The notes: a model not told the origin generated them from the letters alone. A stretch of 64,000 bases of DNA from Pseudogymnoascus verrucosus (GCA_001662655.1 KV460258.1); one strand, 5' to 3'; counted from the stretch's first letter, positions 1 to 64,000 are shown. Numbers and translations: made by a program.

Positions 1-1608
1 ATGCGGCGTCTGACCAGCCGGGACTGAATCGGGGGTCTCTTGAAGCTTGATAACTTGTTTGTTACAAAAGTTTGACCTGTTGTGCACAATCTGCATCGAG
101 TTCGGTGATTTACAGACTGTACGAGGGCACTGGGTAGGCTCTGCAATCTTGCCACGCTCGATTTCGACCGTAACTGTATGGTTGCATGCTTGGCAGCGGA
201 AAAAGGCCTCTGCCATGTCGGGGATGATGGGTGTTGTGCGGATGACAAGGCCTTTGACTGAGATCATCTTATCCATGTCTAAAAGGGGTCAGCGGCAGTT
301 CTTGGGTGATAATAGTCATAGACCTACCAGAGGGGTCGAGGTCTCTGAGATTGATAGTTTTTTCAATTCCAAACAGGCGAACTTTATATTTTGCTTCGTC
401 CACTTCAGCTAAGATATCGCGTTTCTTCCTTGATTGAGTTGGTTGCGTTGGCCCTGGCGTCATCTCCATGTCACCCCTGTCGGAGCTTGGGATTGGCATA
501 TCCGAGCTAGGAATGTGGTGCGCTTGGGATAGGCCGTTCGTGCTTTGAGACTCTGCGGCTCTCTCTCGCTTGACTTCCTCCTCTGCAAGCTGTACCATGA
601 TATTGTGAACCACTTGATCCATCAATGGGATCATTTCTTGTGGATAGGCCTGGGCCTGATGATGAAGCTTCAGGGTAGGAGGGTATGCTTTGAGATCCAT
701 AAAGTCTATGTGTAAGCTGGAGTGTGCAAGCTCTAGCAGGTCCTTCATCTTGTCCATGTATACTTTCGACTCCGATGTTTCGTCCTCTTGGGTTTCTGCC
801 ACAGTCATACCGTCCGCCCACATCCGATACTTTTTGGTGAAATTACGCAAAAAGCCTTCGAATGTCTTTGAGGCATCAATAACGGAGATGTTTGTACCCC
901 AGACTGTGTTATAGATATTGCCGGAACCCCCTCCAAGGGCGTCAGCATCTGAAGTTGTAGGATCGTTATTTGAGAATGTCGGAGCATCTGACCCGTCAGG
1001 AACATTGTGGACGACATTCCCATTCTCATCGAGGAAAATACGCTTTCGAACTCCAGAAGCTGCGCTACGGTCGGGATTAATATCACCGCGGCTAGACCTA
1101 TTCAAACCGGAGCTACTTGGCGGTATGGACTGCGTAGAGCGAAGAAAGAGTCCACTGCTCTCCGTTGGGGCATCGGATTGTTGGCGCAAATCTCGGCCAG
1201 GACTGGATGTTGAAGCGTATCGAATAGGAGATGAATCTAGTACCGTTAGACAGTGAGATCAAAATAGATCAAAAACTACTCACCTCTCATCAGTTGTCCA
1301 GTGGCCCGAGGGGTGCGATCGCCATCTGTCATAGCAATATCTGGAGTTCCCCGACTGAAGGGGGAAGCGGCATCTTGTCGCCCAGCGACCGGTGAAGATT
1401 GGTAATTCATGGGCGATGATGACTTTATTTGGCGTCTAGGAGTGCCATGGCCCCGGCTAGCCTGGGAAGAAGAGGCGGCTTCACCCAGCAATTGCGCAGC
1501 AGACGGGTCTGGAGGACTACTGGGAGGGGCCTGGGAACTGCGTTGTGATGAGCGTTTCGGAGTTCCAGCGGCGGAGGCCTTTTGTCGTCGTTTTGCGGGT
1601 GACGACAT
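1..1608 (-). CDS. MCM4: DNA replication licensing factor Mcm4 (Cdc54/Cdc21), 5' part; runs off the window
   Basis: Ser/Pro-rich N-terminus (MSSPAKRR...SSP), then WGTNISV..F..FL, LKAYPPTLKL..Q..AYPQE.IPLMDQ, INLRDLDPSD|MDKMISVKGLVIRTTPIIPDMAEAFFRCQACNH Zn-finger. Introns about 1237-1283 and 279-327 with GT/AG ends and branch points. Confidence 0.93.
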
Positions 1609-1718
1609 TGCGATAATTACTTTTGTTTATATCGGCGTTGTTGTCAATGAAAAGAGTCCTGTGTCGATGTTTGGAGATGAACTGGAGTCGAGGCCAAGGT
1701 GTGATGGGGGGAAATAAG

Positions 1719-1751
1719 ACGCGTCGCGAAAAGGGTCGCGTTTGGACGCGT
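1719..1751. promoter_or_regulatory. MCB (ACGCGT) x2 and SCB-like (CGCGAAA) cell-cycle boxes in the MCM4/RET3 divergent promoter
   Basis: ACGCGT at 1719-1724 and 1746-1751; CGCGAAA at 1725-1731; about 110-145 bp upstream of the MCM4 ATG. Confidence 0.6.
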
Positions 1752-1944
1752 AGAGAGCTTGCATTAGCGCTCCCCAAACGAGCCAGTGGTGGGTTCATCC
1801 ATTTGAGGCTTAGCGTGCCTTTGGCGGTGCCAGATTACAGAAACACGGCCTCACTGCCAAAGAGCCGCAATACCAAGCTGCCAGTTGCTATAACGCCTCC
1901 CTCGCCTTGTTTTTTACTCCTGGCTTCGCAAAACCTCTGACACG

Positions 1945-2673
1945 ATGGCGCCCAATATGTCTCTCTTCTCTGTCCAGGCGATAATTATCCTCGGAACAGA
2001 GGACGGAAACCGCATCTTCGCCAAGTACTTCAATGCCCCTCATCACACCGCATCTTCACATGGCCAATGTGCGTAATCCGATGGACTGCTCTCCTGAGCG
2101 TCTTATAACCAATTTGCGAAACGATTTCTAATAAAATCATAGCTGCCTCGCCGTCGACCAACCCATACCCCGACGTCAAGGCCCAAAAAGCATTCGAGAA
2201 GGGCCTCTTGGAGAAGACAGCTAAGCAAACAGCCGATATCATATTATACGACAACAGAATAGTCTTGTACAAGTGCGAGTCGGATATTATGATGTACGTA
2301 GTGGGAGGAATGGAAGAGAACGAGATCATGCTCTACAATGTCGTCTTGGCCCTCCGCGACTCACTACACTTGCTATTCAAGTATGAATCCCCACCCCGCC
2401 GCTTGTGTGTCCCCAGCTAACTCCCGCAGGCAATCTGTCGACAAGCGCACAATCATCGAGAACTACGACCTGGTGTCCCTCGCGATCGATGAGATTGTTG
2501 ACGACGGAATCATCCTCGAGACCGATCCCCTTATCATCACGACCCGTGTCAGCAGGGCGCCGGCGCAAGACGTCGCGCAGTTGAAGGGCATTGATCTCAG
2601 TGAGCAGGGCATGAACAACCTGGCGCAGTTCGGAAAGGCGAAGTTAGGGGATTGGTTAAGGCAGGGCCTGTAA
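1945..2673 (+). CDS. RET3: Coatomer subunit zeta (zeta-COP)
   Basis: MAPNMSLFSVQAIIILGTEDGNRIFAKYF..., KAQKAFEKGLLEKT, ENEIMLYNVVLALRDSL, SVDKRTIIENYDLVSLAIDEIVDDGIILETD. Introns about 2069-2142 and 2381-2429. Confidence 0.93.
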
Positions 2674-3140
2674 TGGGTGTCAAGATGCGAACATGATTTC
2701 AGATGAAAGGTGAACCTCGGCACAACTGGCCGTATTGCAGCATAGAGAGTGCCATAGACGATAGCGCATGAGCGCTCTATCACGACCATGGAGCCAGACT
2801 GGAAAATGGGGGCGTTTTGGTGGAATTTAAGACTCGATACCGTATCTTGATGGCCCCAGTTAAGAAGCTGATGGTGTGAAACGTGATAATGTTGGATTTT
2901 GCTCATGGTTTTCCCGATATCAAAGCTTGGTTTTAATCATCGGCAGGCCTATATTGTAGCCAACATTTTAATTCTGTCAACTTGACTCTCAATTACATTT
3001 TCAAGTGATATCATCTAAAAACATTCAAAACGCCAGCACCCATAGGTGCAAATGACTTCCTAAAACAAGAATATGAGCCGCATGTAATCAACGCCGTATC
3101 CTCTATCATGTCCATGTGAGCATCCTCAATTCTATCCCAA

Positions 3141-4745
3141 TCAGTTAATATGTTTCGTTATTCCTTTCTCGTTTTGCCCCCATCGCTCCGACGCAGCCTT
3201 CCTCGCTCGATTCATAACCGCCGCTGCGATACCACCGCCATCTTCTTCGATTCCTTCAACAAAGATAACATCCACGCCGCGCTTGTCCATCTCCCTAAGC
3301 GCGGCAAACAATCCACTTGCTATTGTTTGGGTATCGCGGCCAAGATGAACATCCACAAGTTTGATACAGAAAGAATCTGCACCATCGCAGTGAAACAGTT
3401 TAGCTGTAGAGTAGTCCAATTCCGCCTGACCATTGATTGTGGCCGTCCCGTTCTTATAGTGCTCTAAAATTCTGGTGCCTTCTCCGCCCAGATTTCCTTC
3501 CCAACCCAGCCATTTATTCCAGTGCTTGGTACGTAGTATGCCAACGTTGAGGTTAGTGGGTGGAGCCTCTGTAGCGGATTCATCTTTTTCTGACTGCTGT
3601 TCGTCACCGGATTTCTTTATGTGGCCTAGATCAAGAAACTTCATGCCAGGTGTTGATTGTGGAGTTGGGGAAAACCCGTCTTCGCACAATATAACTGTGG
3701 CGTTCGGGCTATAATGCTTATACTTCATACCAGGAGCACGGGGCGCAGACCCTCCGATTTCGCTCTCATCTTTATAGCCTTTTTGTACGTTCTCCCACCC
3801 AGGGCACTCTCTGATATCATCGATGCTGAGTCCACCGGGGCGAAGGATAAGCGGTGGATCTCGAAGTCCATCAACCACTGTGCTCTCGACACCAATGTTG
3901 CAAGGCCCGCCATCCAAGATATACTGGATCTTCCCATTCAAGTCATGGAATACGTGCTTCGCAGCAGTCGGGGACGGCTTAGTTGACGAGTTTGCTGATG
4001 GAGCTGCGACCGGAACGCCAGACAACTTGATTAGGGTCCGCGCAAGAGCAGAATCAGGCATACGTAGGCCAACCGTGTCCAGTCCAGCAGTGACTTCCGG
4101 AGCGAGGTAATTCGGCGGTTTCGGGAAAAGTAGAGTGAGCGGACCCGGCCAGAACTTATTTATAAGCTCGTTGTAGCGAGCCACATAAAGGCTCGTCTCT
4201 TGTGACATTATCAAGCCTTTCGCCATTTCCGTGTACATGTCAAGGTCGGATATATGGACAATCAGAGGATTATCTGACGGCCTACCTTTCGCTTTGTAAA
4301 TCCCTTGGACTGCTCTGCCGTCTCTTGCGTTTGCGCCCAGGCCGTATACTGTTTCTGTTGGGAAGGCAACTGGATAGTTACCATCACGTATAGCCTTTGC
4401 CGCAGTCTCCATGTGCCGCATAGTGTCGGAGTTGTCGCTATCCACTGTCCATGTTTTGAGTCTCGATCTTACATCGGCCGTCTGTAGAAACTCGCCGAAT
4501 TTATGCGGGCCGACCTTGAGAACCACTGTCTCTCTACACCCATCTGGTTTGACACTTGGTTGATTTTGAACGGGGTTTAAGGAGCTTCTGCCTGAGGCAG
4601 ACTCGCTTTGGTGAGGTCGATCCATGGTGGCTTGAGAATGCATTGCACAGTGATGGCGAAGGGAATATATGATTTGTGTTCTTGAGCGAAAGTATATCCT
4701 CGATGAATTTGACAATAGATTCCTGTGCGTCCAGAGGTTGAGCAT
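3141..4745 (-). CDS. SUA5: Threonylcarbamoyl-AMP synthase Sua5 (YrdC + SUA5 domains)
   Basis: VAFPTETVYGLGANA, KGRPSDNPLIVH, FWPGPLTL, APSANSSTKPSPT, GVESTVVD, APGMKYKHYSP, AVMNRARKAA. Start codon uncertain (4745, 4643 or 4625). Confidence 0.95.
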   Translation of the reverse strand: MLNLWTHRNLLSNSSRIYFRSRTQIIYSLRHHCAMHSQATMDRPHQSESASGRSSLNPVQNQPSVKPDGCRETVVLKVGPHKFGEFLQTADVRSRLKTWTVDSDNSDTMRHMETAAKAIRDGNYPVAFPTETVYGLGANARDGRAVQGIYKAKGRPSDNPLIVHISDLDMYTEMAKGLIMSQETSLYVARYNELINKFWPGPLTLLFPKPPNYLAPEVTAGLDTVGLRMPDSALARTLIKLSGVPVAAPSANSSTKPSPTAAKHVFHDLNGKIQYILDGGPCNIGVESTVVDGLRDPPLILRPGGLSIDDIRECPGWENVQKGYKDESEIGGSAPRAPGMKYKHYSPNATVILCEDGFSPTPQSTPGMKFLDLGHIKKSGDEQQSEKDESATEAPPTNLNVGILRTKHWNKWLGWEGNLGGEGTRILEHYKNGTATINGQAELDYSTAKLFHCDGADSFCIKLVDVHLGRDTQTIASGLFAALREMDKRGVDVIFVEGIEEDGGGIAAAVMNRARKAASERWGQNEKGITKHIN

Positions 4746-5748
4746 CTAGGGAACAGTGCCAGCTCCACGGATTCGAAGGGCAAAGACAGTCGCGGCAGTG
4801 AGCATCTTTCGTCTTGTACTGTCACTTTCGGATAACTTCAAGCAAACTAAGAGGCGGGGTCTGAGAGTACTGTATTGGGCTCCAATGACGCGTTGTTGAC
4901 TCAAAATTATAATTTTCTAGGTGGGGCGAGGCTGTCCCTTAGCGAGGCTGACCGTGGCCGATGTTACGTAAGCTTTCCAAACAGTTCAAGCCCAAGGAGC
5001 CTCGCGAACAGGAACTCGAAGAACTCGTTTTCGCTTTCAGTATTTACAGCAATTACGAATAAAATATAGGCTATTAATCATCTTAGGTTGAAATTATCAT
5101 ACTGAAGCTGTTTTATTAGCCAGTTTCTTACAAATTCGGCAAAAGGAGCTAATATCACATGCGTGGTCCCTTTCTTGGCTTTTTCAACGGCACCCGTATC
5201 AACAACATCCGGATAATGATAACTGGTGCGGCTAATACGAAGTTAGCTTTATACAGCACCCAGGATGTAAATATAACTCATAGCCAATAGCCCGCTTGAA
5301 GATACAAGGTTTTGGGCCAAAAATGGGCGCCCGGCAAACGATCAAATATGAGGGCCTGACTGGTCGGAGAAAATCTACCGGTCCAGGGCTAAATCTTTAA
5401 ATACTCCGGTGGGTTGCGGCGAATCCTTTCACGAAGCTATATGGGGCACATGCATCCTGTCGGTATAGCAGATCTTCTTTATCAACTTACGCACCAATCA
5501 CAACCAACGCTTGAACGATAGACAGAGGGGAAACAAAAGACGACGGGTAATTCGCGGGGAACCCAGAAATAAACAACAAGATGCACGGGCAAACCAATCT
5601 CCGCACTTTCAGTGTTTCTCGGTTTTTGATGCGTCTCTACTTACCTAGGAAAGTATATGAAGACAACCATTGCCTATTTCTTAAAATTGTTGGTCAATAG
5701 ATTCCTAGTCATAAATCTCACATATTTCCCGCTTTATCATTTCTCACA

Positions 5749-6965
5749 ATGCGCGGCCGTAAAGCTATCGCCGCATCCCTAACATGGGCCTTGTCCATCT
5801 CTTCGGTCTATTCTGCACCGAGTGCAGCTGTCAAAGAGTGTGAGGTTGCAGACCACGAGGTGACCTTTAAAACAATCTATGTTCCACCGTCGAACTACAA
5901 TACTCCAAAAACTCTTTATGGGCGCACAGTTCAACTGGAGGATGGGACTCTTCTGGCAACATGGTAAGTATCAATGACTTCTTTCCGGTATGAGTCCAGT
6001 GTTGAGCTTAACTAACATGCTTTTCAAGGGAAAACTACTCCCCCGAACCGCCTTTGGTTTACTTCCCTATATACAAAAGTACCGATAAGGGCGAGACCTG
6101 GGCTCCTTTCTCTAATGTCACAGACCAGGTGAATGGCTGGGGGCTGCGCTACCAGCCGGATCTGTATCTTCTACCACAGGCTATCGGCGATCTTCCGAAG
6201 GGGACAATTATTTGTTCGGCGAATTCTATCCCTACGGATCTTAGCCAGACTAAGATCGATGTCTATGCATCTGTGAACGGCGGAAAGACATGGTCATTTG
6301 TCTCTACTGTCGCATCTGGAGGAGTTGCCTTGCCGAACAATGGCGAGACCCCAATATGGGAGCCATTCATGATGGTCTACGACAACCAGCTTGTCATGTA
6401 CTACTCCGACCAACGCGACCCTGCACATGGCCAAAAGATGGTCCACCAAGTCAGCGCCGATGGTATAACTTGGGGCCCCGTGGTGAACGATATTGCGTAC
6501 TCAACCTATGAACAACGCCCAGGAATGCCGACCGTCGCAGCTCTGCCCAACGGTCAATATATCATGACTTATGAATACGGATTGGGCCCCAATCCTGCGG
6601 GCAGCGGAACTTTCCCCATCTACTATCGTATTAGCTCCAGTCCTCTCACATTCGACTCGGCACCAGGTCAAATCCTCAATGCCGGGGGGACCGTTCCAAC
6701 GTCGTCCCCATATGTTGTCTGGAGTCCCTCGGGAGGTCCGAATGGAAGCATCATTGTAAGCGCTAATAGCCACGCCGAGATCTTTATAAACACGAACCTG
6801 GGTGATGCAGATTCTTGGGTCAAGTACGCTACCCCCCAGTCAAGAGCCTACACAAGACACCTGAGAGTCATGGATGACCCGGATTACTTGTTAATCATGA
6901 GTGCTGGATTTTTGAATGGTGACAATTATGTGACGGATAGTGTCATGAAGTTGCCGAATTTGTAA
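5749..6965 (+). CDS. Secreted GH93-type exo-alpha-1,5-L-arabinanase (BNR/Asp-box beta-propeller)
   Basis: Signal peptide; LLATW|ENYSPEPPLVYFPIYKSTDKGETW, NGWGLRYQP, GGVALPNNGETPIWEPF, YYSDQRDP, RPGMP, TYEYG. Intron about 5964-6028. Confidence 0.85.
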
Positions 6966-7281
6966 CTTAGACATCTCATAGATATAAGGTTGAAATGAAT
7001 GGGCTTATCTACACCATTAACATAAAACTATTTATGCGCTCGCAGATTTATTAATGCTAACTGCCATCTACATGTGTTTGGGCTAACTTATTTGGTATTA
7101 GAGCACCCGGGAACGAAGGAGCTTGAGGAAGGAGCATTGGAGGAAGGAGCATTGGGAAAGACCTGTTTTCGGATAGGAGTTAGAAAAGAAACACAGCTGC
7201 TATATCAGTACTCGATCTATTGTATTCACCTTTGCTACTTGAATCTCTAGGTTCGTTTCACTGTCGCCCTCGTAGTTATGC

Positions 7282-8024
7282 CTATTCCGCTGTCTTTTTA
7301 AGACTTTGGCAACTAACGTGGAACATTGCCAACTTCACAACCCCCTCCAAGCTCCTGAGCAAGCCGACATTATCCTTAAAAGCATCCGTCTCCCGAAACT
7401 TCATGTGCGCGTCAATGCTAGTCCAGCCGATGAACGCCGCAAGGATCGACCCTGTCTGTCCTTCTTCTCCTCCCTTCACTGGGAAGTCGTTCTCCACACC
7501 CCAGCCGAAGCTAACACCCCTGATATCAGAGCATTTGTTAAGGCCCTTATCTGAAAACTCCCGGACATTCGCGGAAGCTGCGTCTTTTTGGGCTTGCGAG
7601 ATATCGGAGGAGAAGTAAGCGAGCATGATTTCCGTCACGGGCGCCTGTAAGGCTAATGGCGGGGACGGCGTGACAGCAACATGCTTCGTGAATTCACCAT
7701 GGCTCAAGATGGTCGGCAGATCCTTTACTGCGTCTCTGCCAGACCTGGTGGATAATTTCAGTTTATATCACTAGAAAGAATATGGGATTTAGCCGCTTAC
7801 GATTTGGCAAAGTTCTCGTGGTCTTCGACGGAGTCCCAGTCAAAGAAGGCCCAGAGCTTTGAGGGATCCTCAACTTCTAGTCCCCAATAAACCTGGTGTG
7901 GACCTCCTGGCGCAGAAGTGACTGCTTTCCAGGCTCCCATCAAGACCTGGCCTTCTTGAGTAGATTCGTCCATAACATTAAGGCCGGGCTTGACGCCCAT
8001 GCAGCCGATCTCTGTAACAGCCAT
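7282..8024 (-). CDS. Dimeric alpha/beta-barrel (ABM-like) protein
   Basis: Two halves each ending in W.SxxxH..F (WDSVEDHENF; WTSIDAHMKF), VYWGLEVEDPS, APVTE. One intron about 7746-7800. Confidence 0.7.
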
Positions 8025-8609
8025 TTTGGATACTGTCGAATATATGGCTTATGGTGGCAATGCAGAGAGGAGGATACAGACAGTAGTTATATAGTAGGCA
8101 ATTGCTGCCTGACATGTCCGACCCACTGGAAGCCTGTTTTATTTGCGGTACATTCTAGACGAGCTCCGCAGATAGATAAATACCGACAGCAACAATGCTT
8201 TATTTCGGTGCCTGCTGCACCCCTCACTTGATAACAAGTATTCATGGGGCGAAGGAGCGGGGTCATGATCGGCTGCCGAAGCTCTCCAAAGAGGTATCCA
8301 CTTGGCCACGATTTAGCTCCATAAATACCCCACCCGAGCCTCGAACTTCAATTATATCATAACTTGCACAAGTTTCATCGCGATTATCTTGCGAGACCTC
8401 ATCCAGAGCAGCCCCAGGAAATATTCTGGAATAATCGATCATCTTTCCATGGTCACGGCATCGTGCCTGGTTAGATCGTATTCCCTCGGAGGGGAACATA
8501 TTCAACACCCAAGGCACCAACTTTCGACCTTCCCAGCTAACCTTCTTACATCTCGTATACTGCTACCAATCAACCCTTCATCATCTCCCGGGATAATTTA
8601 CAATTTACA

Positions 8610-10127
8610 ATGGCCACTACATTATCAGGACGTGGCCAACGCTCCTTTTCAGCTTACGACGTCAGCATCCCGGAAATCACCGACAATGTCTATGATGGGA
8701 AGTCAAATCCATCAGGAGTGATATCTCTTGGTTTATCTGAAAACGTAAGTTTTAATGATATGACGCTTTGATTCTTTCAGAATCCATAGCTGACAGGAAT
8801 CTTAAGCACTTAATCCACGGAAACGTTGTTGATTTTATCAATAAGCATGTAAGTAACATAAGCTCAATTGCACCGTATAGCTAGAGCCGCTCTATTTAAG
8901 GCTAAAACTTGTCTCCAGTTTAAAATCGATGAATTCACTGCTACAACATATACAGGAACAACTATTGGAGGTGTCGGTCTGAGGAGAGCCGTAGCAAAGC
9001 ATATCAACAAGTATTTCAATCCTACCGTGCCTGTGGGTATGAAGGAAGTCGGTATTGCAAATGGCGTTACGGCAATCTGTTCAATGTTGGCTTTTATGTT
9101 GGGAGATGTAGGAGATGGCATCCTACTCATGCGGCCAATTTATGGGAAATTTGAAAATGACTTGACGATCGTTGCTCAGTATATATCCCTCCCAGCTTTT
9201 TTCATTTGTTAAGCTAATGATATTAGATGCAAAACGCTGTATGCCAACATGGGTGATACGGATCCATTTTCAGAGGCTGTGGTAGAGAAGTACGCTCTCC
9301 GTCTTGCTCAAGCCAAAGCAGATGGTACCAATACTCGGGCCCTCCTAATCTGCAACCCGCACAATCCCTCTGGCCGGTGCTATCCCAAAGCTACCCTTAT
9401 TGCGCTCATGAAATTCTGTGCCCGGCACAATCTACATCTAATCTCCGACGAAGTGTATGCTCTGACCGCCTTTAAAACAGCTGATCCTTCAAGCGCGCCC
9501 TTCACCTCTGTTCTCGAGATCGATACTATTGGAATCATCGACCCGAGATATCTACACGTCGGATATGGTTTCAGCAAAGATTTTGGTGCCCCTGGCCTTC
9601 ATATAGCGGCCCTAGTGACCAGAAATGATGAAGTCCAGCAGGCATTTGAAGCGATTGGTCTGCTCCATGCACCTGGTGGGCCGAGCTGCGCAATTGTGCT
9701 TGCGATGTTAGAGGATGATAATTTCGTGGAAGATACTATTAAATTGTCCCGCATCAGACTGGCGGAAAACTACGAGCTGGTGACCCGCATGCTGGATAAA
9801 GCAGGGATTGCATACTGGAAAGGTGGCAGGGCCGGATTCTTCCTGTGGATCGATTTGTTCAGGTTTTTGCCGCCGCCAGAGGGGACTCAAAGAGATACCG
9901 AGAGGGAGAAGATGCTTGCTGGAAAGTTGCTGGAAGGTGGTGTTTTTCTAAACCCGGGGGCTGAATGGGCAGAGAGGCCAGGTTGGTTCAGATTGATCTT
10001 CTCACACGAGAAGGGCAAGGTAGAGGAAGGGGTGAGACGGTGAGTTAAATAGCTGTATGGAGGCTTGTTGAGTGTGAAACTGACTGGAGTTTTGCGTAGG
10101 CTTATTAAGACACTGTGTGGGGAGTAA
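8610..10127 (+). CDS. PLP-dependent aminotransferase class I/II, ACC-synthase-like
   Basis: NPSGVISLGLSEN, ICNPHNPSGRCY, LHLISDEVY, YGFSKDFG (PLP lysine), AGFFLWIDL, PGWFRLIF. Multiple short introns; last exon ends RLIKTLCGE* at 10127. Confidence 0.85.
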
Positions 10128-10337
10128 AGTCCCATGAAGAGGGACCGTCATGTCTGAGGGTTGATATGAGCAATTTAAGCCCATGGCATTTATCTCTTCA
10201 GCCCTTCTTGTGAGTAACTAGCGTATTGATAATAGCTATAAATGATGGAGCACCTCTGATTGAAATAAAACACCAACTATTGTACATAGCCCCCCGTCGC
10301 CCTTTGCGCTCCAATTGGTACCACTTATAACATACAG

Positions 10338-11495
10338 TTATTGTCGAGCCTGGTTAATCTTTGCAACTCTCTCAAATATACCCATCGTATGCTCCCAAAC
10401 CGTCGCTCCGACATTTTCCGCTCGATATTCATTTAGTAACTTCTGTTTGCCCGTTGCTTCGCCATTCCAATTGACGAGATACGCACCGCTACCCGCGATC
10501 GTATTGGCACCCAACATAGGCGTATGCAAGCCCTTGGGGGCAGGGACACCGGTTGCCAGCGTATCATTCGTGAGGGGCTTAGCTGGTGGGTAAACGCCAC
10601 TGGTAGCGATAAAAAGCTGCCTGGCACCCGTCTCTTCTTGACTGACAGAGAATACCGCTATGAGCGGAGATAGAACCTTCGCAGCCGCACGAGCCCATAC
10701 GGGCAATTCCCTCATGAGACCGGTATTAACAGCTGAAGGATACGAGTGTGAAAAGGTCGTCGCAGGCTGGCGCTTTGAGAATTCCTCTGTCATGAGACTG
10801 TTCATCGTAGTCGTATGTGTTGCGCACTTGGGGCGCGTGAAAGTATTCTTCAACTCCAAGTCTTCAAAGTCTAGCTTGCCTTCCGACCCTGCGCTGAGTA
10901 TGCTCAGTGTTCGTGAGAAATGGGGCGGCTTAGTGGCAGCAGTTTGGAGGAGAGGGAGAAGATTTGAGATGAAGCGCATTCTGGAGTAGTAGTTAAGCGT
11001 GAACTTGCGGTCGATTCCTTCGTGGGATTCTAATAGAAGTCAGCAACGAAAGGATTTGTGAAGGCTTTCATATGCTTACCATCACGGCCTCGTAAGTTCA
11101 TGTTCCCCTGGCTCTGCACTATGAGGTTGATATGCGGTTCCTTCTTGGTAATCTCTGCGCATACTCGGTCGACCTCCGCCAGCTCTGACACATCTGCCTT
11201 TAAAAACTCAACTTTACCATCCTTGTTGAGCTCTTTGCATTCATTGATGATGCGCTCTGCAGCAGACTCGCTTCGGCCTACAATGTAGACTCGAGGGGAT
11301 AGCGCGTTCTTAACGAAGGCTTTGGCTGTGTGTTCCCCAATGCCAGACGTGGCACCAACTAGTATATGTTAGCTAAATTTTCAAGGCGAAAATAAACAAC
11401 ATATAGTGATATTACTTACCGAAAAGAGCTACTAAGCCAGGGCCAAGCTCTCGAAGTTGGGCATTGGAAGCGTGAACAAGATCAAGCCCCACCAT
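10338..11495 (-). CDS. Short-chain dehydrogenase/reductase (atypical fungal SDR of the type found in secondary-metabolite clusters)
   Basis: LVALF|VGATSGIGEHTAKAF Rossmann motif, YIVGRS, ADVSEL, EGIDRKFTLNYYSRMRF, HSYPSAVNTGL. Two introns. Confidence 0.85.
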
Positions 11496-11970
11496 CTTGT
11501 GCTTTCTGGAGGTAAAACTGCTTTGCAGATTGGACAGCAGGCTGTTTTGGTTTGTCGTTAGTTTCTAGTTGTTTGATACGGCAGAAACCAATTTGACGTT
11601 GTTTGTTTGAAAGAAAACAAGCCCTATATTTATATGTAAGTGGGGTGACGTCGTCGGACTTTATCTCTCTAACGCCGGGAACGGGAACGCGTCCGTGACT
11701 GCCTGCGAAGCGAAAGCCACGCCTCGTCGTCGATGCCTTCGTCAATTTATTTTATCCCGCCCACCAGTTAACTAAGACTATTACCATTTATAGTTGAGTT
11801 TATAAAAATTCGGCCATTAGAATTTTGAAAGCAGTGCGATCTCTGCCACACATCTGAGGTTTAATCTCCATATTTATTTTATATAATATTTATCTCGATT
11901 GATTTGTAGGGTATAGTTTTTATTTCCTTCACTACCAAGGGTAGCACCCAGCAACACGTAAAGCGCACAC

Positions 11971-13748
11971 TTACGCCTTGCGCCGAGTGACATGACATGG
12001 CCAGTCGTACGGCACTGCCGTGAAATGGGATTTAAATGACCACTCGTGCTTTGGGTCTACCTGTCGAATATCAAAATCTCGCACCAAAGTCGCCGTGACC
12101 TTTGAGACTTCCATGCGGGCCAAGTTTTGGCCAGGGCATGAGTTGTAGCCAGCACCGAACTACGAGAATAGAGAGGTTAGGATTCGCCAGCTGCTGACAC
12201 CGGTTCGGAGTACTCACTTGTACCATATACTTCTCCATATCCTTTGCTCTCGGCTCGAGCCATCTCTGGGGGTTAAACGTATTTGCGTCGGCACCAAACA
12301 TCTCAGTGCTCCTGTGGATGACCCATGGATTGACACTCAGATGAGTCTAACAAATTGTTAGCATTGGACCCTGTTGAGGAGCATATCTCCAGGAAGACCC
12401 ACCCCCTGAGAAAAGACGCGGTCGCCAATCGTCAACCCCTCCTCTGGAACTACCCGTGCGAGGCCATGTGCCACGGCCGGATGGAATCTAAATGTCTCTT
12501 TGACCTGAGAAATGCTAAGTCAGCGGAGTAAACAATATATAAGCTCAGTGAGGCCTTACACAGGCTTGAAGGAATGGTAGTTCTCGCGCCTCCGCGTAGC
12601 TGACGACCCTGGATAGCTTCCCCTTCTCGCTGGCCTTGTCTATCTCTGCCCGCACCCTTGCGAGGTCCTCTGGACTCCTTAACAAATAATACCAGAATGC
12701 TTGGAGAGTTGCGCTGACAGTATCAGCTCCAGCGCCAACAGTTGCCGAAGCCACAGCTTGGATTTCCGTCTCTCCGAAACGTTCTGGGTGCGCTGCCTGA
12801 GCCTGCATCCAATGCTCCATCATATCCGTCCTTGCCTCTGTATTCTTCTTCCTGGAAGCGACGGCGCGTGAAACAGTATCAAAGATATGCTGTGATGGGG
12901 TTAGACCGAGCTTTCCCATCCACGGGTTCCCAAGAGTTGCGTCATGCACCGTCAGGAAGAAGCCGGCAATGGCAACGTAAAGGGTCAGGGCTCTGCTGTT
13001 TGCAATTGAACCGCCAATGTCGCTTGCAGTCTCGAGGAAGCCGAAGGCACGCGAGAAAGTGACCTCGCCTATGACATCGAAAGCAAGGTAGTTGAACCAC
13101 CTGTCAAAATCAACGGGTTGACCGGCCTCTGCAAGTTCATCCAGGCGCTTCTCGAGAAGTTCGATTGCATCGTTGATTTGAGGCTCGGATTTGATGATGC
13201 TTGAGAGTGTGTACCCGGCGGCAACATTCTTCGCTCGTTCAACGCGGCGTTTGGGGTTGACTTCTGACATTGGGGTCTGGAAACGGTGGTCTGGCAGCGC
13301 CATAACCTTGTACCAATCGATCTACAAGTTCACATACGTCAGAAGATGGGTCTAGGTGCTGCTTCTGAGCAACTGTACTTACTTTGGCGAGGGGGGTTAA
13401 GAGGATAGCACGTATGGCATCGGGATGGCTGACGCTGACTTCTTCATGGCTGATACGGACAAAATGTCCTATGACGGGTCAAATTAGGACAGAGCATCAA
13501 TGCCATGTTCACGAAACCTCACCATGCTTTTCATGCAGCGCAATCACTGTTACCTCGATATGCCCTGCTATGACCTCCCATATCTCCCACAAGGTCGAGA
13601 ATGAGGCCAAAAAAGGTCCTGGAATATCACTGATAGCGGAGAAGTATCGTCGGCGAACAGCAACGCTCACGACGTACGCAGCAAATAAAAAGACTGCATA
13701 TGTACCCACCCCCAACTCCAAGGCGAATGGCCCAAGAATTTGAACCAT
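11971..13748 (-). CDS. Cytochrome P450 (pisatin-demethylase-like group)
   Basis: N-terminal TM then IPGP, AFDVIGEVTFSRAFGFL, I-helix GAGADTVS, K-helix KETFRFHP, FNPQRWL, heme motif FGAGYNSCPGQNLA. At least five introns. Confidence 0.92.
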
Positions 13749-15274
13749 TGAAGCTGAGAACAAACGGGATTCTCTCAGTTATTCTCGGTTATTGGAGCAG
13801 AACGAAGAGACCAAAAGAAAGAGATGTACGAGCTATTTTGGGGGTTCCAACGGGAGCCTATCCTGGTTTTCTTGAGCAACGACGCATGTGAGCCAAGCAA
13901 AGCGTTACGTACTGAACTATACCACTATACCAAAGTATGATCGCAGACTGGTGAAGCACCCGTTTCGATATGCAGCGTTTGTGTAAAGACAGGCGTTGTG
14001 GGGATACTAACTGCCGTCATAAAGGTAGTTCCCGTAGGAAGTAGCTCAGGGCGTATCCAATGACCACAATGCTATTGGCTGCTGTAGAGTATGGCAGCCA
14101 ACACTTCCTCATCAACCTCCCAAATCCACGTTGCATCCAACTGTGGGGCATCCCACAGTTGGACCCGGGGCACTCGACGCTTGCCTTCTTACCCGGCGGG
14201 ATTCCGGGTCGTGCCATAGCTCCATAGCTAGGGTCTTCTTGGTGCATTCTCGGCTCCCTATTCGTGCTCCTCGAATACAAAAAACGCACCAACCCCAATA
14301 ATCAATACTCTTTCTCCACAGCTGCTCCACCACTGATCCTTCAGTGACACTTGCTCCTTTTATTACCGTTTCACTTTGTATTTGTCGTTGGCCATTCGTC
14401 TCCATAAAGGCGGCTCAGGGCACTCTCGTCGCGATCACCACGCCAGATGCCACAATAGGCATCTTTCTGTTCAAGTCTCTCTATGCATTCGTACTTCGTG
14501 CACGACAAGTGGTAGAAAATTAATCTTTGTCCCCACACGCTGGCGTGCGGGGACAAAGATCAATAGCCGGTCTGGGTAGATGGCTATTGCCCGACCTCCC
14601 GCAATTCGCACGTCCTGCCGAAGTGCCTGCGAACACACTTGTTTTTGACAGATTGATGCCGGCAGGTGGAGTTCCGCATCCGCGGGAAGGCTGAACGAGG
14701 CACCCCCATGCCTGTTCCCCTTTTCCTTGGACATTTTTCGTCGGGGACAGGGAGAGAGCAACAGCTGTAGTTGCATTCTTATCACATTCTGTCGTGGGCG
14801 CTCCACGAAGGGGAGGACTTTCCCGATGCACTGCCATGCTTGTAGCCATTCATGCCTTGAGATACGGGGAAAAAGCAATGTTACAATTGCTGATTGGGGA
14901 GTATGCCGAAGGACGATACCCTGTACCCACTTGGGGAATTGAAAAAGAGAGTGCTGCTCTGATACTGTCTGTATATTGCCAGGCCCACTCTTGTGCGTGA
15001 GGACTACCCTACCGGTGTTTAGTCTCCTTATACCATGTCTCCATTTCCCAGACAATCCTCAGTTCTTCTTGTGCGGTCTCGATCCTGGGGATCTTCAGTC
15101 GACGAGGCGCCCCAGACAAGTATGTGTGGACTCGCTGATCATCAGAATTTGATTGTTTTCGGTTCACGGGGGCCTTGATGTTGGAGTTTTAACATATAGC
15201 CCTCGACCTGCCGAACTCTTCGAGAGTCAACGCCGGTCGTCATTGTCGTCCGTGGATTAGGAGAACTGAAAATT

Positions 15275-16617
15275 ATGGTCGAAATCAAATCCCGTGGCCA
15301 AATCGCCCCGCTCGTCGTCTGTGCCGCATTTATTGTTATCACGGTAGCTTCTGTTGTCCTGCGAGTTGCTGGGAGGCGGATTAAGAATATTGCCCTCCAG
15401 GCGGAGGACTATTTGATTTTTGTTGCCTTGGTAATATCAACGACTTTAACGACACGATCTACTAGTTAACATCTTCTTAGGTCTTTGTCCTTGGGCTAAT
15501 AACGTGCGATATTATCGGTAAGTCGCTGCATTGATGTCTTGACGGAATGATCTAACGATTCTTGAAGGGGTTACCCATGGAGGTGTCGGCCGCCATGCTG
15601 CAGATATTATCGCCGAAGATGGTCCCCAGGTTCTGGTGGCATTCCTCAAGGTTTGTATTATATGCCTGTTATACCATCAGTCTATCAACTTCATCGCAAC
15701 CGGGCACCTCTGGACTTGACTGACGATAAAAAATTCACAGGACCTAGTGGCCATTCAGATGCTCTGGGCCACCAGTCTCATGTTCATCAAACTTTCTATT
15801 CTCTGTTTCTACATACGAATCTTTAACGTTAAACCATTCATCATGGCATCGATAGCGGTTGCAGTTCTCGTCGTCCTTTGGGCTCTCAGCGTCATTTTAT
15901 GCGGCTTCTTATTGTGCCGGCCCTTCGAATACAACTGGGATCAATCCATCGAGGGATCTTGCGGAGACCAGATCAAATCCTACATTATTACGGGAGCTCT
16001 TAACATTGTCACCGATGCTCTTGTACTCGGGCTTCCGATGCCCATGATCTGGAGGCTGAAGATAAACTTGCGGAGCAAGATTGCTCTGACAGGCATCTTC
16101 ACAATTGGATTTTTGTAGGCATACCCCATCCCAACCCTCCGGCTAAGCATCTAATTCCATGGCCGCTGACATCCCATCTCGCATTAGCATCTTTATCATC
16201 AGTATCATCCGCCTGAAATCCCTCATCACGGTCTCCTACGAAGATATTACCTATTCGGTTCCTGATGCGCTTATCTGGAGCATGCTCGAGCCTTCCCTCG
16301 GCCTCACCCTTGCCTCGATCCCCATCATGCGACCCGTCTTCTCCAAGATCTTCCCAGACAATACCCAGCAAGGAAACACTGGCCTCAGCAACACTAACCC
16401 GACCAGTAACAGCGGTTTGGCGCCGAAGAACTTCCAGCGCATTGATGAATACCCCTTGGATCCGATGCGACCGGACTTTTCCGAGAACCGCACATATGTC
16501 ACAGAGGGACGGGGCCCGTTTTATGACATGGAGAGTCAGAAGAGCTCACAGAGCGAGGCGGAGCTCGTTACGTCGAACATAAAGGTCAAGCAGGAGTGGG
16601 ATGTGAGGCGAACTTGA
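15275..16617 (+). CDS. PTH11-like integral membrane protein (fungal rhodopsin-domain, no CFEM)
   Basis: LRV..RR....LQAEDYLIFVAL, GGVGRH, FIKLSILCFYIRIF, LCRPFEYNWD...GSC, NIVTDALVLGLPMPMIWRL, WSMLEPSLGLTLASIP. Four introns. Confidence 0.88.
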
Positions 16618-17089
16618 GTGGTTAGAAAGGCTGATCCGGGGCGTTTGTATTATACTAGAATATGGCATTTGTGGCAAATTTATATACCAAGATACCTTTC
16701 GGTCCAATTTAATATATGATCCAAGTTTTCACGGTTGAAGTGAGAAGACAAATTAAGATTATTTCTGCCTTTTGTCTGTGTTGGGCTGTGAGTGGATGGC
16801 AAGAGAGGTGGGCATCACTTGTCGGAGCGGCGTATGATAAGTGTATTAAAAGGGCGGCGAGAGTTACTGTGCTATGTCTGGACTATTCTGAACCAAGAGA
16901 TGAAAGAAATACTCATCCAACCCATTTGCTTGTAAAATTCGGATCCTCTGATACAGAGACAGCTTAACTACATCTAGATCCCATACTCAAGCCCTTTAAA
17001 TCGCATTCGCTATCGAAGACGTCACAGTTACTCTATAAACCTGTTATCCTCGGTCAAGTTCTTTGTCACTGCCCAATGGGTTGGCTGAT

Positions 17090-17600
17090 GGCCGCAAATC
17101 CCGCGTTTGAAATTGTTTTCAGCGCTTCTTTATCGCCAACCATTTCCATCAACTCCACATCCACCCAGCCGTCTGTGAAGCTCTCTCTAAAGTCAATCAA
17201 CCAGGTATCATCTGTCTCATAATTGAGGTGAGAGTGCCAAACCAAGGGAGATTTAGGCGAATTATTGCGGGTGCCAATGGGGCAAATGTCTGCCACGGAC
17301 ATTCGCAGACCATTTTCTCAATTTCTTCTTGGGCATCTTGTTTCTCTTCGTCCTCGTTCCTGAAACTTGCACTGTTTTACGGAGAGAGAACTGATCTTAT
17401 TTAATAATCAGGAGGGCCAGTCGGGAAAATTGCAATGACAAATATATTCCCACAGAATATCTTGTCGTTGTCCTGACCGATTTCCGAATCAATTACTTGG
17501 CCGTCGTCGGACTTACCCTCCCACATAACTTGGCATTCTTGAGAGGGCATCAGCTCCCTTGTTGCGTCTAAGCAACGCACATGCAATATGGTGGCGTAAA
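17090..17600 (-). pseudogene. Decayed fungal protein-kinase-like gene fragment
   Basis: Fragments in different frames: DAQEEIEKMVCECPWQTFAPLAP and DDTWLIDFRESFTDGWVDVELME.VGDKEAL. The second resembles the W.IDFGG..T.GWVD..L....GD C-terminus of a fungal kinase-like family; the core appears deleted. Confidence 0.4.
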
Positions 17601-18164
17601 GATGATGTTTTGTACGTGATAGATAAGACATTATTGATTATTTTCATTGGTTCTAGTAATTGGCATTGGCTGGCTCGCTTGGCGTAGGATTATTGTGGTG
17701 TCAGGCCCCTATTTTTGGGCCCCTATTTATCTATTTTAGTTTGGTATGTCGGAGGATTCCTGAGCCTCGTAGGATTTTACCTCTTTACCCTTTTTTACTC
17801 TAAACTGACGTACTGTCATGTACTATACACGTAATTACTGTACAGCTCAAATGAACACAACGCTTGTTTTGTAGCTGGTAAATGACATTGCCTCTTTCAA
17901 TACATCGTCAATTACCTTTTGCATCGATCACCCATAGAGAGCGTACAGTACACAGCCTTTATCTGCGATGCAATGCACTGTACCTTGCAGTAGCGACAAC
18001 ATTCAACCTTACCCAACGGCTGGTAACTTAACTTCAATAAATGAACTTGAAAGGTCTCAAATTGCAATGTATCACACTAAGTAACCCCTCTTTGTATTTT
18101 GGTGTATATTTTATATGGATTTGGTACGTATATCAACAATATCACATTGAATTTTGCTAGGAAC

Positions 18165-19514
18165 CTATCCCCGAGAAACCCTACCTAGAATGCGGCTAAA
18201 CAACATCTCCAGCTTTCCGATGGCATCTTCGCAGATTTGATAATGTAACACCACCCTCGAACCGTCAAGACGGAGCCCATACTCAGCCCCCATCTCATTA
18301 AATAGCTCTTCCTCCACCTTGGCAGCCTTGAGGTCGACCCAGACTATGTTCGTTTCTGTCCGCCTCGACAATCTCCCGCCTTTTTCAATCCACATCCCCG
18401 CCACCCTCGAGGCCAAACGATGGGATCGTCGCAGTAGCCCACCATCTTTGTACCCCGATGGCCCAGGTCCAAATATGCTTTCCATGGACTCCCTGGCTGC
18501 ACTGCTCAGCACACCCACTTGTCGCATCGCGCCTCCCATTCCCTTCCGAATCCTCCTGGCCCTCGCCACAAAGTCGGCCCCACCGACAATAACCGCCCCC
18601 ATCGGCGCGCCAAGACCCTTTGAGAAATCCAGCCCGACGCTATCAAAACAGCTCGCATATTCCCGTAGGTTGCCCCTTCCAGCTGCGATGGCCTCCCACA
18701 GCCGTGCACCATCAAGATGCAGCTTCAGCCCATTTTCGCGTGCCCAGGCCGAAATCTTACGCGTTTCTTCCAGGGGCTGCACAATTCCACCTATTGTATT
18801 CTCAAGCGAGATGACGCGCGTAGGGCACTTATGCACGTCGTCTGACAGCACCACCTTTTTCTTGATATCTTCGACAGTCAAGAACTCCCCATTGGATGGT
18901 CGCGCAGTTTGAACCATTGCGCCGGTGAGACTCGCAATCCCACCAGCTTCCCAATGCAGAATGTGTGATCGAGAGTCTGCGAGAATTGCATGGGGCGGTT
19001 GAGTCAGGTGCGTGCGCAGGGCGAGCTGGTTAGCCATCGTGCCTGAGTTGACAAAGATTGCACCTGAAAAGCCAGTGAGGGAGGCCATGTGAGACTCGAG
19101 AGAAAGTGTAGCAGCATCCTCGCGATAGACATCGTCATCAAGAGAGCATCGAATTATAGCCTCGAGCGTGGAGAGCGTTGGCTTGGTGACTACGTCGCCT
19201 GCGAGGTGTTACTGAGAGTTTGGGTTGGGAACATGATGTGGGAGAAAGTGCTCACTGCGAAAATCAAATGCAGCGGATCCGGAGCTGCTCCATGCGATGG
19301 GGGCTGTTTGTAGGATACGCAGTGCTTGTGTAACTGCATCCTCATGTGGTTGTTCAGATAGCACTCTAGCATCTGCATATGCGGCTGTGCTCATGTATTG
19401 CCGCGGGAAGCATAACAGCGGCTTCGTCGACACGGGCAGAGCTTGCCGCCGAAGCTGGATTAATATTGTCCTGTTCATAACTGCTATTGTAGAGAAATTC
19501 TTCGTATGGAGCAT
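18165..19514 (-). CDS. GLY1: Low-specificity L-threonine aldolase
   Basis: AAFDFRS|DVVTKPT, DDVYRED, FVNSGTMANQLALRTHL, HILHWEAGG, ISLENT, LHLDGARLWEA, SKGLGAPMG (PLP lysine). Intron about 19199-19255. Start uncertain. Confidence 0.9.
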
Positions 19515-20406
19515 CTAAGTCCACTCGGTTCACTTTTGTACTTAGGGGGGCAGGCATTTACGTCTCACTGCCACACTCCGGACTTTTGGTTGCATATTCC
19601 TACGTCTGTCCGGATATCACGCAAATAGGATGGCGCTCTTGGTGCCTGGGCATATAAAATCGCCCGTTGTAAGATTAATAGTAAAATGAGGTGGTACGCA
19701 GTAAGCTGAGAATCTGATACGAGACGGAGAATGCAACCTATTTGGTCCGGTTCGCTCATAGGTCACAAAGCTCTACCAAATCACCGCTTATCACATGCGT
19801 TATACGGGATGAAGGCTCCTGCTTGGGGAGAGATTCTTGGTTGCGCCATACTAAAGCCGGAAAGCCACCCGCAACTAAAAACGCATATTAGCGTTTCTGG
19901 GGATCAGGGCCACTCACAGCCCGTTGCTGGCGTCATGTTGGCGCACTCGGTAGTGATCCGCAAATATACTGAATCCTTCGAGTCTTTCGGGAATAACCAA
20001 TTTTTTATTTCAAATACTGAACCATGGCTAAATTTCATAGGAAACGTACCCCACAGGTTAATATCGAACGTAACAGTTTTGGCGGTGACGGAAAAAGTGA
20101 GTGCATATACGATAAATTTCTAAGTGGATGTATGTGGTGGAGCACTCACACCGTCTCACCCGAAAGCCTAGGCGCTGACATGACAGTCCCTCAATTCAGC
20201 CCCTTTCATTTTTAGATGTCGCAAGACACAAACTATAGATTTACAATCATCGTTGATTACTGTGTCACTGAATTTACTACGATCGTCATGCAGTGTAACC
20301 AATTATTGCATATACTGTGCTTGCCATGCTCTGCGAGTAGCCAATATTTTCAAACTTTAATTCTTGTGCAATCACTTACGTTTTGAATCTTCTCTTTTTG
20401 GCCAAG

Positions 20407-22240
20407 ATGAACCTCTTGGAAAAAGGTGATGACAAGGACATTGAGGCATTATCAGGACTCGGCATCGTCAGCGATGACAAGTCGACGATTACAAAATCTA
20501 CTATAGTCGAAGTCGAACTAGACCTCGAGTTGGAGGAAACTCTGAAGAAGTTCGGCCTCAGACTCGAAAGCGATGGGTGCTTGAATTGGCAAATGGATGC
20601 CTCTGCGCATCCGAGGAATTGGAGCGTCTCGAGGAGGGCTTTTAATACTTCGGTTCTTCTTGCTTTGGATCTTTACACGTAAGTTCTCAAATCAACTGGT
20701 ACTGGGTATATGATTGGTGTCTCTAGTAGCTCATATCATAATTGCAGAACTGCCATCAGTACATCCGGGGTATGCTCTTATAGTTTAAGGTTTTTAAAGG
20801 AGGGGTCTGACTCGCACCTATTATAGCCGTCCATGGCCCAAGCCGCCATGAAAGAGATGGATTTGGGTCACATCAAGTCGCTAATAGCGTTCAGTTCCAT
20901 GTTGGTTGCTCAACCCCCATACAAATACCATTCTAATATTCAGCTGTAGGTATCAATTTGGGCAAGCTCTCGGCGGAGTTGTTTTCCCGCCATATTCCGA
21001 ATGCTTCGGTAGAAAGGCCGTGTACATCGCGACTACGTTGATATACTGTCTCGCATGTGTACTTACAGCTGAAGTGCCGACAATGACAGGAGTCTGTGTG
21101 GGGCGATTTATCTGCGGGATAATGTCTGCTGTTCCCTCAGTAGTGGTTGAGGGAAGCATCGAGGACCTCTTCAACATGAAATCTCGGGTATGGATCATCT
21201 TCTTATGGGCCTGTGCAACGACAGCAGGACTCGTACTGGGGCCAATTTATGGTGCATATATATCTGCATACTGTGGGTGGTACGTATCTTATCCTACAGA
21301 CGACGTCGACACGGTTATTAACTGGAGATCTAACAGGAAATGGGTTCTTTTCACAGGAGCCATAGTGACCGGCGTCTTCACGCTCCTCCTCCTTTTCATA
21401 CGCGAAAGCCGACCCTCACGTCTCCTTGCCCAACAAGCAGCCAGGCTCCAACACGAAAAGGGGCTCTCCTATCCCATCCACAGTGCCGATGCTACTCCCA
21501 ACCTCGCCACCTTCAGCAGAATAGCGCTTATCCGTCCACTCCGCCTCTTCTTCACCGAACCTATCGTCTTCGTTTGTTCCCTTATGATGGCCGTCTCCTG
21601 GGCACTCATCTACCTTTTCGCCGAGTCACTTCCCTCTGTCTACGCTTCTCTCGGTTTCACGGGCCCCTCTACCTCCCTGGCATTCATTCCTCTCCTTCTC
21701 GGCATCCCTCTCAGTATCCTTTTCCGCATCCACGATCAGCGCGTTCTAGGTCGCCGCGAATGCGCCAATCTCGCTCTAAATCCCGAACAGAAACTCACTG
21801 GATTTGTCATTGCCGCCCCAGCTCTTGCAGTCGGCCTCTGGATCTTCGCCTGGACCGTTCCCCCTGCCGTACCTCACCTACATTGGGCTGTCTCTATGAT
21901 TGGTCTCGTCCTCGTCGGTTTCGCCACCAACGAATTTGCGTGTACGCTGTCGGGGTATCTGGCAGATAGCTACACTATCTACGCCTCGTCTGCGTTTGCA
22001 GCGCTGGCATTTTTGCGAGCCATACTGGCAGGAGTCTTTCCGTTATTTGCGCCGAGGATGTATAGCGCGATGGGTCAGAACTTGGCATCGACTGTGTTGG
22101 CAGCCGTGGCGACATGTTTTTGCGGAGCAGCACTGTTGTTTATGAAGTATGGGAAGACCGTCAGGCAGAAAAGTAAGTTTGCTGGGCACAGTTTGGTGGT
22201 CAATAGGGCGACGCAGGTTAAGGGGGATAATGTGGAATGA
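20407..22240 (+). CDS. MFS transporter, DHA1 drug:H+ antiporter family
   Basis: HPRNWS..RR, PYSECFGRK, LGPIYG, ESRPS.LL, RPLRLFFTEPIV, YLADSYTIYASSA, AGVFPLFAPRMY. Several introns including a ~22-nt micro-exon near 20748-20769. Confidence 0.9.
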
Positions 22241-22639
22241 TAAGCGCTCTCTGGGAGTGGGCTTTGGTGAAGTGCAGATATTGAAAATCACAACCAACGG
22301 ATGATAAAATGACATTTGCGCCGGTTAAAAGTCTGAAGTATAGATCGAGGATAACATGCATCTAGAAGTTCGAAATAGTTTGCACTTCCTGTTGTTGCTC
22401 AGATTATTTAAATAAAACAGAGTAAATAAATAATCTAGAATACGTTATTGTCATTTTAGCAGACTAGTTATTTAACAATGAAGGAAAGGGGATTTTTTTA
22501 GTAACATTAATTGCAGCTATCATATCGACGTTGTACTGTCGAGTAAAATGAACTGAGCAATAAATCAATAAGTTGGGCTTGATGAAGAACCATCTTTTCC
22601 CTTTCCAGCTACGGATGCCTTTCTTATACGAATCACCCC

Positions 22640-24472
22640 TCACAGCTCCCCAACCCCACTCAGATTTTCCTTCTTCATCCACTCCCCCACAACACCACTA
22701 TAGTCATGCACCCCATAGTACTCAAAGATCTCCCTCCATCCCCCCTTTCTCTTCGTCTCGATCCCCAAATCCCGACACAGCGTATCAATAAACGGCACAA
22801 TCTCAAACACCATATCCGCCGACTTAGCGCCCAACCCATTCGACGCCCTATACCTAAAGAACCGACTCTCCAGCAGCGCCTGCCTCGCTGCCTCTTCCTC
22901 ACCGGGCAATTTCACACTTAACTTGTCCGCGAAAAATGCCGTGATCCATAGTGCGTGCATCTCTGCAATCCAGAAGCCTCGCAGACCGATAGCTGCAAGC
23001 CCGCAGTATGCGAGGTTCCGCGACGACAGGAAAGCAGGAGGTATGGCATGGCGGTAGGCGCGGTAAGCAGGCTCGTTGGCACGCTCGCGGTCTATGCTGG
23101 TGCCATGGGGGGGCTGGTCCTTGAGTTCGGGGAAGCGGCGCATGATTTCGGCGTCTGCGGCGGCGATGGTGGGGTCGGTGGGAGGGGCGGGCCCGACGGC
23201 GAGTTTGGGGGCTAAAGAGGCGGGGAGGATGGGGAAGGAGGGGGCGTGGGACCAGCCCGTGCCGTATATGAGAGCATCGGCGGGGAGGGTGGTGTTGTTG
23301 GAGAGGTGGACGCTGGATTTGGAAAGGGAGGTTATGTCGGAGATATGGACGTGGACGAGGTCTTTGTGGATGAGAGAGAAGAAATCGGTGGGGTGGTTGA
23401 GGATGCCAACGTTGGTGCCTATCCATACGACGCTGCCATGGGGGATCAGCTTTTTGGTTTCGGGGTGGTCATTGTATTTCGTCTCCTCGACGGAACCGTG
23501 GTCTATTTTTCCGAAGATGAAACGTAGGAGTGCTCTTCCAATCCTGGTGTCGTGGAGTAGTCGACGGATCATGGGGTAACCGTCGTCATATATGCATGGA
23601 CTGAGAAATGTCATGAACCGTGTTGTGGCGAGTTTTTCAAATTGTAGTTTTAAGGGAGAGACGTAAGAGTGGAGCAGCCAAGCTGGGCCGCGACCGGAGT
23701 CTTTTAATGGTTCAGATAGTGACTTGAATATTCAACGGTGGGTGCTCACCTCTAATTACCCAGTCGACGTGTCTACCCTTTGAGGCATTGTGGTAGACTG
23801 CATCGACAGCAGATTTTGAGCCGCCGAAGACGACAACATTGTCTGCTTCACTCAAATCGTTCGCATGCTTACTCAGATCTTTAAAATGGAAAGCATGGCC
23901 TCCAAATTCATCACTTCCCTTTATATTTGGAATATTTGGCGTTGAGGTAGCGCCAGTTGCCAGAACCATCCTCTTCGCAATGAGCTCGTGTTGCTCTGTC
24001 CCCTCTCCGTCGGCACCATGCGCAACATCGTACTTGATATGCCACTCGCCTCCTTGCAGAAGCTCAGCAGATGTCACCGTAGAACGGAGTTTGATTCTCT
24101 CATAAACACCAAAGTGCTGCGCATACGCTGTAAAGTACCTATGCATCACCAATCCTGGAACGTGAGCGTCGGGCGGCACACCAAATGTCTCAAAGTCCAT
24201 AGGAAAATCCCCGAACTCGAGTGTGCCCACAAGGTTATTGGTATAGAGATCATCGTATATGCGCTCGGCGCACCACGTACCGCCAAGGCTCTTGCCGCTG
24301 TCAAGAACAAGTAGTCGCGTGGAAGGATTGACTTGTAGATAGGTCTTGGCCATTGCGAGGCCGAATAATCCTGTTTTTGTTAACTTTTGTCTCGTCGAGA
24401 GAGGAGAAAGGAGGTATTACCCGCCCCGATGACTACGAGGTCATATTCTTCCGCGGTGCTGGTACTGCCCAT
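22640..24472 (-). CDS. Flavin-containing monooxygenase-like protein
   Basis: YDLVVIGAG|LFGL FAD motif, LGGTW, LATG, FGGHAFH (FMO-type motif), VFGGSKSA NADPH motif, DALIYGTGW. Two introns. Confidence 0.88.
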
Positions 24473-25631
24473 GTTGATTTTTTCGGCTTACTGGGTGCTG
24501 AGTGACTTGCTTGTTTTCGCTGCGAATGACTTGTTTGCTGCGGATCTCGTTGCGATTTCATCAATCTTTCGTAGCTGGATCGCAAATGGGACTGATCGAG
24601 CCGGAGATATTCGAACTGAGCGACTGCTCGCCAGCTTACGAAGGATTGCCCCGCTGGGGGTGCACAGTGTCTCAACGTTCCATACTGCCTGCCAACCTCG
24701 GAGTCGCGAAGGATCGAGCATCCATTTTGGGTTAGACCAAGGGCACGATCGGGGTTTGGGGGTTCTAGTGGCGGGAAGAACTTAAGCGGGGCGTGCCGTC
24801 GATCCGCCCCCTTTAGGGCCTTGGTATTCCACATATACCATGGTTGGATGTGGAGATATCGAGATCAACTGGAGGGATTGATTCCCTCGGATGGATTCTA
24901 GAGATGCGATGGTTTGATCTTACCGTATTATATTGCCTAGGCAAGTTGATGGGATGCTAGGTTATCGCCATCGCGATGTCGTTGTCGATCTGGGCCTTGG
25001 CTCCTGCTTCCCTTGCTTCAACTTCTGGATTTGTCCTCTAACGTCTGTCAGACCTATATTTTCTGCCAGGTACAGTGTTCGCGCTGCCCCTGTCCAACTT
25101 CAGCTTACTCGCGTATACGTTAATTACTCTTGTGGCACTCGGTTGAGTGAATATCGCAGTGGATGTGTCCACTGAATTGTCGAGTTGTACGCGTGGAAAC
25201 GTTCTTATAAATGAAAACAAACAAAATTTCCTCGTAGCCAGAGATCGGCCGAGATCTCGAGGCAAGGGTAAACTCACCTGCATAACCGTTGCGCCAACTG
25301 ATTATATATTTGTTTCACATCATCAAATGATCTCTGTCATCGGCCGGCTCGTGCGTTAGCCACTTGGCTCCTTGCTTGGCAGTGGAGTAAGTCACTTCCG
25401 CCACAAGGCTTAAACTATCACCAAAATAACACATGATCACTTTATATCCATAGATAATATTTATACCAATAGATAATGCAACGCGCGCTCATAGTTCAAA
25501 TATGTGTGGCTGATTATAGCAGTTTGGAAAATCCCGCCCATTAAATCGATCCAATACCTCCGAAGCATGCCAGCTTGCCGACCCACCCCCTACCAATTCC
25601 CATAATTTGCGCCTGAAAAACTCAAGATGAT

Positions 25632-26582
25632 CTAGCTGCTTAACTTGTCAAATAATCTGACCAGACCCATCGCTGCTCCCGCTGCTGCGCTACCCACCAA
25701 CACCATCTGTCCCGCTCCCCATAGGCCCTTCTTCACATTACGTTTTCCACGCCACCCGCACACAAAGCACGTTTTAGAATATCCAAACACAAACAGAGCT
25801 ACGATCATGACGCCAATTGACCACATGAGGCCCTTCATAACCTCATCCTCGGCAACAAACATGTAAGGCAGAAGAGGTAGGAAGCCGCCTGCGAAGTAGC
25901 ATGTGGCGATGGTAATAGCGCATGTGATTGCACGCGAGCTCGGCGGTTCCGGCTGCGTGTGTTCGAAAGCCATTAGGAAGTCGACGAGCTTGGGGGAGTC
26001 GGCGAGGTGAACAGCGAGACTGTCAATGAGGGGCGTGGGGATGTCATAGGCGGTGAAGATATCGGATACTGTTTCGGCGACGTTTTCTGGGTTCTTTGCT
26101 ATGCGAGCTTGTGTCTGTTCGACAGTAGCCTCATATGATTCTCTGCACGAAGAATTAATACCTCTATGGAATTGGAAAGACGAGAGTATTGCTTACCCTT
26201 CACTCACTGCACCCAGGTACCCACCGAGTCCCATTGAGATGGCACCAGCGATCAATTCTGCCATACCAGCAAAGATCACCGTCCTTGTGCCCAACGTCGA
26301 TAAGCCAGCCGTGAGGGCAAACGGAACCGTGAGACCATCAGACAAGCCAATAATGGCATCCGATATGATTCTGGGATCTATTTTGAAGTTGGGTCCCATG
26401 AGAGGTTGACTTGCCGCAGGAGTTGGCCACATCATCTCCAAATCGTCACTGCCCCGTGATGACTCGCCCTTGAACTCTGCCATTTCATCGTTTGGGATAG
26501 GCTTGAAAGCGGCACTATCCGAGTTAGTGAACCAGCGAGATTCCGAGCGTTCTTTGGAGGAGCTGCGCTTGAAGAAGGACAT
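25632..26582 (-). CDS. CCC1: VIT1/CCC1 family vacuolar iron/manganese transporter
   Basis: ISDAIIGLSDGLTVPFALTAGLS, AGMAELIAGAISMGLGGYLGA, LVDFLMAFEH, YFAGGFLPLLPY, LFVFGYSK. Intron about 26143-26197. Confidence 0.88.
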
Positions 26583-27224
26583 GATGGAGTTTGGTGACGA
26601 GAAAGCGAGCGTTTGCGAAGACGAGAGTTATAAACTGCCCTTAAACACTGAAACACTGGAAGCAAGGACGGTCATAATCGAATCTAGAAAAAAGAGTCGG
26701 GGCGAGGTAGAACAACATCAATTGCAACAGCACACGACTGATTAGCCTATCGTTGCTTGGAACTCCGAACACCCCGCGCCATCCAGCCAATCTGCGTCAT
26801 GGCATTTCAAAGTTCCACTGGCTTCCTTGCCTCGTTGTGCCACCGTGCACATACTGTAATAGCTTCGTTAAGTCCAACATTTTCTGTTGAGACAGCACAT
26901 CCCATGTGTATCAATCCAACACCTGGGATTGGCCGAGGAGGAACCACATTGGAGCTATAGCTAGTAGCTAGGAAATAAGGAAATACGAAATATGCACCTA
27001 GCAGCGATGGCGTTCAGTGTACGTTACATTGCCCCAGCATTAAACGCATGGAATACACCGAAAGCGGGATGTTAGGGCTGGTTGGAAGCAACAATCGTTC
27101 CGTTGGTGCTGGTTGCTGACATTTGAAGTTGTTCGGTGCTAGGTTCTGCCGTTCCTTCCGCCACCCGCCCTGCCAATACCTGCCAATAAGCTGGGCGCAA
27201 GGGGAACGTGTGTCGCCAAGCCGC

Positions 27225-27300
27225 ATTTTTAGTGATTTTAGTGATTTTAGTGACCTTTAGTGTCTTTAAGTGTCTTTTAGTGTATTTTGGCGATTTTAGT
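27225..27300. repeat. Degenerate 9-10 bp tandem repeat (TTTTAGTGA)n, about 8 units
   Basis: ttttagtga ttttagtga ttttagtga cctttagtgt ctttaagtgt cttttagtgt attttggcga ttttagt. Confidence 0.8.
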
Positions 27301-28114
27301 TGCAGGGACCACCAGGAACAAGCATCTCTTGTCCAGCGACGACGGGGGCCACTTAGGCTTATCGCTAACATCGCTAAGACGGCAAATGCAAACGGCGATC
27401 TCTTGGAAGAACAGAAAGTTGGCGCTGATTGGCGTCGAAAACAGCCTGGTCTAACCCTTAGGAGTTCCTGTAACCCGGTTGTTCCTGGACGGTGAATCGG
27501 TGGCAGACCGCTGCTGTGCACACGTGGGGTGTCATATCCATTCTTACCCCCCACCAGCACTTTCCGTGCGGAGAAGCATACATCATTGAGGTTATCGTTG
27601 ATTTTCGTGCTAAGCTACCCCACCTTGACGTTTTTCTTACTTGCGCCGCGCTCGTTCCAATTCCTAGTCCTGGAAGCTGCAGATCGTATGTACAGTAAGA
27701 TGCGATCGTCGGTTGCTTTGGTGCCAGTCGAGGCAGGTCCGTTGTAAACCCCCCGCAGGAGAACTCGGAGAGACAGTGTTGCTGCCGTGACGGGTGCGTG
27801 ATTTGGCAAATGATTGTCTTCGACCCAACCTCGTGTCTCCATTGATCGGCAACGTGTGGTTTCCTCGTGGTGATGTGAAAGGCAACGCATGCCGGGGTGG
27901 AAGCCGTGGAAGCCGGACTAGACTGCTTTGTGGAAGCTGCAATCGAACCTTGAAGGGACTCAACAAGACGGCAAAGCTCCGAGAGACAACGTAGAAAAAT
28001 ATAACAGAAGAGTTGCCAAGGAAGAGGGAATATAAGAAGCTTTGCCACCACTCACCTCTCTGATCAGTAAGAGTAGCCCCTTTGTTGCCTCCAATCCCAC
28101 ATAACTCCTCCAAG

Positions 28115-29529
28115 ATGCGATCAACTACAGTCTTGAGCGTTGCGATCTTCGCGGCTTTGGGCCTTGCTGCACCTTCCAAGAATGGACCTGGATCTCCTGC
28201 GTCCATCAAGAACCTCAAGGAGAAGGTCAAGAATGTTGTCCACATCGTCATGGAGAACCGCTCCTTTGACAACTTGGTTGGTGGCCAGACCTTCACCAAG
28301 GACATTGACACTCCTGCCAACAACGGCCCCTTCTGCAACAAGGTCAACACTACGGATCCTCACTCCAAGACCTTCTGCACCCGGCCCAGGGATTTCGATT
28401 CGATCAAGGATGACCCGGATCACTCTGTCCACGGCAACAACTTCCAGTTATACGGCACATTCCACCCGAATAACGCGGATGTTGAGTCAGGAAAGCTGAT
28501 TGCTAACAACGCGGGCTACCTTGAGCAGCATCTGCGTTCCCACCCCAAGCTCACTGATCCGGATTACGCTGCCAGAGAAGTGATGGCGTATTACACTCAG
28601 GATCAGGTGCCTGTCGTTACTGAGCTCTGCAAGGAGTTCGTCACCTTCGACAAGTGGCACTCTTGCGTCCCAGGCGTATGTGATAATTATCTTTAATCGA
28701 ACAAGCTTGGACTTGCTAATGTGAAAGATAGCCAACCAACCCCAACCGCATGTGCATCCACACCGGTACTTCCGGTGGCCGCGGCACAAACGACAAGACC
28801 TTTGACCAGTCAACCATCACTGAGCGGAGTCTCTTCGAGCAGCTCTCTTCCCAGAACATCACCTGGATGAACTACGATGGCACGAACGGAGCCTTCAACT
28901 CTGACGCCAAGTTCTACCAATGGACCATTGCCAATGGCAAGGACAAGACCAATGTCAGGCCCCTCGAGAGCTTCTTCCAGGACGCCTACCTCGGAAAGCT
29001 CCCACAATACACCTTCATCAACCCTTCGTGCTGCGGCCTCGACACCAACTCCATGCACCCTACCGGTCCCATCTCCACCGGCGAGGTTTTCCTTAAGCAG
29101 ATCTACGACGCTGTCCGCGCGTCCCCACAGTGGGACAACATGCTCCTCGTCATCACCTTTGACGAGGCCGGTGGTTTCTACGACCACAGCGCCCCACCTA
29201 AGGCAGTCCGCCCTGACAACCTGACCTACACTGAGGCTACCCCCGACGGAAGCACATACACCCTCAACTTCGACCGCTACGGTGGCCGCATCCCAACCTG
29301 GATCGTTTCCCCTTACCTTGCGAAGGGACACGTTGAGCACGAGGGCGTCAACAGCGCTGGCAAGACTGAGGTCTACAGCGCCACCTCGGTGCTGCGCACC
29401 CTTGGTTACCTTTGGGACTTTGAGCCATTCACTCCCCGTGTTGAGGCATCCCCATCGTTTGACCATCTTTTCCAGAAGAGCAAGAACAATGCCGCTCCCA
29501 AGACGATGCCTATCCCCCGCGCGTTCTAG
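28115..29529 (+). CDS. Secreted phosphoesterase / non-specific phospholipase C family protein
   Basis: Signal peptide; VKNVVHIVMENRSFDNLVG, DDPDH, FDKWHSCVPG|PTNPNR, SMHP, LKQIYDAVRASPQW, ITFDEAGGFYDH, RYGGRIPTWIVSPY. Intron 28676-28731. Confidence 0.92.
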
Positions 29530-29633
29530 AGGGAGTGGAAATTGAAATAAATATGAATATTTAGATCAGTGATAATATATTTTTATAATTCGTTACTGCG
29601 CCAACTATCTTCCACTTAGAGCACTACTGCACA

Positions 29634-31495
29634 TCACACAGTCGAATTCCCCACTTCCTTAGCTTCCCCCGCCGCCGTCGCATCCTCCACTCTCCTCTCG
29701 TCTGCCATCTCCTTATCTGTAATCTCCCTATCTGCCATCTCTTGCTCTAACTTTCCATTCCCTCTCCTCGCTCCTACCTCTGCCAAGCTCATCCCTCCCC
29801 GTCTAAGCCTCTCAAACTCCAACGACGCCTCAGCCTCCTCTTCCCTCTCCGCCTGGCTCATCTCCGGGCCAATAAACAACATAAACGCGTCGTACGCCCA
29901 CACTGCACCCATGAAGATGCCAATGACCTTTGCGTAATCGAAGCGCGAGGCCTCGGTCGGGCTGGGCGGAAGGGGATAGCGTTGTCCGATGATGGCTTGG
30001 ATAGTGGCACTAGCAGAGGAGACGAGGTTGCCAAGCTGATATGTGAGGCCGACAAGGAGAGAGCGCAGTGCCGGGGGGGAGAGCTCCATAAGATGGATTG
30101 CTACCGGGCCTGTTAAGGGGGTTAGTGTCTAAGCCGTGTGTATGGGGAAGGAATGAGACTTACCCCAGATGCCTAGCACGAAGAACTGTTCGAAAAATGC
30201 GGAAGCGGCAAGATGGCTCCTGGTGTGTGGAAGGATATAAGCGGGGAGAATGGCACCGCCCATCACGGCTGCGGTCATCATGGTGAGGCGACGACCGGCA
30301 AAGGTGCTAACGTATCCGAGGACAGATGCGCCGATCGCGGCGCCGAGCTGGCCTACGACGGTGACGATTGTGATGTCGTTGGGGCTCATGCCGAGCTGCG
30401 ACTTTAGGAAGGTGGGGAAGAAGTCCTGGCTGCCATGAGTGGTGGCGTTGAGGCCTGACATAAGGACCACCATATAGATGATTAGGAACCACTAGGACAC
30501 ACTATTAGCACTCTCCAAGAGATAAACCATGGTAATGAGACTTACGTTATTCGCGAGCGCAATCTTGGCTTCCTTCCCATATGTGCGGAGAGCAGCGAAC
30601 TTCGACTCGCCGCCATTGGAGCCAGTGCTATGCTTAGCCTCGCGCTCTGCCTTTATGACCTGGAAGGCGTTGGTCTCGGGTGCGTACCATCGCAATGCGA
30701 TGATGAGGATGGGCGGACCGGCACCGAACCAGAACAGGCTCCTCCAGCCATTTGCTGTAGTCGGTACGAGCGCACGAGTGAAGACGGCCGCGAGGAGGTA
30801 GCCGATGGCGTAACCGGATAAGAAGATACCTGATAGGACTCCACGGGCGTCATAGGGGAGATCTTCCAGAGCCGTTGCAGCTGCGGGGCCGACAAGTCCT
30901 GGATATGTTAGTAATCTATTTTAATCAAAGCTGAGTTCAGGGGTCTTACCGCCCATGGCAATGCCATATAGAGCGCGGACGCCTAGGAACTGCGGCAGAG
31001 TATTGCAGAAGCCGGTGGCGAGCTCGAGGACGATGAACAGGAATAGATTGATCAGCATGGGCCACTTGCGACCATAGCGGTCGGATATAACACCGAAGAT
31101 TAACGCGCCCACGGATCGCAGCATCAGTGTAATAGTCTGAAGTCACTGTTAGAAGGCTCAAAGCGTGGCAAGTGGGAAGCATACAATTCCCCAAGACACA
31201 TCCGCCTTCGTCACTCCAAAGGCTTTTGAGATATCGGTGATAGTCAGCGAGACGGTAAAGAAGTCAAACGCGTCCCAGGTCCATGATATAAATCCGACGA
31301 TGAACATCAACCACTGGTGAGAATCGAGTTCGCGTAGGATGGTGATCGGGTTCCTGAGCTTGGTCATCGGTGGCTTTAGACTCGTTGGGCGCGTTATAAT
31401 GTAGCGGCCTATTTGGCTTGGGGAGCTGTCGCGTGTGTCAGTACTGCAAATGCGACATAGTTAAGAGCAACGAACTAGAACCACCCCGCAGCCAT
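29634..31495 (-). CDS. JEN1: MFS carboxylic acid:H+ symporter (Jen1 family)
   Basis: TRPTSLKPPM..L.NP, WTWDAFDFFTVS, TLMLRSVGALIFG..SDRYGRKWP, ALEDLP.DARG.LSG, HGSQDFFPTFL, PIHLMELSP..LRSL..GLTYQLGNL.SSAS. Five introns; alternative ATG at 31507. Confidence 0.88.
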
Positions 31496-33134
31496 GTGGT
31501 TCCTCATCGTCGCGTTTTTCAGTGTTAGTCACTCAGGGCAGATAGGGTAGAGGCTGAGTAGAGTTGTCGGCACGTAGGGAGAACGGCGTGTATTATAAAG
31601 TTCTATCCGGCGTCGACAATGCGGGGAGCACAAAGTAAGGTTCAGCTACGGCTACAGCAAAACAATCGCCGCAAGTCCGGGGCCCCGCGACTTCTAAATA
31701 CCTCAAAGGATGCGGTAAGCGAATTCGAACCGCCTTTGCTCCTTCCGCATCTGTGCAGATCTTTGTGGGGAGGACTCTATGATGTGGAGGAGTTCTTTGT
31801 GCTGTGCAGCGGCAAGAGTGATGATCACAGTATCAACGCGGCATGGAATGTGGATGTTCAGTACGGACCAGGGGATAGCGCAATGAGAGTGCGGTACAAT
31901 CCCGTCTTTCATGAGAAAATAATGAGTGTGCAGGCCACATCGTACGTTACGGGGCACACGTCCTACAGAAACTACCATCATGCATAGGGTGCTGGTACAC
32001 TGCAGCATGTTCAGCCAGGCTCTCTCTTGTCGGTGGGAATATACCGCGTTCACTGACGGCAGCGAGTGTTTCTCCCTATGGGCTGGAAATGTAGTTGCCG
32101 GCAGTGGTGAATAAGCAATTTTGGTCGATCTTGGCTAGTCAAGCCAGTTCACAACGGACCTTGAAGCCAATTGGCCGACGAACAGGCGCTAAGGACCTCC
32201 GTGCGGGGATTTATGACGGCCGCGGGGATACGATCTTGTTTACCCCGCACTTCAAGTCAGGGGCCATAAAATGTTGGTAGTGATCGGGATCTTATGGCTG
32301 GTAGCTTCCGATCCGCCGTCGTGAAGCTTTTTCTCGGCGACCGTCTGGCGCCCTTTGACGTGCCCCCAAGCCAGCTTTTTCGACGCCACAACCGATCTCT
32401 ACCGTCTTTGCGCATGTAATATTGCCAATTGCTCAACATAAGAGGCGCCAAGCCAACGATGGATCCTCCAACCGCATCCTTTCGACCGAATTGACAACCG
32501 GTTGTTGGAGAAAGTTTTGTGGGGTTCGGCCACGCCGACCAGACTTTGAGTCGATTCCGTATAGTCTAGAAACTTGTCTTCGATGAGGCTCTCTGGAGGC
32601 GTTGTGGGCTTCCAGTGTTGTGGTACCTCAGCTGCAGGTATAAGCCCTTGGTTTCGCCTTTGCCATTGAAAGCACGGGCTGTTTCTAGGTCTGGATTCAG
32701 ATGAGCGGCTTGTTGATTTCAAATAACGGTCCAAGACCACGAGGTCTGTGCAAACATCGTACGGGATCTAATCCAGGCCTGCTTTTAGGCCCAATGCGAT
32801 TCCTTAGATCATTGCATTTCCGCGGCCAGGGAATTCGACGGGAGTCGAGGGCGAATTGTTGCACAATCCCTGTCTATCAACAATCAGTATTGTCTCCGCC
32901 TCGGTGGCTGCTGGAGGGTATGTGTATCGTAGTATGTAGATCGTGAACTTTTATGTTGTGCGTTTATCTCCCGCGTTTGATGATAGCAACCCTCGAGTGC
33001 GGTTTTGGGAATTGTCAAAGTTGTGCATCATGGGTAGTAAGGTATAACCCTTGAATTATCCTCATAATGCCTCTCCATCCGTGGAATTGTGGAAGCATAA
33101 CTGTTAGGCCTAGTTTTGCTAGATTGGCTTTGTC

Positions 33135-33550
33135 CGAATATGGTAATACGTGATCCCTCACGAAAGTGGTCGCCGGCTTGGGCTCGATATCGTAACTTTC
33201 TGGCTTGCAGACATTTTAAACCTTTACTTTTCGGCCAATGGTATGCTGATAGATATTTCGTGAAATTCTGTCCGGTCTTGCTCGACTGAAGATGCGGCAG
33301 TAAGGCGACATCATGGCGAGTATCTGGTTAATGTTCGGTGATGCCCCTACGAAATTGTTCGCCGGCTTGAGTATTGTATCATAGCTTTATGATTTCCAGG
33401 CATTTTCAGGCCATTACTTGTTGGTCGATGATATGATGATGGATATTTCAAGAAATTCCGTCAGGTCGTATATAATAGAGATATGGCGAGTCAGCTATCA
33501 GCTTTACGGCGGCGGGTATATCCGGTTAACGTTTGGTGATTCCCGGCAAG
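33135..33550. repeat. Degenerate tandem repeat of about 170-180 bp (two copies plus a partial third)
   Basis: gtgatccctcacgaaagtggtcgccggcttggg...gatatttcgtgaaattctgtccggtc aligns with gtgatgcccctacgaaattgttcgccggcttgag...gatatttcaagaaattccgtcaggtc; atggcgagt...ggttaa.gtt.ggtgat starts recur at about 33313 and 33483. Confidence 0.6.
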
Positions 33551-34577
33551 CCGTTAACCACTTCTGCGTTCGTGATGCCACGCACATCACATCTGTTGAG
33601 TATTGCATGGTAACCTTCGATATCGGAATAGTAAGATGAAATTAAAATCCTCAAGATAAGTCTTAAAATTTTACAAATAGTGCGTATTATATTAGCTCCG
33701 GAATTCCGCGGCTACATGTTTCGGCAACAAACCCCCGCGACTAAACAGTCCGGCGTCTTGGTATTTCCACCACTCCGCAGAGTAACTTGCTGGAAGAAAC
33801 ATGCATTATAACTAAAAACCCTATTATTAGCGCTAAAATTCTACGATTAGAGCGTACTGGCAGGTGTGGTGACGTTTGCCATCAACGGTAGTTGCTCTTC
33901 GGCGAAGCTATTCGGCCTCGGCATTACGAGTCACCACTAAAAGATGACCATTTCGCCGAGTAGCGAATGGCGAGAGACAAAATGCAAATTAGAATCATCA
34001 CCCTGTCCATGCATCTCATATGGCACGTGTGCTGGACACGTCGATCGTAGCCTGTATAATTAAGCTTCAAGCTAAAAGGGTGCCTGAATACAGTAAGCGG
34101 GGAAGCGCTGAAACAACATCCCTCAATAACCAAAAGCCCAGCTCAGTTTCCGAGCAGTGCATACTGGCAAAAGTGGCCGCTATACGAGAAATGCCGTCTT
34201 TTGGATGCGCCGCCGACGACTACTTGACGCTAGCTAAAGGTGTCTTCGGGCAACGGGCCGAGTCAGGAAGCTCTGTAGTGATAGTAGTAACTATATGTCT
34301 GCGGTTACAGGGCGAGTGATAGAAACGGCCCGAAATGCTGCGGGGCTTATAGTTTGGTGTCACAATTAAGGGAAGTGAAGCTGTGAGTTGTTTTTCTATA
34401 CCCTCTGGTATATGTTTGGTTTCCTGTGGAGGACCTGGGGCTTGAGCTGAGATGCTTTACCCCTGAGACTTTGTTGGGAAGAGCTATATAAGTCCGCGTT
34501 TCTCCTGTCGTTATGATTCCCTTTTTTCAGTTTATTCTTCCTAGCATCTGCTACTTTTATATCATTATAGCGTTAAG

Positions 34578-36169
34578 ATGAAGTATCAAGGGATTCTGGT
34601 AGCTGAACTACTGACTTTTGTCTTTTCAACTGGTGTTGTGGGCGTGAGCTCACCAGCGTCCTGGGCTACATCGTCAGATGGAGTTTATAAGCTCTCATCT
34701 TTTGAGACACCAGTTAAGGGCGCAGGAAACCCAGGCAGCGGCTCGACCTGGGAACTCCAAGTTGATGATACTTCAAGTGGACACAAGCAATCTATTACTG
34801 GCTTTGGAGGTAACCTATCTAGACTCGTCCCGGCCTTTAGGATTTACTAACATCTCATAGCTGCTGTAACCGATGCCACCGTCTCTTCTTTCTCAGCCCT
34901 GTCGGAGTCGCAGAAAACAGCATTGCTGGCTGACCTCTTAACCACCTCCACTGACGACGGCGTCGCCTTCAGCCTATTCCGCCACACCATCGCCGCATCT
35001 GACTTATCGGGGAATGTCTATGCTTACTCTGATGAGGTAGATCCCGACCTCGCCAACTTCAATTTGAAGACGGAAGGTAAAGACATGGTCTCCTGGCTTT
35101 CCCAGTTTAAATCCATAAACTCGGCCATCAAAGTCGTCGGGTCCGTGTGGAGCCCGCCAGGGTGGATGAAGCTGAACGGTGTCATGGATGGGACGACTAC
35201 GAACAACAACCTCGATCACAAGTATGCTAGTCAGTTTGCACAGTACTTTGTAAAGTATATCCAGGCCTTCAAATCTGGCGGCGTTGATGTCGATGCGATA
35301 ACGATCCAGAACGAGCCACTGAATAGCCAGGCTGGGTACCCTACCATGTACGTCGCGGCGGATGAATCGACGTCGCTTATCCAGAATAACATTGGGCCGG
35401 CGTTAAAATCCGCGGGGCTTACGACGGAGATCTGGGCCTATGATCACAACACTGGTAAATTCGACCCTACGTAACAGAGCCAGCCATATAACTAATCATC
35501 CAAGATGTGCCGGCGTACCCGCAGGCCGTTCTCGACGGCGCGGGCTCCTTCGTCAACACGGTTGCCTGGCATTGCTATGCCGAAAACAATGACTGGGGGG
35601 TCCTGACTCAGTTCCACGAGAAGAACCCCAATGTAGCCCAGTATCAGACCGAATGCTGGACATCGCCTACAAACACCTGGTATAGCACCATTGACTTCGT
35701 CATGGGGTAAGCCAACCGCCTCCTCCTTTTATTACATCTCTAACTCTAATCTTCCAGACCGATGCAAAACTGGGCATCTGGTTCCATCGCATGGACCCTC
35801 GGCAGTGACACCAACAACGGTCCTCACCTCCCTGGCGGCTGCGGTGCCTGCCGCGGACTTGTCGTCGTCGATACCAGCGCAGGCACGTATTCCAAGACTC
35901 TAGACTACTACCTCATGGGGCAGTTCTCGCGCTTCGTGCCCCGTGGCGCGACGGCGCTAGCGACGACGGGAAGTACGGACTACGGCGGCGGACAGAAGTT
36001 TGAAGCGATGTCGTTTGTGGAACCAGATGGATCGAGAACGGTGGTTGTGCAGAATAATTTTGGAAACGAGGTTTTCCTTACTGTGAAGTTCAAGGGAGGG
36101 GAGACGTGGAGTGGGAAGGTGTATAAAGAGTCGTTGACGACTTGGCAGTTGCCGCCTGCGAGTGGGTAA
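34578..36169 (+). CDS. Secreted GH30 glycoside hydrolase, probable endo-beta-1,6-glucanase
   Basis: Signal peptide; HKQSITGFG|AAVTD, RHTIAASDLS, SVWSPPGWMK, AITIQNEP (acid/base), WAYDHN, AWHCY, YQTECW (nucleophile), YYLMGQFSRFV. Three introns. Confidence 0.9.
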
Positions 36170-36663
36170 GCGGGTGATGGGTAGGGGCTAGTAGCGGCTT
36201 TCGCCGGGCGAATTTCTAGTGGATTTTGGCCATAGCTATGGAAAGCAATCTAGAGTGTTTCACTTGTCGATTACTGTAAACTGGCTGTCAAAGAATGGAT
36301 ATTATGATCATACGGAGCAGGTTTTGGCCGCCCAAACATGTGGGTGATTAATACCTGGTTCTAGATTCGTTGTTGATAACCGAGGAACGGGACAGCTTAG
36401 TTCGGGTGGATCGCTGCGTCTTGTCCCCCACACTTCCCCCCGCACTTCATCTCAACCATCCCCACAACCCCAGCTTCAATTGATCTGGAGGTTTCTGGCG
36501 ACACGTGAATCCCGCTTGTCTATGCCTATCTTCATCATCGCTAATCGCTAACGTCCATCTGTATTTCGACCCTATCAACTCTACCTTACCAACTATCGCC
36601 GCTACTACTGTTGTTATCACCATCTATTCACACAGGGTACCTCTGTCCCAGGAGGCCTCAACT

Positions 36664-38202
36664 ATGTCGGAGAAGGCGTCGCGGTCGTCACGTGGCAAGG
36701 CCGAAGGGGCTGGGTCCTCGCGACAGAACTTGTCGGCGGCCCATCTGGAGAAGAGGAGGATGGCAGACCGGGAATCACAGAGAGCAGGCCGTGAGAGAAC
36801 GAAGAATCATATACGCCACTTAGAGAAGCTAGTCGAGTCTTTACAGAAGACGGAGGATAATGACAGACTGGGGGCACTCATGGAGCAATGCCAAGAGCTC
36901 CGTGGGCAGAATGAGCAACTAATGTCGGTGATATCCAATATCGGCAGGTTATGCAAAAGCATAGAGCACCCCGATGAGACTCGGGCACGGTCAGGCAGTT
37001 CACCAGGTGTCGCCTTCAAGGCATCCATGGAACCTGGTCTCCACCAGCAACCACTTCACACCGGAACCGCCGCAACAGATATGAGGCCTTCTTTTCCACC
37101 ACATGAGGGCCAACCTGAACCTTGGTGGCATCAGATTGGCTTGAGTGAAATGGAGGGAATGCACCAGGTGCCTATCAACCCCGTGCTATCCTCCATAGAT
37201 CCGTTGCTGCCAAACCCGAATTCGCCGATACAGGCACAAAGTCCTATTCAAACTCTCCACACAGTACCAAGGCCATTTCCCGCCCCAGAGATGCCCACCG
37301 AAAGTACAGCTGAATCTGTAAATAATATACTTTCCAAGGCTGAGTTGTTTACCGTTTTATCTACTCAACCGGACGAAGATACAGATATCGCCATTCGAGC
37401 AGTTCTGAATGGTTGGAATTCCGTAAAGCACACGGACTCCTTGGACGACGGCTGGGAGTCGATTAGCAAGGTAGACCAGCAAGCTTTCATCTCCTGTGGC
37501 CTTATCGAGAGGCTAGCTATCCTGCAAGTTATGAGACTAAAATTACGAGTATGTATCCCCCTTTTATTGAATTTAGGCTTGCTAACAATACGGGCTGAAG
37601 CATGTAGTTGATCCCACGAACGAAAATCTTGAGCGACTTCCAACGTTTATGCATCCGAGGTTTGCACAGACTGATCGTAAATCATGTTTTATGTTAGCTG
37701 ACGTTCCATTAGGCCAACTCAAAACCTAATCCAACATCCGACCATGGTTGATTATTTTGTGTGGTACGACCTCCTCCCAAGACTGCTATATAATCCAATT
37801 TATATATTAATAACATATAGGCCAGATCTACGAGACCTCCTTATACTGTCTCCGTACAAAAGCATGAAAAGTGCAGATGTTGTGAAGTTCGTTTCCATCT
37901 TCGTTAAGAGTATACGGTTCCAATGGCCATATGACCTGTGCGACTCCTTTACAAAGAATCCACACTCTGGTCTCTACGCATTTTCCGACACCTTCTGCAG
38001 ACAATTTGAAGATATCCGAAGTTGGATGTTGGATTCCGACTTTTTTGTAATGTGTCCGCAGATGATCGGTTATATTCCAATACACAACCCAGGCCCAGGA
38101 AGGGTTCTCGGCGGATTCTTAGATCAAGGACACTTTGAGCAAGAACAAGGGGCACGGAACAATACCGAGCCCGACTGGAGTGATGTTTTGATCCCGACAT
38201 GA
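36664..38202 (+). CDS. bZIP transcription factor with C-terminal DUF3425 domain
   Basis: LEKRRMADRESQRAGRERTKNHIRHLE basic/zipper region; spliced LP.FM.PRP.Q..I.HP..VDYFVW|PDLRD and W.LD.DFF...P typical of DUF3425. Three introns. Confidence 0.82.
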
Positions 38203-38572
38203 TCCTGACATGATCCAATGAATGAACCAAGTTTGTTCTTCGTGGAGGGATAATGTGACCGAACCGGTGATAGCCCCCTACGAGGGCTGACACACACACG
38301 CCCGGCCCATGGTGTTCATCGGACCCCCCAAGACGGGTGCAGGTGTTCAAGAACATGATTTTAGTATCAAGAGGCACCTAATTCGGGGGATGGGTGGGCA
38401 CCACTAGGGGGTCTTCTGTGAATATAAGGCGGTGGATTCGTCGAGCGTCCACGAAGGTCAGAGCTTCTCGGATGTAGGATTCTTGAAATCACGGAAGCAT
38501 CTACAACCAACTTAAAGCGAAAATAATACATCAATAGCTATATAACAATGTACAACTCTATATACTGACTGG

Positions 38573-40080
38573 CTACTTTGCAAACGCATACATAGCTCCA
38601 ACTGCCCCCATTGGAATCACAACTGCTAGCATCGTTATGATATTCTTTGTCGCAACGCTTGCTCCCCGACCCACCTTCTCCAGCTTGGAAATCGCATCAA
38701 ACTCGGGCTCATACTGCATTTTGAAACTCGTCTCACCGCCAAGGCCGTGAATACCCGTAATAACCATCTCCCAAAAGCTCTTCCTGTTGTGTTGAATTCT
38801 CCACTTGTCCAAGAATGAGAAGGACCTAAAAACGTACGCAACGGTCATGAGAAGAACAACCTGCAGATATGCCTTTACATATCCAAGGTAAGAGGCTTTG
38901 GGAATGGCCAGGGCATCGCAGAGCTCTTCTCCATTGTACACGCGCGATTGAGCGTGAAGAAAATCTTTGGAGGGGTAGTGCGGAGGCTGGTCTGCCAGTG
39001 AGGTGATGATGTTGTTCGCAAGGACCTTGCTGATCTCAGTCGGCTTAACATCCGCCTCCAGGACACTATCAAAATAGGCCTTGGAAGTCACTGCCGTCTT
39101 GAACACATCAGTTGGAGTGCCCATATAGTAACCCACAAGACGCCATAGCTGGATGTAGTCTTCGATTTCCTGTTGTTTCAAGTAGATCCCCTGCGACGGC
39201 AGTGCAAGCCAGAGGGCCTGAGATGAATATGTTGCAATCGTGGCTATCGTATCCTGGTCATTGATAGGGACTCCAAAGCTTTCGACATCGTAGTATGACG
39301 GCCTAGTCTTGGCCATGCCGAGAATCCTGCTGCGAACAGAGGCGTGGAGAAGGCGCACACGCACGGAGTCAAGCCATCCCTGGCCACCTGGCTGGATAGA
39401 CTCTAACGTCTTTGTGACATTCAACAGATGCTGGGTGGTTTCGAACCTAGATAGGATATTAGCCAATATCATATGGGAACATGGATGTTGATCTTGCTTA
39501 CATTCGCTTTCGGCCAACTTTGGGGGCGAACCCTCCTGTCCTTGCCAAGGTTTCAGCAATTCGAGCAGCACCCTTGGCTAGTTAGCATATCTCTCGAGAC
39601 CACACTCATTCATCCATAGAGTATCTCACCATTCCTGCTACCAAACTTGAGAACGTTCCTCCGATGAGGAAAGCCTCTCCGTATCTGTAGAAGACCTTAG
39701 ATATGTTAGTAAGTTCCCATAGAGAAAGGATTCATGGATTTTACATCTTGTCCACGCTTAATTTGATCCCAATCAACCCAGTCTGGGATGGTATTCACCT
39801 CCTTCCAAAACTTGTTTATGACTTCGTCTTCTCCGCTCAAGGCCAGTTCCTTGACAGTCGTGAATAGATCATCCCTCGAAGCTGGTCCGGTCGTGGCCTT
39901 GCCGCTGGCAGTTTTGTGTTTTTGTATCTGCTCTAACACTTCAGAGCCAAGGGTGTCATATGTGTAAAGTAGCGGCTTGAGCTGATCTTCAGTCTGGTGA
40001 AGTTCTGTCCAGCGGAACTTATATCCCCAGCAATCGTGAAGTTCGCCGTTGACAGGGAGCGCTTTAGCAGTGTTAGACAT
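38573..40080 (-). CDS. ER-bound oxygenase MpaB / rubber-oxygenase-like (DUF2236) protein
   Basis: WGYKFRWTELH, PDWVDWDQIKRGQD|VFYRYG, RFETTQH, GWLDSVRVRLLHASVR, GVPINDQD, YIQLWRLVGYYMG, C-terminal TM. Three introns. Confidence 0.85.
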
Positions 40081-41270
40081 TTTCGTCTCTGCAGTTATCG
40101 GTGAGTATCAAATAGCAATAGAATAAAAATATTTGAAATGATAATGATGATGATGGCGATGTTAAACCAGAGTTGCCAGTCCAGGGAAAGTGATATAATA
40201 TAGGACTTGGGGTAAATGCATGTGGCAATGGCTCGCCGAGGGCCGCATTTAATAAACACTATGCTATGGAGTCAGATGCGACATGATGAAATTGCGGGGT
40301 AATTCAAACTATACTTGGATTATCGTATTGAACAATTGACACGAAATCTAGGAGTACGTTGTGTGGGGTGGTATGAATATGAGAGTGCCAAGCCTTGACT
40401 CTTTGATACGGAGTCAATTGTGCAAGAGTTATGCATGACGAATATAAATATGCATACAACGAGCTCACAAAATCGTCATTTCACGGCAATCAACTATAAA
40501 TAAAGTTTGACTACCGAAATTGCTTGACGTTCCATTACAGAGTCCGGTATGAGTAGACATGTGCTCGAGTATATTTATTCTCGAGTACAAATATGCTCGT
40601 AATCTTCGTAATTCTGATATACTCAGACATGTGCTAGAGACCATACCAGTAACAACACAGGCAACGTAGATGAGGGGGGAATGAGAAGTTAGAGGGATAG
40701 AGGCTATATACCTTCTATATCCATTTAGTTGCTTTACTATGCTATTATATGTTTATAACAGGTACGTTTTATATTGAAAAAGTCACATGATAAGTATATT
40801 TACATATAAAATAGGTGTAAAGGTACTTTTTAGGCTATGTGGCTCCAGTGTGCCAAGAAACTGTTGGCACTTTTAGAGCTCAACGGAAACCACGGTCCGA
40901 TCTGGAGTGATGGACCCAAGCCGACCCGTGGTCTGGTCTGGGGTCGGTCCGACGGGTTCGGTCCCCCATGACGCAGCCTACTTAATGCATACATGTAGTA
41001 CTCTTAAACTTTATTCTACAACTTTAGTCTTGTAGTGGTGTTTTTGCTGCTAAACAGCATCTTTCAGCGATGGTTTGTGTTACGTTACGTCATCACACAA
41101 TCGTCAGGGTAATCTCCACCAAAAATTCAAAATGAAGATTTATATGGTATCTTGATGTCTATCTTCCTCTTCAGTCATGTCCTGAAAGGAAGTCCACCAC
41201 CATAGGAGAGCCACAATTGTCTGACCTGGGATCGAGCAGTCAGCAAAGAACTTCAACCCCAGCCGCCTCA

Positions 41271-43265
41271 ATGGAGGAGTCAGGGCTAGGACTATTATCG
41301 CCACTTCGCTTTGCTGCAGGAACGGCATTGCTCGTCGCTCTACAGCAATGGCCGCGGCGATGGCTGCTTTCTGGTGCCCCAGTTCTTCAATTCTTTATTC
41401 TCCATGGAAACTCTCGAGGCCACCGCATCCTGCCTTTGACCGGTCTATGGCCGATGTTTACAACATTGCATCTGATCTACGCCATTGCCTCGACGTCTTG
41501 GCTTCTATACTGGGTCTTTGCTCTGCTTTGCTACCAGTGCATATTTCTCACGTGCCTTTTGCAGTACCAGGTGGTTGGAGATTTTGTTAGGAAGAAATCG
41601 AGGTTTTTGCTGAAGCAACTACATTTCATTGATGATAAGATCGCATTCTTCAATATTCCAGCTTTAGAGATCGACACGGACGTTGATGGACTTATGGTTT
41701 TGCGAGGCATCACGTTTTCACTATCGACCCTGAGTTTTACCGTTCATGGTGTCGAGGTTGGGATCAAGCTGTCCGACGATATGGAGTTGGCAATCCAAAC
41801 AGAGAAGGTTACTGTCTCGCTGTTTAGGAGGATTGACATCGGAGACTGCTTTGCGAATGTGAAAGGTGGTCAATATGAAATGACTTTTGGCTGCATACCG
41901 GGAAATACGCATGATGCACAGGGAAATGCTATTTTCGTCGAGGATACTCCTCTACTTAGAGCTGCATCTCAAAGTGGGGGCTGGAGAGGGCGTTCTATAA
42001 CTAAGATGACCAAGGACTTGACTAACAACCATGCGCCGGACGATGCATCTATCGGATCTGGCTTCGAGTCCATGGAAAAGTTACCTCTCGACAATGAAGA
42101 AGCCGCGGAACGTTACCGCAAAGTCTTACAATTTATCCGAGAGACAAGCTCAGTTCAGGAATCTCGGGCATATATCCACAAACTTAGCACAACGTCCAAC
42201 AGGTATACTGAAAAGGGTTGCGATATTATTGACGCGAATGCTCTTCGAGCATCCATCTGTTCAGAGCTTCACCAAATGCCATCTGTTCCCCATCCACCGA
42301 GGAGGTCTATTAAGGTTACAACCCTACAAAACAGTCTTCCGCCACCCGCCAGGAGATTCCTGCATAGACTTCCTTTGCTTTTACGTTCCCTTCTCAATAT
42401 TTTAAGTTACTTTCACCCTGTCACAATTTCGTCCATCACCGCAACCGCTTCAGGGAGGTGGATTAGTGCGATGCTCGAAAAGGAGATATTCCAAGGCTAT
42501 TGGGAACATGACAACGAAATTAGAAATCTTAAAGAGCGCATTTCCCTCTGGCTCACCGACGCGAATTTCACCGTCGAACTCGGCAGCTTCACTGGGCTGG
42601 CTCAGGTCCCTATTATGTCGTCCTATGACATTATATGTCAGCTAGATTTCAAGGACCTCATGGCCTATCGCACATTACCAAGAGAGGCGAATCTGAATCG
42701 AGTCATTCAACTCGGAGGTGCAGATGCTACGTTCAACGTTCCATCGTTCTTACTTCCACATCACGAGCATATTATACCCCCTATTTCGTCAAATAAAGAG
42801 AGGTATGACTTAAAAACAAACATCGATTACGCAAGTAGCAAGCCGAAAAGGGTCCAGGGAGAATATGATCTCGAACAAGCCCACAGAGATGAGGCGAACG
42901 TTAAGCTTTCTGCGCGCGTCCGCTTACCTGCAGTCTTTGATCAAGAGCTGCTCGACTGCATTGCAGCGCTGGTGAAGGTTACCAAAGTAATTGAAATGGA
43001 AAGTGAGCGTACTGGGATGGACAACGAGGTGTCAGGACTAAAAGACTTCACGAAGGCTCTGAATAGGTCTGCGAAAGAGGGCTTCAAGAAGGCAGTAGTG
43101 AGTGGGGTGGTTAACGATCGGTGGATAGCAAGATTGGTGGGGAAGATTACAAAGAAGCTGGAGACTGCCCACGGTGATGTGGGCTATTCGACTGGTATTC
43201 CTGTAGCGCTGGGAAGCTATAGGAAACCATACTTAGAAACAGAAGGAGACAAGTTATTGCCATAG
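41271..43265 (+). CDS. Uncharacterised fungal membrane-anchored protein (~664 aa, single exon)
   Basis: Long open frame with an N-terminal hydrophobic helix cluster followed by a beta-strand-rich region (IPALEIDTDVDGLMVLRGITFSLSTLSFTVHGVEVGIKL). No function recognised. Confidence 0.75.
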   Translation: MEESGLGLLSPLRFAAGTALLVALQQWPRRWLLSGAPVLQFFILHGNSRGHRILPLTGLWPMFTTLHLIYAIASTSWLLYWVFALLCYQCIFLTCLLQYQVVGDFVRKKSRFLLKQLHFIDDKIAFFNIPALEIDTDVDGLMVLRGITFSLSTLSFTVHGVEVGIKLSDDMELAIQTEKVTVSLFRRIDIGDCFANVKGGQYEMTFGCIPGNTHDAQGNAIFVEDTPLLRAASQSGGWRGRSITKMTKDLTNNHAPDDASIGSGFESMEKLPLDNEEAAERYRKVLQFIRETSSVQESRAYIHKLSTTSNRYTEKGCDIIDANALRASICSELHQMPSVPHPPRRSIKVTTLQNSLPPPARRFLHRLPLLLRSLLNILSYFHPVTISSITATASGRWISAMLEKEIFQGYWEHDNEIRNLKERISLWLTDANFTVELGSFTGLAQVPIMSSYDIICQLDFKDLMAYRTLPREANLNRVIQLGGADATFNVPSFLLPHHEHIIPPISSNKERYDLKTNIDYASSKPKRVQGEYDLEQAHRDEANVKLSARVRLPAVFDQELLDCIAALVKVTKVIEMESERTGMDNEVSGLKDFTKALNRSAKEGFKKAVVSGVVNDRWIARLVGKITKKLETAHGDVGYSTGIPVALGSYRKPYLETEGDKLLP

Positions 43266-43728
43266 AGAGCCTATCTCGTAGTGGCGTTTGGGCTGATGAA
43301 TTCAGTGGAGTATGGCGCTGCTTTATGTCACCAGCCGTGTATCGCACCTGGTGAAGTTCTTCATCGCGGAGGTAGTAAGATGGCTCTAACTGGCCACTGG
43401 TAAAAGTGGGTCTGGTGCTGGATAATCCCTGCACGTACAGCATTAACAGACCTGTCAGCACAACCAACGAGTAGAGAGTTGGATGAGGATGGGCCACGTC
43501 ACCTTGGGAGACCAGTCGTCGTCTTTCATATCACACTTTCGTTGCACGTCAAAATCAAAAAGATTTTAATATTGGGCGAGGAGTCACCTAATAACTTGAA
43601 GTCTGACTCTTCAGACCTACGTCTTCGTATTCAAACTGCTTTGTTCATCTCCTCCTACCAGGTCGAAGAAGATTCAGGCTACCATCCAAAGAAATAATTC
43701 CACACAAGAAAAATAACCTCATTCGAGC

Positions 43729-45582
43729 ATGGACGACCAACTTCCACCGCCACCGTATTCTGTTCACAACCCTCACGATACGTCAAGCCAAATTTTAGCG
43801 GACTCAGTAGGCTTGGTTCCGCAAGAAAGCAATGACTTGAGCGCATCATCGATAGGAGCAAATTCCCATTTTGCTTCAAGGCCTCCAGATCAGACACCTC
43901 CAAGTAGGATCATTTCCCATCGAATAGTACTCGAACCTGACTCAAGCCGGGACGAGATTGAACTCCCCCCACTGTTCTCGGAGCGCGGCGTTGATGAACA
44001 GGACTGGTTCACTTTTTGCAACCATCTCTTTCCAGACCATGTCTTAGCTGGGAATAATCAGAAAGGGGGCACATCATATGAGTTAGATGAGAAACAGCCA
44101 CTTTATCCATCCAGCAAAAACGCCAACGGCCTTGGTAATCTAGGATTATCAAATTCTACAACAGGGCCAAAGGACGGAGACTCTGAGAAAGATTACGTGC
44201 GCCGGTCAAACATTCACAAGGTAGTCAAAGAGTGGAATTCTGGATTCTTCGAACCCCGAGGTCTGTTGGTGATTGCAAAAACTTCCGTCCCGTTATCATC
44301 CAAGCTTGGAGATCTCAATTCGCGTTCTATATTTGGAGGAACGATTATTGCCAAAGCTGCTGCCAGAGGAGATTTTAAAGTGGTCGAGGGCCTTCTCCTG
44401 CAAGGTGCTGACCCTGACTCGTCCGCCTTGTATGACGCGGCAGCCAACAGACATCCTTCGGTAGTAAATCTACTGATCCAACATGGCGCAAAGGTAGATA
44501 CGAAACCTTCAACCACTCACCTGGTCGCCTCGCAGGGCAATGCGCGGACACTTGCAACTCTGCTGAAGTATGGTGCCAACCCCAACCACAAGAACTGGAC
44601 TGGAAATTCTCCTCTATTTGACGCTGCAGGCCGTGGCGACATTCCAGTATTAAAGCTTCTTCTTGCCTATGGGGCAAATCCAAATTATGCCAATACAGGA
44701 GGGCATTCCGCTTTATACTATGCCATCCAGAGGCGCGATACTACTGTGATCCAACTGCTCCTCGACTATGAGGCGGATCCGAACTACCGACCCTGGACTG
44801 GGCAGCCATGTGTCCATCTTGCTGCAGCACAAGGCGACATGAATACCGTACAGGCCCTAATTTCCAAAGGTGCCGACATTAATGCGACCCCTACCATGGG
44901 CGAAACTGCCCTCGGCTCAGCTATCTATCGTGATAATCTTGAAATGGTACACCTCTTACTGGATAACGGTGCCGATGTGAACATAAAGCCTCTAACTGGA
45001 CAGTCGCCACTGTTTCTCGTGGCTAGTAGAGGAGAAGTGGTGTTGCTGCGGCTACTCTTAGAAAAGGGTGCGAACCTGGATGAGTCGCCGCCTGGGTTTC
45101 CTAGTGCGTTATATATGGCGATACACCGGGAGGATCTTGAAACTGCCAAGGTCCTACTTGAATTTGGAGCCAACGCAAGCACTGGTAACTCACTCAATGT
45201 TGCCGTCGATCATAGTAATGTGAATGCAGTAAAACTGCTTCTGGATCACGGTGCGGACCCGAATTCAAAACCTCCCGGAGGGCAGACGCCTTTGTACAGT
45301 TCTGCTGCCAAAGGAGATACGGTGTCGATGGAGCTGCTCTTGAAGAAAGGTGCCAAGGTCGATTGGACGCCGGCTGGGTTTCCGACCGCGCTCTACATGG
45401 CTGTGGCCAGGGAAGATCCAAAAGTGGCCAGGATTTTATTGAGTTACGGAGCTGACGTAAATGCAACGGTGGCGGGATTCGGTACTGTTTTAGATCGTGT
45501 GATGAAGAGTGGAAGTGAAGAAATCAGGCAGTTATTATCACTGGATAAGAGTAACTACTATCCGTTTGATAAGGAGGGCTGA
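43729..45582 (+). CDS. Ankyrin-repeat protein (about 12 repeats) with N-terminal PPPY motif
   Basis: Repeated G.SPL..AA..G....V.LLL..GAD.N units from residue ~205; N-terminus MDDQLPPPPYS and DWFTFCNHL...EWNSGFFEPRGL. Confidence 0.9.
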   Translation: MDDQLPPPPYSVHNPHDTSSQILADSVGLVPQESNDLSASSIGANSHFASRPPDQTPPSRIISHRIVLEPDSSRDEIELPPLFSERGVDEQDWFTFCNHLFPDHVLAGNNQKGGTSYELDEKQPLYPSSKNANGLGNLGLSNSTTGPKDGDSEKDYVRRSNIHKVVKEWNSGFFEPRGLLVIAKTSVPLSSKLGDLNSRSIFGGTIIAKAAARGDFKVVEGLLLQGADPDSSALYDAAANRHPSVVNLLIQHGAKVDTKPSTTHLVASQGNARTLATLLKYGANPNHKNWTGNSPLFDAAGRGDIPVLKLLLAYGANPNYANTGGHSALYYAIQRRDTTVIQLLLDYEADPNYRPWTGQPCVHLAAAQGDMNTVQALISKGADINATPTMGETALGSAIYRDNLEMVHLLLDNGADVNIKPLTGQSPLFLVASRGEVVLLRLLLEKGANLDESPPGFPSALYMAIHREDLETAKVLLEFGANASTGNSLNVAVDHSNVNAVKLLLDHGADPNSKPPGGQTPLYSSAAKGDTVSMELLLKKGAKVDWTPAGFPTALYMAVAREDPKVARILLSYGADVNATVAGFGTVLDRVMKSGSEEIRQLLSLDKSNYYPFDKEG

Positions 45583-46500
45583 GATGTTATTGGGAAATTT
45601 TAGGGGAGATATACTATTGGGATTTTCCCGGGAACACACTAAGGGGCAGGGGACGTCTCAAAAACGACGATTGCCCAGGCTCTTAAACCGCACGATAATA
45701 CAACATATTCTACATATGACCATACACGCAAGAGACAGGCATCTCGTCCGCTCTGCCTGCCATACACATGGATGAGTGATACTAAGAACTCCTTGGCACT
45801 ATCATCCTCACCCATGCCAACGGATGGAAGTAGAGAGGAAGCCGCGTACTATGGTCTCTCAAAGGCGCTTGGTCTACCATTTTCGAAGAGTATACGAGAT
45901 CTCTCCGCCTGAAAAGGCGACAACAACGGCTGCAAGGATGTGCTTCACGCCATCAGACTCCGTACCACCACGCCACATTAGACGCATGTGTCTCAAAGCG
46001 TCCTGAATTACCCACCTATTAAGGTTTACATTGCGCCTTACATGTGGCTGTCAGTTTGGGTGACAACCAGCTTACAATGATAATTGTAAGCTTCTTGTAA
46101 GCTACTTTCCGACAATCTTAAATTTTCTTGACAGGTCGATAGTCTTAATTCCGCTCTCACAAAATGTCACCCCCACGCCCAGCCCTTACTATCCCTTCAT
46201 AAATCCCTAGGGAACCTCACCTATCACGACAATCCCCACTTCAATCACGACTTTAATCACAACATCACTTCAAACTGTAATATCGGCATAACATTCCCCA
46301 ACGCTGTTATCATTTTAATGTGCGGGGTAAGGGAGCATATAGGTAGGGATTGTTGGATGTTGTAATTATTATCTTTTTTGTGGTATTTATTATGGTTTAA
46401 TTCCTGGTTTCTGGGTGGTTTCGAGGTTGAGAGGCATCATATATTTACATGCACATGTAATCTAGAAGCTAGCATCTACATTACTGAACTAATTTTTAAA

Positions 46501-48160
46501 ATGTCTTCCTCGGACCCAGAGAAACATGTTGTCCAAAGCCCAGTTCAGCTAGCTTCAAACAGTCTTGACGAAATATCAGCAGCAACCAAACATCGAGATG
46601 ACAACTATGAACTGTACAAAGCCTCGCGAGATCTCGAAACCGACCCCGCAGAAGCCAAACGAGTTCTTCGAAAAGTCGACTACAGAATCGTCCCAATCCT
46701 GGTCATAACATACATGCTGCAATACCTCGACAAAAACTCCATCAACTTCGCTAGTGTCTACGGCCTCAAAGACGGAACTCATTTAGAGGGACAAGACTAC
46801 GCCTGGCTTGGTAACTTCCCCCTCTCCTCTCCTCACCCAGCTTTGAACTTACAAAATCAAAAGGCTCAATATTCTACTTCGGCTACCTCTTCTCCCAATT
46901 CCCCTCCGGCTACCTCCTCCAACGCCTCCCGATAGGGAAATTCCTATCCATTGCTACAATATGCTGGGGCATAATCCTCATCACCACCCCCGCCTGCAGC
47001 AGTTTTGCGGGCATGGCAACAAACCGTTTCCTTCTTGGTGCGCTTGAAGCAACCGTTAACCCAGGCTTCGTCCTCATGATGAGCATCTGGTATACATCTG
47101 CAGAGCAACCGCTTCGCCTGGAAATATACTACTCCACAAATGGCGTGGCGACCATGTTTGGCGGTCTGATCGGGTACGCAGTCGGCCATATCAAGAGTGG
47201 GCTGCAGAAGTGGATGTACGTGTTCCTAATCTTCGGGTCTATATCGATCGTGTGGGGCGTTGTTTCTCTCCTCGTCCTGCCAGATCTACCAAGCACAGCA
47301 AAATTCCTCACAGAACGTGAACGTCTTATTGCCGTCAACCGCGTCGCTGCGAACCGCCAGGGCGTCAAGAACCACCATTTCTCTCGCCACCAAGCCATCC
47401 AGACATTCCAGGATCCGAAGACTTACATTCTGTTTGTTATGGCCGTCGGCGCACAGGTCCCTAATTCCGCTCTTACATCCTTCACAAGTATTGTTGTCGG
47501 CTCGTTCGGTTTTGATACCCTCGGGACACAATACCTTCAAATCCCCGGCGGAGCAATCCAATTTGTGGCGTTGATTACTGGAGGATATATCTGTACTCGG
47601 TGGCCGACCAACACCCGCTGTGCGACAATGGTTGTGGCAAACACGATTTGCATCATCGGCGCTGGACTACTAGTAGGACTTCCAAGCGATAATAAATGGG
47701 GGCGTCTGGTTGCGTTGTGGTTATGCTATTTTCAGAGTTTGGGATTTAGTCTTAGTCTCACAATGGTGAGTAGCAATGTGGCTGGGTATACCAAGAAGCA
47801 GCTTACGGGGGCTATTTTGTTTACTGGGTATTGTGTTGGGAATATCATCGGCCCACAGACATTCATTGACGCCGAAAAACGTAAGTCTCTCTATTCCCCC
47901 CTTTCCCCCCTAATCACCGACTAACATCCACCTTCCTAGCCGGATACCATAGCGCCTATATAGCGATGCTCGTTGGGTACAGTGTTAAGCTCTCCATGGT
48001 CTTCTTATTGTACGCATATATGTATACCAGCAATAAGAAAAGGGACCAGGAACAAGCGGAGCGGGGTGCGGCGAGTGATGACGAAGAAAGGGAGGCTATT
48101 GAGAGAGGGATGCTGGATGTCACCGAGTTGGATAATAGAGGGTTTAGGTATATTCTGTAG
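46501..48160 (+). CDS. MFS allantoate/ureidosuccinate permease family (Dal5-like, ACS)
   Basis: VLRKVDYRIVP, LQYLDK, YAWL|GSIFYFGYL, RFLLGALEA, WYT..EQP.R, LPDLPSTAKFL, SNVAGYTKK, YCVGNIIGPQTF, DVTELDNRGFRYIL. Two introns. Confidence 0.9.
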
Positions 48161-48445
48161 GGCATAAGTGGAATGGAGGTGAAATGCTAGGGGAGGTCAG
48201 GACTGTCATTGTTTATTCGAGAGTGTTTTTAGGAACCGACTTATACCCTTTCAAGCATCTGACTTTACAAGCAATACAGGTCTCCTGGTGGGGCATTCTC
48301 CCTTATGGTGAATCAAAATATATATGTAGGCACGAATGTACAATTGTAATCATGGTTAACTATCTATGCATGACATTAGCGGATTTCAATGATAGCATCA
48401 GAGTCCTGGAGTGCTATACTAATTCTAGCAAGTAATACCAGGTGT

Positions 48446-49668
48446 TCATTCCGGTACACAGTCGACCTCTGGGCTCGGTGTACATGTTATTGCACAGGTG
48501 ATCTCCGGATACCCCTCGTTATGGCATTTAAGCAACTTACTCTCCTTCCCCGTGAACAAAAACTTGAAAAAGTCTGTCACAACAACCCGTAGGACTTCGG
48601 TAACCCTTTTCCCATCAAGATGGCTCACAACTTGACTTTCATTCCCCGAATTCCCCTGTCCCCAGAGATTAACCAATAGCGCGAGATCACCAAACGTCGA
48701 GTGCGTTGTACCATTAAACGATAACTCCTCGTGCCAACCACGGAGCAGTGGCCACATCTGGCTTAGACTCTCGCTGTTAAAGTGCGTATGAGTTCCGTGG
48801 TCAAACTGGAGGAATGGTTTGCCATTTCCTACGAGGGTGACAGGTTCGGTGACGTCTCCGTCAAGGTTGAGGCCACCGATGAGACGAGGCTCAGAAATTA
48901 AGGCATTTGCTGCTGCTGCACCTCCAGCAGAGTGCCTGTAGACAATTAACCTCCAAGTCTGTGGTTTATGAGTTTGGGGGATGCTTACCCATACATGCCA
49001 ACCTTTGACGTATCAATATCATACGGCACAAGTTTTCTTGCAATCTTCTTGTCGCTTAGCTGGTTCAAGACGAAAGACACGTCCTCAACCCGGATCTCCA
49101 CAAGTTCTGCATCGGTGAGATTGGTTTCATGATCAGTTGTAATGACTTCCCCATTTGGATACTGTATGATATCTGCATCATATGGATGATCGATTGTAAC
49201 TACCACATACCCAGCCTTAGCAACTGCCTGGGCAAGAGCTCCGTACAAGAGCCTCGTGCGCTCGTATCCAGGTGAGAAAATAAGGAGAGGATATTCGTTG
49301 TGATGCTTTCCTCCAGAGCATGTGTGATACATCTGGCTCTTGAAAGCAGCATAGTCAATTTTTGCTAGGACGCCGTAGAGCTCGAAATATTTGTTTTCAA
49401 AGTCGGAGACGATTTGGGGGACATATTCGGAGAGATATCCGCCGGAGCAGGGAGCGTAGCCGACAGGATAGAATACTGATATGGGCAGGGCGCGGGGCCT
49501 GGTGTCGTTTGCCCAGCTCGGGCGAGAGTGATCAGTCAGTACGGCGGTAGCAGTGCCCAGTTGGAGGGGTCCTCCAGGGATTGGAAGGACTACATTTTTG
49601 GCAAAGATAGCTGGGAGGGTGCCTAGGGTAGCTATGGTTTGAAGGGCGAAGTACGCTGATGCATGCAT
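48446..49668 (-). CDS. Secreted PAF-acetylhydrolase-like alpha/beta hydrolase
   Basis: Signal peptide; R.LPISVFYP, YPLLIFSPG, GYVVVTIDHPYDA, RVEDVSFVLNQL, GMYG|HSAGGA (GxSxG), GGLNLDG, GTTHSTFGD. Intron about 48937-48988. Confidence 0.85.
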
Positions 49669-50667
49669 TGTGATAATATATTGCTTGTGGCTAAGTTCCA
49701 GGCGACAAGTGAACTACTTGCTTGGCTAGGAAAAGAATCAACATGGGAACTTTCCTGCGTCTTATAGATAGACTCCAGATACTTGGTTCGGCATCCTAGA
49801 CTCGGTCTCCATCCTATATATGCGGGTCAGCTAAGCGATTGTCGTATCATCATCTGTGTGACAACAACCCCAGCAGGTAGTTGACTTTGAGAAACGAAGC
49901 ATCGCCGCGGAAATCTATACCAAACCCAAAAAGCTTGATTTGAACGCCTAATCCATACTATAGACTTGAAATAATTGCTCGATCTGACTCTTTGTATTGC
50001 GCGTTCAAGGGGACAATACACTGCTTCTCACTTCGGGCAGGTTGCATACGCAGGATTCAAGGCTAAATCTAGAATAGGTAGGTGACAACAGCAAGAAGAA
50101 TGCTGATTTCAGCTCCCATTTGTTGCTACTTTACGAAGCCCCGAACAAAGGAGCCGTATGTTTGTGCAGTCACTCCAGTTGCCAGATAAATGCCAGCAAA
50201 ATAGCCCAGAACACAACTCAAATAAACTTAGGCCCCATAGCATTCGTCTATAAAACCCAAGAAGCGGTTTGTGAGCGAGCATTTCTGGCTGTTATCGTCT
50301 GTTAAACCCGTATTATAGACCCCGTGTCTAAAAGCTATTGGCAAACTCGAATGATTTTTTGGAAGAATCACTTACCAAGGGTGAAGTCGAGGGATAATTG
50401 AAGACAAGCAAGGATCTAGTAATGAAGCATCCTCCTGCAAGTTAAACATCCACGTGATCATTACTATTTAATTGGTAAGAAGTACGAAGTTGTGTACTAA
50501 GCTGTGGGAGGTATGGGGTTTGTATCATTTTGGTGGTGGAGGGGTAGGTCAGAACTTAAAATCCTTCGGGTCAGAGCTGAGTAATTGACAACTGTGCCGA
50601 GAGTACCCCTCAAGGCCACCCACCCATCACCGACCAACTCAACTCACAAAGAACCACAACACGCACC

Positions 50668-51398
50668 ATGCCACGACCCCGCACCCACGACTCCGAGAAT
50701 TGCTGGCAGAGTGTCACCGACCCTAGGAAGCGGAAACAGATCCAGGACCGTCTAGCTCAGCGTGCACGTCGTGGGTCACATCCCCCATACCAGCCGCCAG
50801 ATTAGCGCTAACACACCTAGGACAACGACTCGCCGTGCAGCACCATGCCGCCAGCTCCCCGACCACCGGTGCCAATTGCCATACGTCTACACAAGAGAGC
50901 AGCGCCCTCGGGGCGGCAGCGCGCCAAGTCATACCCTCTACGCGCGTCGTGGTCCCCTTAACACCCAACTCAGCACTTGATCCCGCGCTGGATCTTCATC
51001 AAGACATCCCTACCACCGTCTACGCAGCGCTCTTCACCAATGGCGTTATCCTATCCCTCCCTTGCGCCTACGCCTCCCCGCTTCCCTCATGCTCCCCGCC
51101 CTACCCGGATGCGCCCCCCGATTTGCAGCCGACGGCATTGCAACTATCGACGCCACATGCGCGATGGATTGATCGATTTCCGTTTCCGCGGATGCGGGAT
51201 AATTTTATATTAATGACGGTGGGGGAGGAGGAAGGGGTCGGAGCAGCAAGTTTGAGAGTACTAGACCAGGAGGCGTTTATAGGGGATCTGTTTTGCATGG
51301 AGAGTTTTGTAATTAGGGAAGGGGGCCAGGCGTGGGATAGTGCGGATTGGACTATAGGGAAGAGGTTTCAAGAGAAATGGGGTTGGTTGTTTTGCTAA
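50668..51398 (+). CDS. Small bZIP-like transcription factor with DUF3425
   Basis: MPRPRTHDSENCWQSVTDPRKRKQIQDRLAQRARR|QRL basic region; PPDLQPTALQLSTPHARWIDRFPFPRMRDNFI and AWD..DW.IG..F..KWGWL. Intron about 50771-50820. Confidence 0.82.
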
Positions 51399-51542
51399 CG
51401 ATGTTTATTTGAAGTATTGGATTGATCGGTGGCTAACTGATTCTTCCCCCCCTTCTCTCTCGATTCCTGCTCTCAGCTCCACCTCTTCCTCGTTCTACAC
51501 ACGGCTGCGACAGCACCGGAGCCCGACAATGGCGTGGTCAGC

Positions 51543-52416
51543 TCACACACTAACGCCTTCAATCGCCTTCGCGATCCCCGCCGCCGTTTCCTCGGGCACA
51601 CTCACATTGGGACAATGCCCAGTGTCAAGCTTGACAACGCTCACGCTCCCCTCCCCTCCCCTCTCGCTCTCCAAAAACGAGATCGTCGCTCGCTGAAGAT
51701 CCGGCGATATGATCAGGTCGCGCTCGCAAAAGATGAACGACGTGGGGATGTGGCGGTACGCTGGATATGTGATCTTGCCGCTGAAGCTGGGGAGCGAGTG
51801 CGTCGTCAGCTTCTTTCCCCATTCGAGAGCAAGATCGGGTGACAGATCGGAAAAGGTGGCGGGGCCGATGACGGCCGGGTCGAGTGTCATATAATCGCCC
51901 TGTTCGATACTAGTTAGCACTCTTTCCTTTGCCCGTTGGAGTCTACGATGCTAGCAGGGGGATTAGTATGAGAATCGCAGAGACACAAACATTAATAGTG
52001 ATCGCCTCAGACACCTCCCCCATGGTCGATATTAGCGAACCCCCAAGAGGGGGTACGATCGAGGTCAAGTACACCAGCCTTACAACTCCCCCTTTCTTCC
52101 CTTCCGCCTCGCGGTCCGCCTTTGCAAGCCCCTTGGCCGCTTCCGTCCCAGGGACTCCGCCGTACGAGTGCGTGAGGATCACGATATCGCGGCCTTCATC
52201 CGCAAGTGATTCGGCGATGCCATGGAAGTGCGCTGCATCGTCGGCCATTGAGGCAGCGGGGGCGGGGGGAAGTCTGCTGGCCGAAGGGAGGTCGGAAACA
52301 ACAGCGGGGTATGAGAGGGCTTGTAAGGAATTGATGAGGGTGTCGTAGTGGGAGGCGGCCGAGAAGGAGCCGGGAACTATGAGGATAGTTGGTTTGGTGG
52401 TGGTGGTGGCGGACAT
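51543..52416 (-). CDS. Alpha/beta hydrolase (Abhydrolase_6, methylesterase-like)
   Basis: KPTILIVPGSF, ILTHSYGGVPG (nucleophile Ser), VVRLVYL, IFCERDLII (Asp), DTGHCPNVS (His). Intron about 51901-51988. Confidence 0.85.
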
Positions 52417-53678
52417 GGTGGGTGTTTCGGGGTGAGAATGCGAGTTGGGTTAGAGGGAGACTGTGGTGCTGCTAGAGATTGACTTGCGGAGAGAAGCCGT
52501 ATTGTTTCTGGATAGGAAGTTGGATCGATTCGTATATTAGAGAGAAAACTGTGGCATCTACAAAGGGCGTTTTCGTGGTCTTTATAAAGCCCAGAGCTAA
52601 ATACCCCTCCCCCCCTCCCCTTCAGGCACTCGGGCGTAGCCCGTTACGCGTTGCTCTTTTCCTCCTCAATGAGGCACTCCCATGTCGTAATCCCCCTCCA
52701 TCCTGTATTATCAATCAAGGGCAATCCCCATCATTTCCAATACTGCGGCAGCTCGGCCGAGGCATCGCAGCCCCGCAATCCTCATCTATTTGTCGTCTAC
52801 CACCCTACCGCCACCATCATCACCACCGCCGCCACCAAACCATACACTCCATACCCCTATAGCCCTCTACTAAGTAACAACCCTGGTCACGCATCCGCCA
52901 CATAATCATTACTTTGACATTCCCCATCGGAGGTATCGGCACTCTACAGCCCGATCCCGAAAGTCAGAATACAGCCGCATTGTCAGAAATGGCGCTAGCG
53001 AATGTCAGAATTCTGACATTCAACGGGTCGTCCAAGCTCAGATCTACAACTTTGATCCTACTAGCCAATAGTAATGTGGGCTTTGGTATGGTGTAACGGC
53101 GATGACGAGACGCCTATAAATTGATAGGTTGGTCAGCTTGAGAGCAACGGCGATTGCAATACATCTTTTGCTACGACGACGAAGGTCTGAGCTGATGCAT
53201 GCTTTGTTTTCGTGTCGTCGGGGGTTTACCTCTACACTGATAGGCCGTGGTAAAGTATCGTCAGCCTTTCGGTATCCTCAATGTAAGTATCTTAGTTAAC
53301 CGGTGTGCGGATTTCCACGAAATTGGAACAGGCCAAAAAAGTATCTTTGGTTTCAGGTTCGTTGCTTAACGGGGTATCAAAGGCTGTGCAAAAGCTTGGA
53401 GAAGCTTGGGGGAGCTTGGGAGGATTGCAACAATACCATGATGTTATGGCAGCTATCATGTGGCTGAAAACGCCTAAGATGTAATGCCATGACCAGAAAC
53501 ATAGCTTGCATACCAAGAGATGCTGCACCTGATCAGCTTCTGAGTCTAGGTGTGACGGATCGAATACTCAAACTTCGAGATCCAACAGTACTATCATCTC
53601 TTCCACGATTTCGGATCCATAACAAATGTCTTGTAGGTATGATTCTCAAGGTGATGAAGTAGCACTAGGTGCTGGAGA

Positions 53679-54455
53679 TTGATCGAGGCGGTTTGGGCGT
53701 GTTCGTTGTGCGGTGGCTGGCGCAGACACTGTTGGGCTTCCGAGCCGTTCTTCAGATCCCGTAGTGCCAAACCTCTTGACAATTTAGCAGTAGATGCAGT
53801 GCAGGTATCATTTACCTTTACGCAATGCCCGCATTGCTGTGAGGTGCTGGAAGATGACGACTGCCTGTTGACCTCAGACATGATCATAAACGAAGAGTTT
53901 TACAAGCACCATCTACAAGTCGTATCGAGCGCCATTCAGAGTGCCAGAAGCGTAGGCGTTGCCATTCATACCGTTAGCTTGTTGCACTTTGAGCTTCCAT
54001 ACTACCATTCATGGGAACAACCTAATCTACGCCCACTATCCGAATCTCTAAGACAGCTGCTGGGGAACATCAAGGTCCTACGCCTGCATGGGGTTGACGA
54101 CAGTGTACTGGAGCTTCTGTCTCGCTGCGCATTTGATCTGCATCAGCTTGACATGTGTGGAGTGGTGGCTCCTGAAAAGGTCATCAAGGATTTTTTCGAG
54201 ACCAACAAGAAATCCATTCGCTCTATTGGCTTTCACGATGTTGGAATCCTTGGGTTGAACCGCTTGGATAGCAATACTCCACTGTCAGCAAGTATGCTTT
54301 GCTGTATGCTGGGTGTGCCACAGTCGACGCTATGCCGAGCGGCTGATTGCGGCTGTCTTCTCTGGCGGAAGGAGGGATGGCGGCTGGTGGTTGGCGACGG
54401 CAGCTCGCAGCTTTCCACTGCAACTTCTGCTAAGAGAAAATATGATGAGCTGTAA
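53679..54455 (+). pseudogene. Hypothetical protein, probably a 5'-truncated or decayed gene with leucine-rich C-terminus
   Basis: 258-codon open frame lacking an ATG start (IKVLRLHG, LHQLDMCG, IRSIGFHDV periodicity); the same frame upstream is riddled with stops. Confidence 0.4.
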
Positions 54456-55188
54456 CAAGCTAGACTTGGAAGCGTCACTTGCTAAGCTGGCGTCCTCTTG
54501 CCGAGTTGTTTCGAACTGTGGATAACAGGGGTAATCGGTCTATCCATATATGAGGCTAACCGCTAAAATCAACCGTTAGGGTTTAAGGTTTCCACCTCGG
54601 TTACTTTAATTGTATGTTATTACAAGGTTCTTTGGCTACTTGTGCCTTTTCTTGATTGGACATCGGCTTCTCAGTTGCACACTTGTTAGGGATCATTAGG
54701 ATCGGCAAGTTTAGGTGAACTGAACCTCTTCGTTCCTATACATAACATCCATCTTAGGGATTTTCGACTCCATAAGATTCTCTCTACAAGAGACTAGCTC
54801 TTGGGATGTATACGTCATAGTATGGATATTGCCGCCTTAATCGCTCATTTGACAACACCCGACCCTTTAAATGAAGTGACAACTCTTTTGAATTTGGAAC
54901 CTTTAAAGGTAACAAATTATCGTGTGTAAGTGCTTAGAAGATCTTGAAGTAATAAAAGCGCCTTATAGGAACCAACCACTAATTGCGATGATAGTTGTTC
55001 AAGATATAGATTACCCAACGTCAGTGAAAGGCCATTGCGAGCGTAAGTCCAACTGTATAGGGATAGGTTCAAAGCTGATTTCAGAAGTATCCCACTGGAA
55101 TATAGAGAGTTATATAGGGAGCATTGGGCTTGATCCCATCGGAAACACAGAGCGCCAATCTCCAAGACAATACTCCTCAGAACATACT

Positions 55189-55551
55189 ATGTTAGCCAAC
55201 GACGCAGCCCAGCAGGAGCGAATGCAACAGACAGATAAAGATGCAGAACGGGCTGTATCTGGGCAAACGGACGAAGCTCAACGCCTTATTTTTGAAGATT
55301 TGAACACCGGTGAAGGCGCCCACCTTGTCATTGTCTCAACTGCGACGCCCGGAAATCCGATTACAGCTAGGAATATCACCACTAGGAATCGAACTTCCAA
55401 GTGGCTTGGTCAGATGTCTGACGAGTCCCTACAGACACTCTCACATAATAAAGTGGATGCTCTGTCAACCTCTACGCATTTTGCTACTAACAAGGTGCTA
55501 GAGAAACTGAATGTAGGGTTCTTGCAACATGGACCACGGCGTATACTCTGA
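55189..55551 (+). CDS. Short ORF with one HET-s/HRAM-like two-repeat motif; possibly a remnant of a HeLo-like effector gene
   Basis: RLIFEDLNTGEGAHLVIVST...ITARNITTRNRTSKWLGQMSDESLQ; the frame is open from 54922 but the first aligned ATG is 55189. Confidence 0.45.
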   Translation: MLANDAAQQERMQQTDKDAERAVSGQTDEAQRLIFEDLNTGEGAHLVIVSTATPGNPITARNITTRNRTSKWLGQMSDESLQTLSHNKVDALSTSTHFATNKVLEKLNVGFLQHGPRRIL

Positions 55552-55870
55552 TGTGAAGTTGGGAAGTGCTTTCTCCATCTTGACATGATACTATGGATCA
55601 CTCTTAGGTGCATGGACATAGGGAGCCTACTGCAAGAGATTAGAGGTTACCAAAGTTGAGATTGTGAGCATACGTCATGATATGGGTAGTGCCGCATGTG
55701 ACAACATCTGGTAGAAGTTTGTCCTTTAATGAAATGAACAAATCTTGACCTTAGAAGCTTTGAAGGTGACTAATGTACTGTATGTAAGACCGTAAGATCG
55801 TCAGGCTTGATCTCCTCAGAAACATAAACTAAATAACTTCTAACATAATACTTCCCCGAACAGAGCAAGC

Positions 55871-56347
55871 ATGTCAGCTGACAACGCAACCCAGCAGCAG
55901 CGAATGCGGAGAGACGATGCTCTCGTATCTAGTCAAATAGCCCAAATTCAGCGTGTTGTCTTTGAAGACGTAAACACGAAAGAGGCTGTTCACCTAGTCA
56001 CTGCCTCGATGCGGGGAGATCGGGCCTCGGCTAAGAGAGTCAGCGTTTGGGCTCGAACTGTACAGTGGCTTGGTTATATATTTGATCAGTCCCAACAAAT
56101 GCCTAATCAAGCGTGCCAAAAAGCATTAATGGAGAAACAAGGCGCAAAGGTTGAAAACTATAGAGGAGTTAGATTTGAAAATGTCGAAATCGGAAAAGGT
56201 TGTGCGATTGCTATGGTTTCAACTAAAGGGGAAGAAGTTTATGGGAAAGATATCAAAGTCGGGGACTACACATCCTTTAACAGTGGACAAATGTCAGATG
56301 AATCTGTGCAAAGCCTTCCTAGGGCTCATAGCACAATCCTCTACTGA
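55871..56347 (+). CDS. Short ORF (158 aa) with two HET-s/HRAM-like two-repeat motifs; paralog of the preceding ORF
   Basis: VVFEDVNTKEAVHLVTAS..D.ASAKRVSVWARTVQWLGYIFDQS and VRFENVEIGKGCAIAMVST..EEVYGKDIKVGDYTSFNSGQMSDESVQ. Confidence 0.5.
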   Translation: MSADNATQQQRMRRDDALVSSQIAQIQRVVFEDVNTKEAVHLVTASMRGDRASAKRVSVWARTVQWLGYIFDQSQQMPNQACQKALMEKQGAKVENYRGVRFENVEIGKGCAIAMVSTKGEEVYGKDIKVGDYTSFNSGQMSDESVQSLPRAHSTILY

Positions 56348-56719
56348 AGCCAGAGTAGCAAGGACACGGCGTCTGGCAGACATGGAGTAGGGGGTATTCT
56401 TAGGGACGAAAGAGAATGAAGAATCATTTGCGTCACTTTCCTGAATGCGTGGACGAATATGGACCATAATGGGAAAATTAGATTAAAAACATTTAACGAT
56501 GCCACTTTTTGCCTCTTTCCTACTTAATTAATTCCTCTATTTACATAATCAGGGCAAACCATACTGCACACTTTGATTCCATCTAGCTGCAGAACTGCAA
56601 GACAGTTCCGTGAAATTCCTCTGCGTGAATTTGAAAATGAATCCGATGTTCGAGCCGGACATCACAGATTCGGCAATTGGTAGACTCGTTAAATCCAAGT
56701 CTTCTAACATGCTTTCTTC

Positions 56720-57595
56720 AAGACGACAATCGTAAAGTATCTCGAACTGTACAACAAATCATAGGCAGAGCTCCACGGGCAAATGAAGAAGCGGAACGAT
56801 TATAGTGAACGGACAATTATAACGACATGGCAAATCTCGTTTGATGAGATAAAGATTAGAGATGAAGGAGCCGCAAAACTGTTGCGATTGTAGGGCTACA
56901 TTGACAATTAAGAGCTTTGGTTTCAGCTGTTACTATGGCCGAGATGGAAGAACGCTGCTCCGGGCTAGCTCTAGCAAATCATAGCTACTGAGATCAGCTT
57001 CTTGGCAACCGTCGACACTCTTTTGGGTTACTCACTTATTGAACGGAATGACAACAGCGAGACATATTCAATGCACGCAGTGGTCCATGATTGGATCCAA
57101 GCATCCATCGACATGAGGAAAGATGAAGGCCTTTTACAGACAGCAATAACTACTATCGGCCTTGCAGTTCCAGAACAAATTGCAAGAGATTCTGCAACCG
57201 TACAACGCCGGATTTTACCGCATGTTATCCAATTACTACAATACTAGAGCTATGTCACCGATGTTAACGATGATTTGGATACGGTTGCATATCTAGATAG
57301 TCTTAAAATGCTAGGAAACCTATGCTCGGATCAGGGAAAGCTGGCTGAGGCGGAGGAGATGTACCAGCGGGCGCTAAAAGGAAAGGAGAAGGCACTTGGA
57401 GCTGAGCACACATCAACACTCCGCACAGTCAACAACTTAGGCAACCTCTACGCAGATCAGGGAAAGCTAGCTGAGGCGGAGGAGATGTACCAGCGGGCGC
57501 TAAAAGGAAACGAGAAAGCACGTGGACCAGCTATCCATTTACTCACAGCAGGTGATGGAGATAGATGGGAGAGGGATTTTAGTGCACGACAGTGA
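56720..57595 (+). pseudogene. Fungal NLR (NB-ARC/TPR type) pseudogene, N-terminally truncated
   Basis: Single frame: KYLELY...TIITTWQISFDEI...AAKLLRL*GYIDN*ELWFQLL...LLGYSLI...YSMHAVVHDW...RILPH, then TPRs LGNLYADQGKLAEAEEMYQRALKGKEKALGAEHTSTL. Six in-frame stops. Confidence 0.9.
57310..57530 (+). repeat. Two near-identical 126-bp TPR-coding repeats
   Basis: gatcagggaaagct(g/a)gctgaggcggaggagatgtaccagcgggcgctaaaaggaaa starts at 57329 and 57455 (period 126). Confidence 0.9.
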
Positions 57596-57746
57596 AGACC
57601 TAGTAAAGAATCAGGCGGCAGAAAAGTAGATGGCCGAATTGGAGTCCTTCTTGAGGCGGGAAATTAGGTATGTATTCCGTTGGTATTACTATTCTACCTA
57701 TTCTGACTCTCGATGCTGCAAGGCCCACCGTGAGATCTGACAACTT

Positions 57747-58089
57747 CTAACAGTGGTCACTCTTGTCAGTTCCAGCATCAATACACCCACCAGCACAGCG
57801 TTTCTGCCAATCAATAACACCCTGATTGCCTCCTACACAATAGAAGAGATCATCCTTGCCATTGTCAATTTCTTGCTGGCCAGCATCGTGGATAGCTTGG
57901 TCGATTTGGGCCTGGTATTTCCCTAGAAACGTCTTGGTTAGTTTTGGTTTTAGGAAAGAAGTGTGGGAGTACGTTCTTACCTTTGCTAACGAGAGTGCTT
58001 CCACAGTAGAAAAGACCAGGCTTGCAGTTGTCCGCAATTGCGCCAGTGGCGAAAACAGCGAGAGCTGCAGCAAGAAGTGTAAATTGCAT
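57747..58089 (-). CDS. Small secreted cysteine-rich protein (94 aa, 6 Cys), effector/antimicrobial-like
   Basis: Spliced (intron 57923-57980): MQFTLLAAALAVFATGAIA-DNCKPGLFYCGSTLVSKGKYQAQIDQAIHDAGQQEIDNGKDDLFYCVGGNQGVIDWQKRCAGGCIDAGTDKSDHC*. Confidence 0.85.
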
Positions 58090-58599
58090 TGTGGCGGTAT
58101 AAGGGGGTTTGTATCTTGAGTTGAATGCTGGATGCTAGTTGCTGGTGAAAGTTGCTCTGAGTGATTGTTTAGACTGAGTGTTGGTTGATGAGGTAGGCAG
58201 CAGAATGTTGAGGGTATGAGACGGTTTTATAGGTATTCTGGCCTACGTCGCCATTGCTACCTTCAAGTTCCGGGCTGTCCTCGATCTGCCGTTATCGCGG
58301 GAGTTTCTTTACGTAAATGTTGGTTGGTTTGAAGGATCAATATGTACTGTACTACATTTTGTTGGTCTTTAGGGATTAGTATGCCTGCAGTACAGTACAT
58401 AACAGGGTATGTATACTCGGGGAACCGATCGTAGTTGGGTAGGGTTTCCGAGAGCGCGACTAGAATATCACTTTGGAACAGTTGGAATGGGGCCACTAGT
58501 AGCATAGTATATAGAACCGTAGAATACAGTAATATAATCAATTGAATAACTAATATATCTAGTGTGGCCTACGTACTATTTGTAGGCTGGAAGTAAGTC

Positions 58600-58770
58600 T
58601 GGCTCGGGCCTTGCGTTAAGTGCCCAGAACAGCGTTTTGAGGCTCAAACGCTAGCCCGGAACTGGTGATACTGGCCATGCTTCGCATGCTTGGCATCATC
58701 ACATTCCGGTGCACGGACTGGTTTGCAACTGAGCTCACTTACCGAGCCAATCGACAGAAGGCGTTTTTTT
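58600..58770 (+). other. Candidate structured non-coding RNA / foldback element
   Basis: Nested complementary segments: TGGCTCGG/CCGAGCCA, TTGC/GCAA, GTGC/GCAC, AGCGTTT/AAACGCT, CCGGAA-TGGTGAT/ATCATCA-TTCCGG, CATGC/GCATG; followed by T7. Confidence 0.35.
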
Positions 58771-61183
58771 CAGCCCCTCATCTTGGCATCGGCAGCGGTC
58801 CGCATCCCGCCAGATTCCCGTTAGTGGCGCTCATTCACCAGTTCAAATAGTATCGCTGGCCTTGCATATGCAGGGTCATTCTGCAAGTGATTCTGTTTAG
58901 GGATATACGTAGTATGGCGGCAATGGCAATGGATTCACTAATAAACTAATCGTTGGCTTCTAGAGGAAGCCAGCTTACCGCTACATATAGGCTGGGCCAC
59001 GCTGTAGCGGAGCACCTTACTTCTCGTATCCTAACATCCTGCCTCCTGGGGACCCCTGGAAGAAACGTTAGGTAGAAAACTCGCCAAATGCTCCTTGTAT
59101 GCAGCATATTAAACTGTTACGTTGCATTGAATTTCCCAACGTGAGTTAATATAAATAAACCCTTGTAAGAGAGAGGAAGGGGTAGCGGAGCAGGTAAGGA
59201 GACTATCCGAGTCCAGACGCCTCCTTCGACAATCTGAGCGGGCTATACTTCCTTTCGTAACTGAGCTCCCACAAACCATCAATGAGTGACACTCCACAAG
59301 CGTCACTCGAATTCCACCTTGTCAAATCCATATTCCTCTCAGTATCAAATTCTACAACCAGTGAGAATGAACCTCAGTAAACCCAAGTTTCGGGGCCTAG
59401 ATAAGTGGCTCATAAATATGACTGACGTATGGCAAATCATCTGGAAAATAAGAGCAAGGTGCCCTTGCTATGTTGCGTACGCTACCACGCCAAAACTTCA
59501 GTCCTAATGCGCGAAAATGACGCGAAATTGACACGAAAACGTATTTCGCCTCACCCCGCTCACCCCAGTCACCCTGCTCAGCCCCGGCTCACTTTCAGAT
59601 CACCCTTTAGGCGGCAGGGACCTGCATTCTACACTAAGCCTATTGGCACGATTGAGACTACTAATCCACCGATCTCAAGTTTATGTATGGCAGAGCGGAC
59701 GGGATGCCCAGTTCTCTTGAGTCTATGGTCGTATGTGAGAATTACCCTGAAAAAGGGTCAAAGGCGGGAACGGGATGATTGATGATAGAAGCCTTCCAGG
59801 AAGGGAAGTTGTCGTCGGACCGCCGTCAGCCACACAACAGGAGGCCAAGGATGCTGTGTCAGTGCATGCGATCACCCTGGTTCAGGTCGCACTTCGCCCG
59901 TAAGTAGTTGGATATCAACGTCGGCCAAACTTCATCATGCCTTGACCCTGAGCGCTTTGCAATTACTACATCCTGATTTTGACTTAATATGGGCCTTCCT
60001 TTCCCGGATCTGCTGGCTATCTCATCCATTTCCGGGTATATAAACAGCTCCTTGGGAGTTGTCGATGGTGAAGCAACTAAAATAAGCGCCCTGTGCCGCC
60101 ATGCTTTCATAATCAGTTTATCAGAGCGATTTCTAGTGAAAAATCCATAATCAAATGCAGTAGTCTCAAAAACTACATCTCCTTATTGTACAGTCGTCTA
60201 AGTTCGTATTCCCAATCAGGAAATTATATGAGGGGCCAAGACAGCCAAGCTAGCTGAGTAATTAATGCATTTGAGGTGCTTATACCACATGCATTGCCTG
60301 ATGAATATGTCTCTCCGAGCTGTTCTGAAATAATAGCATCGTTCCGAAACGATGAACATGCATAAATCCATGGAGGCAACAACCGCTCAGCACTCTACTC
60401 TATAACATCATGTGTCAACTTTCCGTTGAAAAGTGACACAAGCCTCCCTAGATCACAGTCGCATGTCTCAACTCCTAAATGGCCACATTACTCCCACGAT
60501 ATAATATTCTATTTTCAAGCCCTAAACTCCATTTATTACATTACAACTACCGAGCGCTGCCACGTTTACCCCTCAGTAATCATGCCTGGAATTCATGCTA
60601 AGCCCAGTGCCGAGCTATAAGTATAGGGCTCAAGGGTCTACGTATTTTCACGGGCATATGGAGGACAGAAATTAAGTATGTAGGTGGGGCATGATGAGGG
60701 CAATGGCCTGTTTAACGCAACATATAATATAGGCAGATATAGCGAGCGAGCAAACAGAGTGAGGATCGCCAGGTGGGTCAACGTCTCGGTTTGAGTACTC
60801 CAGGTTTTTGGCCATCAATTGGACCAAGCGCAGGGAAACACTTTTATCCGTTGACTGATGGGGGTCACAACACGGGGCCCCGCATAATATCTATCTGACA
60901 CCACGAAGGATCTAGCTCTCTAAACTTGTTTAAACTCGTCATACTAACCACATATCTGAAGCTCTTGGGTAACAGATCTACGGAGGCGTAACTGCCTAAT
61001 CTAAGTGCCTATTTCCCCCCAGATAACCCGCTCCACAAGGCTTAGCCACCATAAAGCCGTTTCGTCGGACCGCTGTCAGAGATTCTTTAAAATGGAAGCT
61101 CCCTTCCCCTCTTATCTGCGATCACCACGGCATCATCCCCAGATTTGCTCTCCGGAACCGACTAGCAAAACAAAGGGCCCAAC

Positions 61184-62139
61184 ATGCGCTTCTCCCCAAC
61201 GACCCTCGCCGTATCGGCCACCCTGGCCAGCCTCGCCAGTGCGCTCTCCTCCTCCCTTCAGCAGGTCACAGCCTTCAACGATGGACCTACTAAAGCCGGC
61301 ATGTACGTTTACGTGCCGAGCGGCGTGTCCGGACCTGCGCCCATCATAGTAGCAATCCACTACTGCACCGGCACTGCCAATGCCTACTTCAGCAACACCC
61401 AATACGCCAATCTAGCTGACACCCACGGCTTCATCGTGATCTACCCCAACGCGCCCTCCTCCGGCGGCTGCTGGGACGTCGCCTCGACTGCCTCGCTCAC
61501 CCACAATGGTGGCGGTGACAGCTTGACTATCGTCAACATGGTTAAGTACGCTGTGGCCAACTTCGGCGGTGATGCGGACCGCGTGTACGCCACCGGCTCC
61601 AGCTCTGGCGCTATGATGACCAATGTCCTTGCCGGCGCCTACCCGGATGTCTTCAAGGCCGGATCTTCCTACTCGGGCGTTCCGGATGGATGCTTCTACG
61701 TTGCAGGCGCGCAGCCGGGCCAGGATACCCCAGGCTGGAACAGCCAGTGCTCGGGCGGCACCTTGATCAAGTCCGCGCAGGAGTGGGGTGACCAGGTTCG
61801 CAGCTACTACCCAGGATACACCGGGTCGTACCCCAAGATGTTGATGTAAGTCCCCCTTTTCCCCACAAGAGTTTGTATGAAATGGCGGGGTTGACCTTTT
61901 CATGTAGCTGGCACGGAACTGCTGACACCACGCTTGCTTACCCCAACTACGCCGAAGCTCTGAAGCAGTGGTCCAATGTTCTGGGCGTCTCGCAGACGGC
62001 GACGAACCAGAACACCCCCGATGCTGGCTACACGCAGTCGGTTTATGGTACTACGCTTGTTGGATACTCTGGCCAGGGCGTGGGACACACTGTTCCTGTC
62101 CATGAGGCGGTCGACCTTGCTTGGTTTGGCATTGCTTAG
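61184..62139 (+). CDS. Secreted acetylxylan esterase, CE1 (no CBM1)
   Basis: Signal peptide; MYVYVP, IIVAIHYCTGTA, GFIVIYP, CWDV...SLTHNGGGDS, TGSSSGAMMTNV, WHGTADTTL, GVGHTVP. Intron about 61846-61907. Confidence 0.93.
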
Positions 62140-62360
62140 GTCGGGGGTGATGGAGCCGAAAAGCTATCTGTGCATATGTATACAGCGTACATATTGATGG
62201 GAATTAAGCAGCCATAGGCAACCTATGGACTGTCTTGTTTTACATAACCAGGTTAACTTGCTTATTTTAATGAGGTCGATTTTATACAACATGCGCTTTA
62301 GTATATCTCTCCGTATAAAATCTATTACTTCGAAGTAGATACGCGCAAATACTATGCGAT

Positions 62361-62485
62361 AACTCGATGGCATTGAACTCGGCGGCATTAAACCCGATAG
62401 GGCATTGTCCTCGATACGGCATTAACCTCGATACGGGGTTGGCCTCGATACGGTGCCATTAACTCGATACGACATTGAACCTAGC
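62361..62485. repeat. Minisatellite, ~15-19 bp unit (aactcgatacggcatt), about 7 copies
   Basis: Recurring ctcgatacgg...catt units. Confidence 0.75.
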
Positions 62486-62531
62486 ATAAGCCTCTTAAAC
62501 AAAACCCATCAGACGACTTCTGGTCTTGTAG

Positions 62532-62795
62532 TAGAACACGTCCGGTCATGCGGAACACATCTGGTTTTCAGAACACGTCTAGCTTTGCAGAACATGTTCG
62601 GCCTTTACTAAGGAATGTACTCTTAGCCCTGCGAAGGAAGGTGCGTTTGGCACTGCGGAGGAAAGTGCATTCGGCCATGTAAACAAAGTGCGTTTGACCT
62701 TGCGAAGGCAGCCACGTTTGGCATTGCGAAGGAAGGTGCGTTTGGCATCGCATAAATCGCGTCTGGCCTTGCAGGACACGTTTAGTCTTGCAAAG
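62532..62795. repeat. Minisatellite, 19-24 bp degenerate units (agaacacgtctggccttgc / gaaggaaggtgcgtttggcattgc), about 12 copies
   Basis: Direct repeats such as gaaggaaggtgcgtttggca at about 62633 and 62728; flanking shorter units gaacacgtc. Confidence 0.75.
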
Positions 62796-63274
62796 GCGCG
62801 ACTCGCATGTCGAACTCAACATGTCGACCGAACAGGTCTTTGGGTTTTTGCGCAAATTCGCAAGGTTTTAGACAGATATGCGCGCGTCGTTTCGCGGAGC
62901 CTCGCGGAGCAGTTGTCGTCTTGTAGGGAAGGGCCTTAGTTCCGCGAGGCAGTGTTTAGTGTTTGGCTCCTGAGGATGCATATACCATAAATAGGGGTAA
63001 GGGGTTAGTCAGTAGTGGCTTGCAACACAATATTCACGCTTCACATCACCGCACTGCATGTTTGTGGCACAATTTGATGGGGTATCCGAAAACGCCAAAC
63101 ATTATCATTGCACGTAGCACAAGCACGATCTAAAACCCAAGGCTGCCACCGCAGCCGCAAATGCACCCCGCGATCGCCATCGCCCCGTCCCCACGACGCC
63201 TCATCCAAACGCATTACTTTCCCCCCGCCAACGACCCCCCTAGTAGGAGCCAAGGCGCACCCCATCATTATCCC

Positions 63275-64000
63275 TCACCACGCGGTGTGTCCACCATCAA
63301 TGACGAGCTCGCTGCCCGTCATGAAGGTGCTCGCATCACTGAGCAAGAACAGTGCCGCGCCCTTGAACTCCTCCGGGGAGCTGAGACGGCCCATCATGTT
63401 CTCGCGCGCCCACAGGGCCTCGAGATGTGGCTCGTCATCGAAGTTCTGCTGCACCATCGGTGTCACAATGTGACCCGGGGACAAGCTGTTAACGCGGATT
63501 CCGTGTGGTGCCCACTCCATAGCCAAGTTCTTGCCGAGCTGGATAACAGCGGCCTTGCTGGAGTTGTAGACGGACGAAATGAGCCCCTTGTTCGCGATCT
63601 TCCCCGACATGCTAGCAACGAGCATGATGTTTCCAGGGGTCTTGTGGGCGATCATCTGGCGAGCAGCCGCGGCAGCCGCGAACATCACACCGCCGTAGTT
63701 AACGTCCATCATCTCGCGCATGTGCTCCTGCGAGTAGTCGATCGCAGGCTGCACGCGCTGGATGCCCGCGGCGGCGATGAGGCCGTCCAGGCGGGAGTTC
63801 TGGGCCGCGATGGTAGCGAATGTGGCCTCCATCTGGGGAACATCGCGCACATCGACCTGCGAGTAGTGCAGCGAGCCGACGCACTCGGTGTCAGCGGCCG
63901 CGCGGGCCTGTGCCTCGAGGAAATCGGGGCCGGCTTCAGGGCGGCAGTCGAGGCAGTGGACTGTAGTTTCGCCGCGTTAGTTTAATTGTGGGGCGGGTTT
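63275..64000 (-). CDS. Short-chain dehydrogenase (D-arabinitol/mannitol/sorbose reductase-like), 3' part; 5' end beyond the window
   Basis: VHCLD, RLDGLIAAAGI, VASMSG, YNSSK catalytic motif, IRVNSLSPGHIVTPM, FMTGSELVIDGGHTAW; intron acceptor at 63961. Confidence 0.9.

What the first reader, a model, noticed from the sequence alone, without database searches (positions are those of the whole stretch)
55189..57595. Putative amyloid-signalling (HET-s/HRAM-like) locus: short motif-only ORFs directly upstream of an NLR relic
Seen: two same-strand ORFs carry three copies of a two-part motif, FE[DN][LV]x[TI]xxxxx[LI]xx(V)S(T)-linker-x[AG][KR]x[IV]xxxxxTxxxxGQMSD (about 55291-55428, 55961-56092, 56174-56305; the middle copy ends GYIFD). 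They lie about 370 bp upstream of a TPR-type NLR pseudogene. Established: Podospora HET-s repeat R1 is NSAKDIRTEERARVQLGNVVT, and fungal NLRs often sit next to a HeLo/HeLo-like effector they activate by amyloid templating. Inference: the second halves (ITARNITTRNRTSKWLGQMSD, ASAKRVSVWARTVQWLGYIFD, VYGKDIKVGDYTSFNSGQMSD) align with R1 without gaps, suggesting beta-solenoid rungs. I recall a similar ...VST...LGQMSD tail on HeLo-like N-domain proteins but cannot confirm it here. No intact HeLo domain is visible, and ORF2 has four pseudo-repeats instead of two. The ORFs could be effector-less adaptors or decoys, decayed effector genes, or the severed N-terminus of the NLR.
Basis: partly seen in the sequence, partly recalled or inferred. 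Interest (0 to 1): 0.8.

Follow-up and report, generated by a model that had tools for sequence, protein, structure and literature searches.

The report
HeLo-less copies of a stacking motif
Two small fungal genes carry three copies of a 46-residue module that normally ends a large family of cell-death (HeLo-like) proteins and looks built to stack like the HET-s prion, but nothing ties it to the broken immune-receptor gene next door.

Summary
The three motif copies are real (window 55282-55422, 55952-56086, 56162-56299, + strand). They are not NLR N-termini. They are copies of a conserved C-terminal module of a large Pezizomycotina family. A profile search gave 319 cluster representatives at E<=1e-3. 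Of 30 long hits tested, 29 carry an N-terminal PF17111 domain (old Helo_like_N, now PigL_N).

The module is two 23-residue pseudo-repeats. Charge complementarity, self-similarity and covariation all peak at offset 23; 9 of the 30 strongest coupled pairs lie at that offset. A four-copy model stacks rung 2 of one chain on rung 1 of the next (score 0.62, best control 0.01). That is HET-s-like beta-solenoid stacking.

It fails several HRAM membership tests: no PF11558 or HET-s/HELLF profile match, no glycine at position 19 of rung 1, a 2-residue loop, and no NLR carrying the motif. Only 1 of 17 homologous loci has an NLR neighbour.

The window ORFs lack any HeLo-like domain. ORF1 is an intact single-module protein conserved in Pseudogymnoascus. 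ORF2 is a decaying two-module fusion whose tail lies behind a stop codon. The NLR next door is a truncated fragment, and its adjacency is probably coincidental.

The parts
55189..55551 (+). ORF1, 120 aa from the ATG at 55189. It is a motif-only protein with an N-terminal helix remnant, one two-rung module and a tail. It is full-length relative to its Pseudogymnoascus homologues.
   Evidence: P0018 (119 aa) and P0016 align end to end. P0048 residues 200-299 and P0145 residues 291-377 align to 55192-55476.
55282..55422 (+). Module 1: rung 1 RLIFEDLNTGEGAHLVIVST, a 4-residue loop (2-residue insertion), rung 2 NPITARNITTRNRTSKWLGQMSD.
   Evidence: Core HMM domain E 2.5e-22. tblastn with P0083 gives E 9.6e-12.
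55510..55548 (+). ORF1 tail NVGFLQHGPRRIL. It matches the family tail F..R[YH]G.G..L.
   Evidence: Alignments; consensus.
55871..56347 (+). ORF2, 158 aa. It fuses a P0011-type 5' part (module 2) with a P0009-type 3' part (module 3).
   Evidence: Homologues P0001-P0007 are 60-81% identical and carry deletions or truncations in module 2 or 3.
55952..56086 (+). Module 2, degenerate (VTASM for IVST, GYIFD for GQMSD).
   Evidence: domain E 1.4e-21. AF2 models its second rung as a low-confidence helix. It is partly deleted in P0004 and P0007.
56162..56299 (+). Module 3: RGVRFENVEIGKGCAIAMVST, loop KG, then EEVYGKDIKVGDYTSFNSGQMSD. It belongs to a divergent subfamily.
   Evidence: domain E 1.7e-22. 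AF2 gives four strands at 100-107, 111-117, 123-130 and 135-140 with pLDDT 71-79.
56345..56419 (+). In-frame TGA stop of ORF2 (56345-56347), followed in the same frame by the conserved tail SQSSKDTASGRHGVGGIL. ORF2 has therefore lost the tail.
   Evidence: P0009 residues 39-139 align to 56105-56401 through the stop (57% identity, E 7.8e-34). Frames.
54810..55225 (+). Upstream region of ORF1, repeated upstream of ORF2 (55670-55907). This is the footprint of a tandem duplication.
   Evidence: Repeat families D2, D3 and D5, 84-86% identical.
56765..57595 (+). NLR relic: a winged-helix/ARC remnant and two TPR units in three different frames broken by stops, with no P-loop part and no N-terminus.
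   Evidence: DUF7779 1.3e-5; TPR_10 1.2e-19; TPR_12 2.3e-17; no NB-ARC hit for 56549-56890 fragments at E<=1.

Best explanation
The window comes from a Pseudogymnoascus genome. ORF2 is 100% identical to part of gene model V499_03466 of strain VKM F-103. The three copies are instances of a ~46-residue module made of two 23-residue pseudo-repeats. Its consensus is RTNVFEDVsaaDDaHQVIVST-iG-DLISAKRITaGaRStQWLGQMSD, followed by a short helix (SLQQLS) and, about 30 residues later, an aromatic/glycine tail (F..RYG.G). In most relatives this module is the C-terminal end of a 360-424-aa protein. That protein has a HeLo-like, MLKL-related membrane-targeting domain (PF17111) at the N-terminus and coiled-coil helices in between.

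Shown here: rung 1 and rung 2 co-vary and carry complementary charges position by position at offset 23, and structure models stack them in parallel.

Inferred: the module polymerises head to tail as a HET-s-like beta-solenoid. In full-length proteins this stacking would switch on the HeLo-like domain, as in HET-S and HELLF.

The window ORFs are HeLo-less derivatives of the last ~110 residues of such a gene. ORF1 is an intact one-module small protein of a type conserved across Pseudogymnoascus. A related one-module type, P0011/P0169, is annotated in P. destructans as VC83_02561. ORF2 is a tandem-duplicated, fused two-module version that is decaying.

As 'prion-domain-only' proteins they could seed or cap polymerisation of full-length paralogues. 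This step is speculation. The neighbouring NLR is a truncated fragment without the motif and is most likely an unrelated relic.
For: Family and architecture:
- The profile search found 319 proteins at E<=1e-3, 47 at E<=1e-10 and 5 at E<=1e-30.
- PF17111 was found in 29 of 30 long hits, with the motif at the C-terminal end.
- Named members come from Histoplasma, Aspergillus, Arthrobotrys, Microsporum, Recurvomyces, Halenospora and Stagonosporopsis.

HeLo-less status in the window:
- tblastn with 9 full-length proteins matches only their C-terminal ~60-100 residues at the three copies. Nothing better than E 0.01 matches an N-domain anywhere in the 64 kb. The weak hits near 25 kb showed no convincing ORF.
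- Standalone small homologues are annotated in P. destructans and other strains.

Stacking:
- The mean charge product is most negative at offset 23 (-2.47 per sequence; next best parallel offset -1.33; best antiparallel register -1.57; 124 non-redundant sequences).
- BLOSUM self-similarity is best at offset 23 (-0.175 against -0.48 or lower; 129 sequences).
- By MI-APC covariation, 9 of the top 30 pairs lie at offset exactly 23, where 27 of 1081 possible pairs have that offset (hypergeometric p 9e-9). This holds in a canonical-only set (136 sequences) and a 70%-non-redundant set (89 sequences).
- AF2 of P0145 gives strands 325-329, 338-343, 348-352 and 361-366, with single bridge residues at 332 and 355. 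All recur at +23, at block-mean pLDDT 67-89.
- A four-copy model of P0145 318-382 scores 0.62 against a best control of 0.01. The partner's pLDDT is 81 and the three runs agree in at least 95% of contacts. This mark was reached by 21 of 30 proteins solved as pairs of one chain and by 0 of 23 solved as single chains. The best inter-chain contacts are 349-326, 364-341, 351-328, 354-331 and 363-340, which is rung 2 on rung 1 of the next chain.

The tail with aromatic and glycine residues parallels the HET-s C-terminal loop described in PMC4518210 (section 3 read).
Against: - There is no sequence-profile link to known amyloid motifs. Pfam PF11558 does not hit the window ORFs at E<=10 and is not among the 25 of 54 families shown for 84 short members.
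- PDB profile searches with A2 and A3 list no HET-s or HELLF chain at E<=10.
- Rung 1 has valine, never glycine, at HRAM position 19 (G in 0 of 129).
- The module is far more conserved across fungal classes than NLR-paired amyloid motifs usually are. That would also fit a folded domain.
- Monomer models cannot by themselves separate a parallel two-layer solenoid from an antiparallel four-strand meander, and I could not inspect coordinates.
- The multimer score is the model's own confidence, was calibrated on two copies rather than four, and may reflect memory of HET-s-type fibrils.
- Covariation counts use related sequences, so the p-values are not true probabilities.
- Nothing shows that ORF1 or ORF2 is expressed. 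Module 2 and the ORF2 tail are visibly decaying.
Confidence: 0.55

Rival explanations
1. This is an NLR/amyloid-signalling gene cluster in which the motif ORFs are the partner (effector, adaptor or severed N-terminus) of the adjacent NB-ARC/TPR NLR, which once templated them.
For: The ORFs lie on the same strand about 420 bp from an NLR relic. HRAM, PP and sigma systems are typically effector/NLR gene pairs (PMC4518210 section 3; PMC9815663 sections 19 and 24). One homologous locus, L005, has a NACHT-type (NPHP3_N)/WD40 NLR next to the family gene.
Against: The ORFs are homologous to C-termini of HeLo-like proteins, not to NLR N-termini. The relic lacks its N-terminus and P-loop part, so no motif can be shown on it. 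Only 1 of 17 non-redundant loci with at least 6 kb has an NLR neighbour; the others sit among housekeeping genes (isocitrate lyase, ATG17, CDC45, Dis3-like). Rung-level HMMs find no motif in that NLR or in any other flanking ORF apart from paralogues. No protein of 817-2330 aa scored E<=1 against the three modules (weak evidence). The motif words were absent from the readable supplements of PMC9815663, including its alignments of NLR N-termini.
Confidence: 0.08
2. The module is a small folded beta domain, such as a four-strand antiparallel meander plus helix. It would regulate or dimerise HeLo-like proteins without amyloid-type polymerisation. The window ORFs would be leftover gene fragments.
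For: Conservation across Pezizomycotina classes is very high (near-invariant G42, Q43, M44, D46, T21). AF2 gives a confident compact four-strand plus helix unit in a monomer. There is no NLR pairing and no similarity to known amyloid motif profiles.
Against: Covariation and charge complementarity follow a constant offset (parallel register) and not a constant sum (antiparallel). In the P0145 model, 8-residue 'loops' carry paired single bridge residues at 332 and 355. The multimer model is open-ended, with rung 2 on rung 1 of the next chain. No solved fold matched: best Z 4.4 (rmsd 4.6 A over 93 aligned residues), none at Z>=5, and no Foldseek hit at E<=0.001.
Confidence: 0.22
3. Whatever the fold, the locus is a graveyard. 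ORF1 and ORF2 are non-functional pseudogene pieces of a HeLo-like gene that lost its 5' half, kept open by chance beside another dead immune-type gene.
For: ORF2's tail lies behind a stop. Module 2 is degenerate and is deleted or truncated in P0004, P0005 and P0007. The NLR is shattered. GC is lower here (0.45) than in most of the window. Frameshifted motif-only relics also occur in unrelated contigs L045 and L046. The public gene model joins three unrelated ORFs.
Against: ORF1 is full-length against P0016 and P0018. The single-module small protein type recurs with its motif and tail conserved in several Pseudogymnoascus species, including an annotated 115-aa gene of P. destructans. Conservation is concentrated on the rung positions while linkers vary.
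Confidence: 0.3

Closest known systems
HET-S/HET-s of Podospora anserina (HRAM1; prion-forming domain 218-289, Pfam PF11558) with its NLR NWD2
   Same: Both have two pseudo-repeats that stack in parallel as a beta-solenoid. Charged pairs are complementary at equivalent positions, here at 1, 6, 7 and 13. Hydrophobic residues sit at HRAM positions 5, 8, 10 and 18. Rung 2 has G19 followed by a polar residue. An aromatic/glycine tail follows the repeats, and the module sits C-terminal to a HeLo-type cell-death domain in full-length relatives (PMC4518210 section 3).
   Different: The period is 23 with a 2-residue connection, instead of 21-residue repeats joined by a 6-18-residue loop. Rung 1 has V, not G, at position 19. 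There is no R/K preference at position 15. There is no PF11558 or PDB profile match. The N-domain is HeLo-like (PF17111), not HeLo. About 100 residues of coiled coil lie between the domain and the motif. No cognate NLR was found. The window ORFs have no N-domain at all.
HELLF/FNT1 of Podospora anserina (HRAM5 on a HeLo-like domain)
   Same: A HeLo-like N-domain is followed by a C-terminal two-repeat module. Glutamine at HRAM position 16 in both rungs (Q in 92 and 90 of 129) recalls the Q16 noted for HRAM5 (PMC4518210 section 3). HELLF shows that a HET-s fold can persist at 17% identity (bioRxiv 10.1101/2020.07.06.188508, passages).
   Different: The HRAM5 signatures QxFG (positions 1-4) and QG(QI) (16-18) quoted in that preprint are absent. 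HELLF is 277 aa and is adjacent to the NLR FNT1. This family is 360-424 aa and is not NLR-linked in 16 of 17 loci.
PF17111 (Helo_like_N, now named PigL_N) proteins
   Same: Of 30 long relatives of the motif tested, 29 carry PF17111. The helix before the motif repeats the EE..S..QCL.IC element that ends PF17111. ORF1 and ORF2 retain a degraded copy of it (QQERMQQ, NQACQKA).
   Different: The window ORFs carry no PF17111 domain. The C-terminal module itself matched no Pfam model in the copy searched.
PP, sigma and PUASM fungal amyloid signalling motifs
   Same: All are short C-terminal motifs on fungal cell-death or enzymatic effectors and are proposed to act by templated stacking (PMC9815663 sections 19 and 24).
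   Different: The sequence patterns differ (for example FxGxGxQxxGxGxF for PUASM). All of them were defined by pairing with NLR N-termini, and such pairing was not found here.

Membership tests
HRAM (HET-s-related amyloid motifs, Daskalov et al. 2015) | Two pseudo-repeats that stack in register (charge complementarity and covariance between equivalent positions) | tested here: met
   Offset 23 is best for charge product (-2.47 per sequence), for self-similarity and for MI-APC. Nine of the top 30 pairs lie at offset 23, p 9e-9. The period is 23, not 21.
HRAM (HET-s-related amyloid motifs, Daskalov et al. 2015) | Glycine conserved at position 19 of each repeat | tested here: not met
   Rung 2 has G in 126 of 129 sequences. 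Rung 1 has V 110, I 10, A 5, L 3, M 1 and G 0 of 129.
HRAM (HET-s-related amyloid motifs, Daskalov et al. 2015) | Hydrophobic residues at positions 5, 8, 10, 16 and 18, and R/K preferred at 15 | tested here: inconclusive
   Positions 5, 8, 10 and 18 fit in both rungs (F/A, V/I, A-T-V, I/L). Position 16 is Q in both rungs, as the paper notes for HRAM5. Position 15 is H or T, not R/K.
HRAM (HET-s-related amyloid motifs, Daskalov et al. 2015) | Repeats joined by a 6-18-residue loop | tested here: not met
   The family has a two-residue connection ([ILV]G). Module 1 of the window has 4 residues. The paper reports one sequence of 155 with a 2-residue loop.
HRAM (HET-s-related amyloid motifs, Daskalov et al. 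2015) | Profile similarity to HET-s 218-289 (PF11558) or to solved HET-s/HELLF chains | tested here: not met
   There is no PF11558 hit for the window ORFs at E<=10, and it is not among the 25 of 54 families shown for 84 members. No HET-s/HELLF chain appears at E<=10 with profiles A2 and A3. The authors' HRAM HMM (S8 Data of PMC9815663) could not be read here.
HRAM (HET-s-related amyloid motifs, Daskalov et al. 2015) | Motif sits C-terminal to a HeLo, HeLo-like or SesA domain | tested here: not met
   This is met by the wider family (29 of 30 long hits). It is not met by the window ORFs, which have no such domain and none within the 64 kb.
HRAM (HET-s-related amyloid motifs, Daskalov et al. 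2015) | Adjacent or co-occurring NLR with the same motif at its N-terminus | tested here: not met
   The window NLR is a fragment without an N-terminus. One of 17 loci has an NLR neighbour, and it carries no motif. No long protein with the motif was found (weak). The motif words are absent from the readable supplements of PMC9815663. Whole-genome NLR sets were not available.
HRAM (HET-s-related amyloid motifs, Daskalov et al. 2015) | Forms amyloid fibrils or propagates as a prion | not testable with these tools
   Only models are available: four-copy stacking at score 0.62 against 0.01 for the best control.
PF17111 (Helo_like_N / PigL_N) proteins | Presence of the PF17111 domain | tested here: not met
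   ORF1 and ORF2 have no PF17111 hit at E<=10. Only the C-terminal ~60-100 residues of full-length members align to the window.
Fungal NB-ARC/TPR NLR (the downstream relic) | NB-ARC nucleotide-binding domain, winged helix and TPR repeats in one open frame | tested here: not met
   TPR_10 at 1.2e-19 and TPR_12 at 2.3e-17 are present. DUF7779 at 1.3e-5 is below the cut-off. No NB-ARC hit was found. The pieces lie in three frames broken by stops. It is a relic, not an intact member.

The most novel reading that the evidence does not exclude
The GQMSD module defines a large, apparently undescribed class of HET-s-like beta-solenoid polymerisation domains. It has a 23-residue period and essentially no loop, and it sits on HeLo-like cell-death proteins across Pezizomycotina. 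It appears to work without a paired NLR. In Pseudogymnoascus it has given rise to free-standing 'prion-domain-only' small proteins, of which ORF1 and the P. destructans 115-aa gene are examples. These could seed or poison polymerisation of full-length paralogues, as natural analogues of HET-s versus HET-S. Earlier screens would have missed the family because they kept only proteins under 310 aa (PMC4518210), or C-termini of 10-150 aa that could be paired with NLR N-termini (PMC9815663 passages and section 24).
Probability: 0.3. Interest if true: 0.8.

Novelty: new variant of a known kind. Interest (0 to 1): 0.62.

Why it matters
Fungal amyloid signalling is currently described as a handful of motif families (HRAM, PP, sigma, PUASM), each defined by pairing with an NLR. 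A much larger and far more conserved two-rung module on HeLo-like proteins, with clear in-register covariation but no NLR partner, raises two possibilities. Templated beta-solenoid switching of MLKL-like executioners may be more widespread than thought and not restricted to NLR control. Alternatively, this fold may have a non-amyloid use. Either outcome can be tested with a 65-residue peptide. Free-standing motif-only proteins would be a natural system for studying seeding versus capping. For the window itself the practical result is a corrected annotation. The public gene model V499_03466 fuses three unrelated ORFs, and the 'NLR locus' is a truncated relic.

Tried and rejected
- Whole genome: none is held for this window, so paralogues and NLR N-termini of the same genome could not be surveyed.
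- RNA evidence: no RNA holder was listed for 54800-57700.
- Fold searches: Foldseek on the P0145 model against the PDB gave nothing at E<=0.001, only long-helix proteins. VIA-align wide on the ORF2 model gave a best Z of 4.4 (rmsd 4.6 A, 93 aligned) and none at Z>=5, and HET-s was not among the 50 rows shown. Both results are inconclusive for a 46-residue module.
- PDB profile searches: A2 gave mammalian prion protein (helix 2-helix 3 region) as its best hits, at E 0.04-0.6. That is a single family and not significant, and it was not reproduced with the broad-family profile A3. I treat it as chance.
- Fused or long forms: the 'longer' search with ORF2 returned only the window's own merged gene model. 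The 'longer' search with the three modules of P0014 (817-2330 aa) returned none at E<=1.
- Literature: 'LGQMSD' occurs in no paper of the library. 'PF17111' occurs in 7 papers (6 listed), and no listed title or abstract concerns this tail.
- Supplements of PMC9815663: files 1-8 and 11 hold none of GQMSD, VFEDV, IVSTIGD or IVSTLGD. Files 9 and 10 (structure outputs) and all .fa and .hmm files, including the NLR N-termini, effector C-termini and HRAM profile, could not be read. Those unread files could still hold this motif.
A narrower alignment, A4, worked.
- Weak tblastn hits of HeLo-like N-domains near 25.1-25.5 kb (E 0.01-0.9) showed no convincing ORF and were dropped.
- Earlier findings of this scan: none.
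- The ESM Atlas gave only sub-threshold leads to PF17111 clusters (scores 0.80-0.84).
- Cluster look-up of ten further hits gave no organism names, so I could not test whether Pseudogymnoascus also has a full-length PF17111+module gene.
Full report
**1. What is in the window.** With the standard code, two same-strand ORFs lie at 54988/55189-55551 (ORF1) and 55871-56347 (ORF2). Counted from the arginine three residues before the phenylalanine to the final aspartate, the copies span 55282-55422, 55952-56086 and 56162-56299. The DNA upstream of the two ORFs is also repeated, with three short families at 84-86% identity, so the locus is a tandem duplication.

Downstream, fragments in three frames carry TPR_10 (1.2e-19), TPR_12 (2.3e-17) and the second half of DUF7779, the winged helix of NB-ARC-type proteins (1.3e-5, just under the curated cut-off). 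No NB-ARC P-loop part is detectable in 56549-56890. The NLR is therefore a relic truncated at both ends.

**2. Where the window comes from, and the close relatives.** ORF2 has 13 relatives of similar length, mostly from Pseudogymnoascus strains, at 60-81% identity for the two-module forms. The only longer relative is a 466-aa gene model, V499_03466 of Pseudogymnoascus sp. VKM F-103. It is 100% identical over ORF2 and joins an unrelated upstream ORF (53880-54455) to ORF1 and ORF2 by predicted introns. I regard that model as a mis-fusion.

The small proteins fall into three types:
- ORF1-like proteins: one module plus a tail ending G.GR[IT]L. P0018, at 119 aa, aligns end to end with ORF1.
- P0011-like proteins of 115 aa, annotated in P. 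destructans as VC83_02561.
- P0009-like proteins, with a different N-terminus, one divergent module and a tail G.GR.LG..AS.GA.A.RPTW.

ORF2 is a fusion of a P0011-like 5' part with a P0009-like 3' part. P0009 aligns to 56105-56401 straight through ORF2's TGA at 56345-56347 (E 7.8e-34). The conserved tail (GRHGVGGIL) therefore lies behind the stop. In other strains module 2 is partly deleted (P0004, P0007) or the ORF ends early (P0005). ORF2 looks as if it is decaying, and ORF1 looks intact.

**3. The wider family.** A profile of nine module sequences (A2) was searched against 1.84 billion cluster representatives. It found 319 proteins at E<=1e-3, 47 at E<=1e-10 and 5 at E<=1e-30. Many hits are 250-424 aa with the match at their C-terminal end. 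Of 30 such proteins scanned with Pfam, 29 carry PF17111. PF17111 was formerly 'Helo_like_N, fungal N-terminal domain of STAND proteins' (a name I recall) and is now called PigL_N.

Full-length members of 360-424 aa have PF17111 at residues 1-209, then roughly 100 residues of helix, then the module, then a tail. The ~270-aa entries are second-exon ORFs. In the metagenome loci, the first-exon ORFs that matched PF17111 cover profile positions 1 (or 2) to 138. Named members come from Histoplasma, Aspergillus steynii, Arthrobotrys, Microsporum, Recurvomyces, Halenospora and Stagonosporopsis. This spans several classes of Pezizomycotina.

The helix just before the module repeats the EE..S..QCL.IC element that ends PF17111, and ORF1 and ORF2 keep worn copies of it (QQERMQQ; NQACQKA). 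Nine full-length proteins searched against the window match only through their last ~60-100 residues. No N-domain match better than E 0.01 exists anywhere in the 64 kb. The window ORFs are HeLo-less derivatives of the 3' end of such a gene, not NLR N-termini.

**4. Anatomy of the module.** From 129 non-redundant sequences the consensus is R-T-N-V-F-E-D-V-s-a-a-D-D-a-H-Q-V-I-V-S-T / i-G / D-L-I-S-A-K-R-I-T-a-G-a-R-S-t-Q-W-L-G-Q-M-S-D. Three independent measures pick the same internal period:
- Within-sequence BLOSUM similarity is highest at offset 23 (-0.175; all other offsets from 10 to 35 are -0.48 or lower).
- The mean product of charges is most negative at offset 23 (-2.47 per sequence). 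The next best parallel offset gives -1.33 and the best antiparallel register gives -1.57. The pairs responsible are R1/D1, E6/K6, D7/R7 and D13/R13. In the divergent Pseudogymnoascus module the pair at position 12 is K/D instead.
- In MI-APC covariation on 160 sequences, 9 of the 30 strongest pairs lie at offset exactly 23, including 16-39, 7-30, 13-36, 17-40, 6-29 and 18-41. Only 27 of 1081 possible pairs have that offset (hypergeometric p 9e-9). The result holds for 136 canonical sequences and for 89 sequences at 70% non-redundancy. No antiparallel register stands out.

The sequences are related, so these p-values overstate independence. The comparison across offsets within the same alignment is a fair control. 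A constant offset is the signature of parallel, in-register stacking of two rungs. Daskalov et al. used the same argument for HRAMs (PMC4518210, section 3 read).

**5. Structure models.** AF2 on the 424-aa P0145 with an 85-row alignment (mean pLDDT 72.7) places strands at 325-329, 338-343, 348-352 and 361-366. Single bridge residues sit at 332 and 355, and a helix spans 369-377. Every element recurs at +23, and 10-residue block means of pLDDT over this region are 67-89.

AF2 on ORF2 (mean pLDDT 60.1) gives module 3 four strands at pLDDT 71-79. The second rung of module 2 comes out as a low-confidence helix. I could not inspect coordinates, so the monomer models alone do not separate a solenoid from a meander.

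The four-copy job on P0145 318-382 was folded by ESMFold2 without my alignment. It scored 0.62 in the median run against 0.01 for the best of three controls. The partner's pLDDT was 81 and the runs agreed in at least 95% of contacts. The tool's calibration, made on two copies rather than four, had 21 of 30 proteins solved as pairs of one chain and 0 of 23 solved as single chains reaching the mark. The listed lowest-error inter-chain contacts are 349-326, 364-341, 351-328, 350-327, 354-331, 363-340, 366-343 and 358-335. This is rung 2 of one chain on rung 1 of the next, again at offset 23, which gives an open-ended polymer of the HET-s/HELLF kind. The result supports such stacking but does not show it, and it may partly reflect the model's memory of solved solenoid fibrils.

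**6. Tests against the NLR-signalling reading.**
- A scan of metagenome contigs returned 48 loci encoding family members. I scanned 136 flanking ORFs of at least 170 aa from 17 non-redundant loci of at least 6 kb. I dropped five near-duplicate or uninformative loci: L010, L014, L029, L036/L040 and L027.
- One locus, L005, has an adjacent NLR (NPHP3_N NACHT-type P-loop, winged helix and WD40; 1471-aa ORF). The others lie beside ordinary genes.
- Rung-level and core HMMs run over all six-frame ORFs of at least 25 aa in the 48 loci hit only the family genes and their paralogues. They did not hit the L005 NLR.
- L001, L004 and L029 hold three or four family paralogues within 5 kb, so local expansion as in the window recurs.
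- A length-restricted search for proteins of 817-2330 aa carrying any of the three window modules found none at E<=1. This is weak evidence, because one rung scores little.
- The motif words are absent from the readable supplements of Wojciechowski et al. 2022, which include alignments of 127 clusters of NLR N-termini. The FASTA and HMM supplements were unreadable.

NLR pairing, a defining property of HRAM, PP, sigma and PUASM, is therefore not met.

**7. Comparison with known motifs.** In HRAM numbering, rung 2 fits well: A5, I/V8, T/A/V10, L18, G19 (126 of 129) and Q20. Rung 1 has N3, F5, V8 and I18, but V instead of G at position 19 (G in 0 of 129). Position 16 is Q in both rungs, and there is no R/K at position 15. 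The connection is 2 residues, a length seen in 1 of 155 HRAM proteins.

PF11558 does not match, and profile searches of PDB sequences list no HET-s or HELLF chain at E<=10. The HRAM5 signatures QxFG and QG(QI) quoted for HELLF (bioRxiv 10.1101/2020.07.06.188508, passages) are absent. I therefore do not file the module as an HRAM member. It appears to work like one, as a two-rung parallel solenoid on a HeLo-type protein, while being a distinct variant.

I found no description of it. 'LGQMSD' occurs in no held paper. The 7 papers naming PF17111 (6 listed) do not appear, from the listing, to discuss the tail. The two systematic screens kept only proteins under 310 aa or C-termini of 10-150 aa that could be paired with NLRs. 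Those filters would drop most members of this family. This is absence in the searches I ran, not proof that it is unpublished.

**8. Most likely mechanism.**
- Shown: the homology, the architecture, the absence of a HeLo-like domain and of an intact NLR at this locus, and the offset-23 coupling.
- Inferred, at roughly 0.65: the module forms a stacked beta-solenoid.
- Inferred by analogy with HET-S and HELLF, at roughly 0.4: stacking activates the HeLo-like domain in full-length proteins.
- Speculative: motif-only proteins such as ORF1 act as seeds or caps for full-length paralogues. I could not test whether Pseudogymnoascus has a full-length paralogue (one search gave no names).
- The rival that ORF2, and perhaps ORF1, are merely decaying fragments remains substantial. 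No expression data could be obtained.

**9. Verdict.** The solenoid-like rungs and the HeLo-like link are right. The NLR coupling and the idea of a severed NLR N-terminus are not supported. The module is a new variant of a known kind. Interest is moderate to high, mainly because the finding points to a large, conserved, apparently NLR-independent family that can be tested directly with a 65-residue construct.

Noticed in passing
window 53880-56347: The public gene model V499_03466 (P0014, 466 aa) joins an unrelated upstream ORF (53880-54455, no Pfam family) to ORF1 and ORF2 through predicted introns. It also differs from the window by at least one residue (GNIERQ against GNTERQ). It looks like an annotation artefact.
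   Followed up: partly
profile A2 against PDB sequences: The best PDB hits of the Pseudogymnoascus-type module profile are mammalian prion proteins, over the helix 2-helix 3 region (TVTTTTKGENFTETDIK against AIVSTKGEEVYGKDIK), at E 0.04-0.6. This is one family, it is not significant, and it was not seen with the broad-family profile.
   Followed up: partly
L001 8258-13028; L004 8281-12992; L029 (near-copy of L001): Metagenome contigs hold clusters of three or four paralogous PF17111+module genes or fragments within about 5 kb, on both strands. This is local expansion like the tandem ORFs of the window.
   Followed up: partly
L009, L010, L011, L002, L003, L012, L005: Several full-length family members carry a second, partial copy of the module (HMM positions 1-33, E 1e-4 to 2e-7) about 100 residues upstream of the main one, after the first EE..S..QCL.IC helix. 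P0025, P0112 and P0114 also have two matched stretches.
   Followed up: no
L005 11773-16185 (-): This is the only NLR found beside a family gene. It is a 1471-aa ORF with NPHP3_N (NACHT-type), GPIID_WHD and WD40 repeats, convergent with the family gene. Its ~190-residue N-terminus has no module match.
   Followed up: partly
L045 9980-10227; L046 1067-1418: Motif-only copies are split between two reading frames (rung 1 and rung 2 in different frames) in long contigs with no PF17111 ORF of at least 170 aa nearby. These are either frameshifted relics or an intron inside the module.
   Followed up: no
window 43717-45582 (+): A 621-aa open frame has a serine/proline-rich N-terminal part followed by a long run of ankyrin-type repeats (read by eye, not scanned). 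No NACHT or NB-ARC part was seen in that frame.
   Followed up: no
window 54001-58000: GC content is 0.45 over the motif ORFs and the NLR relic, against about 0.47-0.54 in most other 2-kb bins. This fits decaying or non-coding DNA. RIP-type mutation was not tested.
   Followed up: no
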